This document shows, piece after piece, positions 1 through 64,000 of a stretch of DNA of 64,000 bases. Position numbers and translations under genes: made by a program. The notes beneath the pieces were generated by a model. That model searched no databases and was not told the DNA's origin. It saw only the letters and a program-made list of their open reading frames with translations. The stretch is from the NCBI GenBank assembly GCA_963677895.2, contig CAXXGJ010000038.1, forward strand, positions 576,001 to 640,000. The letters run 5' to 3'. The DNA is from Treponemataceae bacterium (GTDB taxonomy: Bacteria; Spirochaetota; Spirochaetia; Treponematales; Rectinemataceae). How positions within the stretch are numbered: the stretch's first letter is position 1; every line of letters starts with the position of its first letter.

Positions 1-727
1 CGTGGATCGCGGCGTCGGGGCTTTCAAGGCTCACCTGGGCTGTCCTCAAGCCCGCCTTGTAGAGGGACCGGGCGCGCTCGGGGCTCGCCAGCGTACCGTT
101 CGTGATCAAATTGACGCGAAGATGTATTCCGTCGGCATAGGCGATGAGCTCCTCGAGGTCAGCCCTGAGCAGCGGCTCCCCTCCGGTGAAGGAGAAAAAG
201 GGAATTTTGGCCTTTTCCCTGAAAATGTCGATGACGCGCTTGATTTCCCGCGTATCCATCTCTTCCGACGCCATGCCGGAAGGAAAGGCTTGCCCGGATC
301 CGCAGCTCCCGCCGCTTCCGCAGCCCGCGTAGCAGAAAAGGCAGCGATTGTTGCAGCGGTAGGTGACGGCTATCTCGCCCAGGATGGGGAGCCGGGTGAA
401 GTCAAAGCCGTAGGCGACCTGCTCGGTCGTCACCTGGCGGCCATCGCAGATATCTTTGATGTCCGAAAGAAAGCCGGCTATGTCGCGCAGCTTCGCCGCG
501 TCCATTCCCGGCAGCTTCTCGATTTTCTGGCCCGAATCGAGCGCCGCGAGGATCTTCACGCCCGTTTCATTGGTCTTGTAGACCATGTTGGGCGGAAGAA
601 TGACGACGTTGTCCTCCTCGCGCACGAACACGTAATCGCGTACGGATTTCCAGAATCCCGGCACCCAGGAGAGATCTGGTCGGTCGCCTTGGTTCCTTGT
701 GCGCGCGTTCTGATTGCCGCCGATCAA
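1..727 (-). CDS. Radical SAM protein (probable peptide/protein maturase, RRE-like N-terminus), 3' end outside window
   Basis: Manual translation of the minus strand from TTG at 727, which overlaps the upstream TGA and has GGAGG 6 nt upstream: ...EIAVTYRCNNRCLFCYAG...FSFTGGEPLLRADL...LITNGTL...QVSLES. CxxxCxxC lies at 332-355. Open to the window edge, hence absent from the ORF track. Confidence 0.92.
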   Translation of the reverse strand, partial: MIGGNQNARTRNQGDRPDLSWVPGFWKSVRDYVFVREEDNVVILPPNMVYKTNETGVKILAALDSGQKIEKLPGMDAAKLRDIAGFLSDIKDICDGRQVTTEQVAYGFDFTRLPILGEIAVTYRCNNRCLFCYAGCGSGGSCGSGQAFPSGMASEEMDTREIKRVIDIFREKAKIPFFSFTGGEPLLRADLEELIAYADGIHLRVNLITNGTLASPERARSLYKAGLRTAQVSLESPDAAIH

Positions 728-2451
728 TGACCGCCTCCGGATACGCAGGCCGAATGGCAGGCGGAGTGGCACGCCGAATGGCAGGCTGAATGACAAGCCG
801 AATGGCAGGCGTCGTGGCAAGCGTTGTGGCAGGCCGAATAGCAGGCCCCCGCCTGGCCTTCCTTGCCGGGCGTGAAGCAACCTGAGAAGCAGGCCGAGGA
901 GCGCATGAAATCGCTGTAACCCGTCGAGAGCGCCTCGGGAAGTCCCAGCCCCGAGAAGCGCGTGGGATGGGAATGGACATAGCAGTAGCCATGCCAGTAG
1001 TACCAGTAATGGTTCCGGGCGCGCCAGGCAAGCCGGCGCTCTTCGTCCATAAGCGCTTCGCCGCTTTTTCGCTCAGACTCCATCGTCTCGGCCTCGGCCA
1101 GCAGCGCCCGGTAATGAGCCTTCGTCGCTTCCATATCGCAGTCCCAGAGCTTTTCCTGGAGCCCTCGGATCGTCGCCTCGAAGAAGTCCATCATCAGGCC
1201 GGACAGCACCCTGCCCTCTGCGTCGAAGCAGGCGAGGAAACTTTCCTCGATCGCGTCCTTCGCCTCATTCCGGCTCAGGATGGAAATCCTCAAGGGATTT
1301 TCCTCCGCGATCTCGATGATTCCCTGACTGCGCAGCCCTTCCAGCATGAGGGCGACGACCCTGGCGAGGGGGAACTCGAAGAGAAGCGCCACTTCGGCGG
1401 GATGCAAATCCTCGGCCACCTTGCCCGGAACCTGGTAGGTTCCGGTGAACAGCTTGGGCGGCACCCAGGAATCGCCGGCCCAGGCGATTCCCTTCACGAG
1501 CGCGGCGCGCTTTCCGTAGCGGCGAAGGTTCAGCATGTAAAGGTAAAGCGCCAGCGCGATGAGCGCCGCGAAGGCCGGAACCGCGACGAGGGGATTCGCC
1601 AGCAGCCTGAGGCCGCGCAGGCTTTCTCCGTCACCGCCCGATCCTTCGGCGGCGCCCGGCCGCGCCATTGCCCCAGGTTGCCCAACGGCCCCAGGTTGCC
1701 CCGTAGCCCCCGCCTGCCCGGCCGCCTCATCGAAGACCGCCGACATGGGCAGATAGCCTTCGGGGAAATACAGCCGCAGGCGCTGGGTTTGCCGCGCCGC
1801 AAGCTTTTCCTGGAAAAACCTCAGCGTCAGGTAATACGAGCCGTCGTCGCCCTTCGATCCGTAGTAATCGATCTTGTTCTCGGCATTCACCGATTTTTCG
1901 GTTTTGAGAGGAACGCCTGAGCGCTCGGTTTCGGTGAGCGACTCGCCGCCTACCTTCATGGGGAGCACGAGCCTCACCGTCCGCGACGCCATGCCCGTAT
2001 CCCACTCGACAGGAGCCCAGTCGAAGTAGAAAAGATCCCCGAACTCCTGGCTGGTTGTCCTGCCGATGAGGCCGGCGCGGGCGAAATCCCCCGCATAGTG
2101 CAGGAAGTAGTAGGCGCTGCCGGAAAAGCCCTTGCCGCCCGCGAGGATGACATCGAATTTTCCCGAACCCATGGGCTTGATGGAAAGTGGCTGGCGGAGA
2201 CCGCCGGGGATATCGGCGTAGCAGCCGTTCATGTCCCAGACGGGCTCGAAGGTCTCGCCCTGGAAATAGAAACCGTGCATCTGGCCGCCCGAGGCTTCCC
2301 ATTTGAGGCTGTAGTACAGATCCGCTTTGCCGTCGGTCCGCAAAACCACCGTGATGTCGGCCGAATCCAGCGATGTCGAAAGAGCGGAAAGGCCGCCCAC
2401 GAGAGCGAAAAGCGCGATGGCGAGCATCGCCCCGAAACGCGTTCGTTTCAT
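724..2451 (-). CDS. DUF2207-like membrane protein with C-terminal Cys/His-rich (ACHS)n tail
   Basis: 575 aa: signal peptide, ITVVLRTDGKA start of an extracytoplasmic domain, one TM helix, LHPAEVALL motif, and tail ACYSACHNACHD(ACHS)5ACVSGGGH. Confidence 0.8.
   Translation of the reverse strand: MKRTRFGAMLAIALFALVGGLSALSTSLDSADITVVLRTDGKADLYYSLKWEASGGQMHGFYFQGETFEPVWDMNGCYADIPGGLRQPLSIKPMGSGKFDVILAGGKGFSGSAYYFLHYAGDFARAGLIGRTTSQEFGDLFYFDWAPVEWDTGMASRTVRLVLPMKVGGESLTETERSGVPLKTEKSVNAENKIDYYGSKGDDGSYYLTLRFFQEKLAARQTQRLRLYFPEGYLPMSAVFDEAAGQAGATGQPGAVGQPGAMARPGAAEGSGGDGESLRGLRLLANPLVAVPAFAALIALALYLYMLNLRRYGKRAALVKGIAWAGDSWVPPKLFTGTYQVPGKVAEDLHPAEVALLFEFPLARVVALMLEGLRSQGIIEIAEENPLRISILSRNEAKDAIEESFLACFDAEGRVLSGLMMDFFEATIRGLQEKLWDCDMEATKAHYRALLAEAETMESERKSGEALMDEERRLAWRARNHYWYYWHGYCYVHSHPTRFSGLGLPEALSTGYSDFMRSSACFSGCFTPGKEGQAGACYSACHNACHDACHSACHSACHSACHSACHSACVSGGGH
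739..846 (-). repeat. Nine in-frame 12-nt units encoding A-C-x-x repeats
   Basis: 108 nt = 9 x 4 codons; synonymous codons differ between units. Confidence 0.95.
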
Positions 2452-3068
2452 TCAATCTCCTCCCTGACCGACATGCGGCCGGACGCGGGCAAGCCGCCGT
2501 CTATCTGTATCCGCCGCTCCCGCAGAAGCCCCGCTTTTTCGCGCAGCGCCGCGGCGACGCGGCTTTCCGCGTCCGCGAAGGGGTCCGCGTCCTCCAGGCC
2601 GAAGCGTTTCTCGGTAGCGGCTTCGTCCTTTTCCTTCTGAAAAATGTCGACGATATCGAGCGCCTCGTCCAGCGCGGCGTCGGCTAGTGGATCGTCCTTG
2701 CCTTCCCGCCCGCAGGCATCCAGATACTCGCCCGCGGCCAGCGCGACGAGGCGGACGGCATCGGCCGCTGGCCCCTCGGCGATCCTGATCCGCGCCAATT
2801 TCTCCCTCGAGGCGGCGGCATGGCTCAGCTTCTTCGCCCTATCGCGCCCGAGCGCCGCGTCCCTGGCGGCGATGGCTGATTTAGGTCCAGCCCCGACTAA
2901 AAGAAAAATTAACCCGGCCGAAATTACGATGGCCGATCCTATCAAGAGCGCGAAGCCCGCCGGAAATCCGCCGGCGAGGCCCGCGAGCGCTGCGGCCAGT
3001 CCCGCGAAGCCGCTGCCGATCCCCAGCGGAGAGCGCGCGTACCATTTCAGATAATCCTTGGGAAGCAT
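2448..3068 (-). CDS. Hypothetical membrane protein (two N-terminal TM segments + helical domain)
   Basis: 206-aa ORF; ATGA overlap with the downstream gene at 2448-2451. Confidence 0.75.
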   Translation of the reverse strand: MLPKDYLKWYARSPLGIGSGFAGLAAALAGLAGGFPAGFALLIGSAIVISAGLIFLLVGAGPKSAIAARDAALGRDRAKKLSHAAASREKLARIRIAEGPAADAVRLVALAAGEYLDACGREGKDDPLADAALDEALDIVDIFQKEKDEAATEKRFGLEDADPFADAESRVAAALREKAGLLRERRIQIDGGLPASGRMSVREEIE

Positions 3069-3074
3069 GTTAAG

Positions 3075-3103
3075 ACTCTACTATTACGGCCCCCCTCGTG
3101 CAA
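3075..3103 (-). promoter_or_regulatory. Sigma70-like promoter, probably leaderless
   Basis: TTGCAC-17 nt-TAGAGT, ending 6 nt before the ATG at 3068; no Shine-Dalgarno sequence. Confidence 0.5.
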
Positions 3104-3177
3104 GGAGCCCGCCATGCCGCTTTCGATTGCCCCGCTGCGGGAAACGGCGCTCCAGAAAGTCCGGCGCGGCGAAAAAC

Positions 3178-3206
3178 TTGACAATCGCCTCCGGCTCCTC
3201 TAGGGT
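3178..3206 (+). promoter_or_regulatory. Sigma70-like promoter
   Basis: TTGACA-17 nt-TAGGGT upstream of the 3235 ORF. Confidence 0.4.
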
Positions 3207-3234
3207 TGTATCGTACGAGTGAAGGGAGGCTACC

Positions 3235-3867
3235 ATGAAAAGTATCCGGACTAGTTTCTCCAGGCTCAGGCGCGGCGCCTTCCTGTCGGGCGCGGCGCTC
3301 GCCCTCGCCATGATCGCCGCGTCCTGCGCGACCACGCAGCCTGTCGTCTACAAACTGGACATCATTCCCGAGGCGAAGGCCAGGACCGAAATCGTGATGC
3401 CTCTTCTCACGACGTTGCGCGATTTCGGCAACAACATGGCGGCCCTCATGCTCACCGATTATCGCTTCGCGGAAATGAAGGAAACCGGCGGGGGCGCGTA
3501 TCTCTATCGTTTCGATAGAACGAACCAGAAACTTCCGCGCCACGCCTACATCGTATTCCGCCTCGAGGGGAGTCCGGCCATAACGACCAACCTCGGCGAA
3601 AAGAACTACATTCTCCTGGACGGCGGCTCCATAGGTCTCGTGCCCGCCGACGAACCGGCCGTCGTCGCCAACGGGAAATTCACTCTGCAGTTCACGAAGA
3701 GCGACTTCCGCGAGGCCTTCAATCCCTGGGTCATCGGCGAAAAAGGCAGCTACCCCGAACAGCTTCTCCTCTGGCTCAAGAACCCTGCCAGCAAGGAGGC
3801 GGACATGAAAAACCTGGCCTCGCTGCTGACGAGCGCCTTTCCGAGGATAGTCTACAAGATGAATTGA
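3235..3867 (+). CDS. Hypothetical lipoprotein
   Basis: GGAGG RBS; basic N-terminus, hydrophobic stretch and IAAS-C lipobox. Confidence 0.7.
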   Translation: MKSIRTSFSRLRRGAFLSGAALALAMIAASCATTQPVVYKLDIIPEAKARTEIVMPLLTTLRDFGNNMAALMLTDYRFAEMKETGGGAYLYRFDRTNQKLPRHAYIVFRLEGSPAITTNLGEKNYILLDGGSIGLVPADEPAVVANGKFTLQFTKSDFREAFNPWVIGEKGSYPEQLLLWLKNPASKEADMKNLASLLTSAFPRIVYKMN

Positions 3868-3873
3868 GTGGGG

Positions 3874-4341
3874 CTATTTCTGCCTGCGTTTGGCCGACAT
3901 TCGAGAGAGCCAGTCGGGAAATTCCTTCTCGACGAATTCGAAGATGTCGTGCGCTTCCTCGATCCGCACCTTCAGGGCTGGATCTGAGCCCTTTTTGAGC
4001 GCGAGCCCCCGGTCGGCAATCTCGTGGAGGCCGGCGAGGATCTCCATGCGGGAACGCATGAAGGTGAGCCAGCCGCCCGACTTGAAGCGAAAGTAGTCCC
4101 TGCGGGGCACGGGCGAGTGCGCCGGTTCGAGTATGCCTTCGGCGACGAGATGCTTGGCCGCGACGGAGACGGCGCTTTTCGAGGCTCCCAGCGTGTCGCA
4201 TATATCATTGAGAGAAAGGCTGATCTCATCGGAAATGAGTATGGTGCCCAGGACGCGGCCGTTCATCCGCGGCATTCCCAACTGCTCGAAGAAGAGTCCC
4301 AGATCTTCTATGAAATGCATCTCTTCTATGTTATGGATCAC
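3874..4341 (-). CDS. GbsR/MarR-family transcriptional regulator
   Basis: GLFFEQLGMPRMNGRVLG...LGASKSAVS...RRDYF pattern. Confidence 0.85.
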   Translation of the reverse strand: MIHNIEEMHFIEDLGLFFEQLGMPRMNGRVLGTILISDEISLSLNDICDTLGASKSAVSVAAKHLVAEGILEPAHSPVPRRDYFRFKSGGWLTFMRSRMEILAGLHEIADRGLALKKGSDPALKVRIEEAHDIFEFVEKEFPDWLSRMSAKRRQK

Positions 4342-4362
4342 GAATGCCCTCCGGATGGTTCG

Positions 4363-4391
4363 AGTATAGAGACCGGCCGGCCGGCTGTCAA
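4363..4391 (-). promoter_or_regulatory. Sigma70 promoter of the regulator gene
   Basis: TTGACA-17 nt-TATACT on the minus strand. Confidence 0.65.
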
Positions 4392-4422
4392 CGAAGACTA
4401 TTTGTAGTACCTTAACTTTCTC

Positions 4423-4446
4423 AACTTTCTGTATTTACAAAAAGTT
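4423..4446. promoter_or_regulatory. Inverted repeat, candidate operator
   Basis: AACTTTcTGTA-tt-TACAaAAAGTT between the divergent regulator and ATPase genes. Confidence 0.5.
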
Positions 4447-4509
4447 TATATCGTTCTATGATTGCTTCTTTACGCCGGACGCCATTCGCGCGAGCGGAGA
4501 GGAGCATGC

Positions 4510-7077
4510 ATGAACGATGATTTCCAGCCCGAATCCCTGCAGGGGCTTTCCGATCAGGAAGTGATGGAGCGCCTTGCCCGCGACGGCTACAACGAACTGC
4601 CCTCGTCCAAGAAACGCTCGATTTTCCTCATACTATGGAGCGTGGTCAGGGAACCTATGTTCATCCTCCTCATCGCTTGCGGCGCGCTTTATCTCCTCCT
4701 CGGCGACCGCGACGAAGCCCTGATGCTCATGGGCTTTGTCGTCGTGGTGATCGGCATAACCCTCTACCAAGAAAACAAGACCGAAAAAGCCCTCGACGCC
4801 CTCCGCGACCTCTCGAGCCCGCGAGCCCTCGTCATCCGCAATGGGCAACAGATACGCATCGCGGGACGCGATGTCGTGGCCGACGACATCGTCCTCCTGG
4901 CCGAAGGCGACAGGGTGCCCGCCGATGCCGTCGTCCTTCGGTCCACCAACCTCTCTGCTGATGAATCGCTGCTGACGGGCGAATCGGTGCCCGTGCGCAA
5001 AAGCGGCTGGAACGGCGTGGAAGCCATCGGCAGGCCCGGCGGCGACGACCAGCCTTTCGTCTACTCGGGTTCCATGATAGTTCAGGGACAGGGCATAGCG
5101 CGCGTGCTCGGCACCGGCCTCAACACGGAAATCGGCAAGATCGGCAAGGCGCTCCAGACTCTCGAGGAGGGCGAAGGCCACGAAGGCGATCTCCAGCATC
5201 AGACCGCCACCATCGTCAAGACCTTCTCTCTCGTCGGCGTGAGCCTCTGCCTCCTCGTCGTCGTCATCTTCGGGCTCACGAGAGGGGACTGGCTCCGAGG
5301 CATCCTCGCGGGCATTTCCCTGGCCATGGCCACCCTGCCCGAGGAATTCCCCGTCGTCATGACTATTTTCCTGGCGCTCGGCGCCTGGCGCATATCCAAA
5401 CGCAACGTCCTCGCGCGCAAGACCCACGCGATCGAAACCCTCGGATCGGCCACCGTCCTCTGCACCGACAAGACCGGCACGCTCACCCTAAACAAAATGA
5501 CCGTCGCCCGGCTCTGCTCCCGAGGCCGCGTATGCGAAGTGTCGGGCAAGGCCGCCTCGCTGCCCGACGAGTTCCACGAAATCGTGGAATATTCCATTCT
5601 GGCGAGCCCCGCCGATCCTTTCGAACCCATGGAAAAGGCGATGAGGGAGTTGGGAGCCCGCACGCTGCACAATACGGAGCATCTGCACGAAGACTGGTCC
5701 CTCGTGCGCGAATACCCTCTGTCAGCGGAGCTTCTCGCCATGAGCAGGGTCTGGGAATCCAAGGACGGCCTAAACTACATCATCGCGGCCAAGGGAGCGC
5801 CCGAGGCGATAGCCGACCTCTGCCACATGAAGGCGGAGGAACGAAAATCTCTCGACATCGACATCGACGGAATGGCGGACGACGGCCTCAGGGTCATCGG
5901 CGTCGCCTGCGCCTCCTTCTCGAAGACGAATCTGCCTGAAATCCAGCACGATTTCGATTTCCGCTTCCTGGGTCTCCTGGGGCTTTTGGATCCGGTACGC
6001 CCTATGGTCCCGGCCGCCGTCGCCGAATGCAAGACGGCGGGCATCCGCGTCATCATGATAACAGGCGACTATTCAGGCACCGCGAAAAACATAGCCAGGA
6101 CCATAGGCCTCTCGAATCCCGACAAAGTCATAACCGGTCCCGAAATGGACGGGATGAGCGACGCCGACCTCGCCATGCGCATCGGCGAAGTGAGCATATT
6201 CGCCCGCGCCGTGCCCGAACAGAAGCTCAGGATCGTCCAGGCGCTCAAGAGCAACGGCGAGGTGGTGGCCATGACGGGCGACGGCGTCAACGATTCGCCC
6301 GCCCTCAAGGCCGCCGACATCGGCATCGCCATGGGCGGCAGGGGCACCGACGTCGCCCGGGAATCGGCCGGCCTCGTCCTTCTCGACGACGATTTCTCCT
6401 CCATCGTGGCCGCCATCAGGCTGGGAAGAAGAATTTACGACAACCTGCAGAAGGCCATGACCTTCATTTTTTCCGTCCACCTGCCCATCGCCGGGATGTC
6501 CCTCCTCCCCGTCCTTTTCGGCTGGCCTCTGGCGCTCCTCCCGGTCCATATCATGTTCCTGGAGCTCATCATCGATCCGGCCTGTTCCATCGTCTTCGAA
6601 ATGGAGGAGGAAGAGGACGACATCATGAAGCGCAGGCCGCGCAGCAAGAAGGAAAAACTCTTCGGGCCGAGGATGATATTTACCGGTCTCTGCCAGGGGC
6701 TCGTCGTGTTCGCCATCGTGGCGGGCATCTACGCCTGGGGTTTGGGACAAGGTTTCGGCGAAGGCGAGGCCCGCGCCATTTCCTTCGTCACGCTCGTCTT
6801 CGGCAACATCGGCATGATTTTCGCCAACCGCTCATGGTCGCGAAGCATCTTCCAGAGCCTGAAAGTGCCCAACAAGGCGCTGTGGTGGGTATGCCTGGCG
6901 GCCGTGACTTTCCTCGGCATCGCCATCTTCGTGCCTGCGGTCAACGAGAAGATATTCAGCTTCTCGCCGCTTCATCCCTGGGAGATAGCCTTCTGCGCGG
7001 TGACGAGCCTGGTGGCGATCCTTGCGAACGAAATAGCGAAGCTGCCCGTCTTTACGAGGCTATTCGAGAAGACATGA
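4510..7077 (+). CDS. Cation-translocating P-type ATPase (type II-like)
   Basis: TGES, PEE, DKTGTLT, KGAPE, TGDGVND motifs; start moved to ATG 4510 after GGAG. Confidence 0.95.
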   Translation: MNDDFQPESLQGLSDQEVMERLARDGYNELPSSKKRSIFLILWSVVREPMFILLIACGALYLLLGDRDEALMLMGFVVVVIGITLYQENKTEKALDALRDLSSPRALVIRNGQQIRIAGRDVVADDIVLLAEGDRVPADAVVLRSTNLSADESLLTGESVPVRKSGWNGVEAIGRPGGDDQPFVYSGSMIVQGQGIARVLGTGLNTEIGKIGKALQTLEEGEGHEGDLQHQTATIVKTFSLVGVSLCLLVVVIFGLTRGDWLRGILAGISLAMATLPEEFPVVMTIFLALGAWRISKRNVLARKTHAIETLGSATVLCTDKTGTLTLNKMTVARLCSRGRVCEVSGKAASLPDEFHEIVEYSILASPADPFEPMEKAMRELGARTLHNTEHLHEDWSLVREYPLSAELLAMSRVWESKDGLNYIIAAKGAPEAIADLCHMKAEERKSLDIDIDGMADDGLRVIGVACASFSKTNLPEIQHDFDFRFLGLLGLLDPVRPMVPAAVAECKTAGIRVIMITGDYSGTAKNIARTIGLSNPDKVITGPEMDGMSDADLAMRIGEVSIFARAVPEQKLRIVQALKSNGEVVAMTGDGVNDSPALKAADIGIAMGGRGTDVARESAGLVLLDDDFSSIVAAIRLGRRIYDNLQKAMTFIFSVHLPIAGMSLLPVLFGWPLALLPVHIMFLELIIDPACSIVFEMEEEEDDIMKRRPRSKKEKLFGPRMIFTGLCQGLVVFAIVAGIYAWGLGQGFGEGEARAISFVTLVFGNIGMIFANRSWSRSIFQSLKVPNKALWWVCLAAVTFLGIAIFVPAVNEKIFSFSPLHPWEIAFCAVTSLVAILANEIAKLPVFTRLFEKT

Positions 7078-7298
7078 AAAACGCCTAAACCATGTTTCAC
7101 CGATTAAAATAATGCGCGAAAAGCATTGCGTCAAAGCGCATAAACGTTAGGCGATATCGTAATTATCGCGATCATTTTCCTCTCGGAACGCATATAAATC
7201 CACAATTCTTCTGATAGAAACAATTTCAACCTGTAACAAGAATTAACTATGTTTCACAAAATTCTGGTGTACATATTCGAATTAGCGAGCAAGCCGCC

Positions 7299-7326
7299 TT
7301 GACAACCCACTAACCTGTTATAGAAT
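7299..7326 (+). promoter_or_regulatory. Sigma70-like promoter in an AT-rich intergenic region
   Basis: TTGACA-16 nt-TAGAAT. Confidence 0.5.
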
Positions 7327-7422
7327 GTGGCCATCTCGATCGACTGACTGAAATCAGCCAACGCAATTAATCATCTATAAAATTCATATATAGAGAATTA
7401 TTGAGAAAAAGGAGATACACAA

Positions 7423-8025
7423 ATGCGTAAAGGAACGACTCTGCTCTTGGCGCTCGCGGCACTGTTTGTCATGACGCCGGGATTCGTCTTCGCCGCCAGT
7501 TCGGGAGATCCCATCAAGCAATACGGGCTTCCGATGCTCATCACCAACGCGGGTCAGGGACCTGGAGGAAAGATGGCGCGGCTCCTCGTGTCGCAGACCA
7601 AGATCATCGTGCTGGATCAGGATTTCTGGTACAAATCGGAGCCGGTCGAGACGGACATCAAGGAAAGGCCCTACAAGGCGCTGATGGTCATCATCGGTTC
7701 CTCCGACAAGGGCTTGGGCGCGTCGGGCATCACCATCGACCAGGAAATAGCCAGGCTCCAGAAAATGGTGAAGACGGCCAAGGACGGCAAGCTGCCGATC
7801 ATCGCCGTGCTGCTCGAGAAGGACAAGCGTTCCACCATCGCCACGAACCCCAACGAGCGCTGCATCGACACCATCTGCCCGAGCGCGGACTGGATGATCG
7901 TCATCAAGGGCGGCAACACCGACCAGCGTTTCGACAAGCTCAAGGCGAAATACAAGATTCCGCTCACCGTCATAGACAACGCCATCGACTTCACCGAGCT
8001 GTGCAAGAAAATATTCATCAAATAG
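7423..8025 (+). CDS. Exported DUF6305-like protein
   Basis: Signal peptide; LITNAGQGPGG and IIGSSDKGLGASGI motifs. Confidence 0.7.
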   Translation: MRKGTTLLLALAALFVMTPGFVFAASSGDPIKQYGLPMLITNAGQGPGGKMARLLVSQTKIIVLDQDFWYKSEPVETDIKERPYKALMVIIGSSDKGLGASGITIDQEIARLQKMVKTAKDGKLPIIAVLLEKDKRSTIATNPNERCIDTICPSADWMIVIKGGNTDQRFDKLKAKYKIPLTVIDNAIDFTELCKKIFIK

Positions 8026-8085
8026 AAGAAATGGGCGCGGGCGTTGCCTGAACGCCGCGCCCGTCACTAAGCGTAAGGGGTATGT

Positions 8086-9372
8086 ATGTATCTTAAAACG
8101 TCGATAGTGCTCGTCGCGATGGTCGCGAGCTTCGTCATTTCGAGTTGGAAGCTCAAGTCGCCCGAAATTTCGATGGTGATAGCGGCGGTCGTGGGCGCGG
8201 TCGCGGCGGGTCTTGGCTTTCCCGTGCGGATTCTGGTGGAAGGACTCTTCACCAACCTCGATCTCGCCATCCTCTTTGTCTGCGCCTCCCTCTTCGTCAA
8301 CATCTATTCCTACTCGGGAGCCATGAACGTCGTGACGAGAAAGCTCGTCCAGAGCATCGACAGCAAATGGCTTCTCCTCATCTGCATGGCCGTCTTCATG
8401 CTGATTCCGGGAGCCCTGACGGGCGCCGGTTCCGTATCGATCTTCGTGGTGGGCGGACTCGTGTCGACGGTCGTGCGTTACATGGGCCTTTCCGACAAGA
8501 AAACCACCGCCTTCGTGTTCATCTTCGCCATTCTCTCCGCCGCGGCTCCGCCCATCAATCTCTGGGTCATGCTGATGACGGCGCAGGCGAATATGCCCTA
8601 CGTCGGCTTTTCTAAGCTTCTTCTCCTGCCCATCATCATCGTCGGCACCTTCACCATCGTCTATCTGGGCTGGGGCGCCAAGAGGGAGAGCAAGGAAAAA
8701 ATCCTCGCCGAACTGCCGGAAGGACAAGCCAACATGGGCTGGTTCCGGATTCTCTGCCCCCTCGTCCTGCTCGTGGGGCTCATCCTCCTCTCGCTATACG
8801 CGCCATTCTCCACCCCGGTCTTCGGCCTTCCCCTCATGTTCGTCCTCGCCACCCTGGCCGCCGTCCTCTGCAATCCGAGGAAGTCAACGCCCGCGGACTA
8901 CTACGGAGTGATGAAGAAGACCATGGAGCAGGTCTTCCCCCTCCTCGCGACGGTCATAAGCGTCGGAGCCCTGGTGAATGTCATGGCGGCCACCGGCGTA
9001 AGGGGTCTCTTGAGTATCACCTTCGTGACCCTGCCGATGATCTGGATCCTGCTTACGGTGCTCTTTTTCTGTCCCATCGCGCAGGGCAGCCTGAGCTACG
9101 GAAGCGCCATCATATTCGGCACGCCTCTCATTTTTATGTTCAACGCGGCGGGCATGAACACGACGGTCGTCTGCGCGGCTCTGAGCCTCATCTTCCCCAT
9201 CGGGGACTGCCTGCCGCCGTCGAGAATCGTGGGACGCATTTCCTGCGAGACGGTGGGCTACAAAGGCAGCTACATGTCCTTCCTGAAGCAGATATTCCTG
9301 CCCGTCCTCCTTTTGGGAGCGCTGGCGCTTGTCATGCTTATCATCCCGAACAAATTCGCCTTTCTGAAATAA
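8086..9372 (+). CDS. TRAP large permease (DctM)/IT-superfamily transporter
   Basis: 428 aa, highly hydrophobic; AAPPIN and GDCLPP motifs. Confidence 0.8.
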   Translation: MYLKTSIVLVAMVASFVISSWKLKSPEISMVIAAVVGAVAAGLGFPVRILVEGLFTNLDLAILFVCASLFVNIYSYSGAMNVVTRKLVQSIDSKWLLLICMAVFMLIPGALTGAGSVSIFVVGGLVSTVVRYMGLSDKKTTAFVFIFAILSAAAPPINLWVMLMTAQANMPYVGFSKLLLLPIIIVGTFTIVYLGWGAKRESKEKILAELPEGQANMGWFRILCPLVLLVGLILLSLYAPFSTPVFGLPLMFVLATLAAVLCNPRKSTPADYYGVMKKTMEQVFPLLATVISVGALVNVMAATGVRGLLSITFVTLPMIWILLTVLFFCPIAQGSLSYGSAIIFGTPLIFMFNAAGMNTTVVCAALSLIFPIGDCLPPSRIVGRISCETVGYKGSYMSFLKQIFLPVLLLGALALVMLIIPNKFAFLK

Positions 9373-9382
9373 GGGGGATCGC

Positions 9383-9556
9383 ATGGTGCTTTTCGAACAG
9401 ATCATCCACGTCATCTATTTCATCATAGCCGGGATAATCGGGTTTTTCCTCCTGCGGAATTTCTTCAAGCGCGCGGCCAGGCCCGGCATCGTGTACGACA
9501 TCGTCTACGCATACTGTTTCATACCCTTCCTTCTGCGTGTGCTGGGCATAAAGTGA
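9383..9556 (+). CDS. Small 57-aa membrane protein (not in ORF track)
   Basis: MVLFEQIIHVIYFIIAGIIGFFLLRNFFKRAARPGIVYDIVYAYCFIPFLLRVLGIK; GGGGGA RBS; fills the gap between two operon genes. Confidence 0.75.
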   Translation: MVLFEQIIHVIYFIIAGIIGFFLLRNFFKRAARPGIVYDIVYAYCFIPFLLRVLGIK

Positions 9557-9570
9557 CAGGAGAACGAAAA

Positions 9571-10758
9571 ATGGAAACTAAAAAAGCCCCCGCGAGAGGA
9601 ACGGCGAGACTCTATCTCAAGATTTTCTTCCTCGCGGCCGCCCTCGCCCTCGCCTTCATGGGCGGCAGGGAATTCTACGAGCTGAGACATTACAAGGAAA
9701 CCGTCGTATCGGCGTCCGGGCTGACCGAAGTGAAGATGTTGAGCGACTACCTGGCGAACATCAAGGGCACCTGGATGGACACGCCCATATTCGTGTACGA
9801 CTCCGGGGTTCCCGGTGGATCCGTCCTCTACATGGCGAACGTGCACCCCTACGAGCCCGCCACCAGCCTTTCGGCCTACATCATGATGGAGAACATAAAG
9901 GTGTCCAAGGGCAAGGTCTTCGTCATCCCCCAGGGCAACCGCTCGGGCTCGACCACGGGCATGCTGGGCAACGCCTATCCGAAGTTCTTCACCGTGAAGA
10001 CGGAATTCGGCGGCAAGAAATTCCGAATAGGCGACCGCGGGACGAATCCCCTGGACCAGTGGCCCGATCCTTTCACCTACGTCAACTATCCTTCCAGGCA
10101 GAGTCTTGCCTACCAGGATATCAGGAACATGAACCGCACCTATCCCGGGCGCAAGGACGGGACGCTCACCGAGCGCGCCTCCTACGCGATCATGGAGCTC
10201 ATCAGGCGGGAAAAGATCGATCTGTCGATCGATTCGCACGAAGCCTCGCTGATGTACCCCGTGGTGGGCACCTATGTCGCCCACGAAAGGTCCTTTGACC
10301 TCGCGATGATGGCGGCCATGAACCTGAGCGCGGGCACCTTCGACATGAAGTGCGAATCCTCGCCCAAGGGGCTGCGCGGTCTCTCGCACCGCGAATGGGG
10401 CGACTACAGCGACACCCTGGCCATCCTCATGGAAACTCCCGAGCCCTTCATCGACCGCGTGGTGGGACCGATGACGGAGAAACTCTTCACCGAGGGCAAG
10501 GACGAGTTCCTGGCCACGGCGGCGAAACACGGCCTTACCTACGTGCCCTACAACCTGGAATTCGGCTCGCCGCTCTGGTACCGCTGCGGAAGGCACCTCA
10601 CGGGCACCCTCGAGGCCATCAACTGGATGAACCAGTTCCAGCCGGAGAAGGAAGTGATCGTCGAATGGCCGACCTATCAGGATCTCCAGGCGAACGATTG
10701 CGGGTATTACCTCCACGACCCCAAAACGGCCGCCAAGGAACTGGTGTTCGAGATTTGA
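9571..10758 (+). CDS. Succinylglutamate desuccinylase/aspartoacylase (M14-like zinc hydrolase) family protein, membrane-anchored or exported
   Basis: HPYE (HxxE), NMNRTYPG and IDSHEA motifs; N-terminal hydrophobic segment. Confidence 0.8.
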   Translation: METKKAPARGTARLYLKIFFLAAALALAFMGGREFYELRHYKETVVSASGLTEVKMLSDYLANIKGTWMDTPIFVYDSGVPGGSVLYMANVHPYEPATSLSAYIMMENIKVSKGKVFVIPQGNRSGSTTGMLGNAYPKFFTVKTEFGGKKFRIGDRGTNPLDQWPDPFTYVNYPSRQSLAYQDIRNMNRTYPGRKDGTLTERASYAIMELIRREKIDLSIDSHEASLMYPVVGTYVAHERSFDLAMMAAMNLSAGTFDMKCESSPKGLRGLSHREWGDYSDTLAILMETPEPFIDRVVGPMTEKLFTEGKDEFLATAAKHGLTYVPYNLEFGSPLWYRCGRHLTGTLEAINWMNQFQPEKEVIVEWPTYQDLQANDCGYYLHDPKTAAKELVFEI

Positions 10759-10822
10759 AATCGCGCGTTTTGCGGCCTTTGGCCGCTTGAATAGAGGGGA
10801 GTTTCCCCGAAAAGGAGTGCTT

Positions 10823-12445
10823 ATGAAAAAAGGCATGAGAAGAACGATGGCTGTCCTGCTGATAGTGGCGGCTGCATTGTTCATGAACGCCCAGTCGGCC
10901 TTCGCCTGCACGATTGTCGGCGTCGGCACGGAGGCCATGGCCGATGGTTCCACCGTCGTCACCCACAACGACGACTCTTCCGGAGCGGACTTCCGCCTCT
11001 GGATCACCCCGGGCGGGAAACAAGCCCCTGGCGCCACGCGCGATCTCGTCATCGATTCGCACAACTATGGCGATTTCGGCCAGTATCCCAAGGTAAAGGA
11101 CTATGGAAACGGCACGCTCGTGGCCGAGATCCCCGAAGCCGCCCAGACTTACGCCTACTTCCATTCGCGCTATTCCTTCATCAATGAGAAGGGCGTGTCG
11201 ATGGGAGAAAGCACCTTCAACTTCGACAAGTCCACGCCCTTGGCCAAGAAAGCCTACGATCTCATCTACGGCAAGAACCTCGGACTCATCGACTGCTGGA
11301 ACGCCCAGGACATAGCCCTCGAGCGCGCGGCGACCGCCAAGGAAGCGGTGCTCGTCATGGGAGACCTCGTCGAGAAGTACGGCTGGAAAGACCCGGGCGA
11401 AACCATGGATATCGCCGACGGCACCGATGTCTGGATCGCCGAGTTCTATGGACTCGACCTCTGGGCGGCCCGCCGCATTCCGAAAAACGCCTTCTTTGTC
11501 GCCGCCAACCGCGCGCGCATCGACTCCATCGACTTCAACGATCACGAAAACTACCTGTATTCGCCGAACATCAAGAGTTTCGCGGTCGAGAACGGCCTCT
11601 GGTCCGAAGCCTCCGGCGTTCCCTTCTCCCCCGCCCGAACCTACGCACCCTTCGACGGAGCTTACAGCACCCGCCGCGAGTGGAGGGCCTTCGACCTCGT
11701 CGCTCCCTCGCTCAAGCTCGACCCGAACGCCACCAGGTTCCCCTTCTATGTCGTCCCCGAGAAGAAGCTTACCGTCCAGGACGTCCTGGAGATCAAGGCC
11801 GACTACTATCAGGGCACCGAGTATGACCTTTCCCGCGCGCCCGACGCCGGTCCCTACGGCGACCCGATCGTTCCCTACCACAAGGAACGCTCGATCAACC
11901 TGTTCAGGACCTGCTACGTGATGATAGCGAACGTGAAAGCATGGCTGCCCGACGAAGCCAAGTGCCTCGTGTGGTACGGCTACGGCGCTCCCGACACCAC
12001 CTATATCACGCCCCTGTGGCCGACCATGACGAAGCTGCCTTCCCTCTACACGACCGGCAACCGCTACGAAGAATTCCGCCGCGATTCCGGCTGGTGGACC
12101 AATTCCTATGTCCAGCAGATCGCCAGGATCAACTACCAGAGCGCGGTCCAGGACATCCACGCCTTCCGTCAGCCCAGGATGGACGCCCAGTACAAGATCG
12201 TGGACGAGATCCAGAACACCGCCGCCAACTTGATCAACCAAGGCAAGAAGGCAGAGGCCATCGATCTGCTCACTTCCTATGCCTACACCAACGCCGAAAT
12301 GTGGCACACGGACTGGCTCGCCCTCGGCGACCAGCTGCTTGGCACCTACATGTGGGGCAACAAGAAAATGAAGACCCAGATGCCCAACAAGTGGTGGAGC
12401 GAAATCATGTCCAAAGCGCCCATCAAGCCAGTGGAAAAAAAGTAA
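10823..12445 (+). CDS. C69-family dipeptidase (Ntn hydrolase), exported
   Basis: Signal peptide AFA|CTIVGVG with N-terminal Cys nucleophile; INEKGVSMGEST. Confidence 0.88.
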   Translation: MKKGMRRTMAVLLIVAAALFMNAQSAFACTIVGVGTEAMADGSTVVTHNDDSSGADFRLWITPGGKQAPGATRDLVIDSHNYGDFGQYPKVKDYGNGTLVAEIPEAAQTYAYFHSRYSFINEKGVSMGESTFNFDKSTPLAKKAYDLIYGKNLGLIDCWNAQDIALERAATAKEAVLVMGDLVEKYGWKDPGETMDIADGTDVWIAEFYGLDLWAARRIPKNAFFVAANRARIDSIDFNDHENYLYSPNIKSFAVENGLWSEASGVPFSPARTYAPFDGAYSTRREWRAFDLVAPSLKLDPNATRFPFYVVPEKKLTVQDVLEIKADYYQGTEYDLSRAPDAGPYGDPIVPYHKERSINLFRTCYVMIANVKAWLPDEAKCLVWYGYGAPDTTYITPLWPTMTKLPSLYTTGNRYEEFRRDSGWWTNSYVQQIARINYQSAVQDIHAFRQPRMDAQYKIVDEIQNTAANLINQGKKAEAIDLLTSYAYTNAEMWHTDWLALGDQLLGTYMWGNKKMKTQMPNKWWSEIMSKAPIKPVEKK

Positions 12446-12460
12446 GCCTGTTGTATACTT

Positions 12461-12494
12461 CCGGCACGGCACAAAGCCGTGCCGGTTTTATTTA
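12461..12494 (+). terminator. Intrinsic terminator
   Basis: CCGGCACGGC-acaaa-GCCGTGCCGG followed by TTTTATTT. Confidence 0.75.
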
Positions 12495-12539
12495 TTGGGA
12501 CTCCTCCCGCGGGAGGGCGGCCCGCAACGGGAGCATCGC

Positions 12540-13730
12540 GTGCAGCTTGTCATCGTTTTCGGCCTGGCGCTTTTCGCCTTGGGCTTGGCGGAAAACTTCT
12601 TCCATCGGAAAAACCTGCGCTCAATACCGATACGCATCCTCGTCAATGGAACCCGGGGCAAATCCAGCGTAACGCGACTCATCGCGGGCGCGCTGCGGGA
12701 GGCGGGGTACCGGACGATAGCCAAGACGACGGGTTCCGAAGCCCGAATCATCCTCGAAGACGGGAGCGAGACGCCGGTCAGGCGCCCCTTGGGGGCCAGG
12801 ATTACCGAACAGAAGGCCCTCGCGAGGCTGGCGGCGCTGCAAAAAGCCGATGCCCTCGTCGTAGAGTGCATGGCCGTGAGGCCCGAGTCGCAGATGCTGA
12901 TGCGAAGCCAGCTCGTCAGGCCCACCATCACCGTCATCACGAACGCGCGCGTGGATCACGTGGAGGAAATGGGGCCCACCATCGCGGACACGGAAGCCGC
13001 CCTTTCCTTCTCTATCGCCCCCGACGGCACGCTCGTCACCGCCGATCCTCGCTTTTCAGGCGCGAGCCATGCCAAGGCGGCTCGCCGCATCGTCGTCGCG
13101 AATTCGTCCGACCTTTCCGAGGAAATACTGGGACGGTTTTCCTATCCCGTCTTCCCGGAAAACCTGTCCATCGCCCTCCAGGTCGCCTCGGAGCTTGGCA
13201 TCGACAGGGAAAGGGCCATCATGGGAATGATCAAAGCCGAGCCCGATGTCGGCGTGCTTCGCCTCTTCGCCGTTAAGGCGCCGGGCTACAGCATGATTTT
13301 CATCAACGGTTTCGCCGCGAACGATATCCTTTCCACGGAAATGGTGTGGAAGGAAGCTTCCAAGCGTCTGCCCCCCGGACTGCCCCTCATTTTCCTCTAC
13401 AACAATCGCGCCGACCGCGAATATCGAATCCCGGAATTCCTGCGATTGCCCGGCAGAATAGGGAACATCAGGCTGCTCGTCGCCATGGGCGAACATAGGC
13501 AAAAAGTGGCGCGGAGCTTCGAGAATTCCGGCCTCGAGACCATGACCTGCGAAACCGGAACGGACTTCGGAGCCCTGTTCTCAGAGCTGGCGGCGCGCGT
13601 CGGCGAATCTTTCCTGCTTTTTGGCGTGGGCAACATTCACGGCATGGGCAGTGCGCTGATGACCTATTGTATGGAACACGGTCGCGCTTATGAAAAGAAT
13701 AAGGAGGGGGAATGCTTCAGGAATCGATAG
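12540..13730 (+). CDS. pgsB: Poly-gamma-glutamate synthase PgsB/CapB
   Basis: IPIRILVNGTRGKSSVTRLI, AKTTG, VVECMA, NGFAAND, NNRADR; start inferred at GTG 12540. Confidence 0.93.
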   Translation: MQLVIVFGLALFALGLAENFFHRKNLRSIPIRILVNGTRGKSSVTRLIAGALREAGYRTIAKTTGSEARIILEDGSETPVRRPLGARITEQKALARLAALQKADALVVECMAVRPESQMLMRSQLVRPTITVITNARVDHVEEMGPTIADTEAALSFSIAPDGTLVTADPRFSGASHAKAARRIVVANSSDLSEEILGRFSYPVFPENLSIALQVASELGIDRERAIMGMIKAEPDVGVLRLFAVKAPGYSMIFINGFAANDILSTEMVWKEASKRLPPGLPLIFLYNNRADREYRIPEFLRLPGRIGNIRLLVAMGEHRQKVARSFENSGLETMTCETGTDFGALFSELAARVGESFLLFGVGNIHGMGSALMTYCMEHGRAYEKNKEGECFRNR

Positions 13731-14146
13731 GCTTGAGCGTCATTCTGGGATTTCTCTCCAGCGAATTCCTGGGCATTTCCGCCGGAGGGCTTGTCTCCCC
13801 GGGCTATCTGGCTTTCTATCTGGAGCAACCGCTGCGCCTGCTTTCCACCATGGTCCTCGCGATCCTCATATTCCTGCTTATCCGCCTTCTGCAGCGTTTC
13901 ATGATAATTTTCGGAAGGCGGCGTTTCATGGCGGCCGTACTGCTCAGCCTCGCCGGCACGTGGATCTTCGAACAGGCTTTCTTCTATGTCGACTGGCTCA
14001 GCCAGGACATCCGGATCATAGGCTATATCGTCCCGGGCCTTATCGCCAACGACATGCTCAAACAGGGCGTGGCGAAGACCATAGCCATGGTCCTCCTCGT
14101 GGCGATCGTCATCCGCCTCGTCATGATGGTGGTTGTCTTCCGATGA
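13712..14146 (+). CDS. pgsC: Poly-gamma-glutamate biosynthesis protein PgsC/CapC
   Basis: GGLVSPGYLA, IFGRRRF, IGYIVPGLIAN, KQG. Confidence 0.93.
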   Translation: MLQESIGLSVILGFLSSEFLGISAGGLVSPGYLAFYLEQPLRLLSTMVLAILIFLLIRLLQRFMIIFGRRRFMAAVLLSLAGTWIFEQAFFYVDWLSQDIRIIGYIVPGLIANDMLKQGVAKTIAMVLLVAIVIRLVMMVVVFR

Positions 14147-15252
14147 AAGGAAGAGAGGCCTATTTCCAGCGTTCGCGGATAAGCGCGGGATATCTCGCCG
14201 GCGCCTTGGCGGCGGCCTGCCTCGGTTTCGTTCTGCTTCAGGCGACGAAGACCGCCGTTCCCTACCCCCTCTACGAAATCCAGCTGGACGCGGCGAAGAG
14301 GATGGAAAAATCGGAGCGGATCCTGAAAAACGCCCTCCTCTCCGATGGCCAGTCCATTGAAACCGACCTCGACCCCAACGGGACCGGCTTGATCGGACCC
14401 GAATGGACAGCCTTGACGACGACGCTCGGGGATCTGGAAGCCAAAAGGAGCACACTCAATCCCAACTTCGCGGCGCTCATGGTCCGCTATTTTCACGAGG
14501 CCGGGCTCGAAAAGGGAGATTTGATCGCGGTGGGCGCCAGCGGATCCTTTCCGGGCATGACCATAGCGACGCTCTGCGCGGCTGAGGAAATGGGGCTCGA
14601 GGCGCTGACCATAGCTTCCTTCGGCTCGTCGATGTACGGGGCGACGAGACCCGAATTCACCACGCCCAGGATGATCCGCATCCTATCCGACGCGTCGATG
14701 ATCCCCTATTCGCTGATAGCCGTCTCCCCCGGGGCCGACGGCGACCACGGCGAAAACCCTCTCTTCGAGGATTCGCGCGAGATCATCACCGGACTGGCAG
14801 CGGAAACCGGCGTCGAGTTCATCGATTTTACCCCACCCAACCTCGAAGCCAGCATCGCGCGACGCCTTGAGCTTTTCGAAGAGGTTTCGGCGGGGAAAAA
14901 AATCGAATGCTTCGTGAATATCGGCGGCGCCAGCTCCAACAGCGGCGCGTCCTCCTATACCCTCGACTTTCCCCAGGGCCTCGTGATGGACCCGCCGCGC
15001 ATCCCCCCATCGGCCGACCGCGGCCTCATCTATGAGTATGCCGCTCGGGGAATACCGGTGATCAATCTCCTGAACATCAGGTCCCTCGCGGCGAAAAACG
15101 GACTCCCCTACGACCCTATTCCCCTTCCCCTCCCGGGAGAAGGCGATGTCTATAAAAACGTGCGCTACAGCAAACCCCTCGCCCTCGCCGCCTTGGCTGC
15201 CGCGATCGGCCTGCTGGCGGCGGCCCTCATCCGGCGGAGGAAAGATCGATGA
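14143..15252 (+). CDS. pgsW: Poly-gamma-glutamate system protein PgsW-like
   Basis: DPNGTGLIG, TTTLGDLEAKRSTLNPNFAA, SGSFPG, SSMYGA; ATGA overlap with pgsC. Confidence 0.85.
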   Translation: MKGREAYFQRSRISAGYLAGALAAACLGFVLLQATKTAVPYPLYEIQLDAAKRMEKSERILKNALLSDGQSIETDLDPNGTGLIGPEWTALTTTLGDLEAKRSTLNPNFAALMVRYFHEAGLEKGDLIAVGASGSFPGMTIATLCAAEEMGLEALTIASFGSSMYGATRPEFTTPRMIRILSDASMIPYSLIAVSPGADGDHGENPLFEDSREIITGLAAETGVEFIDFTPPNLEASIARRLELFEEVSAGKKIECFVNIGGASSNSGASSYTLDFPQGLVMDPPRIPPSADRGLIYEYAARGIPVINLLNIRSLAAKNGLPYDPIPLPLPGEGDVYKNVRYSKPLALAALAAAIGLLAAALIRRRKDR

Positions 15253-16538
15253 AGGAAGAAATCCGCGGCAATCGCATAGACGCAGTTCGCCCCGACGCGC
15301 CCGACCTGGCGCCATTCGGGGCCTTGCCCGTGGGGGTGAAAACCGTCGTCTTCACGAACCAGGGACAGGTGGACGTGGCCAGGACCGAGACCGGCAAGCC
15401 AGCCCCGCTCTATGACAGGCCGCTTAAAGCCGAAATCTGGTATCCCGCCAAGAGGGAATCCGGTCGGCCTTCCTCCGGCGAGTATGAGAATGTCATGACG
15501 CGCGACGGCAAGACCCTTGTCTCGCTCTGGGGACAGGCGGTCAGGAACGCCGAACCCGCGAGGGAAGCCGGGCCCTGCCCGCTCGTGATCCTGTCGCATG
15601 GATATCCAGGCAACCGGTTCATAATGTGCCATTTCGGGGAAAACCTCGCCAGCAAGGGCTATATCGTGGTTTCGATGGACCATTTCGAGAGCACCTACGA
15701 CAATCTGGGGGCCTTCTCATCCACCCTTTACAACCGCCCCCTCGATCAACTTTTCATCCTGAACGCCATGGCCCGGCTCAACGGCGAGGACGTGGGCGTT
15801 GGAGGGACGGGCACGGACGCCGGCGTCGGTGTAGGCGCCGGCCTCGCGGGCATGATAGACGCCGACAGGACGGCCATCCTCGGCTATTCCATGGGCGGTT
15901 ATGGCTTGATCAACACGATCGGCGGCGGTTTCTGCCCGGCTATAATAAAAGCCCCGCTGGCGCCGCCCAACATGCTCCTGGCCGCGAGACAGGCGGGCAA
16001 CCCCCAGTATGAGGCGAGTCTGGATTCCAGGATCAAGGCCGCCGTAGCGATAGCCCCCTGGGGCTGGACCCATGGATTCTGGGACAAATCGGGCCTGGCA
16101 GGCGTCAGGACTCCGCTGCTCTTCCTCGCCGGCGGCGTCGATACGACGGTGGGCTACGACCCTGGCGTGCGGAATATTTTCGGGAATTGCGTCCACGCGG
16201 AACGATATCTGCTGACCTTCGAGAACGCCGGCCACAACGCCATGGCTCCCATACCGGCGCCGAGTGAGGTCTGCATGTCGCCCGGACCCGAAGCCAGATA
16301 CTGGAAACACTACCAGGACCCGGTCTGGGACGGCGTTCGGGGCAACAATATAGCCCAGCACTTCGTCACCGCCTTCCTCGCGAAATATCTGATGAAGGAT
16401 CCGGCGGCCGACGCCTATCTCGACCTGCCCGAGCGTTCGAAAGAATCCACGGCGGGGAGCGATACCTCCTGGAAAGGCTTTAGCGTCAGGAACGCGTCGG
16501 GCCTGAGGTTCGAACGCCGCGGGCCGGCGGGACAATGA
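15249..16538 (+). CDS. Alpha/beta hydrolase (predicted dienelactone hydrolase-like)
   Basis: SHGYPG, GYSMG nucleophile elbow, NAGHN; ATGA overlap with pgsW. Confidence 0.85.
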   Translation: MKEEIRGNRIDAVRPDAPDLAPFGALPVGVKTVVFTNQGQVDVARTETGKPAPLYDRPLKAEIWYPAKRESGRPSSGEYENVMTRDGKTLVSLWGQAVRNAEPAREAGPCPLVILSHGYPGNRFIMCHFGENLASKGYIVVSMDHFESTYDNLGAFSSTLYNRPLDQLFILNAMARLNGEDVGVGGTGTDAGVGVGAGLAGMIDADRTAILGYSMGGYGLINTIGGGFCPAIIKAPLAPPNMLLAARQAGNPQYEASLDSRIKAAVAIAPWGWTHGFWDKSGLAGVRTPLLFLAGGVDTTVGYDPGVRNIFGNCVHAERYLLTFENAGHNAMAPIPAPSEVCMSPGPEARYWKHYQDPVWDGVRGNNIAQHFVTAFLAKYLMKDPAADAYLDLPERSKESTAGSDTSWKGFSVRNASGLRFERRGPAGQ

Positions 16539-16556
16539 CATGAAAAAGGAGCCGTC

Positions 16557-17543
16557 ATGAACGCAATCGAGAAAAACGTCGACAGGATCAGGTTCGCGCA
16601 CCTTCCGACGCCGATCGAGGAGATGAAGCGGCTTTCGGCCGGGCTGGGCGGACCCCGCCTTTTCGTGAAAAGGGACGACGCGACGGGGCTTGCCCTGGGC
16701 GGCAACAAGACGCGCAAGCTGGAGTTTCTCGTAGCCGACGCGCTGGCAAAGGGAGCCAGGACTCTCGTGACGGCGGGAGCCGCCCAGTCCAACCATTGCA
16801 GACAGACGGCCGCGGCCGCGGCTAAATTCGGCATGGGCTGCGTCCTCGTGCTGGACGGGCGCGAACCCGACGAGCCAAGCGCGAATCTCCTCCTGGACAA
16901 GCTTTTCGGCGCCCACATCGTCTGGGTAGCCGACAGGAAGGACAGGGAAAGCACGCAAAGGGAGACCTTCGGGAAACTGGACGCCGCGGGAGAAAAGCCC
17001 TATTTCGTCCCCTACGGCGGATCGAGCCCGATAGGGGCTATGGGCTATACCTTCGCGGTCGAGGAGGTCCTGGCCTAGGGCATAGACGCCGACTGGTTCG
17101 TGTTCGGCACCTCATCGGGCGGAACCCACGCGGGGCTCGCCCTGGGAGCGCGCCTCTTCGGTTATCGCGGAAAGGTCCTGGGAATCAGCATCGACGAATC
17201 AGAGGCCTGGCTGAAGGCGCGCGTCTCGGCGCTCGCCTCAGACGCCTCCGAGCTTCTGGGCTGGCGCGTCGAGATAAGGCCGGAGGAGATTCTCGCGAAC
17301 GATTCCTATTGTTCGGCCGGCTATGGCGTGCTCACCGGCGCCGAAAGAGAAGCGGTGACGTTATTCGCGCGGACCGAAGGGCTGCTGCTCGATCCCGTCT
17401 ATACGGGAAGGGCCGCGGCTGGCCTCGTCGATCTCATACGAAAGGGTTGTTTCAGGAAGGACGAGTCGGTGCTTTTCTGGAATACGGGAGGCCAGCCGGC
17501 TCTCTTCGCGGAGAAGTACCTAGACATTCTGGACCGGGCTTAA
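16557..17543 (+). pseudogene. D-cysteine desulfhydrase/ACC deaminase-family PLP enzyme interrupted by an in-frame TAG
   Basis: KRDD..GGNKTRKLE, QSNH, SSGGT, LDPVYTG; the two track ORFs are in the same frame, separated by TAG at 17076-17078. Confidence 0.8.
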
Positions 17544-18445
17544 TCGCCCGCGACGCAGCGGTTCCGGCCGGAATTCTTGGCTTCGTAGAGGCGTTTATCG
17601 GCCCTTGTCACGATGGATTCGAGCGTGTCGCCCTTGGCGGCCCTCGCCGTTCCGATGGAGACGGTGACCGCCAGTATTTCCCGCTCGTCCAGATGAATCC
17701 AGCTGTTTTCAACCATCAATCGAAGGCGTTCGCCTATTTCGCCCATTTTTCCGGCGGGAACAGTGGGACAGAGGAGAATGAACTCCTCGCCGCCCCAGCG
17801 TACGGCGGCATCGAGGGGGCGCACGGCCGAACTCAAGGTCGACGCAACCATCTTCAGCGCCCGGTCGCCGACGGCATGCCCATGCTTGTCGTTCACTTGT
17901 TTAAAATTATCTATATCCGCCATGAAAACCCCGAAGCCGGCGCCGCCCTCCTCCACCGCCTTGAAGCGGGACTCCGCGATTATCTGGAGATACCTCCTGT
18001 TCCCGAGGCCGGTGAGAGGATCGGTCAGGACCTCATGTCTCAACGCTTCGAGCTTGGCGAGAAGCATCGAACGCTCCCGGCGATCGGAGAACATCTCGAT
18101 GGCGCCGATCGTGGCTCCCGATTCATCGGTGAGCGGCGCCGCCCACACCATGATGGGCACTCTGTTGCCGTCGCTGTGGTGCATGTAGACTTCAGCCTCG
18201 CGCACTTCCCCATCCGCCATAGTGGCGCAGAGGGGACAGCCGTGGAGGCAGAGCTGCGTTCCATCCGCCGTTATGTGTCGCAGCAAGTTATCCGAGCAGC
18301 GGGTTCCAAGCGCCCTCTCCCTCGAATATCCCGTGAGAAGCTCCGCGGCGCGGTTCCAGAAAGTCACTTTCCTTTCGAGGTTCAGGAAATAAACGCCGCT
18401 GTCCAATCTGGACATGAAATCTTCGAGGCTTTTATCATGTTTCAT
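17540..18445 (-). CDS. PAS-sensor diguanylate cyclase
   Basis: PAS (WNRAAELLTGYS), DPLTGLGNRR, DIDNFKQVND, RWGGEEF. Confidence 0.92.
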   Translation of the reverse strand: MKHDKSLEDFMSRLDSGVYFLNLERKVTFWNRAAELLTGYSRERALGTRCSDNLLRHITADGTQLCLHGCPLCATMADGEVREAEVYMHHSDGNRVPIMVWAAPLTDESGATIGAIEMFSDRRERSMLLAKLEALRHEVLTDPLTGLGNRRYLQIIAESRFKAVEEGGAGFGVFMADIDNFKQVNDKHGHAVGDRALKMVASTLSSAVRPLDAAVRWGGEEFILLCPTVPAGKMGEIGERLRLMVENSWIHLDEREILAVTVSIGTARAAKGDTLESIVTRADKRLYEAKNSGRNRCVAGD

Positions 18446-18547
18446 GCGATATCTCCGGTACAAAAATTTCTCGCGGGGAGAAGGTCATCATGATCATGAT
18501 AGACTAAAAGCCGGCTTTTTTCGATAACAGAGTAAAAAAACAGCTTC

Positions 18548-19892
18548 CTACAAGTCCAGAATGTATCGGTTGACGATGTTTTCGAGGCGCTCCTGTTTCC
18601 CCGAGGTGATACCCGCGGCGCCGTAGTCGCCCGCGAGCCCGGCCAGTTCCTCGAGACCGAGGGAACCACGCTCAAAGGCGGCGCCTTTTCCCGCGTCGAA
18701 CGAAGAGTATCGCTCCGCCACGAAGGACGAAAGCGCCTTATCGTCGATGATGCGCTGCGCGGCCACGAGGCCGGCGGCGAAGGCGTCCATGCCGCCTATG
18801 TGGGCCTCGAAGAGATCGCTGGGGTCGACGGAGTTGCGGCGTATCTTTGCGTCGAAGTTGAGGCCGCCGGTGACGAAGCCGCCCGCCTTCAAGGATGGCG
18901 AGCATGGCCAGCGTTGTCTCCTGGAGACTCGAGGGGAACTGGTCGGTGTCCCAGCCGTTGCGCGGATCGCCGCGGTTCGCGTCCACGGAGCCGAAGAAGC
19001 CCATCGACGCGGCGGTCTCCAGCTCATGGTAGAAATCGTGGCCCGCCAGCTCCGCGTGATTGGCCTCGATGTTGATGCGGAAATCCTTCTCCAGGCCGTA
19101 GGCGCGCAGAAACCCCGCGACGGTTTCCACGTCGAAGTCGTACTGATGCTTCATGGGTTCCATGGGTTTCGGCTCGATGTAGAACATGCCCTTGAATCCC
19201 TGTTTCCTGCCGTAGTCGCGCGCCATGGTCAGGAATCGGGCGAGATGTTCTTTCTCGCGCTTCATGTCCGTGTTGAGGAGGCTCATGTAGCCCTCGCGAC
19301 CTCCCCAGAAGGTATAGCCCCGCCCGTCCAAGGCTATCGTCGCGTCGATCGCCGCCTTGACCTGGGCGGCGGCATGGGCGACGACGGGGAATTCGGGATT
19401 GGTAGCCGCCCCGTTCATGAAGCGCGGGTTGAAAAACATGTTGGCGGTCGCCCAGAGGAGCTTGACTCCCGTGGCCGCCTGGCGTTCGCCCGCGAGCTCC
19501 ACTATGTGCCGGAGATTCTTCTCGCTTTCGGCGGGCGTAGAGCCTTCGGGCGCCATGTCGCGGTCGTGGAAGCAATAGTACTCGGCGCCCAGCTTGGTGA
19601 AGAACTCGAAGGCCGCGTCGAGTTTCCGCTCGGCGGCTTGCAGGGGCGTGGCTGGCGGCTCGTTCCAGGGATAGAAGTGCGTCGGGGAACCGAAGGGATC
19701 CAGGCCGTCGCCGCAGAAGCTGTGCCAGTAGGCGACGGCGAAGCGAAGCTGTTCCTTCATCGTCTTGCCGCCGACCTTCCGCTCCGGATTGTAGTACTTG
19801 AAGGCGAGCGGGTTGTCGCTCTTCGGGCCCTCAAAGGGTATGCGGCCGATGCCCGGAAAGTATTCCTTCGTCCCGACGAAATAGTCAGTCAT
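18548..19892 (-). pseudogene. xylA: Xylose isomerase (class II), frameshifted
   Basis: FAVAYWH, FHDRD, WGGREGY, EPKP, GWDTDQF in one frame; GGLNFDAK...SGKQE in another; apparent extra base at 18891-18892. Confidence 0.88.
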
Positions 19893-19902
19893 GGCGTTCT
19901 CC

Positions 19903-21390
19903 TTATCGATAAAGGGGGCTTAAGGCCCCGAGATACTTCGAGTATTCGGCGTAAGCCGCTTCCCAGCGCTTCGACTCCGCGGGATCGGGTTCGACGGCGC
20001 TTTTCACGTCCATGGCGACATGATCGTCGACCAGCGCTTCCAGACTGGCCGGCCTTCCGGCGGCGCGCTCGCCGCAGTACAGCGCCTGCAAGGCCGCGCC
20101 CATCGCGGCAGCTTCCTCGCCCGCCGGAATGCGGACCGGAAGGTCCGTTACGTTGGCGACCATGGACCTCCAGAGCGCGCTCTTGGCCCCGCCGCCTATG
20201 AGGCGTATTTCCCTGGCTTCGAAACCGAGCGAGCGGAAGGAATCGAGGCCGATTTTCATGCCGAAGATCGCCGATTCCATGGCCGCCCGCGAAAGATTTT
20301 CCTTCGTGAAGTTGGTCGCCGTGGCGCCGTTGACGCTTGCCCTGCCTTCGGGAAGGTTGGGGATGCGTTCGCCGTTGAAAAACGGCAGTACGACGAGGCC
20401 TTCGGCGCCGATGGGAGCTTTTTCCGCCAGCGCGTTTAACTCGGCGAGGCTAAGGCCGAGCAAAGTCCTGATTTTTTCGCTCGCGACGGTGCAGTTCATC
20501 GTGCAGAGAAGAGGCAGCCAGCCGCCCGTCGAGGAGCAGAAGGCCGCGAGATTGCCCTTCGGATCGATGATGGGCGCGGCTGAGTATCCGTAAAGAGTCC
20601 CCGAGGTGCCGAGGCTCATCGTGAGGAAGCCGTCGCGCACCGTGCCGGTGCCGAGAGCGCCCATCATGTTGTCGCCGCCGCCCGCCGCCACGATCGCCCC
20701 TTCCGGCAGGTCGAATTCGCGGGCGGCGGCCGCCCCGACCCGCCCCGCCGGCTCTTCCGGCCGAAGCAGGCGCGGGAGACAGGCCTCGATGCGCCTATCC
20801 ACGAGCGCGCAGATAGGCGCCGACCATTTCCGCGCCCTCACGTCGAAAAGCGCCGTGCCCGAAGCGTCGCCGAACTCGGCCGCGTACTCGCCGGTGAGGA
20901 GGAAATTCACGTAATCGTGGGGGAGAAGTATATGGGCGAGGCGGGCGAAGGCCTCGGGTTCGCGCTTTTTCAGCCAGAGAATCTTGGGAGCCGTATAGCC
21001 GGGGAGCATGAGCATCCCCGTCCGGGCGAGAAGGGCTCCCTCCCCTCCCGCGGCCTCGGTGAGTTCGGCGCATTCCGCGACGGTCGACGTGTCGCACCAA
21101 AGCTTGACGGGTCGGATCGGCAGTCCTCGGTCATCCAGCGCCACGAATCCGTGCTGCTGGCCGGAGACGCCGATCCCCGCGATCGTGGCCCTTAGCGCGG
21201 GATCGATCGCCGCGAAACAAGCCTTGAGCGCCTCCCGATACCAGGAAGCCTCCTGTTCGCGCGTGCCGTCGTTCCGGGCGATCATCTCCAGGGGAGACTG
21301 GCTAAGAGCCGCTATCCTCCGCCCTTCGAAGTCGTAGACGAGGACTTTGCAGCTTTGGGTCCCTAGATCGATTCCGCAGACTGTCTTCAT
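19903..21390 (-). CDS. xylB: Xylulokinase
   Basis: [33 protein letters not shown]; adjacent to xylA. Confidence 0.92.
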
Positions 21391-21532
21391 GTGCCACTCC
21401 CTGGAGCTTGGTTACATCTAGAAGACTAGATCGCGATGAGCATATAGGCAATGCGGAATATTGACAAAACATATCCGTTATTGACTTTTCCCATCCACGC
21501 GGGACGGGAAAAGCCTCCCGGAGCAAATCGCC

Positions 21533-22357
21533 TTATTTTTTTGAAGCCTGGTCGGCGCAGGGCTTCCTACCCTTGACCCAGTAGGCGCTCCCGTCGGGTT
21601 CCCGCTCCAGAAAGCGATAGTCGATGAGATAGCGCCGGAGCGCCGCGTAGTCCGCGTCGGCTTGTATTAAAATGGCGTCGACTTCCTTCTGGCCGTAGAG
21701 ACGATCGGCCGCAAAGCGCTCGGCGATCCTGCGGAGAATGACGAGTTTTTCCTTTTCCTTGCGCGGAATCCGCAGCAGGCTCCCGTCAGCCTTCAGGTAT
21801 TTGGTTTCTATCGCCAGGGCTTCCTCCTCGGTCACCACGGCGCGGTCATCCTGCATGGGCATCGAAGCCGGGTAGGCTATAAAACGGCCCACGCGCTTCC
21901 CGGACTGGTCCAGGAGCTTCATGAGGGCGAGGAAAATCTTGGCTTCCGTCTCGCGCCTGCGCAGGGCGCGGCGCTGGTTCCTCACCGTGGAAGGCGCCTT
22001 GCCGCCCAACATGGTCGCGATTTCCTTGTCGGCGTTCCCCTTATGGAGAAGACGCAGCACTTCAGCCATCGCGTCGGGAATCCCCGTCGCATCCTTTCCC
22101 ATATCGAGAATTTCATCGAAGAGATTGCCATGGTCGGCCGCGACATGTTCCTTCATCGCGCGCTCGGCCGCGGAAAAGCCGCCGGCCGAGGGATACACGC
22201 GACCTTTCTCGAAGAGGGCGTCACAACGGAGACAGTGGAAGGAGGATCCATCTTTGCCGCGGTAGTACCCGCGCGCCAGGTCATTGCTCGACCTGGATTC
22301 TATAAGTTTTTCGTCTATCATGGGATGTATAGTATCAACTATTTGTCTATTATTCAA
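21533..22357 (-). CDS. DUF2087-domain protein with a putative zinc finger and HTH
   Basis: CLRC...H....H; C-terminal KEKEKLVIL...DYAALRRYLIDYRFLER; start uncertain. Confidence 0.75.
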   Translation of the reverse strand: MNNRQIVDTIHPMIDEKLIESRSSNDLARGYYRGKDGSSFHCLRCDALFEKGRVYPSAGGFSAAERAMKEHVAADHGNLFDEILDMGKDATGIPDAMAEVLRLLHKGNADKEIATMLGGKAPSTVRNQRRALRRRETEAKIFLALMKLLDQSGKRVGRFIAYPASMPMQDDRAVVTEEEALAIETKYLKADGSLLRIPRKEKEKLVILRRIAERFAADRLYGQKEVDAILIQADADYAALRRYLIDYRFLEREPDGSAYWVKGRKPCADQASKK

Positions 22358-22541
22358 TAGGCCTATTAGCCACTTTGTCTATATTTCAATTCATGACTCT
22401 CATTTGCGGCGACGCATGAATCGGCCGCTTCCTGCGCCGCGCAGCCGAAAGATTGATGTATTTTCTTGATCCGCCTTGTTTTCCGGTCAATAATATTTGA
22501 AGGTTTTATTTTCCTGCACTACAATGCACTAGGAGGCTCTC

Positions 22542-22949
22542 ATGAAAAAAATCGTATCATTTATAATCGTGATCGGGTGTATCGTGTCGCTGACCGGCTG
22601 CGCTTCCATGCTTAAATCCATGGGCGGCGTCTCCAAGTCGGAACTCGCCGCCTATACGACGGCCACGGACGAAAAACTGAATTCCATGAACGCCGCCTTG
22701 ACCAACGCGGAGAACGCCATAAAGGAAATCGAGACAATCAGGACGCTCGTTGCCCAGCTTACGGCCGATCTGGAAGCCGCAAAGCTTTCGGCCAGCGAAC
22801 TGGAAGCCGCCCTGGCCACCGTGGAAGAATTGAAATCGAAGGTTGACACCCTGTCGGACGATACGCTGCTGAGGCTGTCCAAGCTCATCCAGGACGCTCT
22901 GGCGACCAATACGGCGACGGCGGCGACAACGGCAACGGAATCGAAATAG
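22542..22949 (+). CDS. Small coiled-coil lipoprotein
   Basis: LTG-C lipobox; AGGAGG RBS; heptad-rich sequence. Confidence 0.75.
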   Translation: MKKIVSFIIVIGCIVSLTGCASMLKSMGGVSKSELAAYTTATDEKLNSMNAALTNAENAIKEIETIRTLVAQLTADLEAAKLSASELEAALATVEELKSKVDTLSDDTLLRLSKLIQDALATNTATAATTATESK

Positions 22950-23029
22950 ACCCCGACCATTCACACTCGTACTAGAACCTGCGACCACCTGCGGGATAGG
23001 ATAGAAAGATCGAAGCTAGGAGACGTCAG

Positions 23030-23929
23030 GTGGTCCTGGAAAAAATTCTATCGATTTTCGTCATCATGGCGATTGGTTTTGCCGCCAAGAAATTCAAAGT
23101 AGTCGATGCGGTATTCCTGCGCGGTCTCTCGTCGTTCATGGTGAATATCGCGCTCCCCTTCGCGTTCCTGGTCAGCCTCGATCGCGGCATCCCGAAATCG
23201 GTGCTGCCTGAACTGGGAATAATGGCCCTTTGGGCTTTCGCAATCCACGGAGCCTCGATCGGCCTCGCGTCCTTCGCCTACCGGCGCTTTCCGGACAATC
23301 AGCGCAAGGTGCTGTCTTTCATCACCGTGTTCACGAATTCCGCCTTCATGGGTTTGCCCGTGGCGCAGAGCATAGCCGGAACCAAAGGCATGATGTTCGC
23401 CTCGATCTACAACGTCGCGTACATGGTTTTAATCTACACCTACGGTCTTTCGCTTTTCCAGGAAAAGGCGGAGAAGGGACGGCTTAAAAAAATCCTTCTG
23501 AACCCGGGTATCATCGCGATCACCATTGGCATCATCCTCTGGTTCCTGCCCTTCTCCCTTCCAAACTTCCTGCTCGAATCGGTGGGGTTGATGGCAAAAC
23601 TGCAGACGCCGCTCGCGATGTTCATCGTCGGCGCCAATATCGCCAATATCCGCGTGGAGAGGATTCTTCCCGAAAAAGCGCTGCTGGTGGCGATCGCGGT
23701 GAGGCTCGTCTGTATCCCGCTCGCCGTGTACGGCGTCATAAAGCTCACCGGCTCGACGGGGCTTGCCCCGGGCATCGCGCTCATCATGACGGCCATGCCC
23801 GCCGGCGCCCAGACCGTCGTCGTCGCGGAATCGGTCGGAGCCGATTCGTCTTTCGCCTCGGAAGTCGTCTTCGCCACGACTATCCTATCGGTTTTCACCA
23901 TCCCGATTTTCGCCAGTCTGATGGCTTAG
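23030..23929 (+). CDS. AEC-family transporter
   Basis: NIALP, NSAFMGLP, NPGIIA, AMPAG motifs. Confidence 0.88.
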   Translation: MVLEKILSIFVIMAIGFAAKKFKVVDAVFLRGLSSFMVNIALPFAFLVSLDRGIPKSVLPELGIMALWAFAIHGASIGLASFAYRRFPDNQRKVLSFITVFTNSAFMGLPVAQSIAGTKGMMFASIYNVAYMVLIYTYGLSLFQEKAEKGRLKKILLNPGIIAITIGIILWFLPFSLPNFLLESVGLMAKLQTPLAMFIVGANIANIRVERILPEKALLVAIAVRLVCIPLAVYGVIKLTGSTGLAPGIALIMTAMPAGAQTVVVAESVGADSSFASEVVFATTILSVFTIPIFASLMA

Positions 23930-23965
23930 GGCAGGGTCGAAGTCCAGAAGCTTAGGCGGATCCGC

Positions 23966-24700
23966 CTAAGCCAGTTCGCTGAGGCCTATGGTGTAGTCGA
24001 TCATCTTGAGGATCGCGTTCCTGCACTTCACGAAATCCTTGTCGCGGATGGCCTCGAAGATCATCCTATGCTGGGAACAGGCTTTGGCTATAAGCTCGCG
24101 ATTCCCTATGGAACTCTTGTGTCTCTGGGTGACGATCATCTGCAGATAGCGGAATATCGGTTCCCTGGCCACCTCGAACGAGTATCTATATAGAATGTTT
24201 TTCGAAAGTTTCACGATCTCATAATGAAACTCGAGATCCCGTTCTATCAGTTCATGCAGCAGCTCCGAATTCCAGTCGGCGATGGCGAACACCCTTAGAT
24301 TGGTCGCGTCGTAGCGGTCGCAGACAGCGCCGAGCGCCTCAACCTCCTCGGGGGAGGCGCGTTCGATGGCGAGCCTGGCGCACTCCACTTCCAGCAGCTG
24401 TCTGTATTCGCACACGTTATCGATCATCTCGGGCATGAGGTAGAAGTCTGAAACCTCGCCGATATAGTTGCTGAAGCTGAAATCCTTGACATAAGTACCT
24501 TCGCCAACGCGGGTTTCGACGATGCCCTGCGAATTCAGCTTCTGCAGCGCCATGCGGATGGTCAGGCGGTTTACGCCGAACATTTCGGAGAGTTCGTTCT
24601 CGGAAGGCAGTTTTTCCTGAAGCTTCCACTCCCCATTCTTTATCGATGCCTTGATACTGTCGCAGATTTCATCGGGCAAGGAAGTTTTTTTAATTTTCAT
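23966..24700 (-). CDS. FadR/GntR-family regulator
   Basis: KLPSENELSEMFGVNRLTIRMAL...GEGTYV; start moved to MKIKK. Confidence 0.9.
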   Translation of the reverse strand: MKIKKTSLPDEICDSIKASIKNGEWKLQEKLPSENELSEMFGVNRLTIRMALQKLNSQGIVETRVGEGTYVKDFSFSNYIGEVSDFYLMPEMIDNVCEYRQLLEVECARLAIERASPEEVEALGAVCDRYDATNLRVFAIADWNSELLHELIERDLEFHYEIVKLSKNILYRYSFEVAREPIFRYLQMIVTQRHKSSIGNRELIAKACSQHRMIFEAIRDKDFVKCRNAILKMIDYTIGLSELA

Positions 24701-24840
24701 TCGAATCCTTCGGCTTTTCGACATCAAAATCGAGGTCGCGGCGTTTGCGCCGGAAAAACCGTTTTTCATTGAATCGTCATTCGACCTTGAAGTCAATAAT
24801 GCGAGGCTTCTCTCCTGCTCAAAGAAATTTCAAAAAAAAG

Positions 24841-24869
24841 TTGACAGAATTAAAAACTAACCCTATTCT
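24841..24869 (+). promoter_or_regulatory. Sigma70-like promoter
   Basis: TTGACA-17 nt-TATTCT with an A-tract upstream. Confidence 0.55.
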
Positions 24870-24938
24870 GCACCTAGCGAACAACCGGACAGCAAACAGT
24901 TCGTCAGTCGATCAGTCAAACAAGGGGAATTCGAAACA

Positions 24939-25676
24939 ATGGAAGGTTATAGGAAGATCGAGAGAACAAGCGTCCCCGACCAGATTTTCGAGGAACTTAA
25001 GAAGTCGATCATCGCGGGGAAGTGGGAGCCCGGAGAATCCCTTCCCTCGGAGATCCAGCTAGCCTCCGAATTCGGCGTGAGCAGGATGTCGGTGAGAGCG
25101 GCCATCAAGAAGCTGGAAACCTTCGGGCTCGTCGAGGTCAGGATGGGCGAAGGCACCTACGTCATAGAGTTCAACCCGGCCGTCTTCCTGAAAGGTTTGA
25201 GCTCGATTTTTTCAAAACCCAAAAACGCCCTCGAAATTCTGGAATTCCGCAAGGCTCTGGAAATCGAATGCCTGAAGCTGGGGATAAAAAAGGCCGACGC
25301 GAGCGACATCGAAGCGCTTGAAAGCATTTTCGGCGAGTACTGGAACGCGCTTTGCGCGGAGGACTACAAGAAGACCGTCAGCTACGACTACAGGTTCCAT
25401 CACCAGGTTTTCCTGATGTCGAAAAACAGCCTGTTCATAGAAATCTACGAATCCATGTCCGAGCTTTTCTTCCTCCACCTCGGAGAAAACGAACAGCACT
25501 ATAGGGAGGCTTATGGCATCCCCACGCTGGCCGCGGGCTTGGACCATCACGGGAAAGTCCTGGAAGCCTTCAAGAACCGAGACCAGCGAGCCGCGGTGGA
25601 AGCCTTCACGAAAATGATAGAAGAGCTTGTTGTCGTCTACGAGCAAAAAATCGGCGTCGACCAGGTCTCCCCCTGA
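24939..25676 (+). CDS. FadR/GntR-family regulator
   Basis: LPSEIQLASEFGVSRMSVRAAI...GEGTYV. Confidence 0.9.
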   Translation: MEGYRKIERTSVPDQIFEELKKSIIAGKWEPGESLPSEIQLASEFGVSRMSVRAAIKKLETFGLVEVRMGEGTYVIEFNPAVFLKGLSSIFSKPKNALEILEFRKALEIECLKLGIKKADASDIEALESIFGEYWNALCAEDYKKTVSYDYRFHHQVFLMSKNSLFIEIYESMSELFFLHLGENEQHYREAYGIPTLAAGLDHHGKVLEAFKNRDQRAAVEAFTKMIEELVVVYEQKIGVDQVSP

Positions 25677-25749
25677 CCTCGTCCCGCTGGTCGCCGAAGA
25701 AAGAGAATTTTTATATATGGCTATCCAATCGACAAGGAGGAGAGAAGCA

Positions 25750-26952
25750 ATGAAGATCACAAGCGTGGATGTCATCAAGGTCCTGATAGGCCAGCCCAGC
25801 GTAAAGGGAACACCCTGGAATCCCATCTGCGTACGCGTCAACACCGACGAGGGAATCAGCGGTTTCGGCGAGGCTGGACTCTGCTATGGCAACGCGAACA
25901 ACGCGGCCTTCGGCATATGCAAGGATTTCGCCGAACTCATCATCGGCATGGATCCGATGAACATCGAGAAAGTCTGGAACAAGCTGCATCGCTCGACATT
26001 CTGGGGAATGGGCGGCGGCGGAGTAATCTTCTCGGGGATCAGCGCGATCGATATCGCGCTGTGGGACATAAAAGGAAAGGCGCTCGGCGTGCCCGTCTAT
26101 CAGCTCCTCGGTGGAAAGACGAACGATAAGCTCCGCGCCTACGCCAGCCAGATCCAGTTCGACTGGGGCAAGGAATGCCACGCGCTCTCCAAACCCGAAC
26201 AGTACGGCGACGCGGCTAGGAAGGCCATCGCCGACGGCTACAACTGCGTCAAAGTGGACCCGGTCGGCTTCGACCTCAAGGGCCGCTGGATGGGCTGGAG
26301 CAACTATGGAATCCTGGAATACGACCAGCTGAAGATCGCGGTCGATCGCGTGGCGGCGATCCGCGAAGCCGGCGGCCCCGCCCTCGACATCATCATCGAG
26401 CTCCACTCCCTCACCGACAAAAAGACGGCCATCCAGCTCGGCCGCGAGCTCGAGAAGTTCCGCTGCTTCTATTATGAGGAGCCGACGCAGCCGCTGAACC
26501 AGACCCTGTTCCGCGAGATCGCCGACAACGTTAAGATCCCGATGGCCACCGGCGAAAGATCCTACTCCCGCTGGGGCTTCCGCGAATTCTTCGAACAGGG
26601 TTCGGTCGGCATCATCCAGCCCGATCTCTGCAACACTGGCGGCATCTCCGAAGGCAAGAAAATCTGCGACATGGCCCACGTCTACGACGTCGGTGTCCAG
26701 ATCCACATCTGCGGCGGCCCGATCTCCACGGCCGCGGCGCTCCAGGTCGAGGCGGTCATCCCCAACTTCGTCATCCACGAACACCACGAAGCCGCCCTTC
26801 TCGACGCGAACATCAATCTCTGCAAGTACGATTACCAGCCCGTCAACGGCTACTTCAGCGTCCCCGAAAGACCTGGAATAGGCAACGAGCTGACGGACGA
26901 GACGATCGCGGCCAGTGAAGTGGTGACCATCAAGGCCAATCGCTGGGCTTGA
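25750..26952 (+). CDS. Mandelate racemase/MLE-family enolase (acid-sugar dehydratase-like) 1
   Basis: SAIDIALWDIKGK, YEEP, ATGER, IQPD. Confidence 0.9.
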   Translation: MKITSVDVIKVLIGQPSVKGTPWNPICVRVNTDEGISGFGEAGLCYGNANNAAFGICKDFAELIIGMDPMNIEKVWNKLHRSTFWGMGGGGVIFSGISAIDIALWDIKGKALGVPVYQLLGGKTNDKLRAYASQIQFDWGKECHALSKPEQYGDAARKAIADGYNCVKVDPVGFDLKGRWMGWSNYGILEYDQLKIAVDRVAAIREAGGPALDIIIELHSLTDKKTAIQLGRELEKFRCFYYEEPTQPLNQTLFREIADNVKIPMATGERSYSRWGFREFFEQGSVGIIQPDLCNTGGISEGKKICDMAHVYDVGVQIHICGGPISTAAALQVEAVIPNFVIHEHHEAALLDANINLCKYDYQPVNGYFSVPERPGIGNELTDETIAASEVVTIKANRWA

Positions 26953-26978
26953 ATGGCGAAGACCACAAAGGAAATAGC

Positions 26979-28169
26979 ATGAAAATCACGAAAGTCGACG
27001 TGCTTCTTGTGGACGCTCCGGGGAATCCCATCTGGCACCCTATCCTCTGCCGCATCTACACCGACTCAGGCATCTACGGAGACGGCGAGGCTGCCGTAGC
27101 CTATGTCTCCGGCCAGACCGCGGCCTTCGGAATGATCCAGGATCTCTCGAAGATCATCATCGGCATGGATCCCCTCAAGAACGAAGTGATCTGGGACAAG
27201 ATGTACAAGACCACCTTCTGGGGACAGAACGGCGGTCCGATCGTCTTCTCCGGCATCAGCGCCATCGATATCGCCCTCTGGGACATCAAGGGCAAGTTCT
27301 TCAACCAGCCCCTCCATGTCCTCCTGGGCGGAAAGCGCAGGGACAAACTCAGGACCTATGCCTCCCAGCTCCAGTTCGGCTGGGACTGGAACGCCCAGAC
27401 TGGGATGGGCAAGCCCTCGCTCACGACCGAGGACTACGCCAATGTCTGCGTGAAGGCGATGGGCGAAGGCTACGACTCCGTTAAGATCGATTTCTTCACC
27501 TTCGGCCCGAACGGCGAGGCCTTCGGCGAGGACGAGCGCACCCGGATCATCCTTCCCAAATACATGCACATGATCGAGGACAGGCTCAAGGCGATCCGCG
27601 AGAAGTGCGGCTGGGACCTGGACATCATCATCGAGAACCACTCTTTCCTCGATGCCCAGGGCGCCGTCCAGGTTGGCCAGATGGCCGAGAAATACCGGAT
27701 CCTTTACTTTGAAGAGCCCAACACCCCCTCGCCCTACATGCAGAAATACATCGCCGAAAAGGTGAACATCCCCCAGGCATCCGGCGAGCGCATCTACTCG
27801 AGGTGGCAGTACGCGCCGTACTTCGAGAACAAGTCGCTGCAGGTGATCCAGCCGGACATCGGCAACTGCGGCGGGCTTACCGAGGCCAAGAAAATCTGCG
27901 ACATGGCCTACACCTACGACGTGAACGTCCAGGCGCATGTCTGCGCGAGCCCCCTGTCCACGAACGTGGCGCTCCACCTCGAGTCCGTGATCCCCAATTT
28001 CCTCATCCACGAGCACCACATCGCCAACCGCTGCGCGTGGAACGCCTGTCTTTCGAAGTACAATCCCCAGCCGGTCGACGGGTACTTCGAAGTGCCGAAC
28101 GAGCCTGGCATCGGCAACGAAATCTCGGAGCAGGCCTACAGGCAGGCCAAGGTCGTCACGATCAAATGA
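26979..28169 (+). CDS. Mandelate racemase/MLE-family enolase 2
   Basis: SAIDIALWDIKGK, FEEP, ASGER, IQPD. Confidence 0.9.
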   Translation: MKITKVDVLLVDAPGNPIWHPILCRIYTDSGIYGDGEAAVAYVSGQTAAFGMIQDLSKIIIGMDPLKNEVIWDKMYKTTFWGQNGGPIVFSGISAIDIALWDIKGKFFNQPLHVLLGGKRRDKLRTYASQLQFGWDWNAQTGMGKPSLTTEDYANVCVKAMGEGYDSVKIDFFTFGPNGEAFGEDERTRIILPKYMHMIEDRLKAIREKCGWDLDIIIENHSFLDAQGAVQVGQMAEKYRILYFEEPNTPSPYMQKYIAEKVNIPQASGERIYSRWQYAPYFENKSLQVIQPDIGNCGGLTEAKKICDMAYTYDVNVQAHVCASPLSTNVALHLESVIPNFLIHEHHIANRCAWNACLSKYNPQPVDGYFEVPNEPGIGNEISEQAYRQAKVVTIK

Positions 28170-28219
28170 TCTTTCAGGATGTCCCTTGCGGGCATCAATG
28201 TCGAAATCAGGAGGAATAT

Positions 28220-29341
28220 ATGAAGACTGGAACCAGAATCACCGCCATCGCGCTGGTGACCTTCTTGGCCCTCACGGGACTCGTGTCCAACGTCGCTGCC
28301 CAGAAACTAGATGTAACGGCCTTCGCGCTGTCCATCGCCACCCCCCTTTCAGCGGCCGATGAAGCCATCTGGAAAACGGTGGATGCAAAATCCACCAATC
28401 CCCAAAAAGTAATCTGGCGCCATGGCAACGTCACCGGAAACATGCTCGATTCGCCGAGCGTGCGCGGAGACAGGCAGTTCTTTCTCGAGATGAAAAGACG
28501 GCTCGGGGATAAGGTGGAATTCCAGTTCTACATGAATGGAAGCCTCGGCACGAGCGCCGACCAGATTCTCGGCGGCCTCCAGAGCAGGAATTTCGAGAGC
28601 AGCTCCTATAACATCGGAGCTTTCGCCGAATACACCAAAGCCTTCATGCCCCTCAATGTGATGTTCCTGGTTCCGAACCTCGATGCCGGCATAGCCATCG
28701 TCTCGGGTGAGCCCGGAAAGCTGATGAACGAAAAATGCATCAAGGACACGGGTTTGAATGTCCTGACTATGGGCTCGATCGGCATGCGCCACATCACCAA
28801 CAGCAAAAGGCCCATCGACCAGGTATCCGACATCAAAGGCCTGAAGATCCGCACACAGAACAACCCCCTCCACATCCTCGCCATGAACAAGCTCGGCGCC
28901 GCGGCCACTCCTATCGCTTACTCCGAGCTCTTCACCAGCCTCCAGCAGAAAGTGGTCGACGGCCAGGAGAACCCGATCGCCAACATCTTTGCCCAGAATT
29001 ACGCCGAAGTTCAGAAGTACCTGACCTTCACCAACCACCTCTACACCGCCGGCGCCCTCGTTGTGAACGACAAGTGGATCAAATCATTGAGCCCGGAATT
29101 CCAGAAGGCCATCGCCGAATCCGCGAAGATCGCCCAGGATTATTCCGGTCCCGAACTCAAAAAAACCGAAACGAAGATGATCGAGAAACTCAAGGAAAGA
29201 ATGACGATGAACGAGCTCAGCGCTGAAGAATTCGGAAAATTCAGGAAGCTGTCCATGGACACCTGGACCGAAGCGGCGAAGAGAATAGGCGTCGATTATT
29301 TCAATTCGATCAAGGACGCAGTCGCGAAGATGGGATACTGA
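28220..29341 (+). CDS. dctP: TRAP transporter solute-binding protein
   Basis: Signal peptide; KGLKIRT, ELFTSLQQKVVDGQENP. Confidence 0.9.
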   Translation: MKTGTRITAIALVTFLALTGLVSNVAAQKLDVTAFALSIATPLSAADEAIWKTVDAKSTNPQKVIWRHGNVTGNMLDSPSVRGDRQFFLEMKRRLGDKVEFQFYMNGSLGTSADQILGGLQSRNFESSSYNIGAFAEYTKAFMPLNVMFLVPNLDAGIAIVSGEPGKLMNEKCIKDTGLNVLTMGSIGMRHITNSKRPIDQVSDIKGLKIRTQNNPLHILAMNKLGAAATPIAYSELFTSLQQKVVDGQENPIANIFAQNYAEVQKYLTFTNHLYTAGALVVNDKWIKSLSPEFQKAIAESAKIAQDYSGPELKKTETKMIEKLKERMTMNELSAEEFGKFRKLSMDTWTEAAKRIGVDYFNSIKDAVAKMGY

Positions 29342-29465
29342 TCAACCTGCCGAACGTGAACCCGTACATGCTCGGGTTCACGGATCGCGGCGTTGAAGTT
29401 TGAAGCGATGAACGACAGGCGGCTGGCTGACAGTCAGATCGCCGCCTGCCGTCCGCTATAGGAAG

Positions 29466-29981
29466 GTGGCAATGACCGTCAAGAAATTCCTCAACGAATT
29501 CGAATTGTATACTGGCGCCGTGATATCCGGCGCCATGTTCGTGGTCCTGGGAATGCAGGTTGTCTCCAGATATGTTTTCAACCAATCGTTTTCCTGGTCG
29601 GAAGAACTCGCCCTCATTTTATTCGTATGGTCGATTTATTTCGGCGCCGTGGCCGCCGTAAAAAGACACCAGCACCTTCGCCTCGAAATCCTCGTCGACA
29701 AGCTGAATCCAAAAGCCCGCTTGGTCTTCGATCTTATCGCCAATTTCTTTTTCGCTCTTTTTTCCTGCGTCGTGATTGTTGGTGTGATGCCCATAGTCCA
29801 ACGACTGTTCAGAAGCGGAACCGCCACCGCCGTATTGAGCATCCCCAAATGGATCAACTACTCCGTGTTACCTGTGATGTTCGCCCTGATGTTCTTCAGG
29901 CTGATCCAGGACAGTATCGCGAGGGTAAAAAACTACAAGGCGGGACTAAACGCCGCCGGCAGCGCCAAACAAGGCAATTGA
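29466..29981 (+). CDS. dctQ: TRAP small permease
   Basis: QVVSRYVFN..WSEELA, HLRLEIL. Confidence 0.88.
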   Translation: MAMTVKKFLNEFELYTGAVISGAMFVVLGMQVVSRYVFNQSFSWSEELALILFVWSIYFGAVAAVKRHQHLRLEILVDKLNPKARLVFDLIANFFFALFSCVVIVGVMPIVQRLFRSGTATAVLSIPKWINYSVLPVMFALMFFRLIQDSIARVKNYKAGLNAAGSAKQGN

Positions 29982-29991
29982 GGAGCAAGGT

Positions 29992-31275
29992 ATGGCACCA
30001 TTAGTATTAGCGTTAGTCGCCGCCGGACTCCTTTTCATAGGCGTACCGGTCGGCATTTCCCTGGGACTCGGCATGATAGCCGTCGCGCTGGGTTTCGGCA
30101 CGACGAATCTCACCTTCCTGGCTCAGGGCATGTATTCCGGTTTCGAATCCCTGCCTTTGACAGCCATCCCCTGCTTCATGCTCGCCGGCGCCGTGATGGA
30201 GACGGGCGGCTTGTCGAAGCGGCTCGTCAATGTGGCGGACAAGGCCTTCGGGCATAACATCGGCGGTCTCGGAACCGTCACCGTCGTCGCCTGCCTCTTC
30301 TTCGGCGCCATCTCCGGATCGGGTCCCGCCACCGTCGCCGCCATCGGCGGAATCATGATTCCCTACATGGTGAAAGCCAAGTACGACAGGACCTACGCCA
30401 CCGGCCTTTCGGCCGTCGCGGGCGGTCTGGGCGTCATAATGCCGCCCAGCATACCGCTGGTTGTCTACGGCGTCGCCACCAACACCTCCATCGGCGACCT
30501 CTTCCTGGCGGGTATCGTGCCGGCTTTCATCGTCGCCTTCTGCCTGATAGTAGTGAACGTTTTCCTCTCCAAGAAGGCGGGCTACCTTGGAAATGGGACA
30601 CCCTTCAGCTTCAAAGAGCTGCTCAAGGCCACCTGGGACGCAAAATGGGCGCTCTTCATGCCGATCATCATCCTGGGCGGCATCTACGGCGGTATCTTCA
30701 CGCCGACTGAAGCCGCCGTCGTCGCCACGGTGTACGGCATCATCATCGGGCTGTTCGTCTACAAGGAACTGTCGCTCAAGGCCTGCTGGAAAATGCTGGT
30801 CGACAACACCTCGTTCGTGGGCGGCATCATGCTGACCTTCGCTCCAGCCGCCGCCATGGGCGCGGTATTGTCGCTGCTCGGCGTGCCGCAGTCGATCACC
30901 GCCTTCCTGTTTGGGATTTCCAGCAACAAGATCGTCATTCTCCTCATCGTGAACGTTTTCCTCCTCTTCGTCGGCATGGTCATGGATACCACATCGGCGA
31001 ACATCATCTTCTCGCCGATTCTCCTGGCCGCGCTTCTGCCGTACGGAGTGGACCCAGTTCACTTCGGCCTCCTGATGACGGTCAACCTGGCCATCGGTTT
31101 CGTGACGCCTCCCGTCGCCGCCAACCTCTTCGTGGCTTCGGGCATGACGGGCATACCGCTCGACAAGATTGTGCGGAAGGCATGGCCCTTCATCGCGGCG
31201 ATGTTCGTCGCCTTGATGGTGCTTACGTACATACCGGCGACCAGCATAGGGTTGTTGAAGTTGATGGGAAAATAA
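29992..31275 (+). CDS. dctM: TRAP large permease
   Basis: FGAISGSGPAT, MPPSIP, FTPTEAA, TPPVA. Confidence 0.92.
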   Translation: MAPLVLALVAAGLLFIGVPVGISLGLGMIAVALGFGTTNLTFLAQGMYSGFESLPLTAIPCFMLAGAVMETGGLSKRLVNVADKAFGHNIGGLGTVTVVACLFFGAISGSGPATVAAIGGIMIPYMVKAKYDRTYATGLSAVAGGLGVIMPPSIPLVVYGVATNTSIGDLFLAGIVPAFIVAFCLIVVNVFLSKKAGYLGNGTPFSFKELLKATWDAKWALFMPIIILGGIYGGIFTPTEAAVVATVYGIIIGLFVYKELSLKACWKMLVDNTSFVGGIMLTFAPAAAMGAVLSLLGVPQSITAFLFGISSNKIVILLIVNVFLLFVGMVMDTTSANIIFSPILLAALLPYGVDPVHFGLLMTVNLAIGFVTPPVAANLFVASGMTGIPLDKIVRKAWPFIAAMFVALMVLTYIPATSIGLLKLMGK

Positions 31276-31296
31276 TCCAGGGGAAAATAGAGAATA

Positions 31297-31343
31297 GGGA
31301 AGCGATCCGATGGCAAGACTGCCGGATTGCTTCCCTTTTTTTT
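31297..31343 (+). terminator. Intrinsic terminator
   Basis: GGGAAGCGATCCG...CGGATTGCTTCCC followed by a T run. Confidence 0.75.
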
Positions 31344-31463
31344 ATACATACCTCCGCCGCGCTACACCTAGCCCTGCTCCTCTCGATTGACTAGCCTGCA
31401 CACCCTTCGGATTCCGATAAAATCGCCGATCGCCTCAATAAGATATAAAAAAATAAAAAAAGG

Positions 31464-31534
31464 TTGACATATACAAAAACCCAGTCTACTGTTCATCAAT
31501 CATGCATGATGCATCATATATTTTATGATGCATC
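31464..31534 (+). promoter_or_regulatory. Promoter with overlapping palindromic operators
   Basis: TTGACA-17 nt-TACTGT followed by ATCATGCATGAT, ATGATGCATCAT and ATGATGCATC. Confidence 0.6.
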
Positions 31535-31551
31535 TAGAATAGGAGGATCTT

Positions 31552-32697
31552 ATGAAAAAGCTCTCTCGAAAGGTTTTCGTAGGCTTGATTCTGCTCATCC
31601 TCATAAACGGCAACGTTTGGGGACAGGGAAAAATCGACCCATCGAAGCCGATTAAAATTGCTCTCAGCGCCCCGTTCACAGGGCTGGGGTCGATCCTGGG
31701 CGACTACATCAAGCAGGGCGCTTTGCTCGCCATAGACGAGATCAACGCGGCCGGCGGAGTCGCTGGCGCGAAGTTCGACCTCGTGGTCTATGACGACCAG
31801 GCGAACGCGAGCACGGCGGCTACGGTCGTTCGCAGGGCGCTCTTCGACGACAGAGCAGTGGCAATATTCGGCCCGAACATGAGCGCGGCGGTCATCGGCG
31901 TACATACCCTCGCCCAGCAGGCCAAGAAACCCATGCTCGTGGGAGCCACCTCCCCTTCCTTCCGCTTCGACAAGGTAAAGAACGACTATCTATTCAGACT
32001 TCGCGCCGATGACGGCATCAAAGTCGCCCAGCAAGTCAAGTACATAGCGGAAGTGCTCAAGGCGAAAAGACCGGGCGTCATCGTCGGATCCACGGACTAT
32101 TGCACTTCGGCGCTCGATGTCGCCAAAGAAGCCTTCGCGAAATACGGCATCAAGATCGTCGATATCGAGAACATGAAAGAAGGCGACAAAGACGTCACCG
32201 CGCAGATCACCAAGCTCAAGAACGCGGGCATCGACTGTCTCGTCGGACTTACCCATGAGCCGGAAGCGGCCGTCGTGATGAAGCAGTATCGCCAGATGAA
32301 GCTCACCGCGCCTGTCGTCGGCTTCTCGGCTTGGGGCGTTCCCGCCTTCACGGACCTGGCCGGCGACGCGGCCGTGGGCGTAATCTCGGTACAAGGATTC
32401 AATCCCGCTGATACCGATCCGCCCGTGAAAGCCTTCGTGGATGCCTACAAGGCCAAGTGGGGCAGAGAGCCCAGCGATCCCGCCCAGTGCTATTATGATG
32501 GCGTTTACCTGCTGAAAAAGGCGATCGAGACGGCCGGATCCACCGATTCCGTGAAGATTACCGAAGCCTTGGCGACCATCGAATACACTGGCGTACAGGG
32601 GAGAATGAAGATGGACGCGCTGCACAATTACACCGACATCTGCTACATCTCGCAGTTCGACGGCAAGATATGGAAGATAATCACGAAGATTCAATAG
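31552..32697 (+). CDS. Liv/HAAT-type ABC transporter substrate-binding protein
   Basis: LAIDEINAAGGV, YDD, YLFRL, YDGVYLL. Confidence 0.9.
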   Translation: MKKLSRKVFVGLILLILINGNVWGQGKIDPSKPIKIALSAPFTGLGSILGDYIKQGALLAIDEINAAGGVAGAKFDLVVYDDQANASTAATVVRRALFDDRAVAIFGPNMSAAVIGVHTLAQQAKKPMLVGATSPSFRFDKVKNDYLFRLRADDGIKVAQQVKYIAEVLKAKRPGVIVGSTDYCTSALDVAKEAFAKYGIKIVDIENMKEGDKDVTAQITKLKNAGIDCLVGLTHEPEAAVVMKQYRQMKLTAPVVGFSAWGVPAFTDLAGDAAVGVISVQGFNPADTDPPVKAFVDAYKAKWGREPSDPAQCYYDGVYLLKKAIETAGSTDSVKITEALATIEYTGVQGRMKMDALHNYTDICYISQFDGKIWKIITKIQ

Positions 32698-32725
32698 TCA
32701 GACTTTCTTAGCGTTCGCTTCTTTA

Positions 32726-32762
32726 TAGCCAATTCGGCCGGCATTCCCGGCCGAATTGGCTA
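32726..32762. other. Intercistronic hairpin after the SBP gene (mRNA stabiliser or partial terminator)
   Basis: TAGCCAATTCGGCCGG...CCGGCCGAATTGGCTA inverted repeat. Confidence 0.55.
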
Positions 32763-32789
32763 AATTCCAGGCTTTGAGAGGAAACATCC

Positions 32790-33683
32790 ATGCTTTTTAA
32801 TGATCTTCTTCAAAATATTATTGGCGGTGTAACCGTGGGGTCCACCTATGGACTTATAGGCCTCGGCGTCGTTTTCCTCTGGCAAAGCATAAACAGGATA
32901 AATTTCGCGAACATAAGTTCGGCGATGCTTGCCGCGTACTTGTTTTACACATTCTACACTCAGTTGCATTTCGGTTTTTTTCTATCCTTCATCTGTTCGA
33001 TACTGATCATCGCGATTTATGGAATGCTATTGCGCTATCTCGTCTATGAACCGATCACCCGGCACGGCGGAGACAAACTCGAATTCGTGGTCGCTACGCT
33101 GATGCTGTGCATTTTATGGTTGTCGGTTATAAACGCCACCTTCGGAGGTCTTCCGAAGCCATTCCCGCCCGTTTTCGGCGAATCCACGAGTTTTGTCCAG
33201 CTAGGCCCGATCAGTATCTCTTCGGTCTATTTCTGGATATTCCTGGTCGTATTGTTGTTGATTCTCGGTCTTTACTTTCTTCTCCGAAAAACGTTCATCG
33301 GGAAAATGCTCAGGGCGACCGCGCAGAACAAGGAAGCCGCGGCGCTTATGGGCGTCAACGTCAACCTGACAACATCCATCGCCTTCATGATGGCGACCAC
33401 GATAGTCGGCATAGCGGGCATTTTGCTGGCCCCTATATATTTCGTATCCCTGGAACTCGGGGGCGGATCGATCGGCGTGAAAGGATTCGCTTCCGCGGTG
33501 ATGGGAGGCTTGATCGATCCTTTCGGCGCGATTCTCGGCGGAATCACGATAGGTTTGATCGAGAACTTTTCCACGCTTTTCATTTCGTCGGCCTACAAGG
33601 ATATCATCTCCTTCATGATTCTCGTTGTCGTGCTGCTCTGGAAGCCGCGAGGCATTTTTAACTGGACAACCAAAGGAGACTGA
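32790..33683 (+). CDS. Liv-type ABC permease (LivH-like)
   Basis: GSTYGLIGLG, RATAQNKEAAALMGVN. Confidence 0.9.
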   Translation: MLFNDLLQNIIGGVTVGSTYGLIGLGVVFLWQSINRINFANISSAMLAAYLFYTFYTQLHFGFFLSFICSILIIAIYGMLLRYLVYEPITRHGGDKLEFVVATLMLCILWLSVINATFGGLPKPFPPVFGESTSFVQLGPISISSVYFWIFLVVLLLILGLYFLLRKTFIGKMLRATAQNKEAAALMGVNVNLTTSIAFMMATTIVGIAGILLAPIYFVSLELGGGSIGVKGFASAVMGGLIDPFGAILGGITIGLIENFSTLFISSAYKDIISFMILVVVLLWKPRGIFNWTTKGD

Positions 33684-33687
33684 AGCA

Positions 33688-34689
33688 ATGCGCCAAATAA
33701 TAAAACGAATCGTCTATTTCCTGTTTTTCGCCTTCCTCCTCTGCATGCCTCTGCTGAGCAGGAACGATTATGATCTTTTCGTGACCAATCGAGCCTTGTT
33801 GAATGTGATCTTGGCTTCAGGCTTGGTATTTCTCACCGGCTTCGCGGGGCAGATTTCTCTTGGTCAGGCAGGCTTCTCCGCGATCGGAGCATATACCTCG
33901 GCGCTCGTGACCGTGAAACTGGGACTGCCCATTCCCGTCGGCATCCTCGCGGGTGTCACGCTCAGCGCTCTCGCTGGACTTTTGGTGGCTGTCCCTTCAT
34001 TCAAGCTGAAGGCTTTCTTCCTTTCGCTAATGACGATCGCATTCGGGCAGATCGTATGGCTTTTGCTCGTGAATCTGACGAAGCTGACCGGGGGGTCCCA
34101 GGGTCTGTTCAACATTCCTCTCATGAAAATAGGGAATAATCTGTTTTCGAACACGATGTACTATTATGTGTTTCTCGCTTTCGCCGTCCTGTCTCTCGTT
34201 TTGATTAACCGGATAAAATATTCGCATATCGGACGAAAGATGTTCGCGGTGAACGACGACGAAATCGCCGCCGAAGCCTGCGGAATCAACTCCAAAAACA
34301 CGAAGATTATGGCGTTCAGCATTTCCGCCGCCCTGGCGGGACTCTCGGGCAGTCTCTACGCCCATATGTTGGGATTTCTCACTCCGGAGCCTTTTGTCTT
34401 TTTCGAATCGGGCAACGCGGTCGCGATGGCCGTCGTCGGCGGCCTGCGCCACATGAGCGGCGGCGTTGTTGGAGGTGTACTGCTCACATGGCTTCCCGAA
34501 CTGCTCCGTCTGAACATAAGGGGTTTCGAGAATTATTACCTGATCGTCAACTCATCCATCGTTCTCCTCATCATCATCTTCCTTCCAAAGGGGCTCGGAG
34601 CAAGCCTTTTCAATGGTCTATCACGGCTTTGGGGCGAAAATCCGCGAGCTATGACCTTGCGTAACCCAAAAGGCAAGGAGAAAGCATAA
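33688..34689 (+). CDS. Liv-type ABC permease (LivM-like)
   Basis: GFAGQISLGQAGF, DDEIAAEACGIN. Confidence 0.9.
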   Translation: MRQIIKRIVYFLFFAFLLCMPLLSRNDYDLFVTNRALLNVILASGLVFLTGFAGQISLGQAGFSAIGAYTSALVTVKLGLPIPVGILAGVTLSALAGLLVAVPSFKLKAFFLSLMTIAFGQIVWLLLVNLTKLTGGSQGLFNIPLMKIGNNLFSNTMYYYVFLAFAVLSLVLINRIKYSHIGRKMFAVNDDEIAAEACGINSKNTKIMAFSISAALAGLSGSLYAHMLGFLTPEPFVFFESGNAVAMAVVGGLRHMSGGVVGGVLLTWLPELLRLNIRGFENYYLIVNSSIVLLIIIFLPKGLGASLFNGLSRLWGENPRAMTLRNPKGKEKA

Positions 34690-34691
34690 TC

Positions 34692-35456
34692 ATGTCGTAT
34701 ATTCTGGAAACGAAAGCGCTTACGAAAAAATTCGGCGGCATCGTCGCGAACAACGGGATCGACCTTTTAATAACGGAAGGAAAAACGACCGGTCTGATTG
34801 GCCCCAACGGTTCGGGCAAGACGACCTTCATCAATCAGATTTCCGGCATTTTCCCTCCCACATCGGGAAGCATCAAATTCAAGGGAACGGAGATATCGCA
34901 GCAACCGGCGTGCAAAGTAGCCTCCATGGGAATCGCCAGGACTTTTCAAAGAATCCAGCTTTTCGATCGGCTGAATGTTCTGGAGAATGTATTGGTTCCA
35001 AGGGGCAAATTCATCTCGTCATCGCTTTTTGACGTGGCGTTCAGGTCAAAAAAACTGCGCCGCGAAGAAGACCAGCAATACGAAAAGTCGATGGAACTTC
35101 TGCGATTGTTGGGCCTCGAAAGCGACGCGATGACCTATCCGTCCAAGCTTCCATACGGTAAAAGGCGCGCGCTGGAAATTGCCCGGGCTCTCGCGCTCGA
35201 ACCTTCCCTGCTACTGCTCGACGAACCAGCGGCCGGAATGACGAAGGAAGAATTTGTTGAGGTATTGCGCATCATGGATATACTCAAGGAAAAGAAAATC
35301 ACCATGCTGCTGGTCGAACACACCATGGAATTCATCAGAAAAGCCGTCGATTGGGTATATGTGCTTAATTTCGGCGAAGTGATCGCCCAGGGACCATTCG
35401 AGGAGATTGAAAAGAACAGGGCGGTCATAACCGCCTATTTGGGAGACGAAGAATGA
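34692..35456 (+). CDS. ABC ATP-binding protein (LivG-like)
   Basis: GPNGSGKTT, LLLDEPAAG, AYLG. Confidence 0.92.
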   Translation: MSYILETKALTKKFGGIVANNGIDLLITEGKTTGLIGPNGSGKTTFINQISGIFPPTSGSIKFKGTEISQQPACKVASMGIARTFQRIQLFDRLNVLENVLVPRGKFISSSLFDVAFRSKKLRREEDQQYEKSMELLRLLGLESDAMTYPSKLPYGKRRALEIARALALEPSLLLLDEPAAGMTKEEFVEVLRIMDILKEKKITMLLVEHTMEFIRKAVDWVYVLNFGEVIAQGPFEEIEKNRAVITAYLGDEE

Positions 35457-36184
35457 ATGGCAATCACGAAGCTATGCTCGAAATCGAAAACCTGAAAGTG
35501 GCGTATAACGGTATAACCGCGCTTAGATCCATTTCCATGTATGTCAATAAAGGTGAGGTGGTATCGGTTCTGGGCCCCAATGGGGCCGGAAAAACGACGC
35601 TCCTGCGCACGATTTCGGGACTGGTGAAGCCGGAGAGCGGCTCCAGCATCAAGTTCTGCGGCGCGCAACTTGTGGGCAAACCGGCATACACTATCGTCAA
35701 GGAAGGCGTTGCGCATGTTCCGGAAGGTAGACAGGTGTTTCCGGCGATGTCGGTGAACGAGAACCTCGAAGTCGCGGCCACCAGAATTCCGGGCTCTTCG
35801 CGCAAGGCGAAAATCGATGAGGTTTATCAGCTCTTTCCGGAACTGGTAACCCGAAAGAATCAGCAGGCCGGATCCTTGAGCGGCGGCGAACAGCAGATGC
35901 TCGCCATCGGAAGGGCGATCGTCTCCAAATGCGATCTCGTCTTGATCGACGAACCTTCCATGGGTTTGGCCCCCGTTATCGTCCAGAGAATTTTCAGGAC
36001 TTTGAAGGAAATCGTGAAGAACACGAAACTCACGCTTCTGATCGTGGAGCAAAACGCCAAGCTGTCCCTGCCGTTGAGCGATCGCATCTATATTCTGTCG
36101 CAGGGATCGATCGTCATGGAAGGCCCGGTGTCGGAGATCCACTCCAACCAGATGATCCAGGACATGTATTTCGCGAAAGATTGA
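35453..36184 (+). CDS. ABC ATP-binding protein (LivF-like)
   Basis: GPNGAGKTT, LSGGEQQM, DEPSMGLAP. Confidence 0.92.
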   Translation: MNGNHEAMLEIENLKVAYNGITALRSISMYVNKGEVVSVLGPNGAGKTTLLRTISGLVKPESGSSIKFCGAQLVGKPAYTIVKEGVAHVPEGRQVFPAMSVNENLEVAATRIPGSSRKAKIDEVYQLFPELVTRKNQQAGSLSGGEQQMLAIGRAIVSKCDLVLIDEPSMGLAPVIVQRIFRTLKEIVKNTKLTLLIVEQNAKLSLPLSDRIYILSQGSIVMEGPVSEIHSNQMIQDMYFAKD

Positions 36185-36261
36185 GACGAAGTCGTCTGGA
36201 GCAGGCAATATCGAATATTTTTGACGGCAAATTTATATAGCAAAGCTAGGAGGAAACGGAA

Positions 36262-37530
36262 ATGACAAACGAGTTACATGAATTAAAAGGCATGCCCATG
36301 AAAGGCACGCCATATTTTGACGCACAGCGCTGGGTCTCCCCCCAGAATTACCTCGAAGGAGCCTCGTACGCCAAGCTGCCGAAAAGGGTCAGCATCCACG
36401 ACGTCACCCTTCGGGACGGCGAGCAGACCTGCGGGCTTGTGTGGAGGGAAGATGACCGCGTCAGGATCGGCGAAGCCCTCGACGAGCTCGGCGTCGACCG
36501 CATCGAGGTGGGCATGCCCATCATCTCCGACGAGAACCGCAGGGCGATCAAGCGCCTGAAACAGATGCATCTCAAAAGCGAGATCGTCGCGTTCTGCAGG
36601 GCTATGCCCAAGGATATCGAGGCGGCCCTCGAAGTGGGCGTCGACCGTATCATCGTCGAACATGCGGTCAATCCCTACCTGAACGCCTATGTCTATCACA
36701 GCACCATGGATCAGGTCGTCGAGAAAGTGACGAACTGCATCGAAATGGCCAGGAAGAACGGCACCAAGGTGAGTTTCATGGGTTGGGACGCGACGCGCTC
36801 TTCGATAGACTACGTGCTCGACACCTTCGGCAGGATCGCCGCGGCGGCCAACCCGGAAACCGTAGCCTTCGTCGACAGTTTCGGCGTGGGTACGCCTTCG
36901 GCCATACAGTTCGCCTTCGAGGAACTGCGAAAGGTAATCCCCGAAAAAATTGGCCTCGAATTCCACGTCCACAACGAATTCGGTCTCGCCATGGGATCGG
37001 TGATAGCCGCCGTCATGGGAGGCGCGAGGACAATTCACTCTTCGATGAATGGACTCGGCGAGAGGACGGGAAACGTCGCTACGGAGCAAGTGGCCGCGGC
37101 GCTCAAAATCCTGCTCAACATCGATTCCGGCGTCGACATATCCAAATTGTGGAACGTGTCGAAACTGGTGCAGGATATAGCGAAGCTGTCGCCCGCGTAC
37201 AACAGTCCCGTCGTAGGCGAAAGACTGTTCTGGGTCGAATCGGGCGTCGTCGTCGACGCTCTCGACAAGTTGAACGACGCCGGCATCAACGCGGCGATGA
37301 CACCCTACATGCCCCAGCTGGTGGGCAGGCCAGGTCCGGAAATAAAATACGGGGCCTTCAGCGGAAACGCAAGCGTAAAGTATTACCTGCGGCAGAACGG
37401 CATCGAGGCGACGGAAGATCAGCTCGAGGAAATACTCGAGAGGATACATGGGGAAGGTCGCATCAGAAAGACGGTCCTCGAAGAATCCCTGATCGCGAAG
37501 ATCGTCGGCGACGTGAAAGGAAAGGCATAA
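36262..37530 (+). CDS. DRE-TIM metallolyase (homocitrate/isopropylmalate/citramalate synthase-like, no LeuA regulatory domain)
   Basis: DVTLRDGEQ, HVHNEFG, GLGERTGN. Confidence 0.85.
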   Translation: MTNELHELKGMPMKGTPYFDAQRWVSPQNYLEGASYAKLPKRVSIHDVTLRDGEQTCGLVWREDDRVRIGEALDELGVDRIEVGMPIISDENRRAIKRLKQMHLKSEIVAFCRAMPKDIEAALEVGVDRIIVEHAVNPYLNAYVYHSTMDQVVEKVTNCIEMARKNGTKVSFMGWDATRSSIDYVLDTFGRIAAAANPETVAFVDSFGVGTPSAIQFAFEELRKVIPEKIGLEFHVHNEFGLAMGSVIAAVMGGARTIHSSMNGLGERTGNVATEQVAAALKILLNIDSGVDISKLWNVSKLVQDIAKLSPAYNSPVVGERLFWVESGVVVDALDKLNDAGINAAMTPYMPQLVGRPGPEIKYGAFSGNASVKYYLRQNGIEATEDQLEEILERIHGEGRIRKTVLEESLIAKIVGDVKGKA

Positions 37531-37533
37531 AAC

Positions 37534-38586
37534 ATGTTGATTCTGGCGGTGAATCCCGGTTCCACATCGACGCGCACCGCTCTCTTCGAAGATGAGCGAT
37601 GCGTCGACAGCGCCAAGATGGAACATGCCGGCGATTTTCTGGATCTGCCGCTTTTCCCCGATCAGTATCGCGCTCGCAGGCAAAGCGTCCTCGATCATCT
37701 GGAGCGCATCGGCGTAGATCCCCGACAGCTTGACGGTTTCGCCGCCCGAGGAGGGCGGCTTAAGCCCATACCGTCGGGCGTCTACCGGGTGAACGAAGAG
37801 ATGGTCAGGCACGCGAAACGAGGACTTCAAGGCCAGCATCCCGCGAACATCGCGGTGGTCATGGCTTGGGATTTCGAAAAGGAATTCGGCGTACCCGGCT
37901 ACACGGTTGACCCCATCAGCGTCGACGAATTGGACGAGACGGCGAGGATCACTGGCATAAAAGGCATTCGCCGGGCTTCGCTGTCGCATGCCCTTTCCAT
38001 GAAATCGGTCGCGAAAAAAGCCGCCCGGGAGATCGGGATGGAATACGCCGATGCGGGGCTTATAGTGACCCATCTCGGCGGAGGAGGATCCATCAGCGCC
38101 CATCGACGAGGGAGAATGGTCGATCTCTACAACAGCGACCAGGAGGGCCCCTTCGCCGTGGAGCGGGCCGGCGGGCTTCCTACCCTCAAGCTGCTGGAAT
38201 ACATGGAGACGAAAGCGATTTCCATACCTGAAGCGGTAAAAGAGCTGGCGCACGAAGGCGGCATGGTCTCGCACTTTGGCGTGAGAGACATTCAGGATAT
38301 ACTGAAGCTTGCCGAAGAAGACGCGGGGGCCACGTCGGTCATCGACGCCTACGTCTACCAGATCGCGAAGGGAGTCTCCAGCTTCCTTCCTCTCTTTGGC
38401 GGCAGACCCGATGCCCTCGCCTTCACGGGAGGCGTGGTCCATAGCGAAAAAATACGGGGGATGCTCGCCGACTCCCTCGGATTCGCCGGCCGGCTGCTCT
38501 GGTATCCAGGCGAATTCGAGATGGAGGCGCTCGCCGAAGGCGTCCGCGGCGTCTTAAGAGGCGGTCTTCTCCCCCTGGACTATTGA
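37534..38586 (+). CDS. buk: Butyrate kinase-family acyl kinase
   Basis: NPGSTST, ARGG, VDPISVDE, HLGGGGSI, YPGEFEMEALA. Confidence 0.88.
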   Translation: MLILAVNPGSTSTRTALFEDERCVDSAKMEHAGDFLDLPLFPDQYRARRQSVLDHLERIGVDPRQLDGFAARGGRLKPIPSGVYRVNEEMVRHAKRGLQGQHPANIAVVMAWDFEKEFGVPGYTVDPISVDELDETARITGIKGIRRASLSHALSMKSVAKKAAREIGMEYADAGLIVTHLGGGGSISAHRRGRMVDLYNSDQEGPFAVERAGGLPTLKLLEYMETKAISIPEAVKELAHEGGMVSHFGVRDIQDILKLAEEDAGATSVIDAYVYQIAKGVSSFLPLFGGRPDALAFTGGVVHSEKIRGMLADSLGFAGRLLWYPGEFEMEALAEGVRGVLRGGLLPLDY

Positions 38587-38663
38587 GGGCGCCGGGAAAA
38601 GCGTCCCGATCGGTTAAATATCGACGGGGGCAGCCTATTTTGTTTGAAAGGAGATCGAGAGAT

Positions 38664-39533
38664 ATGGCGGAGCTATCGAAGACACTGGCTCGATGCATCC
38701 AGAAGGCGGAATCCCGCGCACAGGATTTCAAGGTAGGCCTGATCTTTCCCGATGAGGGACTTGTGAGAACGGCGCTGCGGGCACGCGAAAACGGAGTAGC
38801 CGATTCCATAGCCTTCAGCCCCTCGACTATAGAAGGAATCGAGACGGTCCTGGCGCGTAGCCCCGCGGAGGCCATCGAAAAAGCGCTGGAGTTCTGCCTC
38901 CGGGGAGACCTGGACAGTCTGGTGAAGGGTTTGGTCAACACCAACATCTTCCTCAAGGGCCTCGTAAAATCGGCCTTCCGTACCAGCTATATCACGCACT
39001 GTTCCATTCTCGACCTGCCCGGCTACGAAAAGCCGATTGTCGTATCAGACGGTACCGTAACCCCCTATCCGGATCTGGCGCAGAAAGTCGAGATTGTGCT
39101 CAATGCCATCCGTTGTTCCAGGATCCTGGGCGAGACGACGCCCAAAGTGGCCATCCTCAGCGCCAACGAACTCGTGCTGCCGGGCATAACATCGGGAAGC
39201 GACGCGGCAGTTCTCTCGACCATGGCCAGAAGAGGTCAGATCGCCGGCGCGATCGTCGACGGGCCGATGGCCTTGGATTCGGCGCTCTCTCCCCTCGCCT
39301 GCGAAAAGAAAGGCCTTCGCTTTTCATTCGTCCCCCCCGCCGATGTCCTGATCGCGCCGGACCTGGAGAGCGCGGCCATGTTGATCAAGGCGGCCGTCCA
39401 CCTTGCCGGAGCCTCGGTGGGCGGGATTCTTTGGGGAACGAAGTGTCCGATCGTCCTCACCTCGCGCGCGGATTCCGATGAAGCGAAATATCTTTCTCTC
39501 TGCGTTTGCAAACTGGCGGCGAAGGCGCAATGA
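38664..39533 (+). CDS. ptb: Phosphate butyryl/acyltransferase
   Basis: KGLVNT, VDGPMALD, PIVLTSRAD. Confidence 0.85.
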   Translation: MAELSKTLARCIQKAESRAQDFKVGLIFPDEGLVRTALRARENGVADSIAFSPSTIEGIETVLARSPAEAIEKALEFCLRGDLDSLVKGLVNTNIFLKGLVKSAFRTSYITHCSILDLPGYEKPIVVSDGTVTPYPDLAQKVEIVLNAIRCSRILGETTPKVAILSANELVLPGITSGSDAAVLSTMARRGQIAGAIVDGPMALDSALSPLACEKKGLRFSFVPPADVLIAPDLESAAMLIKAAVHLAGASVGGILWGTKCPIVLTSRADSDEAKYLSLCVCKLAAKAQ

Positions 39534-40363
39534 AAAAATCCTACATGTGGATCGATCCTTCCCTCCCCCGAGACCATGCCATCACCGGCCTTGATCTGCC
39601 GCTCCCCGAAGCTTTGTCACGCATGAAAGGGCTCGGGTTTGATGGCGTCGAAGTCATGATTGGCGATCCGGACCTCTTCGATCGGGATGTTTTCGGGAAG
39701 GCTGTCCTGGCGCATGGCCTTGAAGTCAGCCAGCTGTGCACCGGCGAACTCTTCGGTTCCCTGAACCTCATGCTGAACGACCCTGACGGCTCGGCAAGGA
39801 TGGCCGCGCTAAAGAAGGCCGAAAGCGTGATCAGGCTGGCCGGCAGCCTAGGCCGTAAGGTCGGGATCGGGCGCTTTCGCGGAAAAATATGGAATGGAGA
39901 TGCAACGTCATCGCTCGAGGCGATGGCAGGATCCTTTTCCGCGCTCGACAGGCTCGCCGGCGAAGAGGGCGTGGAACTGCTGATCGAGCCCCTTAGGCCC
40001 GACATCTGCGACACGCTCAACACCGTATCGCAGGCATGCTCCTTCATGGACGCCGCCGGTCTTTCCAATTTCGGCTGGCTTCTGGACACCGATCACGTGG
40101 GGCTCGACCAGGAAGCCGGCATCGTGGAAAATATGCGCCGATTGGGTTTCGTGCACCTCGCGGACACCTTTCATGTCCCCATGGGCAGGGGAAAGATCGA
40201 TTTCCCGCGATATTTCGAGCTGCTCGGACGGCTTGAATACGCTGGCTACTGCAGCGTCGAAGTCTTCGGGGACAAGAAAATGGGAGAATCCGTCTTTTTG
40301 GCCGAAATGGCCGAGAAACTTGAGGATTATATAGGTCACAACAATCGGGAAGGTAAGGTATGA
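39530..40363 (+). CDS. Sugar phosphate isomerase/epimerase (AP endonuclease 2 TIM barrel)
   Basis: GFDGVE, IEPL, LDTDH, VHLAD, SVE. Confidence 0.85.
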   Translation: MKKSYMWIDPSLPRDHAITGLDLPLPEALSRMKGLGFDGVEVMIGDPDLFDRDVFGKAVLAHGLEVSQLCTGELFGSLNLMLNDPDGSARMAALKKAESVIRLAGSLGRKVGIGRFRGKIWNGDATSSLEAMAGSFSALDRLAGEEGVELLIEPLRPDICDTLNTVSQACSFMDAAGLSNFGWLLDTDHVGLDQEAGIVENMRRLGFVHLADTFHVPMGRGKIDFPRYFELLGRLEYAGYCSVEVFGDKKMGESVFLAEMAEKLEDYIGHNNREGKV

Positions 40364-41061
40364 ATATTGAACCCATTGAAGCGCAAAGCCTCGAGAAAGT
40401 CGTCTATCTGAATATCAAAAACAGGATCATCTCGCTTGAGATTCCGCCGGAAGAAACGCTCAATATCAACTCCCTCGCGGCTTCCCTTAATGTGAGCATC
40501 ACGCCGGTGAGAGGCGCGCTGCAGCTGCTCGAAAGGGAAGACCTCATCCGGAGGATTCACAATAAGGGCTTCTTCGTCGCGCCCATGACGAAGCTGGATT
40601 CCGAATATGTCTACGAAATGCGCCTCTCTCTCGAACTGCTCGCGCTGGAGAGAGCGATAGTCAATATCGACAAAAAAATGCTGAACAACCTCATAAAAAA
40701 AATGGTGGAACTCCTCGAGCTCCACGACAAGTCTCCCACGAGCCTTCCGTACGAACTCGATTATTCTCTCCACGACCTCATAATCTCCTCATGCGGAAAC
40801 CCTTACCTGCAGCATACCTATGAAAGGCTGATGGCCAATATCCAGCGCTACCGCAATGTCATCAGGAAATTTTCGCCGCCCGACGATATGAATTGGGTAC
40901 GATCCGAACTCGAGCAGCATATTCAGATCGGCGAGCTTATATTGAAAGGCGACCTGGGCAGCGCGAAGGAACTGCTCGCCCGCCACATCAAGCATTTGAT
41001 CTCGATCGTGAGCGAAAAGCTGTCGAATATAGCCTTCCCCATACCCATAACAAAGGAGTGA
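40360..41061 (+). CDS. GntR-family regulator (FCD)
   Basis: LNVSITPVRGAL...NKGFFV. Confidence 0.88.
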   Translation: MNIEPIEAQSLEKVVYLNIKNRIISLEIPPEETLNINSLAASLNVSITPVRGALQLLEREDLIRRIHNKGFFVAPMTKLDSEYVYEMRLSLELLALERAIVNIDKKMLNNLIKKMVELLELHDKSPTSLPYELDYSLHDLIISSCGNPYLQHTYERLMANIQRYRNVIRKFSPPDDMNWVRSELEQHIQIGELILKGDLGSAKELLARHIKHLISIVSEKLSNIAFPIPITKE

Positions 41062-41065
41062 AGCA

Positions 41066-41344
41066 ATGAAGCGAGGACTGATAATGAATCGGCTCGACAA
41101 TGTCGCCACCGTGCTGGACGATGTCGAGAAGAATGAAATCGTCTCGTGTAAGGGCTTGACCAATATCGTCGAATTGAAGGCCAACGAAAAAATCCCGCGC
41201 GGCCACAAGATTTCGCTCTCCATGATTCCCGAGGGAGAAGCCGTCGTGAAATATGGTTTTGAAATTGGGTATTCCCTCTGCGAAATAGCGAAAGGTTCAT
41301 ATGTTCACGTGCACAATGTGGGAAGCAAGAGAACGGAGGAATAA
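41066..41344 (+). CDS. UxaA-family dehydratase small (SAF) subunit
   Basis: DNVATVL, GHKISL, VKYG, VHVHN. Confidence 0.88.
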   Translation: MKRGLIMNRLDNVATVLDDVEKNEIVSCKGLTNIVELKANEKIPRGHKISLSMIPEGEAVVKYGFEIGYSLCEIAKGSYVHVHNVGSKRTEE

Positions 41345-41347
41345 ACG

Positions 41348-42529
41348 ATGAAGACATTATTCGGCTATCGCCGTCCCGACGGAAAAGTCGGCTTCCGCAA
41401 TGTGACGCTCGTAATGCCCGTCGTCGCCTGCGTGAATCATATCGCTTCCCTGATCGCGAAGGACATTCCCGGCGCCGTGGCCGTCCACCACGAGGTAGGC
41501 TGCGCGCAGATTGGCGCCGATCATAGGCAGGCGTTCAGGACACTGCTGAATACGGGGCTAAATCCCAACGTGGGGGCCATCCTCCTCGTGGGCTTGGGAT
41601 GCGAGAGGATCGATCCCCAGGAATTGGCCGCCGATTTGGCGAAGTCGGGAAAACCAGTCGAATTCATCGTTACCCAAGAGCTGGGTGGTACCCTTTCGAC
41701 CGTGAAGAGAGGAAAGGAAATCGTGTCGGCCATGGTCCGCGACCTCGCGGGCATGAAACGCGAGGAGGTCCAGCCCTCGAGCATCGTGCTCGGCGTCGAA
41801 TGCGGAGGAAGCGATTTTTCGTCCAGCCTCTCATCCAATCCCGTGGTGGGTTACGTCGCGGACGAACTCTTCACCTTGGGCGGGCGAATCGTCCTATCCG
41901 AGACCACCGAGGTCATAGGCACCGAGAGCATCCTCACCAAGCGCTGCGCCAGCACTGAAATCGCGGCGAAGCTGGTGGACCGCATCAAGAAGATGGTCGA
42001 GTACAGCCGAGGCGAGGACAGGGACGAGGTGGACGGCGTCGCCGTACCCAACAACATCTCCCCGGGAAACGTCAGGGGAGGCCTCACTACTATTGAAGAA
42101 AAATCGCTGGGCGCCATTTCCAAAGGCGGATACACCTGCCCTATCGTCGGCGTCGTCGAATACGCCGAGATGGTGGGCTCCACGCCGGGACTGTGGTTCA
42201 TGGATTCACCCGGCTACGATCCGGAATGCACGACGGGGCTCATGGCCTGCGGCTGCAATCTGGTGCTTTTCACCACCGGGCTTGGGACTCCCCTGGGAAA
42301 TCCCGTCACGCCTATCATCAAGGTCACCGGCAACAGGAAAACCGCGATGCAGATGAAAGACGATATCGACATAGACGTTTCCTCGATTCTCGAGGAAGGC
42401 GGCACCTTCGCGGAGGAGTCCGCGAAGATGATCGATTTTGTCGCGGTCATAGCGAATGGAACGCTGACAAAATCGGAAGCCTTCGGCTACGCCGACTTCG
42501 GCATCACCAGGATCGGCCCCCGGCTCTGA
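41348..42529 (+). CDS. UxaA/GarD/SuyB-family dehydratase large subunit
   Basis: GYRRPDGKVGFRN, GLGCE, ECGGSD, TIEEKSLGA, FTTG. Confidence 0.9.
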   Translation: MKTLFGYRRPDGKVGFRNVTLVMPVVACVNHIASLIAKDIPGAVAVHHEVGCAQIGADHRQAFRTLLNTGLNPNVGAILLVGLGCERIDPQELAADLAKSGKPVEFIVTQELGGTLSTVKRGKEIVSAMVRDLAGMKREEVQPSSIVLGVECGGSDFSSSLSSNPVVGYVADELFTLGGRIVLSETTEVIGTESILTKRCASTEIAAKLVDRIKKMVEYSRGEDRDEVDGVAVPNNISPGNVRGGLTTIEEKSLGAISKGGYTCPIVGVVEYAEMVGSTPGLWFMDSPGYDPECTTGLMACGCNLVLFTTGLGTPLGNPVTPIIKVTGNRKTAMQMKDDIDIDVSSILEEGGTFAEESAKMIDFVAVIANGTLTKSEAFGYADFGITRIGPRL

Positions 42530-42596
42530 TCCGCGGCCATCGGGCGGCGACATTTCGGGCGACGGCGTCTCTGGCGCCCTCACAACGGAGGATACA

Positions 42597-43646
42597 TTGG
42601 AAGACATTGCGATCGATTTTGAAGAGCTCGTGAAGATTTCCGCCGCCGCTCTCCAGCGCGCCGGATTTCCGGCCGACAAGAGCGAGGAAGCGGCTCGCGT
42701 GCTGGTCGAGGCGGACTCAAGAGGGATCCGCTCCCACGGCGTCGTCCGCCTGACCCGATATCTCAGCGAAGCGAAACAAGGGTTCATCCGCCCCGAGGCC
42801 GAGCCCGAGGTCGTCTTCGAGACGCCAGTCTCCCTCGTGGTGGACGGAAACAGGGGTTTGGGGCAGCACGTGTCGATCTTCGCCATGGAGCGCTGCATCG
42901 AGAAGGCCGAAGCAAGCTATATCTGCTTCGCTACCGTCAGGAATTCCAACCATTTCGGGATCGCGGGCTATTACTCGGAGCTGGCGCAGAAAAAAGGCAT
43001 GATAGGAATCTCGATGACCAACACCTATCCGCTGGTCGTCCCCACCTTCGGAAGGGAAGCCATGCTCGGAACGAATCCGATCGCCGTCTGCATCCCCGGC
43101 ACGAGGGTTCCTTTCCACATGGACATGGCGACGAGCGTGGTCCCGAGAGGCAAGATCGAAGTGAAGCTCCGCGCAGGGCAGCCGATACCCGAGGGCTGGG
43201 CCGTCGACGAGAACGGCTCTCGGACCACGGATGCCGAAGCTGTCATCCACAACTTCAACACGCACTCCTATGGCGGCATCCTGCCTTTAGGCGGGGAAGG
43301 CGAAGGATTCGGCGGCCATAAGGGATTCGGCCTGGCCACCCTCGTCGACCTGCTTTCCGCGGGCTTGTCGCTAGGACAGATGAGCCGCGACACCTACACC
43401 GACCAGGGAGGCGGCGTCTGCCACTTCTTCGGCGCGATCCGCGTGGAAGCCTTCGGGGACGCTCAGGCTATCAGGGCCGAGGTGCAGGACATCATGGATA
43501 GGCTCTGCGCCAGCCCCAGATCCTCGGGCAAGGATAAGATTTACTTCCACGGGGAGAAGGAGATGGCGGCGAGGGCGAATTCGATGAAGGATGGCGTGCG
43601 GCTGCCGAAATCCCTCCTCGACGACATCAGCGCCCTCGCGGAATAG
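42597..43646 (+). CDS. Ldh_2 (type 2 malate/L-lactate/sulfolactate/ureidoglycolate) dehydrogenase
   Basis: GIRSHG, NSNHFG, GTNPIA, DMATS, GHKGFGL; TTG start with GGAGG. Confidence 0.9.
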   Translation: MEDIAIDFEELVKISAAALQRAGFPADKSEEAARVLVEADSRGIRSHGVVRLTRYLSEAKQGFIRPEAEPEVVFETPVSLVVDGNRGLGQHVSIFAMERCIEKAEASYICFATVRNSNHFGIAGYYSELAQKKGMIGISMTNTYPLVVPTFGREAMLGTNPIAVCIPGTRVPFHMDMATSVVPRGKIEVKLRAGQPIPEGWAVDENGSRTTDAEAVIHNFNTHSYGGILPLGGEGEGFGGHKGFGLATLVDLLSAGLSLGQMSRDTYTDQGGGVCHFFGAIRVEAFGDAQAIRAEVQDIMDRLCASPRSSGKDKIYFHGEKEMAARANSMKDGVRLPKSLLDDISALAE

Positions 43647-43693
43647 AATCCCCCGAAAGTCTAGATAATTTTGCCATCGAAGGAATCGCGAAG

Positions 43694-44989
43694 ATGAATG
43701 CTGCGAAAATTCTTCCCAGATCCAATTTTTCTTCCATCGAGGTGAGGCTCGATTCCGCGAACTCGATCGTCCTCGACGGATCGGCCGCGAAATCGGCGCG
43801 CTTCGCGCAAAGCCTGCCCGGGCCGCTGCCAAGACAGGGCGCCGCGCTACGCGGGGCGATCAACGAAGCCCTATCTTCCCGTCACGGGCCGGCCCTCGAG
43901 GACATCGTCAACCCGCGAAAGCGCGTGATCTACGCCATCGACGACCACACCCGGGGAACCCCTACGGCTCCCATTCTGGAGAGACTTCAGGAGCGGCTGA
44001 ACGCCATGGGCCTCTCGGACTCGCAGACGATGATCCTGGTCTCGGCCGGCACGCATAGGCCTATGAACGAACAGGAACTCCGCATGAAGGTCGGCGGGCT
44101 TTACGGCCGCGTGGAAATTATCCTGCATGACTGCATGAATTCCGGGGAACTGTACAAAGCCGGGATTATCGATGGCATTCCCGTTCTTCTCAACAAGAAC
44201 CTAAGGGACGCGGGCACGGTGATCGGCATCGGCAGCCTCGTGGCCCACAAGTTCTCGGGCTGGTCAGGCGGCGCCAAGATCGTCTGTCCAGGGCTGACAG
44301 GGTACGAAACGATCTATCGCTGCCACTACAAATCCATCATCGAAGAACATATCATCCCCGGACAGAAGGACAACTGGTTCCGGGGATTCATCGACAGGAT
44401 CGGCGATCTCGCGGGGCTGAAATACAGCGTCAACTGTATCCCCACGATCGGCGGTCTCGTCGGCGTCGTGGCGGGCGATCCCCATGCCGCCTTTGACAGA
44501 AGCGTCTCCATCGCCGAAGACTTCATGGCCACCTCGTTCGAGAAAAAACATGACCTCGTGGTGGTCTCGGCCTACCCAGCGACCACGGACCTATGGCAGA
44601 GCGGCAAAGGCTTTTACAATGGGGACCTGCTCGTCAAGGATGGCGGGACTCTCGTCCTCGTCACGCCGCTCGATGAAGGGCTGGGCGACCACCCGGAGTT
44701 CATCTCTCTTCTCGAGAAAAGCCCCGCGGAAATCCTGGCTGTCCTCGATTCCGGAAAGCTTGAAGATCCCTTGGCGGCCGTGGCATCCTATGCAATCCGC
44801 CGCATCAGCGAAAGGTGCAGGTTGAGAATCGTGACGAACAACCGCTCGATCGTCGGGCATGACCTGCTGGGCGCGCCAATTTCGGGAGACATCGACAGCG
44901 CGACTGCCGAGGCTTTTCGGGATGGGGCTCGGGACCTCGCCGTTGTCAATGACAGCTATATCCTCCCAAAAACGCTTGTCGAAGGCTGA
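43694..44989 (+). CDS. LarA-family nickel-pincer-dependent racemase/epimerase
   Basis: DDHTR, AGTHR, HKFSGWSGGAK, WQSGK. Confidence 0.85.
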   Translation: MNAAKILPRSNFSSIEVRLDSANSIVLDGSAAKSARFAQSLPGPLPRQGAALRGAINEALSSRHGPALEDIVNPRKRVIYAIDDHTRGTPTAPILERLQERLNAMGLSDSQTMILVSAGTHRPMNEQELRMKVGGLYGRVEIILHDCMNSGELYKAGIIDGIPVLLNKNLRDAGTVIGIGSLVAHKFSGWSGGAKIVCPGLTGYETIYRCHYKSIIEEHIIPGQKDNWFRGFIDRIGDLAGLKYSVNCIPTIGGLVGVVAGDPHAAFDRSVSIAEDFMATSFEKKHDLVVVSAYPATTDLWQSGKGFYNGDLLVKDGGTLVLVTPLDEGLGDHPEFISLLEKSPAEILAVLDSGKLEDPLAAVASYAIRRISERCRLRIVTNNRSIVGHDLLGAPISGDIDSATAEAFRDGARDLAVVNDSYILPKTLVEG

Positions 44990-45022
44990 TCCGATGGAGC
45001 ATTATCCAGTATACAGGAGCGC

Positions 45023-46222
45023 GTGAACATGAAACCGAGCTTGCCAGGAAAAATCGTCGACAGGATACACGAGATGACGCCGTCCATGATCCAGCTGCGC
45101 CATAGATTGCACGGCCTGCCGGAGCTGAAATTCGAAGAGCGCGGGACAATGGCCATCATAAGGGATTTCGCGGCCGGCTGCGGCGTCGAGCTGATGGAAC
45201 CGCTCATCGGAACCGACACGGTAGCCCTCCTCCGAGGAGGACGGCCAGGCCCGACGGTGCTTCTGCGGGCCGATATCGACGCGCTTCCGATTCAGGATTG
45301 TTCGGGCATGCCCTGGAGCTCCGCCACTCAAGGAAGATCCCACGCCTGCGGACACGACGGCCATATGGCCATGCTGCTCGGCGCCATGAAAATCGCGGGC
45401 GAATTCGCGGGTGACCTCGCGGGCAATGTCCGCTTCGTTTTCCAGCCGGCTGAGGAGGAGATAGGCGGAGGCAAGGCGCTTATCGAAAAAGGACTGCTCG
45501 AGCTTGAGCCCAGGGCCAACGTCGCCTTCGCCTTCCATGGATGGAGTGGCCTCCCCGCGGGAAAGATAAGCTGCGCTCCCGGTCCGGCGATGGCGGCCGC
45601 GGATAGTTTTTCGATCACGATAAAGGGAAAAGGCGGACATGGGGGCATGCCTCACGAGGCGATAGATCCGGTGGTGGCCGCTGCCCAGTCCATAATCGCG
45701 CTGCAGACGATAGCGTCGCGCAACGTCGATCCGCTGAAGCCCGTCGTCATCTCCATCTGCTCGCTCCACGGGGGGAGCACGCGCAACGTAATTCCCGACG
45801 AAGTGGTTCTCGAGGGGACGATACGCTATTTCGACAAAGAACTTCGGGACTATCTCGGCGAGAAGATGCGGTCGGTCGTCTCGAACACTTGCGCCGCCCT
45901 GGGCTGCACGAACAGCTTCACCCTCATCGAAGGCTATATTCCTACGATAAACGACAGGAAAAGCGCGGAAATCGCGCGCTCTATCATCATTTCAACCATG
46001 GGCGAAGCCGCGTGGTCCGAAGACTTCATACCCTCGATGGGAACCGAGGACTTCGCCTATTACCTGGACAGGATTCCCGGAGCCTTCATGAGGCTGGGAT
46101 TGGGAAAGGACTGGCCCAGGCTTCACAACCCCGCCTTCGATTTCAACGACGAGGCGCTGGAGGCAGGGATGACGGCGCTCCTAGCCCTCGCTTTCGGATA
46201 CGACGAGGCCTCGAAGCAATAG
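45023..46222 (+). CDS. M20D amidohydrolase
   Basis: LRADIDALP, HACGHDGH, FQPAEE, GKGGHG, TEDFAYY. Confidence 0.92.
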   Translation: MNMKPSLPGKIVDRIHEMTPSMIQLRHRLHGLPELKFEERGTMAIIRDFAAGCGVELMEPLIGTDTVALLRGGRPGPTVLLRADIDALPIQDCSGMPWSSATQGRSHACGHDGHMAMLLGAMKIAGEFAGDLAGNVRFVFQPAEEEIGGGKALIEKGLLELEPRANVAFAFHGWSGLPAGKISCAPGPAMAAADSFSITIKGKGGHGGMPHEAIDPVVAAAQSIIALQTIASRNVDPLKPVVISICSLHGGSTRNVIPDEVVLEGTIRYFDKELRDYLGEKMRSVVSNTCAALGCTNSFTLIEGYIPTINDRKSAEIARSIIISTMGEAAWSEDFIPSMGTEDFAYYLDRIPGAFMRLGLGKDWPRLHNPAFDFNDEALEAGMTALLALAFGYDEASKQ

Positions 46223-46261
46223 CGCGCGAACGACGTCGGCGCCTTGCCGTGTGGATTGTCC

Positions 46262-47014
46262 TCAGCGAACGGGATTCACAAGCCGGCCTATGCCCTCGAT
46301 CTCGACGGCGACCTCGTCTCCCGCCCGCATAGGCCCCACGCCCGAAGGAGTGCCCGTCATGATGATGTCGCCAGGCTCAAGGGTCATTATCGCCGATAGA
46401 TATTCAATAAGCTTCGGCACCGCGAAGATAAGGTTGGCGGTAGTGGACGACTGTTTCGCCTGGCCGTTGAGAAAGGTTTGGATCTTGAGCGAAGAAGGAT
46501 CCAATTCCGTCTCGATCCAGGGGCCGAAAGGCAGAAAGCTGTCGAATGATTTGGACATGGTCCACTGCCCTTCCTTGGGCTGAAGATCGCGCGCGGTGAC
46601 GTCGTTGCCGCAGGTGTAGCCGAGTATATAGCCGGAGGATTCGGCGGCCGGCACGTTCTTCGCTTTCTTCCCGATCACGACGACGAATTCCCCTTCAAAC
46701 TCCACCTGTCCGGACATGGCCGGCCGCTCGATGTAGTCGAGAGGAGCGATGACAGCCGTAGAAGGCTTGATGAAAAAGACGGGAGTCTTGGGAATGGCGA
46801 GCCCGAACTCCACCGCGTGGTCGCGGTAATTGAGACCGATGCAGAGGGCCTTGCGGGGCATGCAGGGCGAGAGAAGCTTCACGGCCGACAGGGGAACGGT
46901 TGCTCCGGTTGTCTCGAAGGCGCCGAAAGGCGTGCCGGCGGCTATTCGAATCATGGATCCTTCGAGGATGCCATAAGTTTCCTTGGCTTCATGGAGGAAA
47001 CGGACGATTTTCAT
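46262..47014 (-). CDS. Fumarylacetoacetate hydrolase-family protein
   Basis: IGLNYRDH, FEGE, NDVTARD, TGTPSGVG. Confidence 0.92.
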   Translation of the reverse strand: MKIVRFLHEAKETYGILEGSMIRIAAGTPFGAFETTGATVPLSAVKLLSPCMPRKALCIGLNYRDHAVEFGLAIPKTPVFFIKPSTAVIAPLDYIERPAMSGQVEFEGEFVVVIGKKAKNVPAAESSGYILGYTCGNDVTARDLQPKEGQWTMSKSFDSFLPFGPWIETELDPSSLKIQTFLNGQAKQSSTTANLIFAVPKLIEYLSAIMTLEPGDIIMTGTPSGVGPMRAGDEVAVEIEGIGRLVNPVR

Positions 47015-47029
47015 GAAAGACTCCTTCCT

Positions 47030-47950
47030 TTATCGGTGAATGGACGCGTAAGCGGAAGCTATGGCCGCCGCGAGCGCCGCGTTGTGCTTTACGAGGGCGA
47101 TGTTGGATTCCAGGCTGTCCCCGCCCGTGAGTTCGACTATCCTGGCGAGGAGAAAGGGCGTGAGCCTTTTCCCGCTTATCCCCAGCCTGCGGGCATCCGC
47201 GACGGCGGCGTCTATGGCCGGATTGATGGTTTCGGGATCCATGGAATATTCCTCGGGTATGGGATTGGCCACCACGACGCCGCCTTCGAGTCCCGCCGCC
47301 CATTTCGCCTCGAGCATGGCGGCGATCTCGGAGGGACTCTCGGCCTTCTCCTCGAGCATTATTCCGGAATGGCTCGTATAGAAGGCGGGAAGCTCCTGGG
47401 TCCGGTAGCCGATGACGGGCACGCCCTTCGTTTCGAGGTATTCGAGGGTTTTGGGAAGATCGAGAATGGACTTCGCGCCCGCGCAGACGACAGCCACGCT
47501 TGTCCGCGACAGTTCCTCGAGGTCGGCGGAAATGTCCCAGGTGCTCTCGGCGCCCCGGTGGATGCCGCCCATCCCGCCCGTTGCGAAAATCCTGATCCCA
47601 GCCATGGAGGCCACGATCATGGTGCCCGCCACGGTGGTGGCTCCCATGCCGCCTTCGGCCAGGAGACGCGGGAAGTCGCGCCTGGATGCCTTCGTCACGG
47701 AGGGTCCGGCCTTTGCGAGGCGTTCGAGGTCGGCGCGGGATAGCCCGGCCTTCAGCCGGCCGCCTATGATGGCCACCGTGGCGGGCTGGGCGCCGGCCGC
47801 CCTCACCACCTCTTCCACTTCGAGGGCGGTGTCGAGGTTTTTCGGCCAGGGCATTCCGTGGCTGATTATGGTCGACTCGAGCGCCACGACGGGCTTGCCC
47901 GCCGCGATGGCGGACTTCACTTCTTCCGCGAGATCCAGGTATTTGTTCAT
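47030..47950 (-). CDS. psuG: Pseudouridine-5'-phosphate glycosidase
   Basis: VVALESTIISHGMP, ATTVAGT, DISADL, TPFLL; start MNKYL. Confidence 0.93.
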   Translation of the reverse strand: MNKYLDLAEEVKSAIAAGKPVVALESTIISHGMPWPKNLDTALEVEEVVRAAGAQPATVAIIGGRLKAGLSRADLERLAKAGPSVTKASRRDFPRLLAEGGMGATTVAGTMIVASMAGIRIFATGGMGGIHRGAESTWDISADLEELSRTSVAVVCAGAKSILDLPKTLEYLETKGVPVIGYRTQELPAFYTSHSGIMLEEKAESPSEIAAMLEAKWAAGLEGGVVVANPIPEEYSMDPETINPAIDAAVADARRLGISGKRLTPFLLARIVELTGGDSLESNIALVKHNAALAAAIASAYASIHR

Positions 47951-47954
47951 CGAA

Positions 47955-48956
47955 TCACTCCTCGGGAAACATGAGGCGCGTCCGCGTCTCAAGGGCGGTT
48001 CCATCCAGGTCGGGAGCCACGGGTTCGGGCGAAGCCGTCGTGAGCATGGCCGCTGCGAGGGCATAGCGAGCCTTGTCCCTCATTCCATAGCCCCTGGCGT
48101 CAGCCCAGACCAGGGCGGCGCAGGCCGCGTCGCCTGCGCCCGAACGGTTTATCGAGACGGGCCTCAATTCCGGCGCCGGAAGACAAACGCGTCCGCGGTC
48201 CGCTATATCTGTATAATAATATATTCCCTTTTCACCAAGCGATATGAAGAGCTCGCCGGGGATTTTTCCTCTGGAAGCCATCGCCGCGCAGAGGGTTTCG
48301 GGTTCGACAGTTTCCGTCCCCGCGAGCCCCGTGACCCCAGCCAGTATGGCCGCCTCTGCCCTGTTGGGTTTCATGCAGTCGAATTCGCCCGTCAGTTCTT
48401 TGGCTTTGACGGCCTTGGCCGAGGACACGGTATCGAGGAAGAGGCGCGGCGAGCGCCTGCCTGTCGCCGCCCTCGCCGTTCTGCCGTAGCCTTGGGCGAG
48501 CCAAGCCAGGCTCGAGGCCGGAAGGTTGGCGTCGGCGACGATATAGTCCGTCGAATCGAGATAGGGTTTTCTGGACGCGAGAAACTCGGGCGTCAGCAAG
48601 TCGACGATCGCCATGTCGGCCACCGCCGCGACGAGGGATCCATCGTTATTTATGGCGCAGATATAGCGCGCGGTGGGTGCGTGAGCGCGAAGACTCGCGC
48701 TCACGACGATGCCTTTGCGCTCGCAGTCGGATTGGAGAAAGCGCGCGTCCTCATCGTCGCCGAAGGCCGTGATGAGCCATGTCGAAAGTCCCAGTCTGGC
48801 GCAGTTCTCGGCGATGTTGCGCCCCACGCCGCCTGAAGCCTTGATGATTCTGCCGGGATTGGAATCCGCGAGGATGAAGGGGGCGTCCGACTTTCCCTGA
48901 ATGTCGATATTGGTTCCGCCAATAATGACAACGCGGACCTTTTCTTGGTTTTCCAT
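47955..48956 (-). CDS. PfkB-family kinase, probable pseudouridine kinase
   Basis: GGVGRNIAEN, SGAGDA; directly upstream of psuG. Confidence 0.85.
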   Translation of the reverse strand: MENQEKVRVVIIGGTNIDIQGKSDAPFILADSNPGRIIKASGGVGRNIAENCARLGLSTWLITAFGDDEDARFLQSDCERKGIVVSASLRAHAPTARYICAINNDGSLVAAVADMAIVDLLTPEFLASRKPYLDSTDYIVADANLPASSLAWLAQGYGRTARAATGRRSPRLFLDTVSSAKAVKAKELTGEFDCMKPNRAEAAILAGVTGLAGTETVEPETLCAAMASRGKIPGELFISLGEKGIYYYTDIADRGRVCLPAPELRPVSINRSGAGDAACAALVWADARGYGMRDKARYALAAAMLTTASPEPVAPDLDGTALETRTRLMFPEE

Positions 48957-49012
48957 ACTGTTGCTGCTTCATGATACACAGAGAAGGCCTCTTTGGCAAA
49001 GCCTGCCGGCCA

Positions 49013-49041
49013 TTGAAAATGCCCCGTCCCTGCGGTAGAGT
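49013..49041 (+). promoter_or_regulatory. Sigma70-like promoter
   Basis: TTGAAA-17 nt-TAGAGT. Confidence 0.45.
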
Positions 49042-49071
49042 AGCGCAAGAGTCAGGGTCAAGGAGCTATGG

Positions 49072-49584
49072 GTGGATCAGATTTTCGAGCGTCTGGAAAA
49101 GTTGGTGAAAGCGTGGGTCAGTTCCGGAACTTCGGCGGCTTCTTCTTCATACGGCAGGGCCGGAGCGCGGCAGACCTATGGCGACCCGGATCTGGACGCC
49201 GCCATGGCCGAACTGGACGATTTCCTCGACACGAGCAAAACCGAAAGCGAAAAACGCGAAGCCGAGGAACAGCGGGCGCAGGCCGAACGCGAGCGGCGAG
49301 CCAGGGAAGACCAGAACCGACGCTACCGGACTTCCTGGGGCAACGGAGCCTCGGCCGACGCCACGAACGCCGTCATCGAGGACGCCTACAAATATCTCGG
49401 CCTCAAACCCTACAGCCCCTTCGCGGAAGTGAAGGCGGCCTACAAGAAGCTCCTCTTCAAGTACCACCCCGACAGGAACGCCTCCACGCCCGACCAGCTT
49501 AAAAATGCCACCGAGACGAGCACGAGAATCAACGCCGCTTACCAGATCATCGAAACGTACGAAGAATCCAAGAAGGCACGATGA
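49072..49584 (+). CDS. C-terminal J-domain protein
   Basis: AYKYLG...KYHPDRN...INAAYQII. Confidence 0.85.
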   Translation: MDQIFERLEKLVKAWVSSGTSAASSSYGRAGARQTYGDPDLDAAMAELDDFLDTSKTESEKREAEEQRAQAERERRAREDQNRRYRTSWGNGASADATNAVIEDAYKYLGLKPYSPFAEVKAAYKKLLFKYHPDRNASTPDQLKNATETSTRINAAYQIIETYEESKKAR

Positions 49585-52526
49585 AAGAGGTCCCTATGAA
49601 ACCCTCCCTCTATGTCCTCGATGTCTACGCCATCGTCTACCGTTCCTATTTCGCCTTTCTGTCCAGACCTTTGAGGAATTCCTCGGGCAGGAACGTGTCG
49701 GCCGTCTATGGTTTCTTCAGATTCCTTTTCTCGCTTTTTGATCAGCGAAAGCCGGATGCCTTCGCGGCCGTCTTCGATTCGAAGGGAAAAACTTTCCGGC
49801 ATGGGATGTACGATGCCTACAAGGCCACCCGCCAGAAGACGCCCGAGGACCTCATAGACCAGGTTCCCATGGTCGAGGAAATTCTCGCGGCCCTGAAGGT
49901 CCCCATGCTGAGGGCCGAGGGCTACGAAGCCGACGACGTGATAGCGACCATCGCCAAGTGGAGCCGCCGGGAAGAGCGAGACTGCTATGTCGTCTCAGGC
50001 GACAAGGATCTTCTCCAGCTTGTCGGAGGGAGCGTCAAGGCGCTTCGTCCACAGGAAGGTTTCGGTTTCAAGGAGCTGGACTCGGCGGAAGTGGAGGTCG
50101 AATGGGGCGTGGGTCCCGACAGGATACTCGACTATCTGTCGCTCACCGGAGACGCCTCGGACAATATCCCCGGCGTGCGCGGCATCGGGGATAAAACCGC
50201 CCTCAAGCTGCTCTCGCAGTTCAGGACGGTCGACGGTATCTACGCTTCCCTCGACAGCGTCAAGCCCGATTCGCTGAAGGCGAAGCTGGAGCTCGGGCGG
50301 GAGGACGCCGCCCTCTCGCGCAAGCTTATAACGCTCGCCGATGAATTGCCCCTTGGGCTTGCATCCCTGGACGAACTCCATGTGGGAAAGCTCGACAAAG
50401 CGGCCGCATCGATTATCTTCTTGAGGGAAGGAATGAAGAGCCTTGCGCAGGGGGGAGGATCCGGGCAAGCAGCCGAGGCGTCGCAAGGATTGGCGTCGCA
50501 AGGATTGGCGTCGCAAGGATTGGCGTCGCAAGGATTGGCGTCGCAAGGATTGGCGGCTCCAGTGGCGGGAGCTGCGGCCGCGGCCGCGGTCCGCGCCGAT
50601 CCAAAAAGGAAGGCGATGGTCGGAGGCCTTTTCGACGAGAATGACCTTGACGCCGCCTCCGCGCCGTCGGCGCAGCCGGTATCGTCCGCGCAACCAGCGC
50701 CGTCCGCGTCGCCCAACCTCTCGCCCGAGGATCTCAAGGGCGATGGAACATACCTGGCGGTCACGACCGAGGAGGAACTCGGCTCCCTCGTGGACGCGTG
50801 CATCGCCGCGGGAACTTTCGCCTTCGACACGGAAACGGACAGCGTCGACGCCATTGTGGCGAACATCGTCGGCTTTTCGCTTTCGAAGACTCCCAAGGAA
50901 GCTTTCTACGTTCCGCTCCAGTCGCCCGATTCGCCGACCGTCCCTCTCGATGCCGCACAACGTCAGCTAAAGCGGCTGTTCGCGTCGAAAGCGCTCATCG
51001 TCGGACACAACATAAAGTACGATTTCCATATAATGAAGAGAATCGGACTCACGATCGGCAACCGCATCTTTGACACCATGATAGCGGCCTGGATCATCGA
51101 CGCCGAATCCAATTCCTTCTCCCTCGAGAGCCTTTCGGAGCGGCTTCTCGGACTGTCGGGGCTCAGTTTCGAAGCGGTCGTCGAGAAAGGAAAAACCTTC
51201 GATTCCGTGCCCATCGCCACGGCTACGCGTTATGCGTCGGAGGACGCCGACTTCACGCTCCGCCTGCATCTTCTCCTGAGCGAAGAACTCAAGCGCGAAA
51301 AGCTCGAGGATATTTTCAGGTACATGGAAATGCCGCTCATTCCCGTGCTCGCCGAGATGGAGGAGAAGGGCATCGTCGTCAACGCCGGGGAACTGCGCAA
51401 ATACGGCGTCGAGCTGGAGGCTGAGCTCCGCGACATCGAAAAGAAGGTTTGGGAACTCGTCGGCCACGACTTCAACCTCGCCTCGACGAAACAGCTGCAG
51501 GAAGTGCTCTTCGTGGAGCGCAAGCTGCCGCCGCAGAAGCGGACGAAGACAGGGTATTCCACCGACACGATCGTCCTCGAGGAACTGGCGCCTCTCGACC
51601 CAGTTCCGCAGCTCATCCTGCGCCAGCGGCAGCTTGCCAAGCTCAAGAACACCTACGTGGACACGTTGGCCGAACTCGCCGAACGCACGCCTTCTGGCCG
51701 CGTCCACACGACTTATATACAGACGGGCGCGGCCACGGGGCGCCTCTCCAGCAAGGACCCAAACCTCCAGAACATTCCGATACGCGACGAGGAAGGCAGG
51801 CGGATACGGGCTTCGTTCACGGCCGCGCCCGGCCAGCGCCTCATTTCGGCCGACTATTCCCAGATAGAGCTCGTGGTGATGGCTCATCTTTCGGGCGACG
51901 CGAATCTCATCGCCGCCTTCAAGGAAGGCGTCGACATCCACAAGCGCACCGCCGCCTTCATCTTCGGGATCGACGAGGCAGCGGTGACGCCGGAACACCG
52001 CAGGGTCGCCAAGACCATAAATTTCGGCGTGATCTACGGCATGAGCGCCTTCAGGCTGGCCAGGGACCTGGGCATACCGAACGCCAAGGCCCAGGGGTTC
52101 ATCGACGCTTATTTCACCACCTACTCGGGCGTCGCGGGCTTCATCCAGAAGACGATAGCCGAAACCGAGGCGTCGGGATATTCCACGACGTTGTTCGGCC
52201 GAAGACGAAAAATCGACGCGATCAACTCGAGGAACAAGACGGAACGGCAGGCGGCGCAGCGCGTCGCGGTGAACACGCCCATCCAGGGGACGGCCGCCGA
52301 CATCGTAAAAAGGGCCATGCTCCTCGTCGACGCCGAGCTGCGGGAAAAAATGCCCGAAGTCACCATGCTCCTCCAGGTGCACGACGAGCTCGTGTTCGAG
52401 GCTCCCGAGGCGAGCGTCGACGCCGCATGCGTCATCATAAAGAAGGAAATGGAGGCGGCGGCCGAACTTTCCATTCCGCTGAGAGTGAGCATGGAGTCGG
52501 CCTATTCCTGGGGCGACATGCATTAA
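49581..52526 (+). CDS. polA: DNA polymerase I
   Basis: 5'-3' exonuclease (EADD, GDASDN), 3'-5' exonuclease (FDTET), polymerase motifs DYSQIEL, KTINFGVIYG, QVHDEL; alternative start 49596. Confidence 0.97.
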   Translation: MKEVPMKPSLYVLDVYAIVYRSYFAFLSRPLRNSSGRNVSAVYGFFRFLFSLFDQRKPDAFAAVFDSKGKTFRHGMYDAYKATRQKTPEDLIDQVPMVEEILAALKVPMLRAEGYEADDVIATIAKWSRREERDCYVVSGDKDLLQLVGGSVKALRPQEGFGFKELDSAEVEVEWGVGPDRILDYLSLTGDASDNIPGVRGIGDKTALKLLSQFRTVDGIYASLDSVKPDSLKAKLELGREDAALSRKLITLADELPLGLASLDELHVGKLDKAAASIIFLREGMKSLAQGGGSGQAAEASQGLASQGLASQGLASQGLASQGLAAPVAGAAAAAAVRADPKRKAMVGGLFDENDLDAASAPSAQPVSSAQPAPSASPNLSPEDLKGDGTYLAVTTEEELGSLVDACIAAGTFAFDTETDSVDAIVANIVGFSLSKTPKEAFYVPLQSPDSPTVPLDAAQRQLKRLFASKALIVGHNIKYDFHIMKRIGLTIGNRIFDTMIAAWIIDAESNSFSLESLSERLLGLSGLSFEAVVEKGKTFDSVPIATATRYASEDADFTLRLHLLLSEELKREKLEDIFRYMEMPLIPVLAEMEEKGIVVNAGELRKYGVELEAELRDIEKKVWELVGHDFNLASTKQLQEVLFVERKLPPQKRTKTGYSTDTIVLEELAPLDPVPQLILRQRQLAKLKNTYVDTLAELAERTPSGRVHTTYIQTGAATGRLSSKDPNLQNIPIRDEEGRRIRASFTAAPGQRLISADYSQIELVVMAHLSGDANLIAAFKEGVDIHKRTAAFIFGIDEAAVTPEHRRVAKTINFGVIYGMSAFRLARDLGIPNAKAQGFIDAYFTTYSGVAGFIQKTIAETEASGYSTTLFGRRRKIDAINSRNKTERQAAQRVAVNTPIQGTAADIVKRAMLLVDAELREKMPEVTMLLQVHDELVFEAPEASVDAACVIIKKEMEAAAELSIPLRVSMESAYSWGDMH
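50477..50555 (+). repeat. Perfect 15-bp tandem repeat x5 within polA
   Basis: GGCGTCGCAAGGATT x5 + GGCG, encoding (ASQGL)n. Confidence 0.95.
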
Positions 52527-53141
52527 ATGAAAAGAATAATCGGACTTACGGGCGGCTACTGCGCCGGGAAAAGCCAGGCCGCCGACATACTCGAAGCCAT
52601 GGGCTTCGCCAATGTCGACGCCGACAGGCTGGCGCACAAGGCACTCGCGCTCTGCGCGGAAAAGCTCGTCGCGACCTTCGGCCGGGGAATTCTCGCCGCC
52701 GACGGCTCGATCGACAGGAAAGCCCTGGGCGCGTTGGTCTTTTCGGACCCCGAACGCCTGCGCCTCCACGAATCCATCGTCCACCCCGTCATACTCGGGC
52801 TCATGGAGGAGGAGATCGCGGCGAACGACTGGGTCTGCGTCAACGCCCCGCTCCTCTACAGGACCGACTACGCGCGGCGCTGCGATCTCATCATCGAGGT
52901 TCGGGCGCCGCTCTGCCAGAGAATCCGACGCGGCCGCAAGCGCGATGGCCTGGGCACGCTCGACATCCTCAGGCGGATCGCCAGCCAGCGATCCATGTGG
53001 AAACTGAGGCCCACGGGCCTGCCAAGCGGAAAGCCGCTCGTCGTCTTCGTGGACAATTCCGGCAGCCGCGAGGCGCTCGAGCGCGGCATCAAGGCGGCTC
53101 TCGCCGCCTTGCCTGCCGGCGGCAACGGCGCTAAAGCGTAA
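52527..53141 (+). CDS. coaE: Dephospho-CoA kinase
   Basis: IGLTGGYCAGKS, DADRLAH, IDRKALG, IVHP. Confidence 0.92.
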   Translation: MKRIIGLTGGYCAGKSQAADILEAMGFANVDADRLAHKALALCAEKLVATFGRGILAADGSIDRKALGALVFSDPERLRLHESIVHPVILGLMEEEIAANDWVCVNAPLLYRTDYARRCDLIIEVRAPLCQRIRRGRKRDGLGTLDILRRIASQRSMWKLRPTGLPSGKPLVVFVDNSGSREALERGIKAALAALPAGGNGAKA

Positions 53142-53263
53142 AAAAAGCCTATATTCCGCCGCCGAAGCCTCCGATATTCTTGAATGGAAGAGGAAAAACC
53201 GGACATACACTTAAGCCTCGGTATGAAATCGCTGGCAAGCCGGACACCTCATGGAGTCGTTGA

Positions 53264-53998
53264 ATGGCAGAAAATTCCAAAAAATTGCTCTGGCTGGCGG
53301 CCGCCGTCAGTCTTTTCGTTCTTGTCGTGGTAGGCGCGGCCTTCCTTCTCTTCTCTCCCGGCAAATCCGTCGAGGAAGTGCCTTTCGACCTTACGGGGAA
53401 GGCGGAGCCGCGACAGGACTCTCCCCAGGATTTTCTCGCCGACGCCCCCACCGATCCTTCGACCACGAAGACCACAAGCGGCGGCGATATCATAATCGTG
53501 TACGGAAACGATCCCTCCGGCCAATCGTCAGCGCCCGTGGAGCAGGCCAAGCCCGCCACGACTACAATCTATGTGACACCCTCGCCGACACCGTCCGCGC
53601 CCTCGGCAGCGACACCCTCAGCGATCCCGGCCGCTCCCGTCGAAGCGCCCAAGGCTGTTCAGCCTAAACCCGTCCAGAAAGCGCCCTCGACCCCAGCCGT
53701 CAAGCCGACCGCCACGACTATCGCGAAAGCGCCGGCTAAGGCCGCGCCCGCCGCCCAGCCCTCAACGGGCGAATACTGGATTCAGGCAGGCAGCTTCTCG
53801 GTCAAGACCAACGCCGATTCGCTTAAGAGCGCCTTCATGGAAAAATCCCTCCCCGCCGTGATAACGGTAAAGGATATAGACGGAAAAAGCCGCTACAATG
53901 TAAGAGTAGGTCCCTACCCCACGCGCGCCGAAGCGGGCAAGTGGCTTTCTGCCGCGAAATCGGTGAAGGGAGCGGAACAAGCCTGGATCACCCAATAA
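53264..53998 (+). CDS. SPOR-domain membrane protein
   Basis: N-terminal TM, Pro/Ala linker, YWIQAGSF...VRVGPY. Confidence 0.88.
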   Translation: MAENSKKLLWLAAAVSLFVLVVVGAAFLLFSPGKSVEEVPFDLTGKAEPRQDSPQDFLADAPTDPSTTKTTSGGDIIIVYGNDPSGQSSAPVEQAKPATTTIYVTPSPTPSAPSAATPSAIPAAPVEAPKAVQPKPVQKAPSTPAVKPTATTIAKAPAKAAPAAQPSTGEYWIQAGSFSVKTNADSLKSAFMEKSLPAVITVKDIDGKSRYNVRVGPYPTRAEAGKWLSAAKSVKGAEQAWITQ

Positions 53999-54004
53999 AA
54001 TAAA

Positions 54005-54033
54005 TTGACAGCCCTCTGACCAGAGGATAGTAT
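54005..54033 (+). promoter_or_regulatory. Sigma70 promoter
   Basis: TTGACA-17 nt-TAGTAT. Confidence 0.6.
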
Positions 54034-54105
54034 GACCCTAGCGCATGCTTCGCGCCGCGGGCTTCGTGCTCCCGTCGCATATCCGTCAGGTTGGAGGAGT
54101 TGTCG

Positions 54106-55179
54106 ATGAAAAAGCTGATCCTTGGACTCATGGTTTTGGCCATGACATTTTCCCTGGTAGCCCCCATGGCCGCCCAGGCGAAAAAACCGCTTAAGATCGC
54201 CTTCGTGTATATTGGCCCTCCCGGAGATATGGGCTGGACCTATGAGCAGGATCGCGGTCGCCTGGCCGTCGAGAAGAAATTCGGCAACCAGATCGAGACC
54301 AAATACATCGAGAACGTCCCCGAAGGCCCCGATGCCGAGCGCGTCATCCGCCAGTACGCGATGGCCGGTTTCGACATGATCTTCACGACTAGCTTCGGCT
54401 ACATGGATCCGACGTTCGCCGTGGCCAAGGAATTCCCCAACGTCAAGTTCGAGCACTGCTCGGGCTACAAGACCGCTCCCAACATGGCCACCTATTTCGG
54501 CCGCATCGAGGAAGCGCGCTACCTGACCGGCATCATCGCCGGCCGCATGACCAAATCCAACGTCATCGGCTATGTCGCCGCCTTCCCCATTCCCGAGGTC
54601 GTGCGCGGCATCAACGGATTCACCCTCGGCGTCCGCTCGGTCAATCCCAAGGCCCAGGTCAAGGTCGTCTGGACCAATACCTGGTATGACCCCGTCAAGG
54701 AACGCGAGGCGGCCGTCGCCCTCCTCGATTCCGGCGCCGACATCATCGCCCAGCACCAGGACACCACGGAGCCGCAAAAAGCGGCCCAGGAACGCGGCAA
54801 GTACTCCATCGGCTACGATTCCGACATGGGCAAATTCGTGGGCGATTCCGTTCTCGCCAGCGCCGTCTGGGAGTGGAGCACCTACCTGACCGACACCATC
54901 CAGAACGCCCTTAACGGCACCTGGAAAAGCCACGAATACTGGGGCGGACTCAAGGACAAGGTCGTCAAAATTTCCGACATCAGTCCCAAGGTCCCCGCCA
55001 GCGTGAAAAAAGAAGTCGAGAACGCGCAGAAAAAGATTCTCGGCGGTTGGTCCATCTTCTCAGGCCCCCTCAAGGGTCAGGACGGGAAAGTGGTCTATCC
55101 GGCCGGACAGGTCGTGCCCGACGGCAAACAGGCTTCGATGGATTGGTTCGTCGAAGGCGTGGTCGGAAAGGTCCAGTAA
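54106..55179 (+). CDS. BMP-family ABC substrate-binding protein (purine/nucleoside)
   Basis: GPPGDMGWT, TSFGYMD, PIPEV, WYDP, AQHQD. Confidence 0.92.
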   Translation: MKKLILGLMVLAMTFSLVAPMAAQAKKPLKIAFVYIGPPGDMGWTYEQDRGRLAVEKKFGNQIETKYIENVPEGPDAERVIRQYAMAGFDMIFTTSFGYMDPTFAVAKEFPNVKFEHCSGYKTAPNMATYFGRIEEARYLTGIIAGRMTKSNVIGYVAAFPIPEVVRGINGFTLGVRSVNPKAQVKVVWTNTWYDPVKEREAAVALLDSGADIIAQHQDTTEPQKAAQERGKYSIGYDSDMGKFVGDSVLASAVWEWSTYLTDTIQNALNGTWKSHEYWGGLKDKVVKISDISPKVPASVKKEVENAQKKILGGWSIFSGPLKGQDGKVVYPAGQVVPDGKQASMDWFVEGVVGKVQ

Positions 55180-55194
55180 TCGTCGATCTGAAAA

Positions 55195-55230
55195 GAGCTG
55201 CCTGGGTCCTGGACCCGGGCGGCTTTTTTT
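55195..55230 (+). terminator. Intrinsic terminator after the SBP gene
   Basis: AGCTGCCTGGGTCC..GGACCCGGGCGGCT followed by a T run. Confidence 0.7.
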
Positions 55231-55291
55231 GTAATTTCAAGCATCTAAAATAAAAATCCCTTCAAGAATCCGGAAATCAAGGCAAGTTCAG

Positions 55292-56851
55292 ATGGAAAAA
55301 AACAGCAGGCAGGCCCTCGTCGAGATGAGAGCGGTCTCCAAGTCCTTCCCGGGTGTCCAGGCGAACGATTGCGTCGATCTGGAGCTCTTTCCGGGAGAAG
55401 TCCTGGCCCTCCTGGGCGAAAACGGGGCGGGTAAAAGCACGCTCATGAATATTCTCTGCGGGCTGTACAGGCCGGATTCGGGGGAAATCCTCGTCAAGGG
55501 CAAGCCCGTCTCGATAGGCGGTCCTAAAGATTCTCAGGATTTGGGCATCGGAATGGTCCACCAGAACTTCAAGCTCGTCGATTCGATGACGGTGCTGGAG
55601 AACATCATTCTGGGGATGCGCGACCAGCCTCTCGTCCCGGACATGAAGCGAGTGAGGAAGGACGTCGAGGCGCTCTCTGAAAAATACAACCTGCGCGTCG
55701 ATCCCGAAGCCTCGATCTGGCAGCTTTCGGTGGGCGAGCAGCAGCGCGTGGAAATCCTCAAGCTCCTCTACCGCAAGGCTGAAATCCTCATCCTCGACGA
55801 ACCCACGGCCATCCTGACGCCGCAGGAGTCGGCCGAGCTGAGCAAGGTGATCCACCTCATGCGCGCCGAGGGGAAATCGGCCGTCTTCATCACCCACAAG
55901 ATGGAGGAGGTGATGACCTTCTCCGACAGGGTCATGGTCCTGCGGCGCGGAAAGGTGGTGGCGGGCGTGACCACGGCCGGGACGAGCCCCGCCGAACTGG
56001 CCAGGCTCATGGTCGGAAGGGAAATCCTCTTTGAGCTTGAAAAGAAGCCTTTTTCTCCCGGAGATGTCATCCTGCGTCTCGAAAAAGTCTCGGCGAAGGA
56101 TGACAGGGACCTGCCTGCCTTGAGGGAAGTGAACCTGGAAATCCGCTCGGGCGAGATCGTCGGCATAGCGGGCGTCGCGGGCAACGGACAGAGGGAGCTC
56201 GCCGAAGTCATCACCGGACTGCGGCGCCTCACCGCGGGCAAGGTAAGCGTCGGGAACAAGGATGTCACCAACGCCGCGCCCATCTCGGTGATCAGGGCCG
56301 GCGTCGCCCATATTCCCCAGGACCGCTCCTCGGTAGGGGCAGTGGGCGACATGAGCGTGGCCTCGAACCTGGCCATGAAGAGCTACAGGAAGCCTCCCCT
56401 CTCGACGGGCATTTTCCTTCTGCCCGGGCGCATAGCCTCGATGGCCAGGAAACTGATCGAATCCTTCAAGATCATGACGCCGAGCCCCGAGACGCAGGTT
56501 AAATTCCTCTCCGGAGGAAACATCCAGAAGACCATCCTCGCGAGGGAGATCGGCGCGTGCAGGAATCTCCTCGTCGCCGTCTATCCTTCCCGCGGCCTCG
56601 ACATCGGGGCCACGGAATCGGTGCGAAGGCAGCTCGTGGCGCAGCGCGACCAGGGCCTGGGCGTGCTCTTCGTCTCGGAGGACATCGACGAGCTGCTTCA
56701 GGTGGCTGACACCATCGCGGTCATGTTCGAGGGAAGAATCATGGATTTGCTGCCGGCGGCCGAGGCTGAGGCGGAGACGCTGGGCCTCCTCATGGCGGGC
56801 GTCGACCCGGACTCGAAGGGAAAAGCGGCGGAACGCGAGGGGAGCCTGTGA
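55292..56851 (+). CDS. Nucleoside ABC transporter ATP-binding protein (two NBDs)
   Basis: GENGAGKST, LSVGEQQRVE, LSGGNIQK. Confidence 0.92.
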   Translation: MEKNSRQALVEMRAVSKSFPGVQANDCVDLELFPGEVLALLGENGAGKSTLMNILCGLYRPDSGEILVKGKPVSIGGPKDSQDLGIGMVHQNFKLVDSMTVLENIILGMRDQPLVPDMKRVRKDVEALSEKYNLRVDPEASIWQLSVGEQQRVEILKLLYRKAEILILDEPTAILTPQESAELSKVIHLMRAEGKSAVFITHKMEEVMTFSDRVMVLRRGKVVAGVTTAGTSPAELARLMVGREILFELEKKPFSPGDVILRLEKVSAKDDRDLPALREVNLEIRSGEIVGIAGVAGNGQRELAEVITGLRRLTAGKVSVGNKDVTNAAPISVIRAGVAHIPQDRSSVGAVGDMSVASNLAMKSYRKPPLSTGIFLLPGRIASMARKLIESFKIMTPSPETQVKFLSGGNIQKTILAREIGACRNLLVAVYPSRGLDIGATESVRRQLVAQRDQGLGVLFVSEDIDELLQVADTIAVMFEGRIMDLLPAAEAEAETLGLLMAGVDPDSKGKAAEREGSL

Positions 56852-57951
56852 TGAAAATAGTCTTCGAAAAGCGGAAATCCATATCCAAGACGGCTCTTTT
56901 CGTGGTGCCGGCGGCATCCTTCATGGTTTCGCTGATCCTGACGGGCCTCGTCCTTTTCATCTTCCGCACGAATCCATTCACGACCTTCGTCGCCATGTTC
57001 CAGGGAGCCTTCGGTTCGGCCAACGGCTTTTCGGAAACCCTCGTGAAGGCCATTCCCCTTATGCTGACCGGCCTGGGCGTCGCCCTCGCCTTCAAGCTCA
57101 AGTTCTGGAATATCGGCGCCGAAGGCCAGCTGATGCTCGGCGGCATCGCGGCGGCCTGGGTAGCCCTGTTCCAAAGCGCGGGCCTCCCTCCCTCCCTGGT
57201 CCTCCCTGCCTGCCTCATCGTCGGCTGCGTGGGAGGAGCGCTCTGGGCGAGCATTCCCGCCTTCCTCAAGACAAGACTCAATGTGGACGAGACCCTCGTC
57301 ACCCTGATGCTCAACTATGTGGCGATTCTCTTCGCCGAATACCTCTACTACGGTCCCTGGCGCGATCCCAAGGGTTACGGATTCCCCGGTTCGGCGCCCT
57401 TCCCCGAAGCGGCATGGCTGCCGAGGCTGTTCGGGCGGGCCCACATCGGCATCTACTTCGCCCTCGTCCTCGCCGTCATCCTCTGGATCGTGATCAAGCG
57501 GACGCGCTGGGGCTTCGAGCTGACGATCATAGGGGCAAGCCCCAAAGCCGCGCGGTATCAGGGCATAGCGGTGAAGCGCAACATCTTCCTCGCCGTCATC
57601 CTTTCGGGAGCCTTCTGCGGACTGGCCGGCGCCTGCGAGGTGACGGGCATCTCGCACCGGCTCCAGCAGGGGCTCAACCTGGGCTACGGCTTCACGGCCA
57701 TCATCATCGCCTGGATGTCCCAGCTGAACCCCATCGCCATTCCCTTCGTCGCCCTGCTTATGGGAGGCATCCTCGTCGGCGGCGACCAGGTCCAGCTCAT
57801 GATGGGACTGCCTTCCGCCATGGGTATGGTGATGCAGGGCCTCATCCTTTTCCCCATGCTGGCCGGCTCCCTTTTCACCGAGTACAGGATCAGGAGAATT
57901 GGGCGCGGCAAGCGGGGCCAGCAGGACGCCTGCGTCGAAGGAGAAGCGTGA
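56848..57951 (+). CDS. Nucleoside ABC permease
   Basis: WNIGAEGQ, TLMLNYVA, GYGFTAI. Confidence 0.9.
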   Translation: MMKIVFEKRKSISKTALFVVPAASFMVSLILTGLVLFIFRTNPFTTFVAMFQGAFGSANGFSETLVKAIPLMLTGLGVALAFKLKFWNIGAEGQLMLGGIAAAWVALFQSAGLPPSLVLPACLIVGCVGGALWASIPAFLKTRLNVDETLVTLMLNYVAILFAEYLYYGPWRDPKGYGFPGSAPFPEAAWLPRLFGRAHIGIYFALVLAVILWIVIKRTRWGFELTIIGASPKAARYQGIAVKRNIFLAVILSGAFCGLAGACEVTGISHRLQQGLNLGYGFTAIIIAWMSQLNPIAIPFVALLMGGILVGGDQVQLMMGLPSAMGMVMQGLILFPMLAGSLFTEYRIRRIGRGKRGQQDACVEGEA

Positions 57952-58901
57952 TGGACCTTATCACTTCGATTCTCGCGATCACGGTGAGGGCGGGCACGAG
58001 CCTCATCTTCGCCACCATCGGCGAGATTCTGACCGAGCGGGCGGGAATCCTCAACCTGGGCATCGAGGGCATCATGCTCATGGGCGCGGTGACGAGTTTC
58101 GCGGCTTCCTTCTACAGCCAGAATCTCGTGGTCGCCCTCCTCGTGGCCGCGGCCGTAGGCGCGGCCATGGCGACGGTCCATGCTTTCCTCACGGTGACCA
58201 TGCGCGCGAACCAGGTAGTCTCCGGCCTCTCGATCACGCTTTTCGGCACGGGTTTCTCGAGTTTCCTTGGCCAGCGTCTGGGACCGACTTCCAATAGTCT
58301 GCGCCTCATGGGACTGAAGGCCGCGAAATTCACGCCCCTGAAACTCGAGGCCGTCGCCGAGGTTCCCATACTCGGAGCCCTCTTCAGCCAGGACATCCTG
58401 ACCTATGCCGTCTACCTTCTCATACCGATATCCTGGTTCTACCTCTACAAGACGCGACCCGGCCTGTGGCTCCGTTCCATCGGGGAGGACCCACAGACGG
58501 CCGACGCCATGGGCATCGACGTCATCAAGTCCAAGTATCTCTACACGATCCTGGGGGGCGCCCTGATGGGTCTGGGTGGCGCCCACCTCTCACTCTCCTA
58601 CACGCCGGGCTGGTCCGAGAACATCACAGGCGGCCGCGGATGGATCGTGGTGGCCCTCGTGATCTTCTCGATGTGGAATCCGGCGCGCTCGATCTGGGGC
58701 GCCCTGCTTTTCGGCGGAATCAACGCCGTCCAGTTCAGGCTCCAGGCTTCCGGCACTAATATCCCCGCCGCCTTCCTCAACATGCTTCCCTATCTAGGGA
58801 CGATCGCTGTGCTCGTGCTCATGACCTGGTGGGAGGCGCTGTCGAAGAAGATCGGGGCGCCCGCCGCCTTGAGCAAGGCCTATATGAGGGAAGACAAGTA
58901 G
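57951..58901 (+). CDS. Nucleoside ABC permease
   Basis: ERAGILNLGIEG, ANQVVSG, GRGWI. Confidence 0.9.
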   Translation: MDLITSILAITVRAGTSLIFATIGEILTERAGILNLGIEGIMLMGAVTSFAASFYSQNLVVALLVAAAVGAAMATVHAFLTVTMRANQVVSGLSITLFGTGFSSFLGQRLGPTSNSLRLMGLKAAKFTPLKLEAVAEVPILGALFSQDILTYAVYLLIPISWFYLYKTRPGLWLRSIGEDPQTADAMGIDVIKSKYLYTILGGALMGLGGAHLSLSYTPGWSENITGGRGWIVVALVIFSMWNPARSIWGALLFGGINAVQFRLQASGTNIPAAFLNMLPYLGTIAVLVLMTWWEALSKKIGAPAALSKAYMREDK

Positions 58902-58926
58902 CGGAATTCCGACGTCGCGAAAACTG

Positions 58927-58952
58927 GGCGTTCCCGCGGGGACGCCTTTTTC
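58927..58952 (+). terminator. Intrinsic terminator
   Basis: GGCGTTCCCGCGGGGACGCC followed by TTTTTT. Confidence 0.65.
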
Positions 58953-59037
58953 ATGTCCCGCGCTCCATAGAAAAACATTGCGCGCCGCAGGCTTTCCGGC
59001 TATCATTGAGAGCTAAGCATTCTGACGAGGAGCGGGC

Positions 59038-60756
59038 ATGAACAAAGACCTTATCGATACCGCGGCCGGAAAGGTTCCGTGCGACCTCAACATCAGAAAC
59101 TGCACGATCGTCGATGTGCTCGGCGGTACCTTCATCGAGAAGGCCACGGTATCGGTTCGCAGCGGCAGGATCGTCGGGGTGAACGACGGTCTCGAAGCCA
59201 AGGCCGAGATCGATTTGGGCGGGAAATTCCTCGCCCCCGGCCTGGTGGATGCCCATGTCCACATAGAATCGTCGCTGCTTACCCCTGCCGAATATTCCCG
59301 CGTCGTCCTGCCTCACGGCACCACGACGGTGGTGGCCGATCCTCACGAAATCGTCAACGTCATGGGCTACGACGGCATGCGCTTCATGCTGGCCGCCTCG
59401 GACAACCTTCCCCTGGATATTTTCTTCATGGTTCCGTCCTGCGTGCCGGCCACCGAGTTCGATACGGCGGGCGCGGCGCTCTATGCCTCCGACATGTACC
59501 CCTTTCTCCAGGACAAAAGGGTTCTCGGCCTGGGCGAAGTGATGAATTACCCGGGCGTCCTGGCGCGCGAACAGCGGCTCATGGACAAGATCGCCCTCTT
59601 CACGAACGCGCATAAGCCCGTGGACGGACACGCGCCGGGTCTTTCGGGGGCCGCCCTCTCGGCTTACATACTGGCCGGAATCGGCTCGGACCACGAGTGC
59701 ACGACGCCCGCGGAGGCGGCGGAAAAGCTGTCCAAGGGCATGTATATCATGCTCAGGGAGGGTTCGACGGCCCGCGACCTGGGTCATCTCATCTCGGTCA
59801 TAACGCCTTCCTCGGTATCCAGATTCATGATCTGCTCGGACGACAGGCATTCCAACGACCTGCGCGACGAAGGCCACATGGACCACGCGCTCAGGCTTCT
59901 CCTCGCGGGTGGCGTGGCGCCCGTGGACGCCTTCAGGATAGCGGCGGCCAACCCCGCCCAGTGGTTCGGGATGAAGGACATCGGCGTGATCGCGCCGGGA
60001 TGCAAGGCCGATTTCGTCGCTTTTTCCTCATTCAAGGATTTCAGGGCGGAGATGGTGTTCAAGCGCGGCCGTCTCATCGCCGAAAACGGAGTTCTCCTGG
60101 AAAATTTCCCGCCGCGGCAGGTTTCGCTCCGGGACTCGGTGAACATCAAGTGGCTTACGGCGGGGGATTTCGTCATCCCCGACCAGGGCAAGAAGATCCG
60201 CGTCATCGAAGCCAGGCAGGATTCCATCATCACCGGCCATCTCGTGGAAAAGCCGACGGTAAGGAACGGCGAATGCGTCTCCGATCCTGAACGGGACCTC
60301 ATCAAGATATTCGTGATCGAGCGTCACATCGGCTCGGGGCGCATCGGCAAGGGTTTCATCAGGGGGCTCGGCCTGAAGCGCGGCGCCATCGGCGGCACGA
60401 TCAGCCACGACTCGCACAACATGATCATCGCTGGCGTGGACGACACCTCCATTTTCAAGGCGGCCCGGCATCTCAACAAGATGAAGGGCGGTCTCGTCTA
60501 TGCCGTGGGCAACGATATAATCCTCGATCTCCCGCTTCCTGTTGGGGGTCTCATGAGCGATCAAAACGCCGACTTCGTCATCGAGAGGCTTCGCGCTTTC
60601 GAGGAAATATTCATCCGCGAAGGCTTGACGAACCATTCGCCGCTGATGACTCTTTCTTTCATGGCCCTTCCCGTGATTCCCAGTCTCAAGATCACGGATG
60701 TGGGGCTCATCGACGTGGACCGCTTCGCGCCGGTGGATCTCTATGTGGATGAGTGA
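59038..60756 (+). CDS. ade: Adenine deaminase
   Basis: DAHVHIESS, DPHEI, EVMN, DGHAP, SDHE, CSDD, HDSHN. Confidence 0.95.
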   Translation: MNKDLIDTAAGKVPCDLNIRNCTIVDVLGGTFIEKATVSVRSGRIVGVNDGLEAKAEIDLGGKFLAPGLVDAHVHIESSLLTPAEYSRVVLPHGTTTVVADPHEIVNVMGYDGMRFMLAASDNLPLDIFFMVPSCVPATEFDTAGAALYASDMYPFLQDKRVLGLGEVMNYPGVLAREQRLMDKIALFTNAHKPVDGHAPGLSGAALSAYILAGIGSDHECTTPAEAAEKLSKGMYIMLREGSTARDLGHLISVITPSSVSRFMICSDDRHSNDLRDEGHMDHALRLLLAGGVAPVDAFRIAAANPAQWFGMKDIGVIAPGCKADFVAFSSFKDFRAEMVFKRGRLIAENGVLLENFPPRQVSLRDSVNIKWLTAGDFVIPDQGKKIRVIEARQDSIITGHLVEKPTVRNGECVSDPERDLIKIFVIERHIGSGRIGKGFIRGLGLKRGAIGGTISHDSHNMIIAGVDDTSIFKAARHLNKMKGGLVYAVGNDIILDLPLPVGGLMSDQNADFVIERLRAFEEIFIREGLTNHSPLMTLSFMALPVIPSLKITDVGLIDVDRFAPVDLYVDE

Positions 60757-62449
60757 GAAAAAAGCGGGTAAGGAACAGATAATAAAGATGGAAACGTTCA
60801 GGATATTCGTGAATGACGCCTGGGTCGAACCGAAAACGGGGCCCGGCACGCCCGCCCTCGACTTCATTCGGGGGGAGCTGGGGCTGACGGGAACGAAGGA
60901 AGGCTGCAGGGAGGGCGACTGCGGCGCCTGCGCCGTGCTGGTGGGGGAATTCGCCGCCGGCTGCGGAGACGGAGGCGACTGCGGCGGAGGCGCGCCGCGG
61001 TACCTGGCGGTACCGTCCTGCCTGCTGTCGCTGGGCGATCTCGCCGGAAAACACCTGATAACGATCGAAGGTTTGAGCGCTTCCGCGCCCGAGGGGCTGA
61101 CTCCCGTGATGCAGGCCTTCCTGGAAGAAAACGCGAGCCAGTGCGGATTCTGCAGCCCCGGCTTCGTCGTCAGCCTGAGCGCCTGGCTTGCGGGTCCGGG
61201 CAGGCCGGATCTGGCGGGAGCCATGATCGCCGCTGACGGCAACCTGTGCCGATGCACCGGGTATGGCGCCATAAGGAGAGCCGCCGAATGCCTCGCGAGG
61301 GAGTTCGGGGAACTGCCGCGGGATCCCACGGAGCGCCTGAAAGCGCTCGTGGAGAAAAGCGTGCTGCCGCGCTCGGTCCTCGCTTTTATGGCAGAGGCGA
61401 GACCCATGGTAAGTACCGAGACGAAGGTTTCGGCGGACAACGCGCCGGAGGCAGCCGACTCGCCGGATGGGGCCGACTTGCTGGAGGCGGCCACCTTGGT
61501 CGCCCTGGGCGGCGGAACCGACTACTATGTCAGGAATCCCTATCCGGCCGGCGATTTCAGGCCTCTACGCCTCCGCTCGTCCGATGATTTCAAGAAAATC
61601 GCCCGGATAAAATCCGCTGGTTCTCCGTGGATCAGGATAGGCGCCGCCGTGACCCTGCGCGATTTTTTCGCCTCCCTGTTGGTGCGGGAAGCCGCCCCCG
61701 GCATCGATACTTACGAAGGACAGTTCGCCAGCACGTTGATCAGGAATATCGCCACCGTAGGGGGCAACATCGCCAACGCTTCGCCCGTGGGGGACATCAC
61801 CTCCATGCTGATGGCTCTGGGCGCGAGGCTGGAAATTGGCGGGTACGCGGCTCAATCGGGCGGGTACGCCGGCGCGGCCGCAGGCGCCGACGCCGGCCCG
61901 GCCGCGGGCGCTGAAGCCGGATCGCGGCTCATTCCCATCGAGGATTTTTTCACAGGCTACAAGACGACGGCGCTCCGGAAAAACGAAATCATACGCGCCA
62001 TTCTGATACCGGACGCGCGAAAACGCCCCGATGAATCGGGCGGCCAATCGGGCGCTCCGGGGGCAAGGTCGGGGCTCCTGTTTTCCTTCGAGAAGATCGC
62101 GAAAAGGGAAAAACTCGATATCGCGGCGGTCAATACGGCCATTTCATTCCGTGTCGAGGAGGGCTTCGCGCGCGGAGTCAGGATCAGCGCTGGCGGCGTC
62201 GCCGCCGTTCCGACGCTGCTGAGGAAGGCTTCGGCGGCGCTGGAGGGTGCGGCTATCGACAGGAAGGACGCGAAGGCTCTGGCGAGACTCGCCAGGGAGG
62301 TCGGCTCGGCCGCCGAAGCCGAAATCTCGCCCATTGGCGACGTTCGAGGTTCGGCTTCCTACCGGAAAAGGATGACGGGCAGGCTCGTGCTGGCCCATTT
62401 CGTCCGCCTCTTCGGCGCCGACGGCATCGCGAAGGAGCTGTTTCCATGA
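60749..62449 (+). CDS. xdhA: Xanthine dehydrogenase small subunit (2x[2Fe-2S] + FAD)
   Basis: GTKEGCREGDCGAC, QCGFCSPG, GNLCRCTGY, ATVGGNIANASP; alternative start 60788. Confidence 0.9.
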   Translation: MSEKKAGKEQIIKMETFRIFVNDAWVEPKTGPGTPALDFIRGELGLTGTKEGCREGDCGACAVLVGEFAAGCGDGGDCGGGAPRYLAVPSCLLSLGDLAGKHLITIEGLSASAPEGLTPVMQAFLEENASQCGFCSPGFVVSLSAWLAGPGRPDLAGAMIAADGNLCRCTGYGAIRRAAECLAREFGELPRDPTERLKALVEKSVLPRSVLAFMAEARPMVSTETKVSADNAPEAADSPDGADLLEAATLVALGGGTDYYVRNPYPAGDFRPLRLRSSDDFKKIARIKSAGSPWIRIGAAVTLRDFFASLLVREAAPGIDTYEGQFASTLIRNIATVGGNIANASPVGDITSMLMALGARLEIGGYAAQSGGYAGAAAGADAGPAAGAEAGSRLIPIEDFFTGYKTTALRKNEIIRAILIPDARKRPDESGGQSGAPGARSGLLFSFEKIAKREKLDIAAVNTAISFRVEEGFARGVRISAGGVAAVPTLLRKASAALEGAAIDRKDAKALARLAREVGSAAEAEISPIGDVRGSASYRKRMTGRLVLAHFVRLFGADGIAKELFP

Positions 62450-64000
62450 AAACCATCGCCGAATCCGCCCTGAACCTGAGGGGCGCCACGAGATATATCG
62501 ACGACCTGCCCGAGCCCAGGGACTGCCTCCAGGCCGCGGCGAAGCTCTCCGAGAGCGCGCACGGACGGATATTGTCCATCGACGCCTCGGCGGCCCTCGC
62601 CCTCGATCCCTCGGTCAGGGTGATCACCGCCAAGGATGTGCCGGGCCAGAACCAGATAGGCTTCAATAAGCCGGATGAACCGCTCCTTCCCGACGAAGAA
62701 TGGGAATACTGGGGACAGCCTATAGCGCTCGTGCTCGCGAGGACGCGCTCGCTCGCGAGGAGAGCGGCCGCTGCCGTCCGGGTCAGCGGCGAGAACTTGC
62801 CGGCCGTGTTCGATCCGAGGGAAGCGGCCGCCGCCGCCGATTTCATACTGCCCTCGCGGACGATCAAGTGTGGAGAGCCCGAATCCGCTTTCGCGAGCTG
62901 CGTCCATGTGGTTTCGGGGCGAGTGGATTCGGGCGGCCAGGAGCATGTCTACCTCGAAACGCAGGGAGCTTACGCGGAGATCCGCGACGACAGAAAGGTC
63001 TTCGTCATTTCGAGCACGCAGGGTCCGACCGGCGTCCAGCGCGCCGTGGCGCAGTCCCTGGGCCTCGCCATGAACATGGTGGAAGTGGAAGCGCGCCGTC
63101 TTGGCGGAGGCTTCGGCGGCAAGGAAGATCAGGCCGCCATATGGGGCTCCCTCGCGGCGCTGGGAGCCTGGGTAAGCAGAAAACCCGTCAAGCTCTACCT
63201 CGACCGGCGTGTGGATATGCAAGCCACAGGGAAAAGGCATCCCTACTCAAGCGATTTCCGGATAGGCGCCGACGCCGACGGAAGGCTTCTGGCTTTCGAG
63301 GCCGACTACTACCAGAACTCCGGCTGCACCTGCGACCTTTCTCCCGCCATTCTCTCCAGAACCCTCCTCCACGCGACAGGCGCCTACAAAATTCCCAACG
63401 TGAGGGTGACGGGCAACATGTGCCGCACGAACCTGCCCTCCTTCACCGCCTTCCGCGGTTTCGGGGCTCCACAGGGCTTCTTCGTCATAGAAGCCGCCCT
63501 GGACGCTCTCGCTCGCTCCATGGGAATGGACAGGGTCGAACTCCAGCGCAGAAATCTCTACCGCGAAGGGGATTCTACCTATTTCGGCATGCCGCTCGAG
63601 CGCGTGCGCGCAGAGGAGTCCTTCGACAGGCTTCTCGAGAAAGTCTCCTGGAAGGAGCTTCGCGCCGACATCGAAGCCTTCAACGCCTCGAACAGCCTGG
63701 AAAAAAGAGGCGCCGCCATTCTTCCCCTCTGTTTCGGCATTTCCTTCACGAAGCTGCCGATGAACCAGGCGGGAGCCCTCGTGCATGTATACACGGACGG
63801 CTCCGTCCTCGTCTCGACAGGCGCCATCGAGATGGGCCAGCAGGTGTCGCGGAAAATCGCGCTGATCGCCGCGAAGACCCTGGGTATTCCCCAGGAAAGG
63901 GTTTCCGTGGAACGCACCACGACCCTGACCGTGGCCAACACCGTCCCCACGGCGGCGAGCACGGGCAGCGACCTCAACGGCATGGCGGCAAAAATCGCCT
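62446..64000 (+). CDS. xdhB: Xanthine dehydrogenase molybdopterin-binding subunit (partial)
   Basis: Manual translation from ATG 62446: MKTIAES...YIDDLP, QEHVYLET, RRLGGGFGGKE, AFRGFGAPQG, PTAASTGSD; runs off the window. Confidence 0.92.
   Translation, partial: MKTIAESALNLRGATRYIDDLPEPRDCLQAAAKLSESAHGRILSIDASAALALDPSVRVITAKDVPGQNQIGFNKPDEPLLPDEEWEYWGQPIALVLARTRSLARRAAAAVRVSGENLPAVFDPREAAAAADFILPSRTIKCGEPESAFASCVHVVSGRVDSGGQEHVYLETQGAYAEIRDDRKVFVISSTQGPTGVQRAVAQSLGLAMNMVEVEARRLGGGFGGKEDQAAIWGSLAALGAWVSRKPVKLYLDRRVDMQATGKRHPYSSDFRIGADADGRLLAFEADYYQNSGCTCDLSPAILSRTLLHATGAYKIPNVRVTGNMCRTNLPSFTAFRGFGAPQGFFVIEAALDALARSMGMDRVELQRRNLYREGDSTYFGMPLERVRAEESFDRLLEKVSWKELRADIEAFNASNSLEKRGAAILPLCFGISFTKLPMNQAGALVHVYTDGSVLVSTGAIEMGQQVSRKIALIAAKTLGIPQERVSVERTTTLTVANTVPTAASTGSDLNGMAAKIA

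Follow-up and report, generated by a model that had tools for sequence, protein, structure and literature searches.

Why does a radical SAM enzyme sit directly beside a membrane protein that ends in a regular array of cysteines, and is that tail its substrate? The question arises at the start of the window, a 64,000-nt stretch of spirochaete DNA. The original prediction had proposed that a full-size membrane protein (P0002, the carrier) offers its tail as substrate to the adjacent enzyme (P0001). This idea is supported by the strict adjacency of the two genes, the SPASM and RRE domains of the enzyme, the recognition motif of the carrier, a passing complex prediction, and the decay of the enzyme upon carrier loss. 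As judged by sequence comparison and modelling, the locus probably encodes a dedicated RiPP-style modification pair in which a type I membrane protein is the substrate.

The operon, from a spirochaete, comprises four genes, of which the fourth is located outside the window, as is the SPASM domain of the enzyme (Table 1). The minus-strand genes are joined by overlaps as claimed: the open reading frames of 206 aa (2448-3068) and 575 aa (724-2451) are found, and the ATGA (2448-2451) and TTGA (724-727) overlaps are both present in the sequence. Completed from the genome contig, the full enzyme gene spans C38:575306-576727. A TTG or CTG in the enzyme frame overlaps the carrier stop in 53/53 complete GTDB pairs. 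A weak test found no sigma-70-like promoter immediately upstream of the operon. One public DNA run, which may be the source of the present DNA, contains a 3300-base stretch in a single contig with 0 differences. No RNA run containing the stretch was found among the matches listed; one possible RNA run, probably DNA in fact, contained a minor share of it.

Table 1. Position of the genes, domains, and motifs of the locus. Coordinates are those of the window unless preceded by C38 (genome contig).
Feature	Position	Strand	Description	Basis or remark
P0001, 5' part	1..727	-	RRE/radical SAM/SPASM enzyme, 473 aa from TTG	694 bases more before the window start
CxxxCxxC motif	332..355	-	Radical SAM cluster motif, C125, C129, C132	Invariant in 105/105 full-length family members
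RRE (PqqD-like) domain	413..676	-	Enzyme residues ~18-105	PF05402 at family level
P0002	724..2451	-	Putative carrier/substrate, 575-aa single-pass membrane protein, remote DUF2207 relative	
C-terminal tail	724..894	-	Presumed core: CFSGC, spacer, C537, eight (H/Y)-x-A-C units, end VSGGGH	
GGAGG	734..738	-	Likely ribosome-binding site for the enzyme TTG start	Six bases before TTG, within the last codons of the carrier
Cytoplasmic alpha/beta domain	952..1416	-	Residues ~346-500	Homologous to start of DUF2207_C
Internal leader	1432..1467	-	W329-Q340, putative RRE recognition segment, WxxPxL	Motif conservation and complex prediction
Transmembrane helix	1528..1593	-	Residues ~287-308, then RRYGKR (positive inside)	Hydropathy
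Extracytoplasmic beta-sandwich domain	1747..2379	-	Residues 25-235	AlphaFold pLDDT ~90-97
Signal-peptide-like N-terminus	2380..2451	-	Residues ~1-24	Basic start and hydrophobic helix; by inspection
P0003	2448..3068	-	Accessory, 206 aa, N-terminal hydrophobic hairpin and helical C-terminus	Mostly spirochaetes
P0004	C38:574429-575301		290-aa membrane protein, fourth gene after the enzyme	Outside the window

P0001 is a CxxxCxxC radical SAM enzyme, as first described (PF04055, E 6e-27, 95.2 bits against a cut-off of 29.5). The suggested search for a SPASM domain matched PF13186 in P0001 (E 1e-10, 41.8 bits against a cut-off of 21.5) and in 49/49 family members. The search with PF05402 recovered the RRE at the family level, in 28/49 members at E<=1 (best 1.8e-8), with P0001 itself at E 0.13 and below the cut-off. 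An Atlas search gave a PqqD cluster as its first match (0.89), a lead only. The SPASM region possesses seven conserved Cys, including an extra upstream C349, and the last AuxII Cys is not conserved. Among solved structures, the best match to the enzyme profile is SkfB (E 5.9e-32).

P0001 is below every NCBIfam cut-off. The top rows are AhbD (139 bits) and NirJ2 (117 bits), each against a cut-off of 500. For the maturases, the scores are 54 of 340 bits for PapB, 72 of 625 for StsB, and 69 of 500 for HxsC4, and no other ranthipeptide or sactipeptide maturase model is among the 25 best rows (the 25th at ~52 bits). The enzyme does not cluster with small-molecule cofactor enzymes, with the caveat that its best-scoring model, AhbD, is a heme enzyme. 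PADLOC shows only a general viperin likeness for the enzyme and no match for P0002-P0004.

The neighbourhood of carrier and enzyme is conserved. The enzyme follows the carrier in 65/65 GTDB loci with at least 300 bases downstream and in 10/10 Planctomycetota loci. For metagenome loci found by the tail only, using a pattern that ended in A-C-V, it lies within 3.5 kb in 57/63, upstream in 1/63, and is absent from the DNA at hand in 5/63. Carriers mostly lacking an adjacent radical SAM gene, the pattern named at the outset as contrary to the idea, are thus seen in none of these three sets. In 401 Spirochaetota genomes, the carrier has a strong match in 26, all with the enzyme beside it, and the enzyme is present in only 30. 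These family counts rest on related sequences, not on independent events.

Natural losses are observed in two genomes. In one (G377), the carrier is reduced to a 67-codon remnant, and the enzyme is altered at 16/75 conserved positions, including C363Y and C431F. The other (G296) has no carrier match, and its enzyme is altered at 13/75. Five out-of-sample control enzymes are altered at 1-3 of the 75 positions. Both losses belong to one genus and could stem from a single event. Carrier and enzyme distances are correlated (Spearman 0.90, 95 pairs), but this is not counted as support because shared ancestry explains the correlation.

The predicted outer domain of P0002 resembles in fold the lumenal domain of ribophorin-I/Ost1 and the N-terminal domain of M1 aminopeptidases (against 6c26_1: VIA Z 15.0, rmsd 2.9, 184 aligned; Foldseek E 2.6e-7). 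The inner domain has a weak likeness to GOLPH3/Vps74 (GPP34; VIA Z 6.3, rmsd 4.7, 137 aligned; Foldseek E ~1), and Z 6.3 and 5.5 were the only two chains at Z>=5 among 48,161. No solved structure was found to match the inner domain by sequence. A transmembrane hydropathy window of at least 1.8 is present in 116/124 carriers, with 494 K/R after the helix versus 224 before. A moderately hydrophobic window is also found downstream of the leader motif in 82/124 carriers and reaches 1.75 in P0002. If this were a second membrane span, the tail would lie outside the cell, which counts against modification by a cytoplasmic enzyme; the AlphaFold model of P0002 places the window within a soluble domain.

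The carrier was originally linked to DUF2207. Profile comparison bears this out for remote kinship but not for membership, as P0002 lacks any Pfam match, including PF09972 and PF20990. PF09972 matches 9/23 carrier relatives at E<=1 (best 4.6e-5) and is a precomputed label on two database relatives. By HHalign, the inner domain matches DUF2207_C with a probability of 94.8% (E 5e-8; reversed control 0.07%). The profile-profile probability of the outer domain with DUF2207 is 42.7% (reversed control 1.5%). A profile compared with one single DUF2207 sequence gave no match, whereas the profile-profile comparison did.

DUF2207 proteins (PF09972/PF20990), e.g., E. coli YciQ, share the outer N-terminal domain, helix, and inner domain, with remote homology in both halves. 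S. mutans SMU.243 is described as a DUF2207 protein (PMC10457818). Ordinary members differ in that their C-terminus contains Gly/Ser and W/R in place of H-x-A-C units, and they lack the 12-13 residue leader insert of the carriers. No radical SAM gene was found within ~1.5 kb of ordinary DUF2207 proteins. One metagenome fragment (L188) has both a Gly/Ser-rich C-terminus and H-x-A-C units.

The leader motif, [W/Y]xxPx[L/I/V], is located ~20 residues past the transmembrane helix and equals the published RRE recognition motif [Y/W]xxPx[L/V/I/F/A], as given in the available text of PMC13381572 and PMC12710340. The form [WYF]xxPx[LIVM] is matched in 116/117 distinct carrier relatives and P332 is present in 117/117; the motif occurs in 2/26 ordinary DUF2207 proteins. 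Part of it is ancestral, because many ordinary DUF2207 proteins also have an aromatic-x-P-P motif past the helix. RRE residue 86 is Phe with 79/79 Trp-leaders and Leu with 15/16 Tyr-leaders, a single clade split.

Complex prediction for carrier and enzyme gave a score of 0.82, with the best of 3 controls at 0.00. At least 41% of contacts are shared between runs, and partner pLDDT is at least 63. The mark for such scores is reached by 116/157 solved complexes and 2/215 mismatched pairs, and is only roughly valid for the alignments used here. The predicted interface places enzyme RRE residues 50-56 and 82-90 on carrier residues 329-340. The tail is absent from the confident contacts, and the prediction supports the RRE-leader contact alone; the pass may also reflect resemblance to solved RRE-leader structures. 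In the predicted arrangement, the RRE would bind WxxPxL as an internal leader and so hold the enzyme at the membrane. From this motif to the first tail unit there are ~205 residues with a folded domain between.

The tail sequence of P0002 is as first reported, with nine Cys at 4-residue spacing (C537-C569) in addition to C521 and C525. The description "Cys every fourth residue" captures a real spacing in P0002, but the conserved unit is H-x-A-C, not Cxxx. Among 1253 units, the position three before Cys is His in 1172 and Tyr/Phe in 60 (1232 together), and the position directly before Cys is Ala in 1233. Metagenomes also hold free proteins with the H-x-A-C unit and another ending; their enzymes score at most 39 bits and fall outside the P0001 family. 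On viral contigs, 103 matches to the tail pattern included 0 with a P0001-family enzyme, and the repeat-rich ones look like readings of unrelated repeats.

The 12-base periodicity of the coding repeat could suggest that it arose by recent DNA slippage or faulty assembly and serves no selected role. This is refuted, and its probability is negligible: exactly nine Cys are present in 65/67 complete GTDB tails (species-level loci), the tail recurs in relatives at 25-35% identity, and synonymous codon usage is mixed across the repeat.

The tail contains seven copies of C-x3-C-H, and the top NCBIfam row is AhbD, so overlapping CxxxCH motifs could form a heme-attachment array, with an AhbD-like enzyme making or attaching heme. 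This is very unlikely. The tail is cytoplasmic by hydropathy, the CxxxCH motifs share Cys, the enzyme carries an RRE, and the AhbD score is far under its cut-off. Lengthened units retain H-x-x-C in 53/53 but have lost Cys-His adjacency in 41/53.

Cysteine and histidine are the usual metal ligands. The tail could thus be an unmodified Cys/His metal or Fe-S helix, where the enzyme docks on the carrier and either has another substrate (P0004, a lipid, or some small molecule) or does no more than load metal. AlphaFold draws the tail as a single helix with low confidence, the complex prediction backs no contact beyond RRE and leader, and the best NCBIfam rows are heme enzymes. Those rows, however, score far below 500 bits, and Tyr/Phe in place of His in the first units would be easier to reconcile with a radical acceptor than with a ligand. 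Elsewhere, an RRE with its motif marks the bound chain as substrate, according to the available text of PMC12710340 and PMC13692751. An unmodified metal helix is therefore improbable, and modification of the tail is the preferred reading.

On that reading, the enzyme would oxidatively cross-link H-x-A-C units one after another, with -2 Da for each and up to ~eight in total. If the tail is modified, two linkages come into question. There is about an even chance that the Cys sulfur is linked to the residue three before, probably at the His beta-carbon. By analogy with HaaB, His C2 to Ala beta-carbon cyclophanes that leave Cys free are possible but rather unlikely. The thioether is the likelier of the two.

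Accessory genes surround the pair. A P0003 homologue is present in 48/54 GTDB loci, 7/22 metagenome type-1 loci, and 0/15 type-2 loci with enough upstream DNA. A P0004 homologue is found in 47/47 GTDB and 22/26 metagenome type-1 loci with enough downstream DNA. No Pfam or NCBIfam family was found for P0003 and 16 homologues, and searches of P0003 and P0004 for protein families and solved structures gave no match. In a second subfamily, the partner genes code for a coiled-coil protein and for a zinc-ribbon protein of the membrane. Beyond local synteny, the clusters common across subfamilies are the carrier, the enzyme, and accessory genes.

The original prediction also allowed for release of the modified tail, cut by a protease after an envelope cue, as a free peptide signal or product. 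An outer domain, one helix, and an inner domain resemble the layout of cleaved signal transducers. A housekeeping protease may do the cleavage, and HxsA of the HXS system is described as both radical SAM-matured and cleaved (PMC13128918). Release nevertheless found no support: among neighbour clusters, judged by eye and not by HMM, no conserved protease or exporter was seen. The segment ahead of the tail differs between subfamilies and has no shared cut-site motif. Release is thus a doubtful option, slightly less probable than the metal helix, and the product more likely stays tethered than leaves as a free peptide.

Kept on the membrane protein, the product would form a rigid His/S array that binds metal or a partner. 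The modified carrier would then be part of a small complex in the envelope, together with P0004 or, in the second subfamily, with the coiled-coil and zinc-ribbon proteins. A role in envelope or metal stress is a tentative guess and the weakest step of this reading.

If the tail is indeed cross-linked and never released, RiPP-type maturation would give transmembrane proteins of several bacterial phyla a lasting module for metal binding or signalling. The link type would be new to proteins, either thioethers between His and Cys or cyclophanes between His and Ala with the thiols left free. RRE-guided chemistry would mature membrane proteins too, and precursor searches restricted to short ORFs would overlook substrates of this kind. 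The function of DUF2207-type proteins could also be approached through this system, which is present in a cultured host, Rectinema subterraneum (L044). No published description of the carrier/enzyme system was found in the literature covered, mostly open-access main texts; supplementary tables may list the family.

Among the closest known systems is CrpA/CrpC of Methanococcus voltae (TIGR04463), where ranthionine links are shown on a protein and not a short peptide (PMC13692751). Its RRE/radical SAM/SPASM enzyme likewise neighbours a large protein whose C-terminal repeat is rich in Cys. CrpA differs in having an N-terminal leader and a repeat of 17 residues that contains C-x-x-Q/D; the available text names no membrane anchor. 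In CrpC, three Cys belong to AuxI and four to AuxII (PMC13692751), unlike P0001 with its extra C349 and unconserved last AuxII Cys. This departure from a known thioether former counts against the proposed cross-linking. TIGR04463 is absent from the 25 best NCBIfam rows of P0001. QhpD is likewise an RRE-guided radical SAM enzyme and forms several thioethers in a retained protein subunit, QhpC; this subunit is described as small and soluble, with an N-terminal leader, Cys-Asp/Glu links, and no repeat or membrane anchor (PMC13692751).

The triceptide synthase HaaB joins His C2 to Ala C-beta in HAA (PMC11499958). Triceptides (HaaB/HtkB) share an aromatic-X2-X3 motif with a beta-carbon at X3, and HAA matches the H-x-A of the carrier, but their precursors, as described in that source, are short, and their motifs are not each followed by a Cys. 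The 25 best NCBIfam rows of P0001 include no triceptide-synthase model; ChlB matches the enzyme profile only at E 6.8e-6.

The CXXX-repeat system, known in silico (TIGR04117 target, TIGR04115 maturase), also has Cys at about every fourth residue. TIGR04117 matches 13/23 carriers weakly (best E 0.0014), with P0002 at 7.3 bits against a cut-off of 50. Its target model has 98 positions, and no protein in the whole genome is above the cut-off. TIGR04115 (cut-off 350) is not among the 25 best rows of P0001 and has no match in the genome.

TIGR04222 membrane proteins carry a Cys-bearing C-terminal tail proposed as an MNIO-enzyme substrate. They differ in enzyme class, several helices, a Gly/Ser-rich tail predicted outside, and loose association, according to the available text (PMC12452194). 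One TIGR04222 protein (L237) with a PF20990 DUF2207_C match (E 2.4e-6) adjoins a radical SAM gene. In the HXS antiphage system, too, radical SAM chemistry matures an envelope protein that has His-containing repeats. It is described as using two enzymes together with HxsD on H-x-S repeats, with a change of +8 Da and an effector that is cleaved and exported (PMC13128918); the present locus has a single enzyme and H-x-A-C units.

Set against these systems, a juxtamembrane internal leader added to a DUF2207-type protein, with ~eight tandem His-based cross-links on a tail that is never released, is a tentative proposal at somewhat under even odds. The system works like a RiPP pathway but is outside the strict RiPP class, having full-size membrane carriers, an internal motif, and no conserved protease seen. 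Leader and core are apparently held inside one membrane protein, whereas RiPP-type enzymes otherwise act on short peptides and a few proteins (QhpC, CrpA, and HxsA).

Re-reading of the sequence bears out the operon exactly as first described, with three minus-strand frames, both stop/start overlaps and the Cys tail. Completed from the contig beyond the window, the radical SAM enzyme P0001 is 473 aa, counted from the overlapping TTG, and matches PF04055 (95 bits) and the SPASM domain PF13186 (42 bits). A fourth gene, encoding the 290-aa membrane protein P0004, begins five bases past the stop of P0001. The tail pattern is found a single time in a whole-genome scan. Two further genes lie nearby: a divergent gene whose 210-aa product, a putative lipoprotein, reaches no family cut-off, and one outside the window, presumably for a U32-family peptidase-like protein, that converges on P0004 and adjoins the operon in only 5 loci.

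The pairing of the carrier, the 575-aa membrane protein P0002, with its enzyme is strict, and the neighbourhood is conserved across genomes. Searching GTDB with words of P0002 outside the tail found 73 loci; 67 have a complete tail, with exactly nine Cys in 65 of these, and the enzyme is the next gene in all 65 loci having at least 300 bases downstream. A strong carrier match occurs in 26 of 401 Spirochaetota genomes, each time with the enzyme adjoining. The enzyme itself is present in 30; in two of the four additional genomes it sits at a contig edge and pieces of the carrier are present. Within the phylum to which the Pirellulaceae locus L074 belongs, 18/301 genomes match at E<=1e-10, and the enzyme comes next in 10/10 loci retrieved. 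One relative is assigned to Candidatus Ozemobacteraceae. Metagenomes queried with the tail alone listed at least 120 loci. Among the matches listed, the pattern is C-terminal in 114/120, and the carrier profile matched outside the tail in 61 of the 64 with enough upstream DNA. Where 1 kb downstream was available (63 listed loci), the enzyme is no more than 400 bases away in 49 and no more than 3.5 kb away in 57; it lies upstream in one and was not seen in five, four of which have <2.6 kb of DNA.

Natural loss of the carrier is observed in two genomes of one genus. In G377, an assembly of 3 contigs at 96% completeness, the syntenic locus retains only the first 67 carrier codons, and the coiled-coil gene is likewise absent. 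G296 gave no carrier match when queried with a congener's protein. The two losses may be a single event, given that the genomes share a genus and that G296 is split into 50 contigs. Across 75 positions with conservation of at least 95% among 105 enzymes linked to a carrier, the G377 enzyme is changed at 16, including two SPASM Cys, and the G296 enzyme at 13. Five control enzymes outside the defining set are changed at 1-3 of these positions, and the 105 defining enzymes at a median of 0 and a maximum of 7. Decay after carrier loss is the outcome expected if the enzyme is retained for the carrier.

P0001 reaches no NCBIfam family cut-off, the best being AhbD (139/500 bits), and the closest solved structures by profile are SkfB and PqqE. 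At family level, the domain at its N-terminus is identified as an RRE, PF05402 being found in 28/49 members (best E 1.8e-8). The CxxxCxxC motif and C363, C381, C418, C421, C427 and C431 are invariant in 105/105 enzymes, C349 is present in 102 and C366 in 47, and the family alignment has no eighth conserved Cys beyond C431. In CrpC, AuxI is bound by three Cys and AuxII by four (PMC13692751). By position, the P0001 family differs in having the extra C349 ahead of the AuxI set and in lacking the last AuxII Cys.

P0002 has no Pfam match at E 0.1, and the claim that it is a DUF2207 protein therefore required a separate test. The inner domain is a remote relative, homologous by profile comparison to the beginning of DUF2207_C (probability 94.8%). 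The model opens with a signal-like helix and a beta-sandwich predicted with confidence (25-235). A loose linker leads to one long helix that crosses the membrane, and after it come an extended segment (residues 320-345), an alpha/beta domain and a helical tail modelled at low confidence. In fold, the modelled outer domain is similar to ribophorin I/Ost1 (Z 15.0, rmsd 2.9 across 184 aligned residues) and also to the N-terminal domain of M1 peptidases, a likeness that reveals no function. The inner model weakly resembles the GOLPH3/Vps74 fold, as a lead only. Since basic residues sit after the helix (494 vs 224 before it in 124 carriers), the leader and tail are predicted to be cytoplasmic, on the side of the enzyme, with a moderately hydrophobic helix (352-373) as a caveat.

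Folded together with carrier residues 315-575, the enzyme is predicted to form a complex that scores 0.82, whereas none of three controls scored above 0.00. The score mark is reached by 116/157 solved complexes and 2/215 mismatched pairs and is roughly valid with the alignments used; passing it may be partly owed to resemblance to solved RRE-leader structures. Agreement between runs covers at least 41% of contacts, partner pLDDT is no lower than 63, and the contacts predicted with confidence link RRE residues 50-56 and 82-90 with carrier 329-340. This segment, the predicted internal leader, reads W-x-x-P-x-L, and [WYF]xxPx[LIVM] fits 116/117 distinct relatives (W in 96, Y in 21, P in 117). Published work describes this motif in lasso, PQQ and some sactipeptide leaders as the sequence that the RRE recognises, bound between its beta-3 and alpha-3 (PMC12710340, PMC13381572). 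It fits 2/26 distinct ordinary DUF2207 segments, many of which have aromatic-x-P-P at the leader position. The distance to the next conserved motif is 3-4 residues in ordinary DUF2207 and 16-17 in 123/124 carriers, and an ancestral P-P motif may have been extended into the leader. The median leader lies 22 residues past the helix and 205 ahead of the first tail unit.

The tail unit is H-x-A-C. Over 1253 Cys-to-Cys steps in 150 distinct tails, position -3 is His in 1172, Tyr in 58 and Phe in 2, position -1 is Ala in 1233, and the middle position varies (Ser 921, Asp 160, Asn 90). Cys at every fourth residue, as first proposed, does not describe the unit: spacing grows to five or six in 53 steps (eight insert types), H-x-x-C being retained in 53/53 and the aromatic following the previous Cys lost in 41/53. 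PapB follows CX3D-type logic, which is inapplicable to the tail because H-x-x-C is retained in lengthened units. If the tail is modified, a thioether linking Cys with the residue at -3 has about an even chance; it accounts for the invariant Cys and is compatible with Tyr, Phe and the five occurrences of Val. The next candidate, less likely, is a cyclophane between His C2 and Ala C-beta of the kind that HaaB makes (PMC11499958); it accounts for the invariant Ala and the aromatic, not for Val, and gives Cys no reaction role. Other outcomes are unlikely; repeat precursors are capable of unexpected chemistry, as with TvgB (PMC9062424).

In a clustering of 4403 neighbouring frames from 155 loci, with minor clusters judged by eye, sharing that goes further than local synteny is limited to the carrier, the enzyme, the 206-aa accessory protein P0003, P0004 and two second-subfamily proteins (coiled-coil and membrane zinc-ribbon). 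No conserved protease or exporter was recognised among them, and a tethered product is therefore the simpler reading. For DUF2207, the only genetics found in the literature comes from S. mutans, where the phenotype concerns stress tolerance and biofilm (PMC10457818). Bufferins bind copper by Cys-derived RiPP modifications (PMC12452194), and HxsA prevents phage DNA entry (PMC13128918). The modified tail would form a rigid His/S array, carried by a protein whose outer domain is of ligand type, and for this reason envelope or metal sensing is tentatively suggested as the role.

Second-subfamily carriers reach about 1060 aa. A 380-420-aa coiled-coil protein follows in 14/16 loci, and a membrane/zinc-ribbon protein takes the place of P0004. 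In L188, the Cys units are followed by a Gly/Ser end of DUF2207 type that closes with Trp, possibly an intermediate form. Upstream of the carrier, metagenome loci L079, L113, L119 and L133 encode a 130-aa protein that belongs to no known family. The 937-aa record P0187 fuses a tail-less carrier to the enzyme, probably through an assembly frameshift, because the junction resembles the tail read in another frame.

Locations of features and variant loci
Feature	Location	Remark
Putative lipoprotein gene	window 3235-3867 (+)	
Gene converging on P0004	G000:C38:573023-574432 (+)	
Degenerate enzyme locus, G377	L344:7092-8756	carrier deleted to 67-codon remnant; enzyme frame still open
Degenerate enzyme locus, G296	L346:50-1423	carrier gene deleted; enzyme frame still open
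Second subfamily	L075, L091, L094, L103, L105, L201, L202 and others	Tyr leader; tails with inserted Val
Free H-x-A-C protein	L349:6689-7063	Pseudomonas aeruginosa plasmid NZ_CP018048.1
Free H-x-A-C protein	L348:6001-6405	Rhizobium plasmid
TIGR04222 membrane protein	L237:1369-3309 (G156:C70)	Cys/Gly tail

Free proteins (P0171, P0174, P0175) of 124-229 aa have a signal-like start, H-x-A-C units and a GSRGWR end, which is matched by 128 Pseudomonas plasmid records. Around the L349 gene are type II secretion genes, four genes annotated as radical SAM and one SPASM gene. Enzymes beside these proteins fall outside the P0001 family, and the free proteins belong to a separate, apparently unnamed multi-enzyme system. 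In L237, the TIGR04222 gene lies directly ahead of a radical SAM/SPASM gene whose 336-aa product has no space for an RRE; PMC12452194 ties TIGR04222 to MNIO enzymes only.

The carrier-enzyme locus is a real, conserved system. A literature search of main texts found no description of it, and it belongs to none of the named families tested. Its predicted mode would resemble RRE-guided RiPP maturation acting on a protein, as in CrpA and QhpC, and it is distinguished by the predicted roles of an internal juxtamembrane leader, a membrane-bound substrate and an H-x-A-C core.
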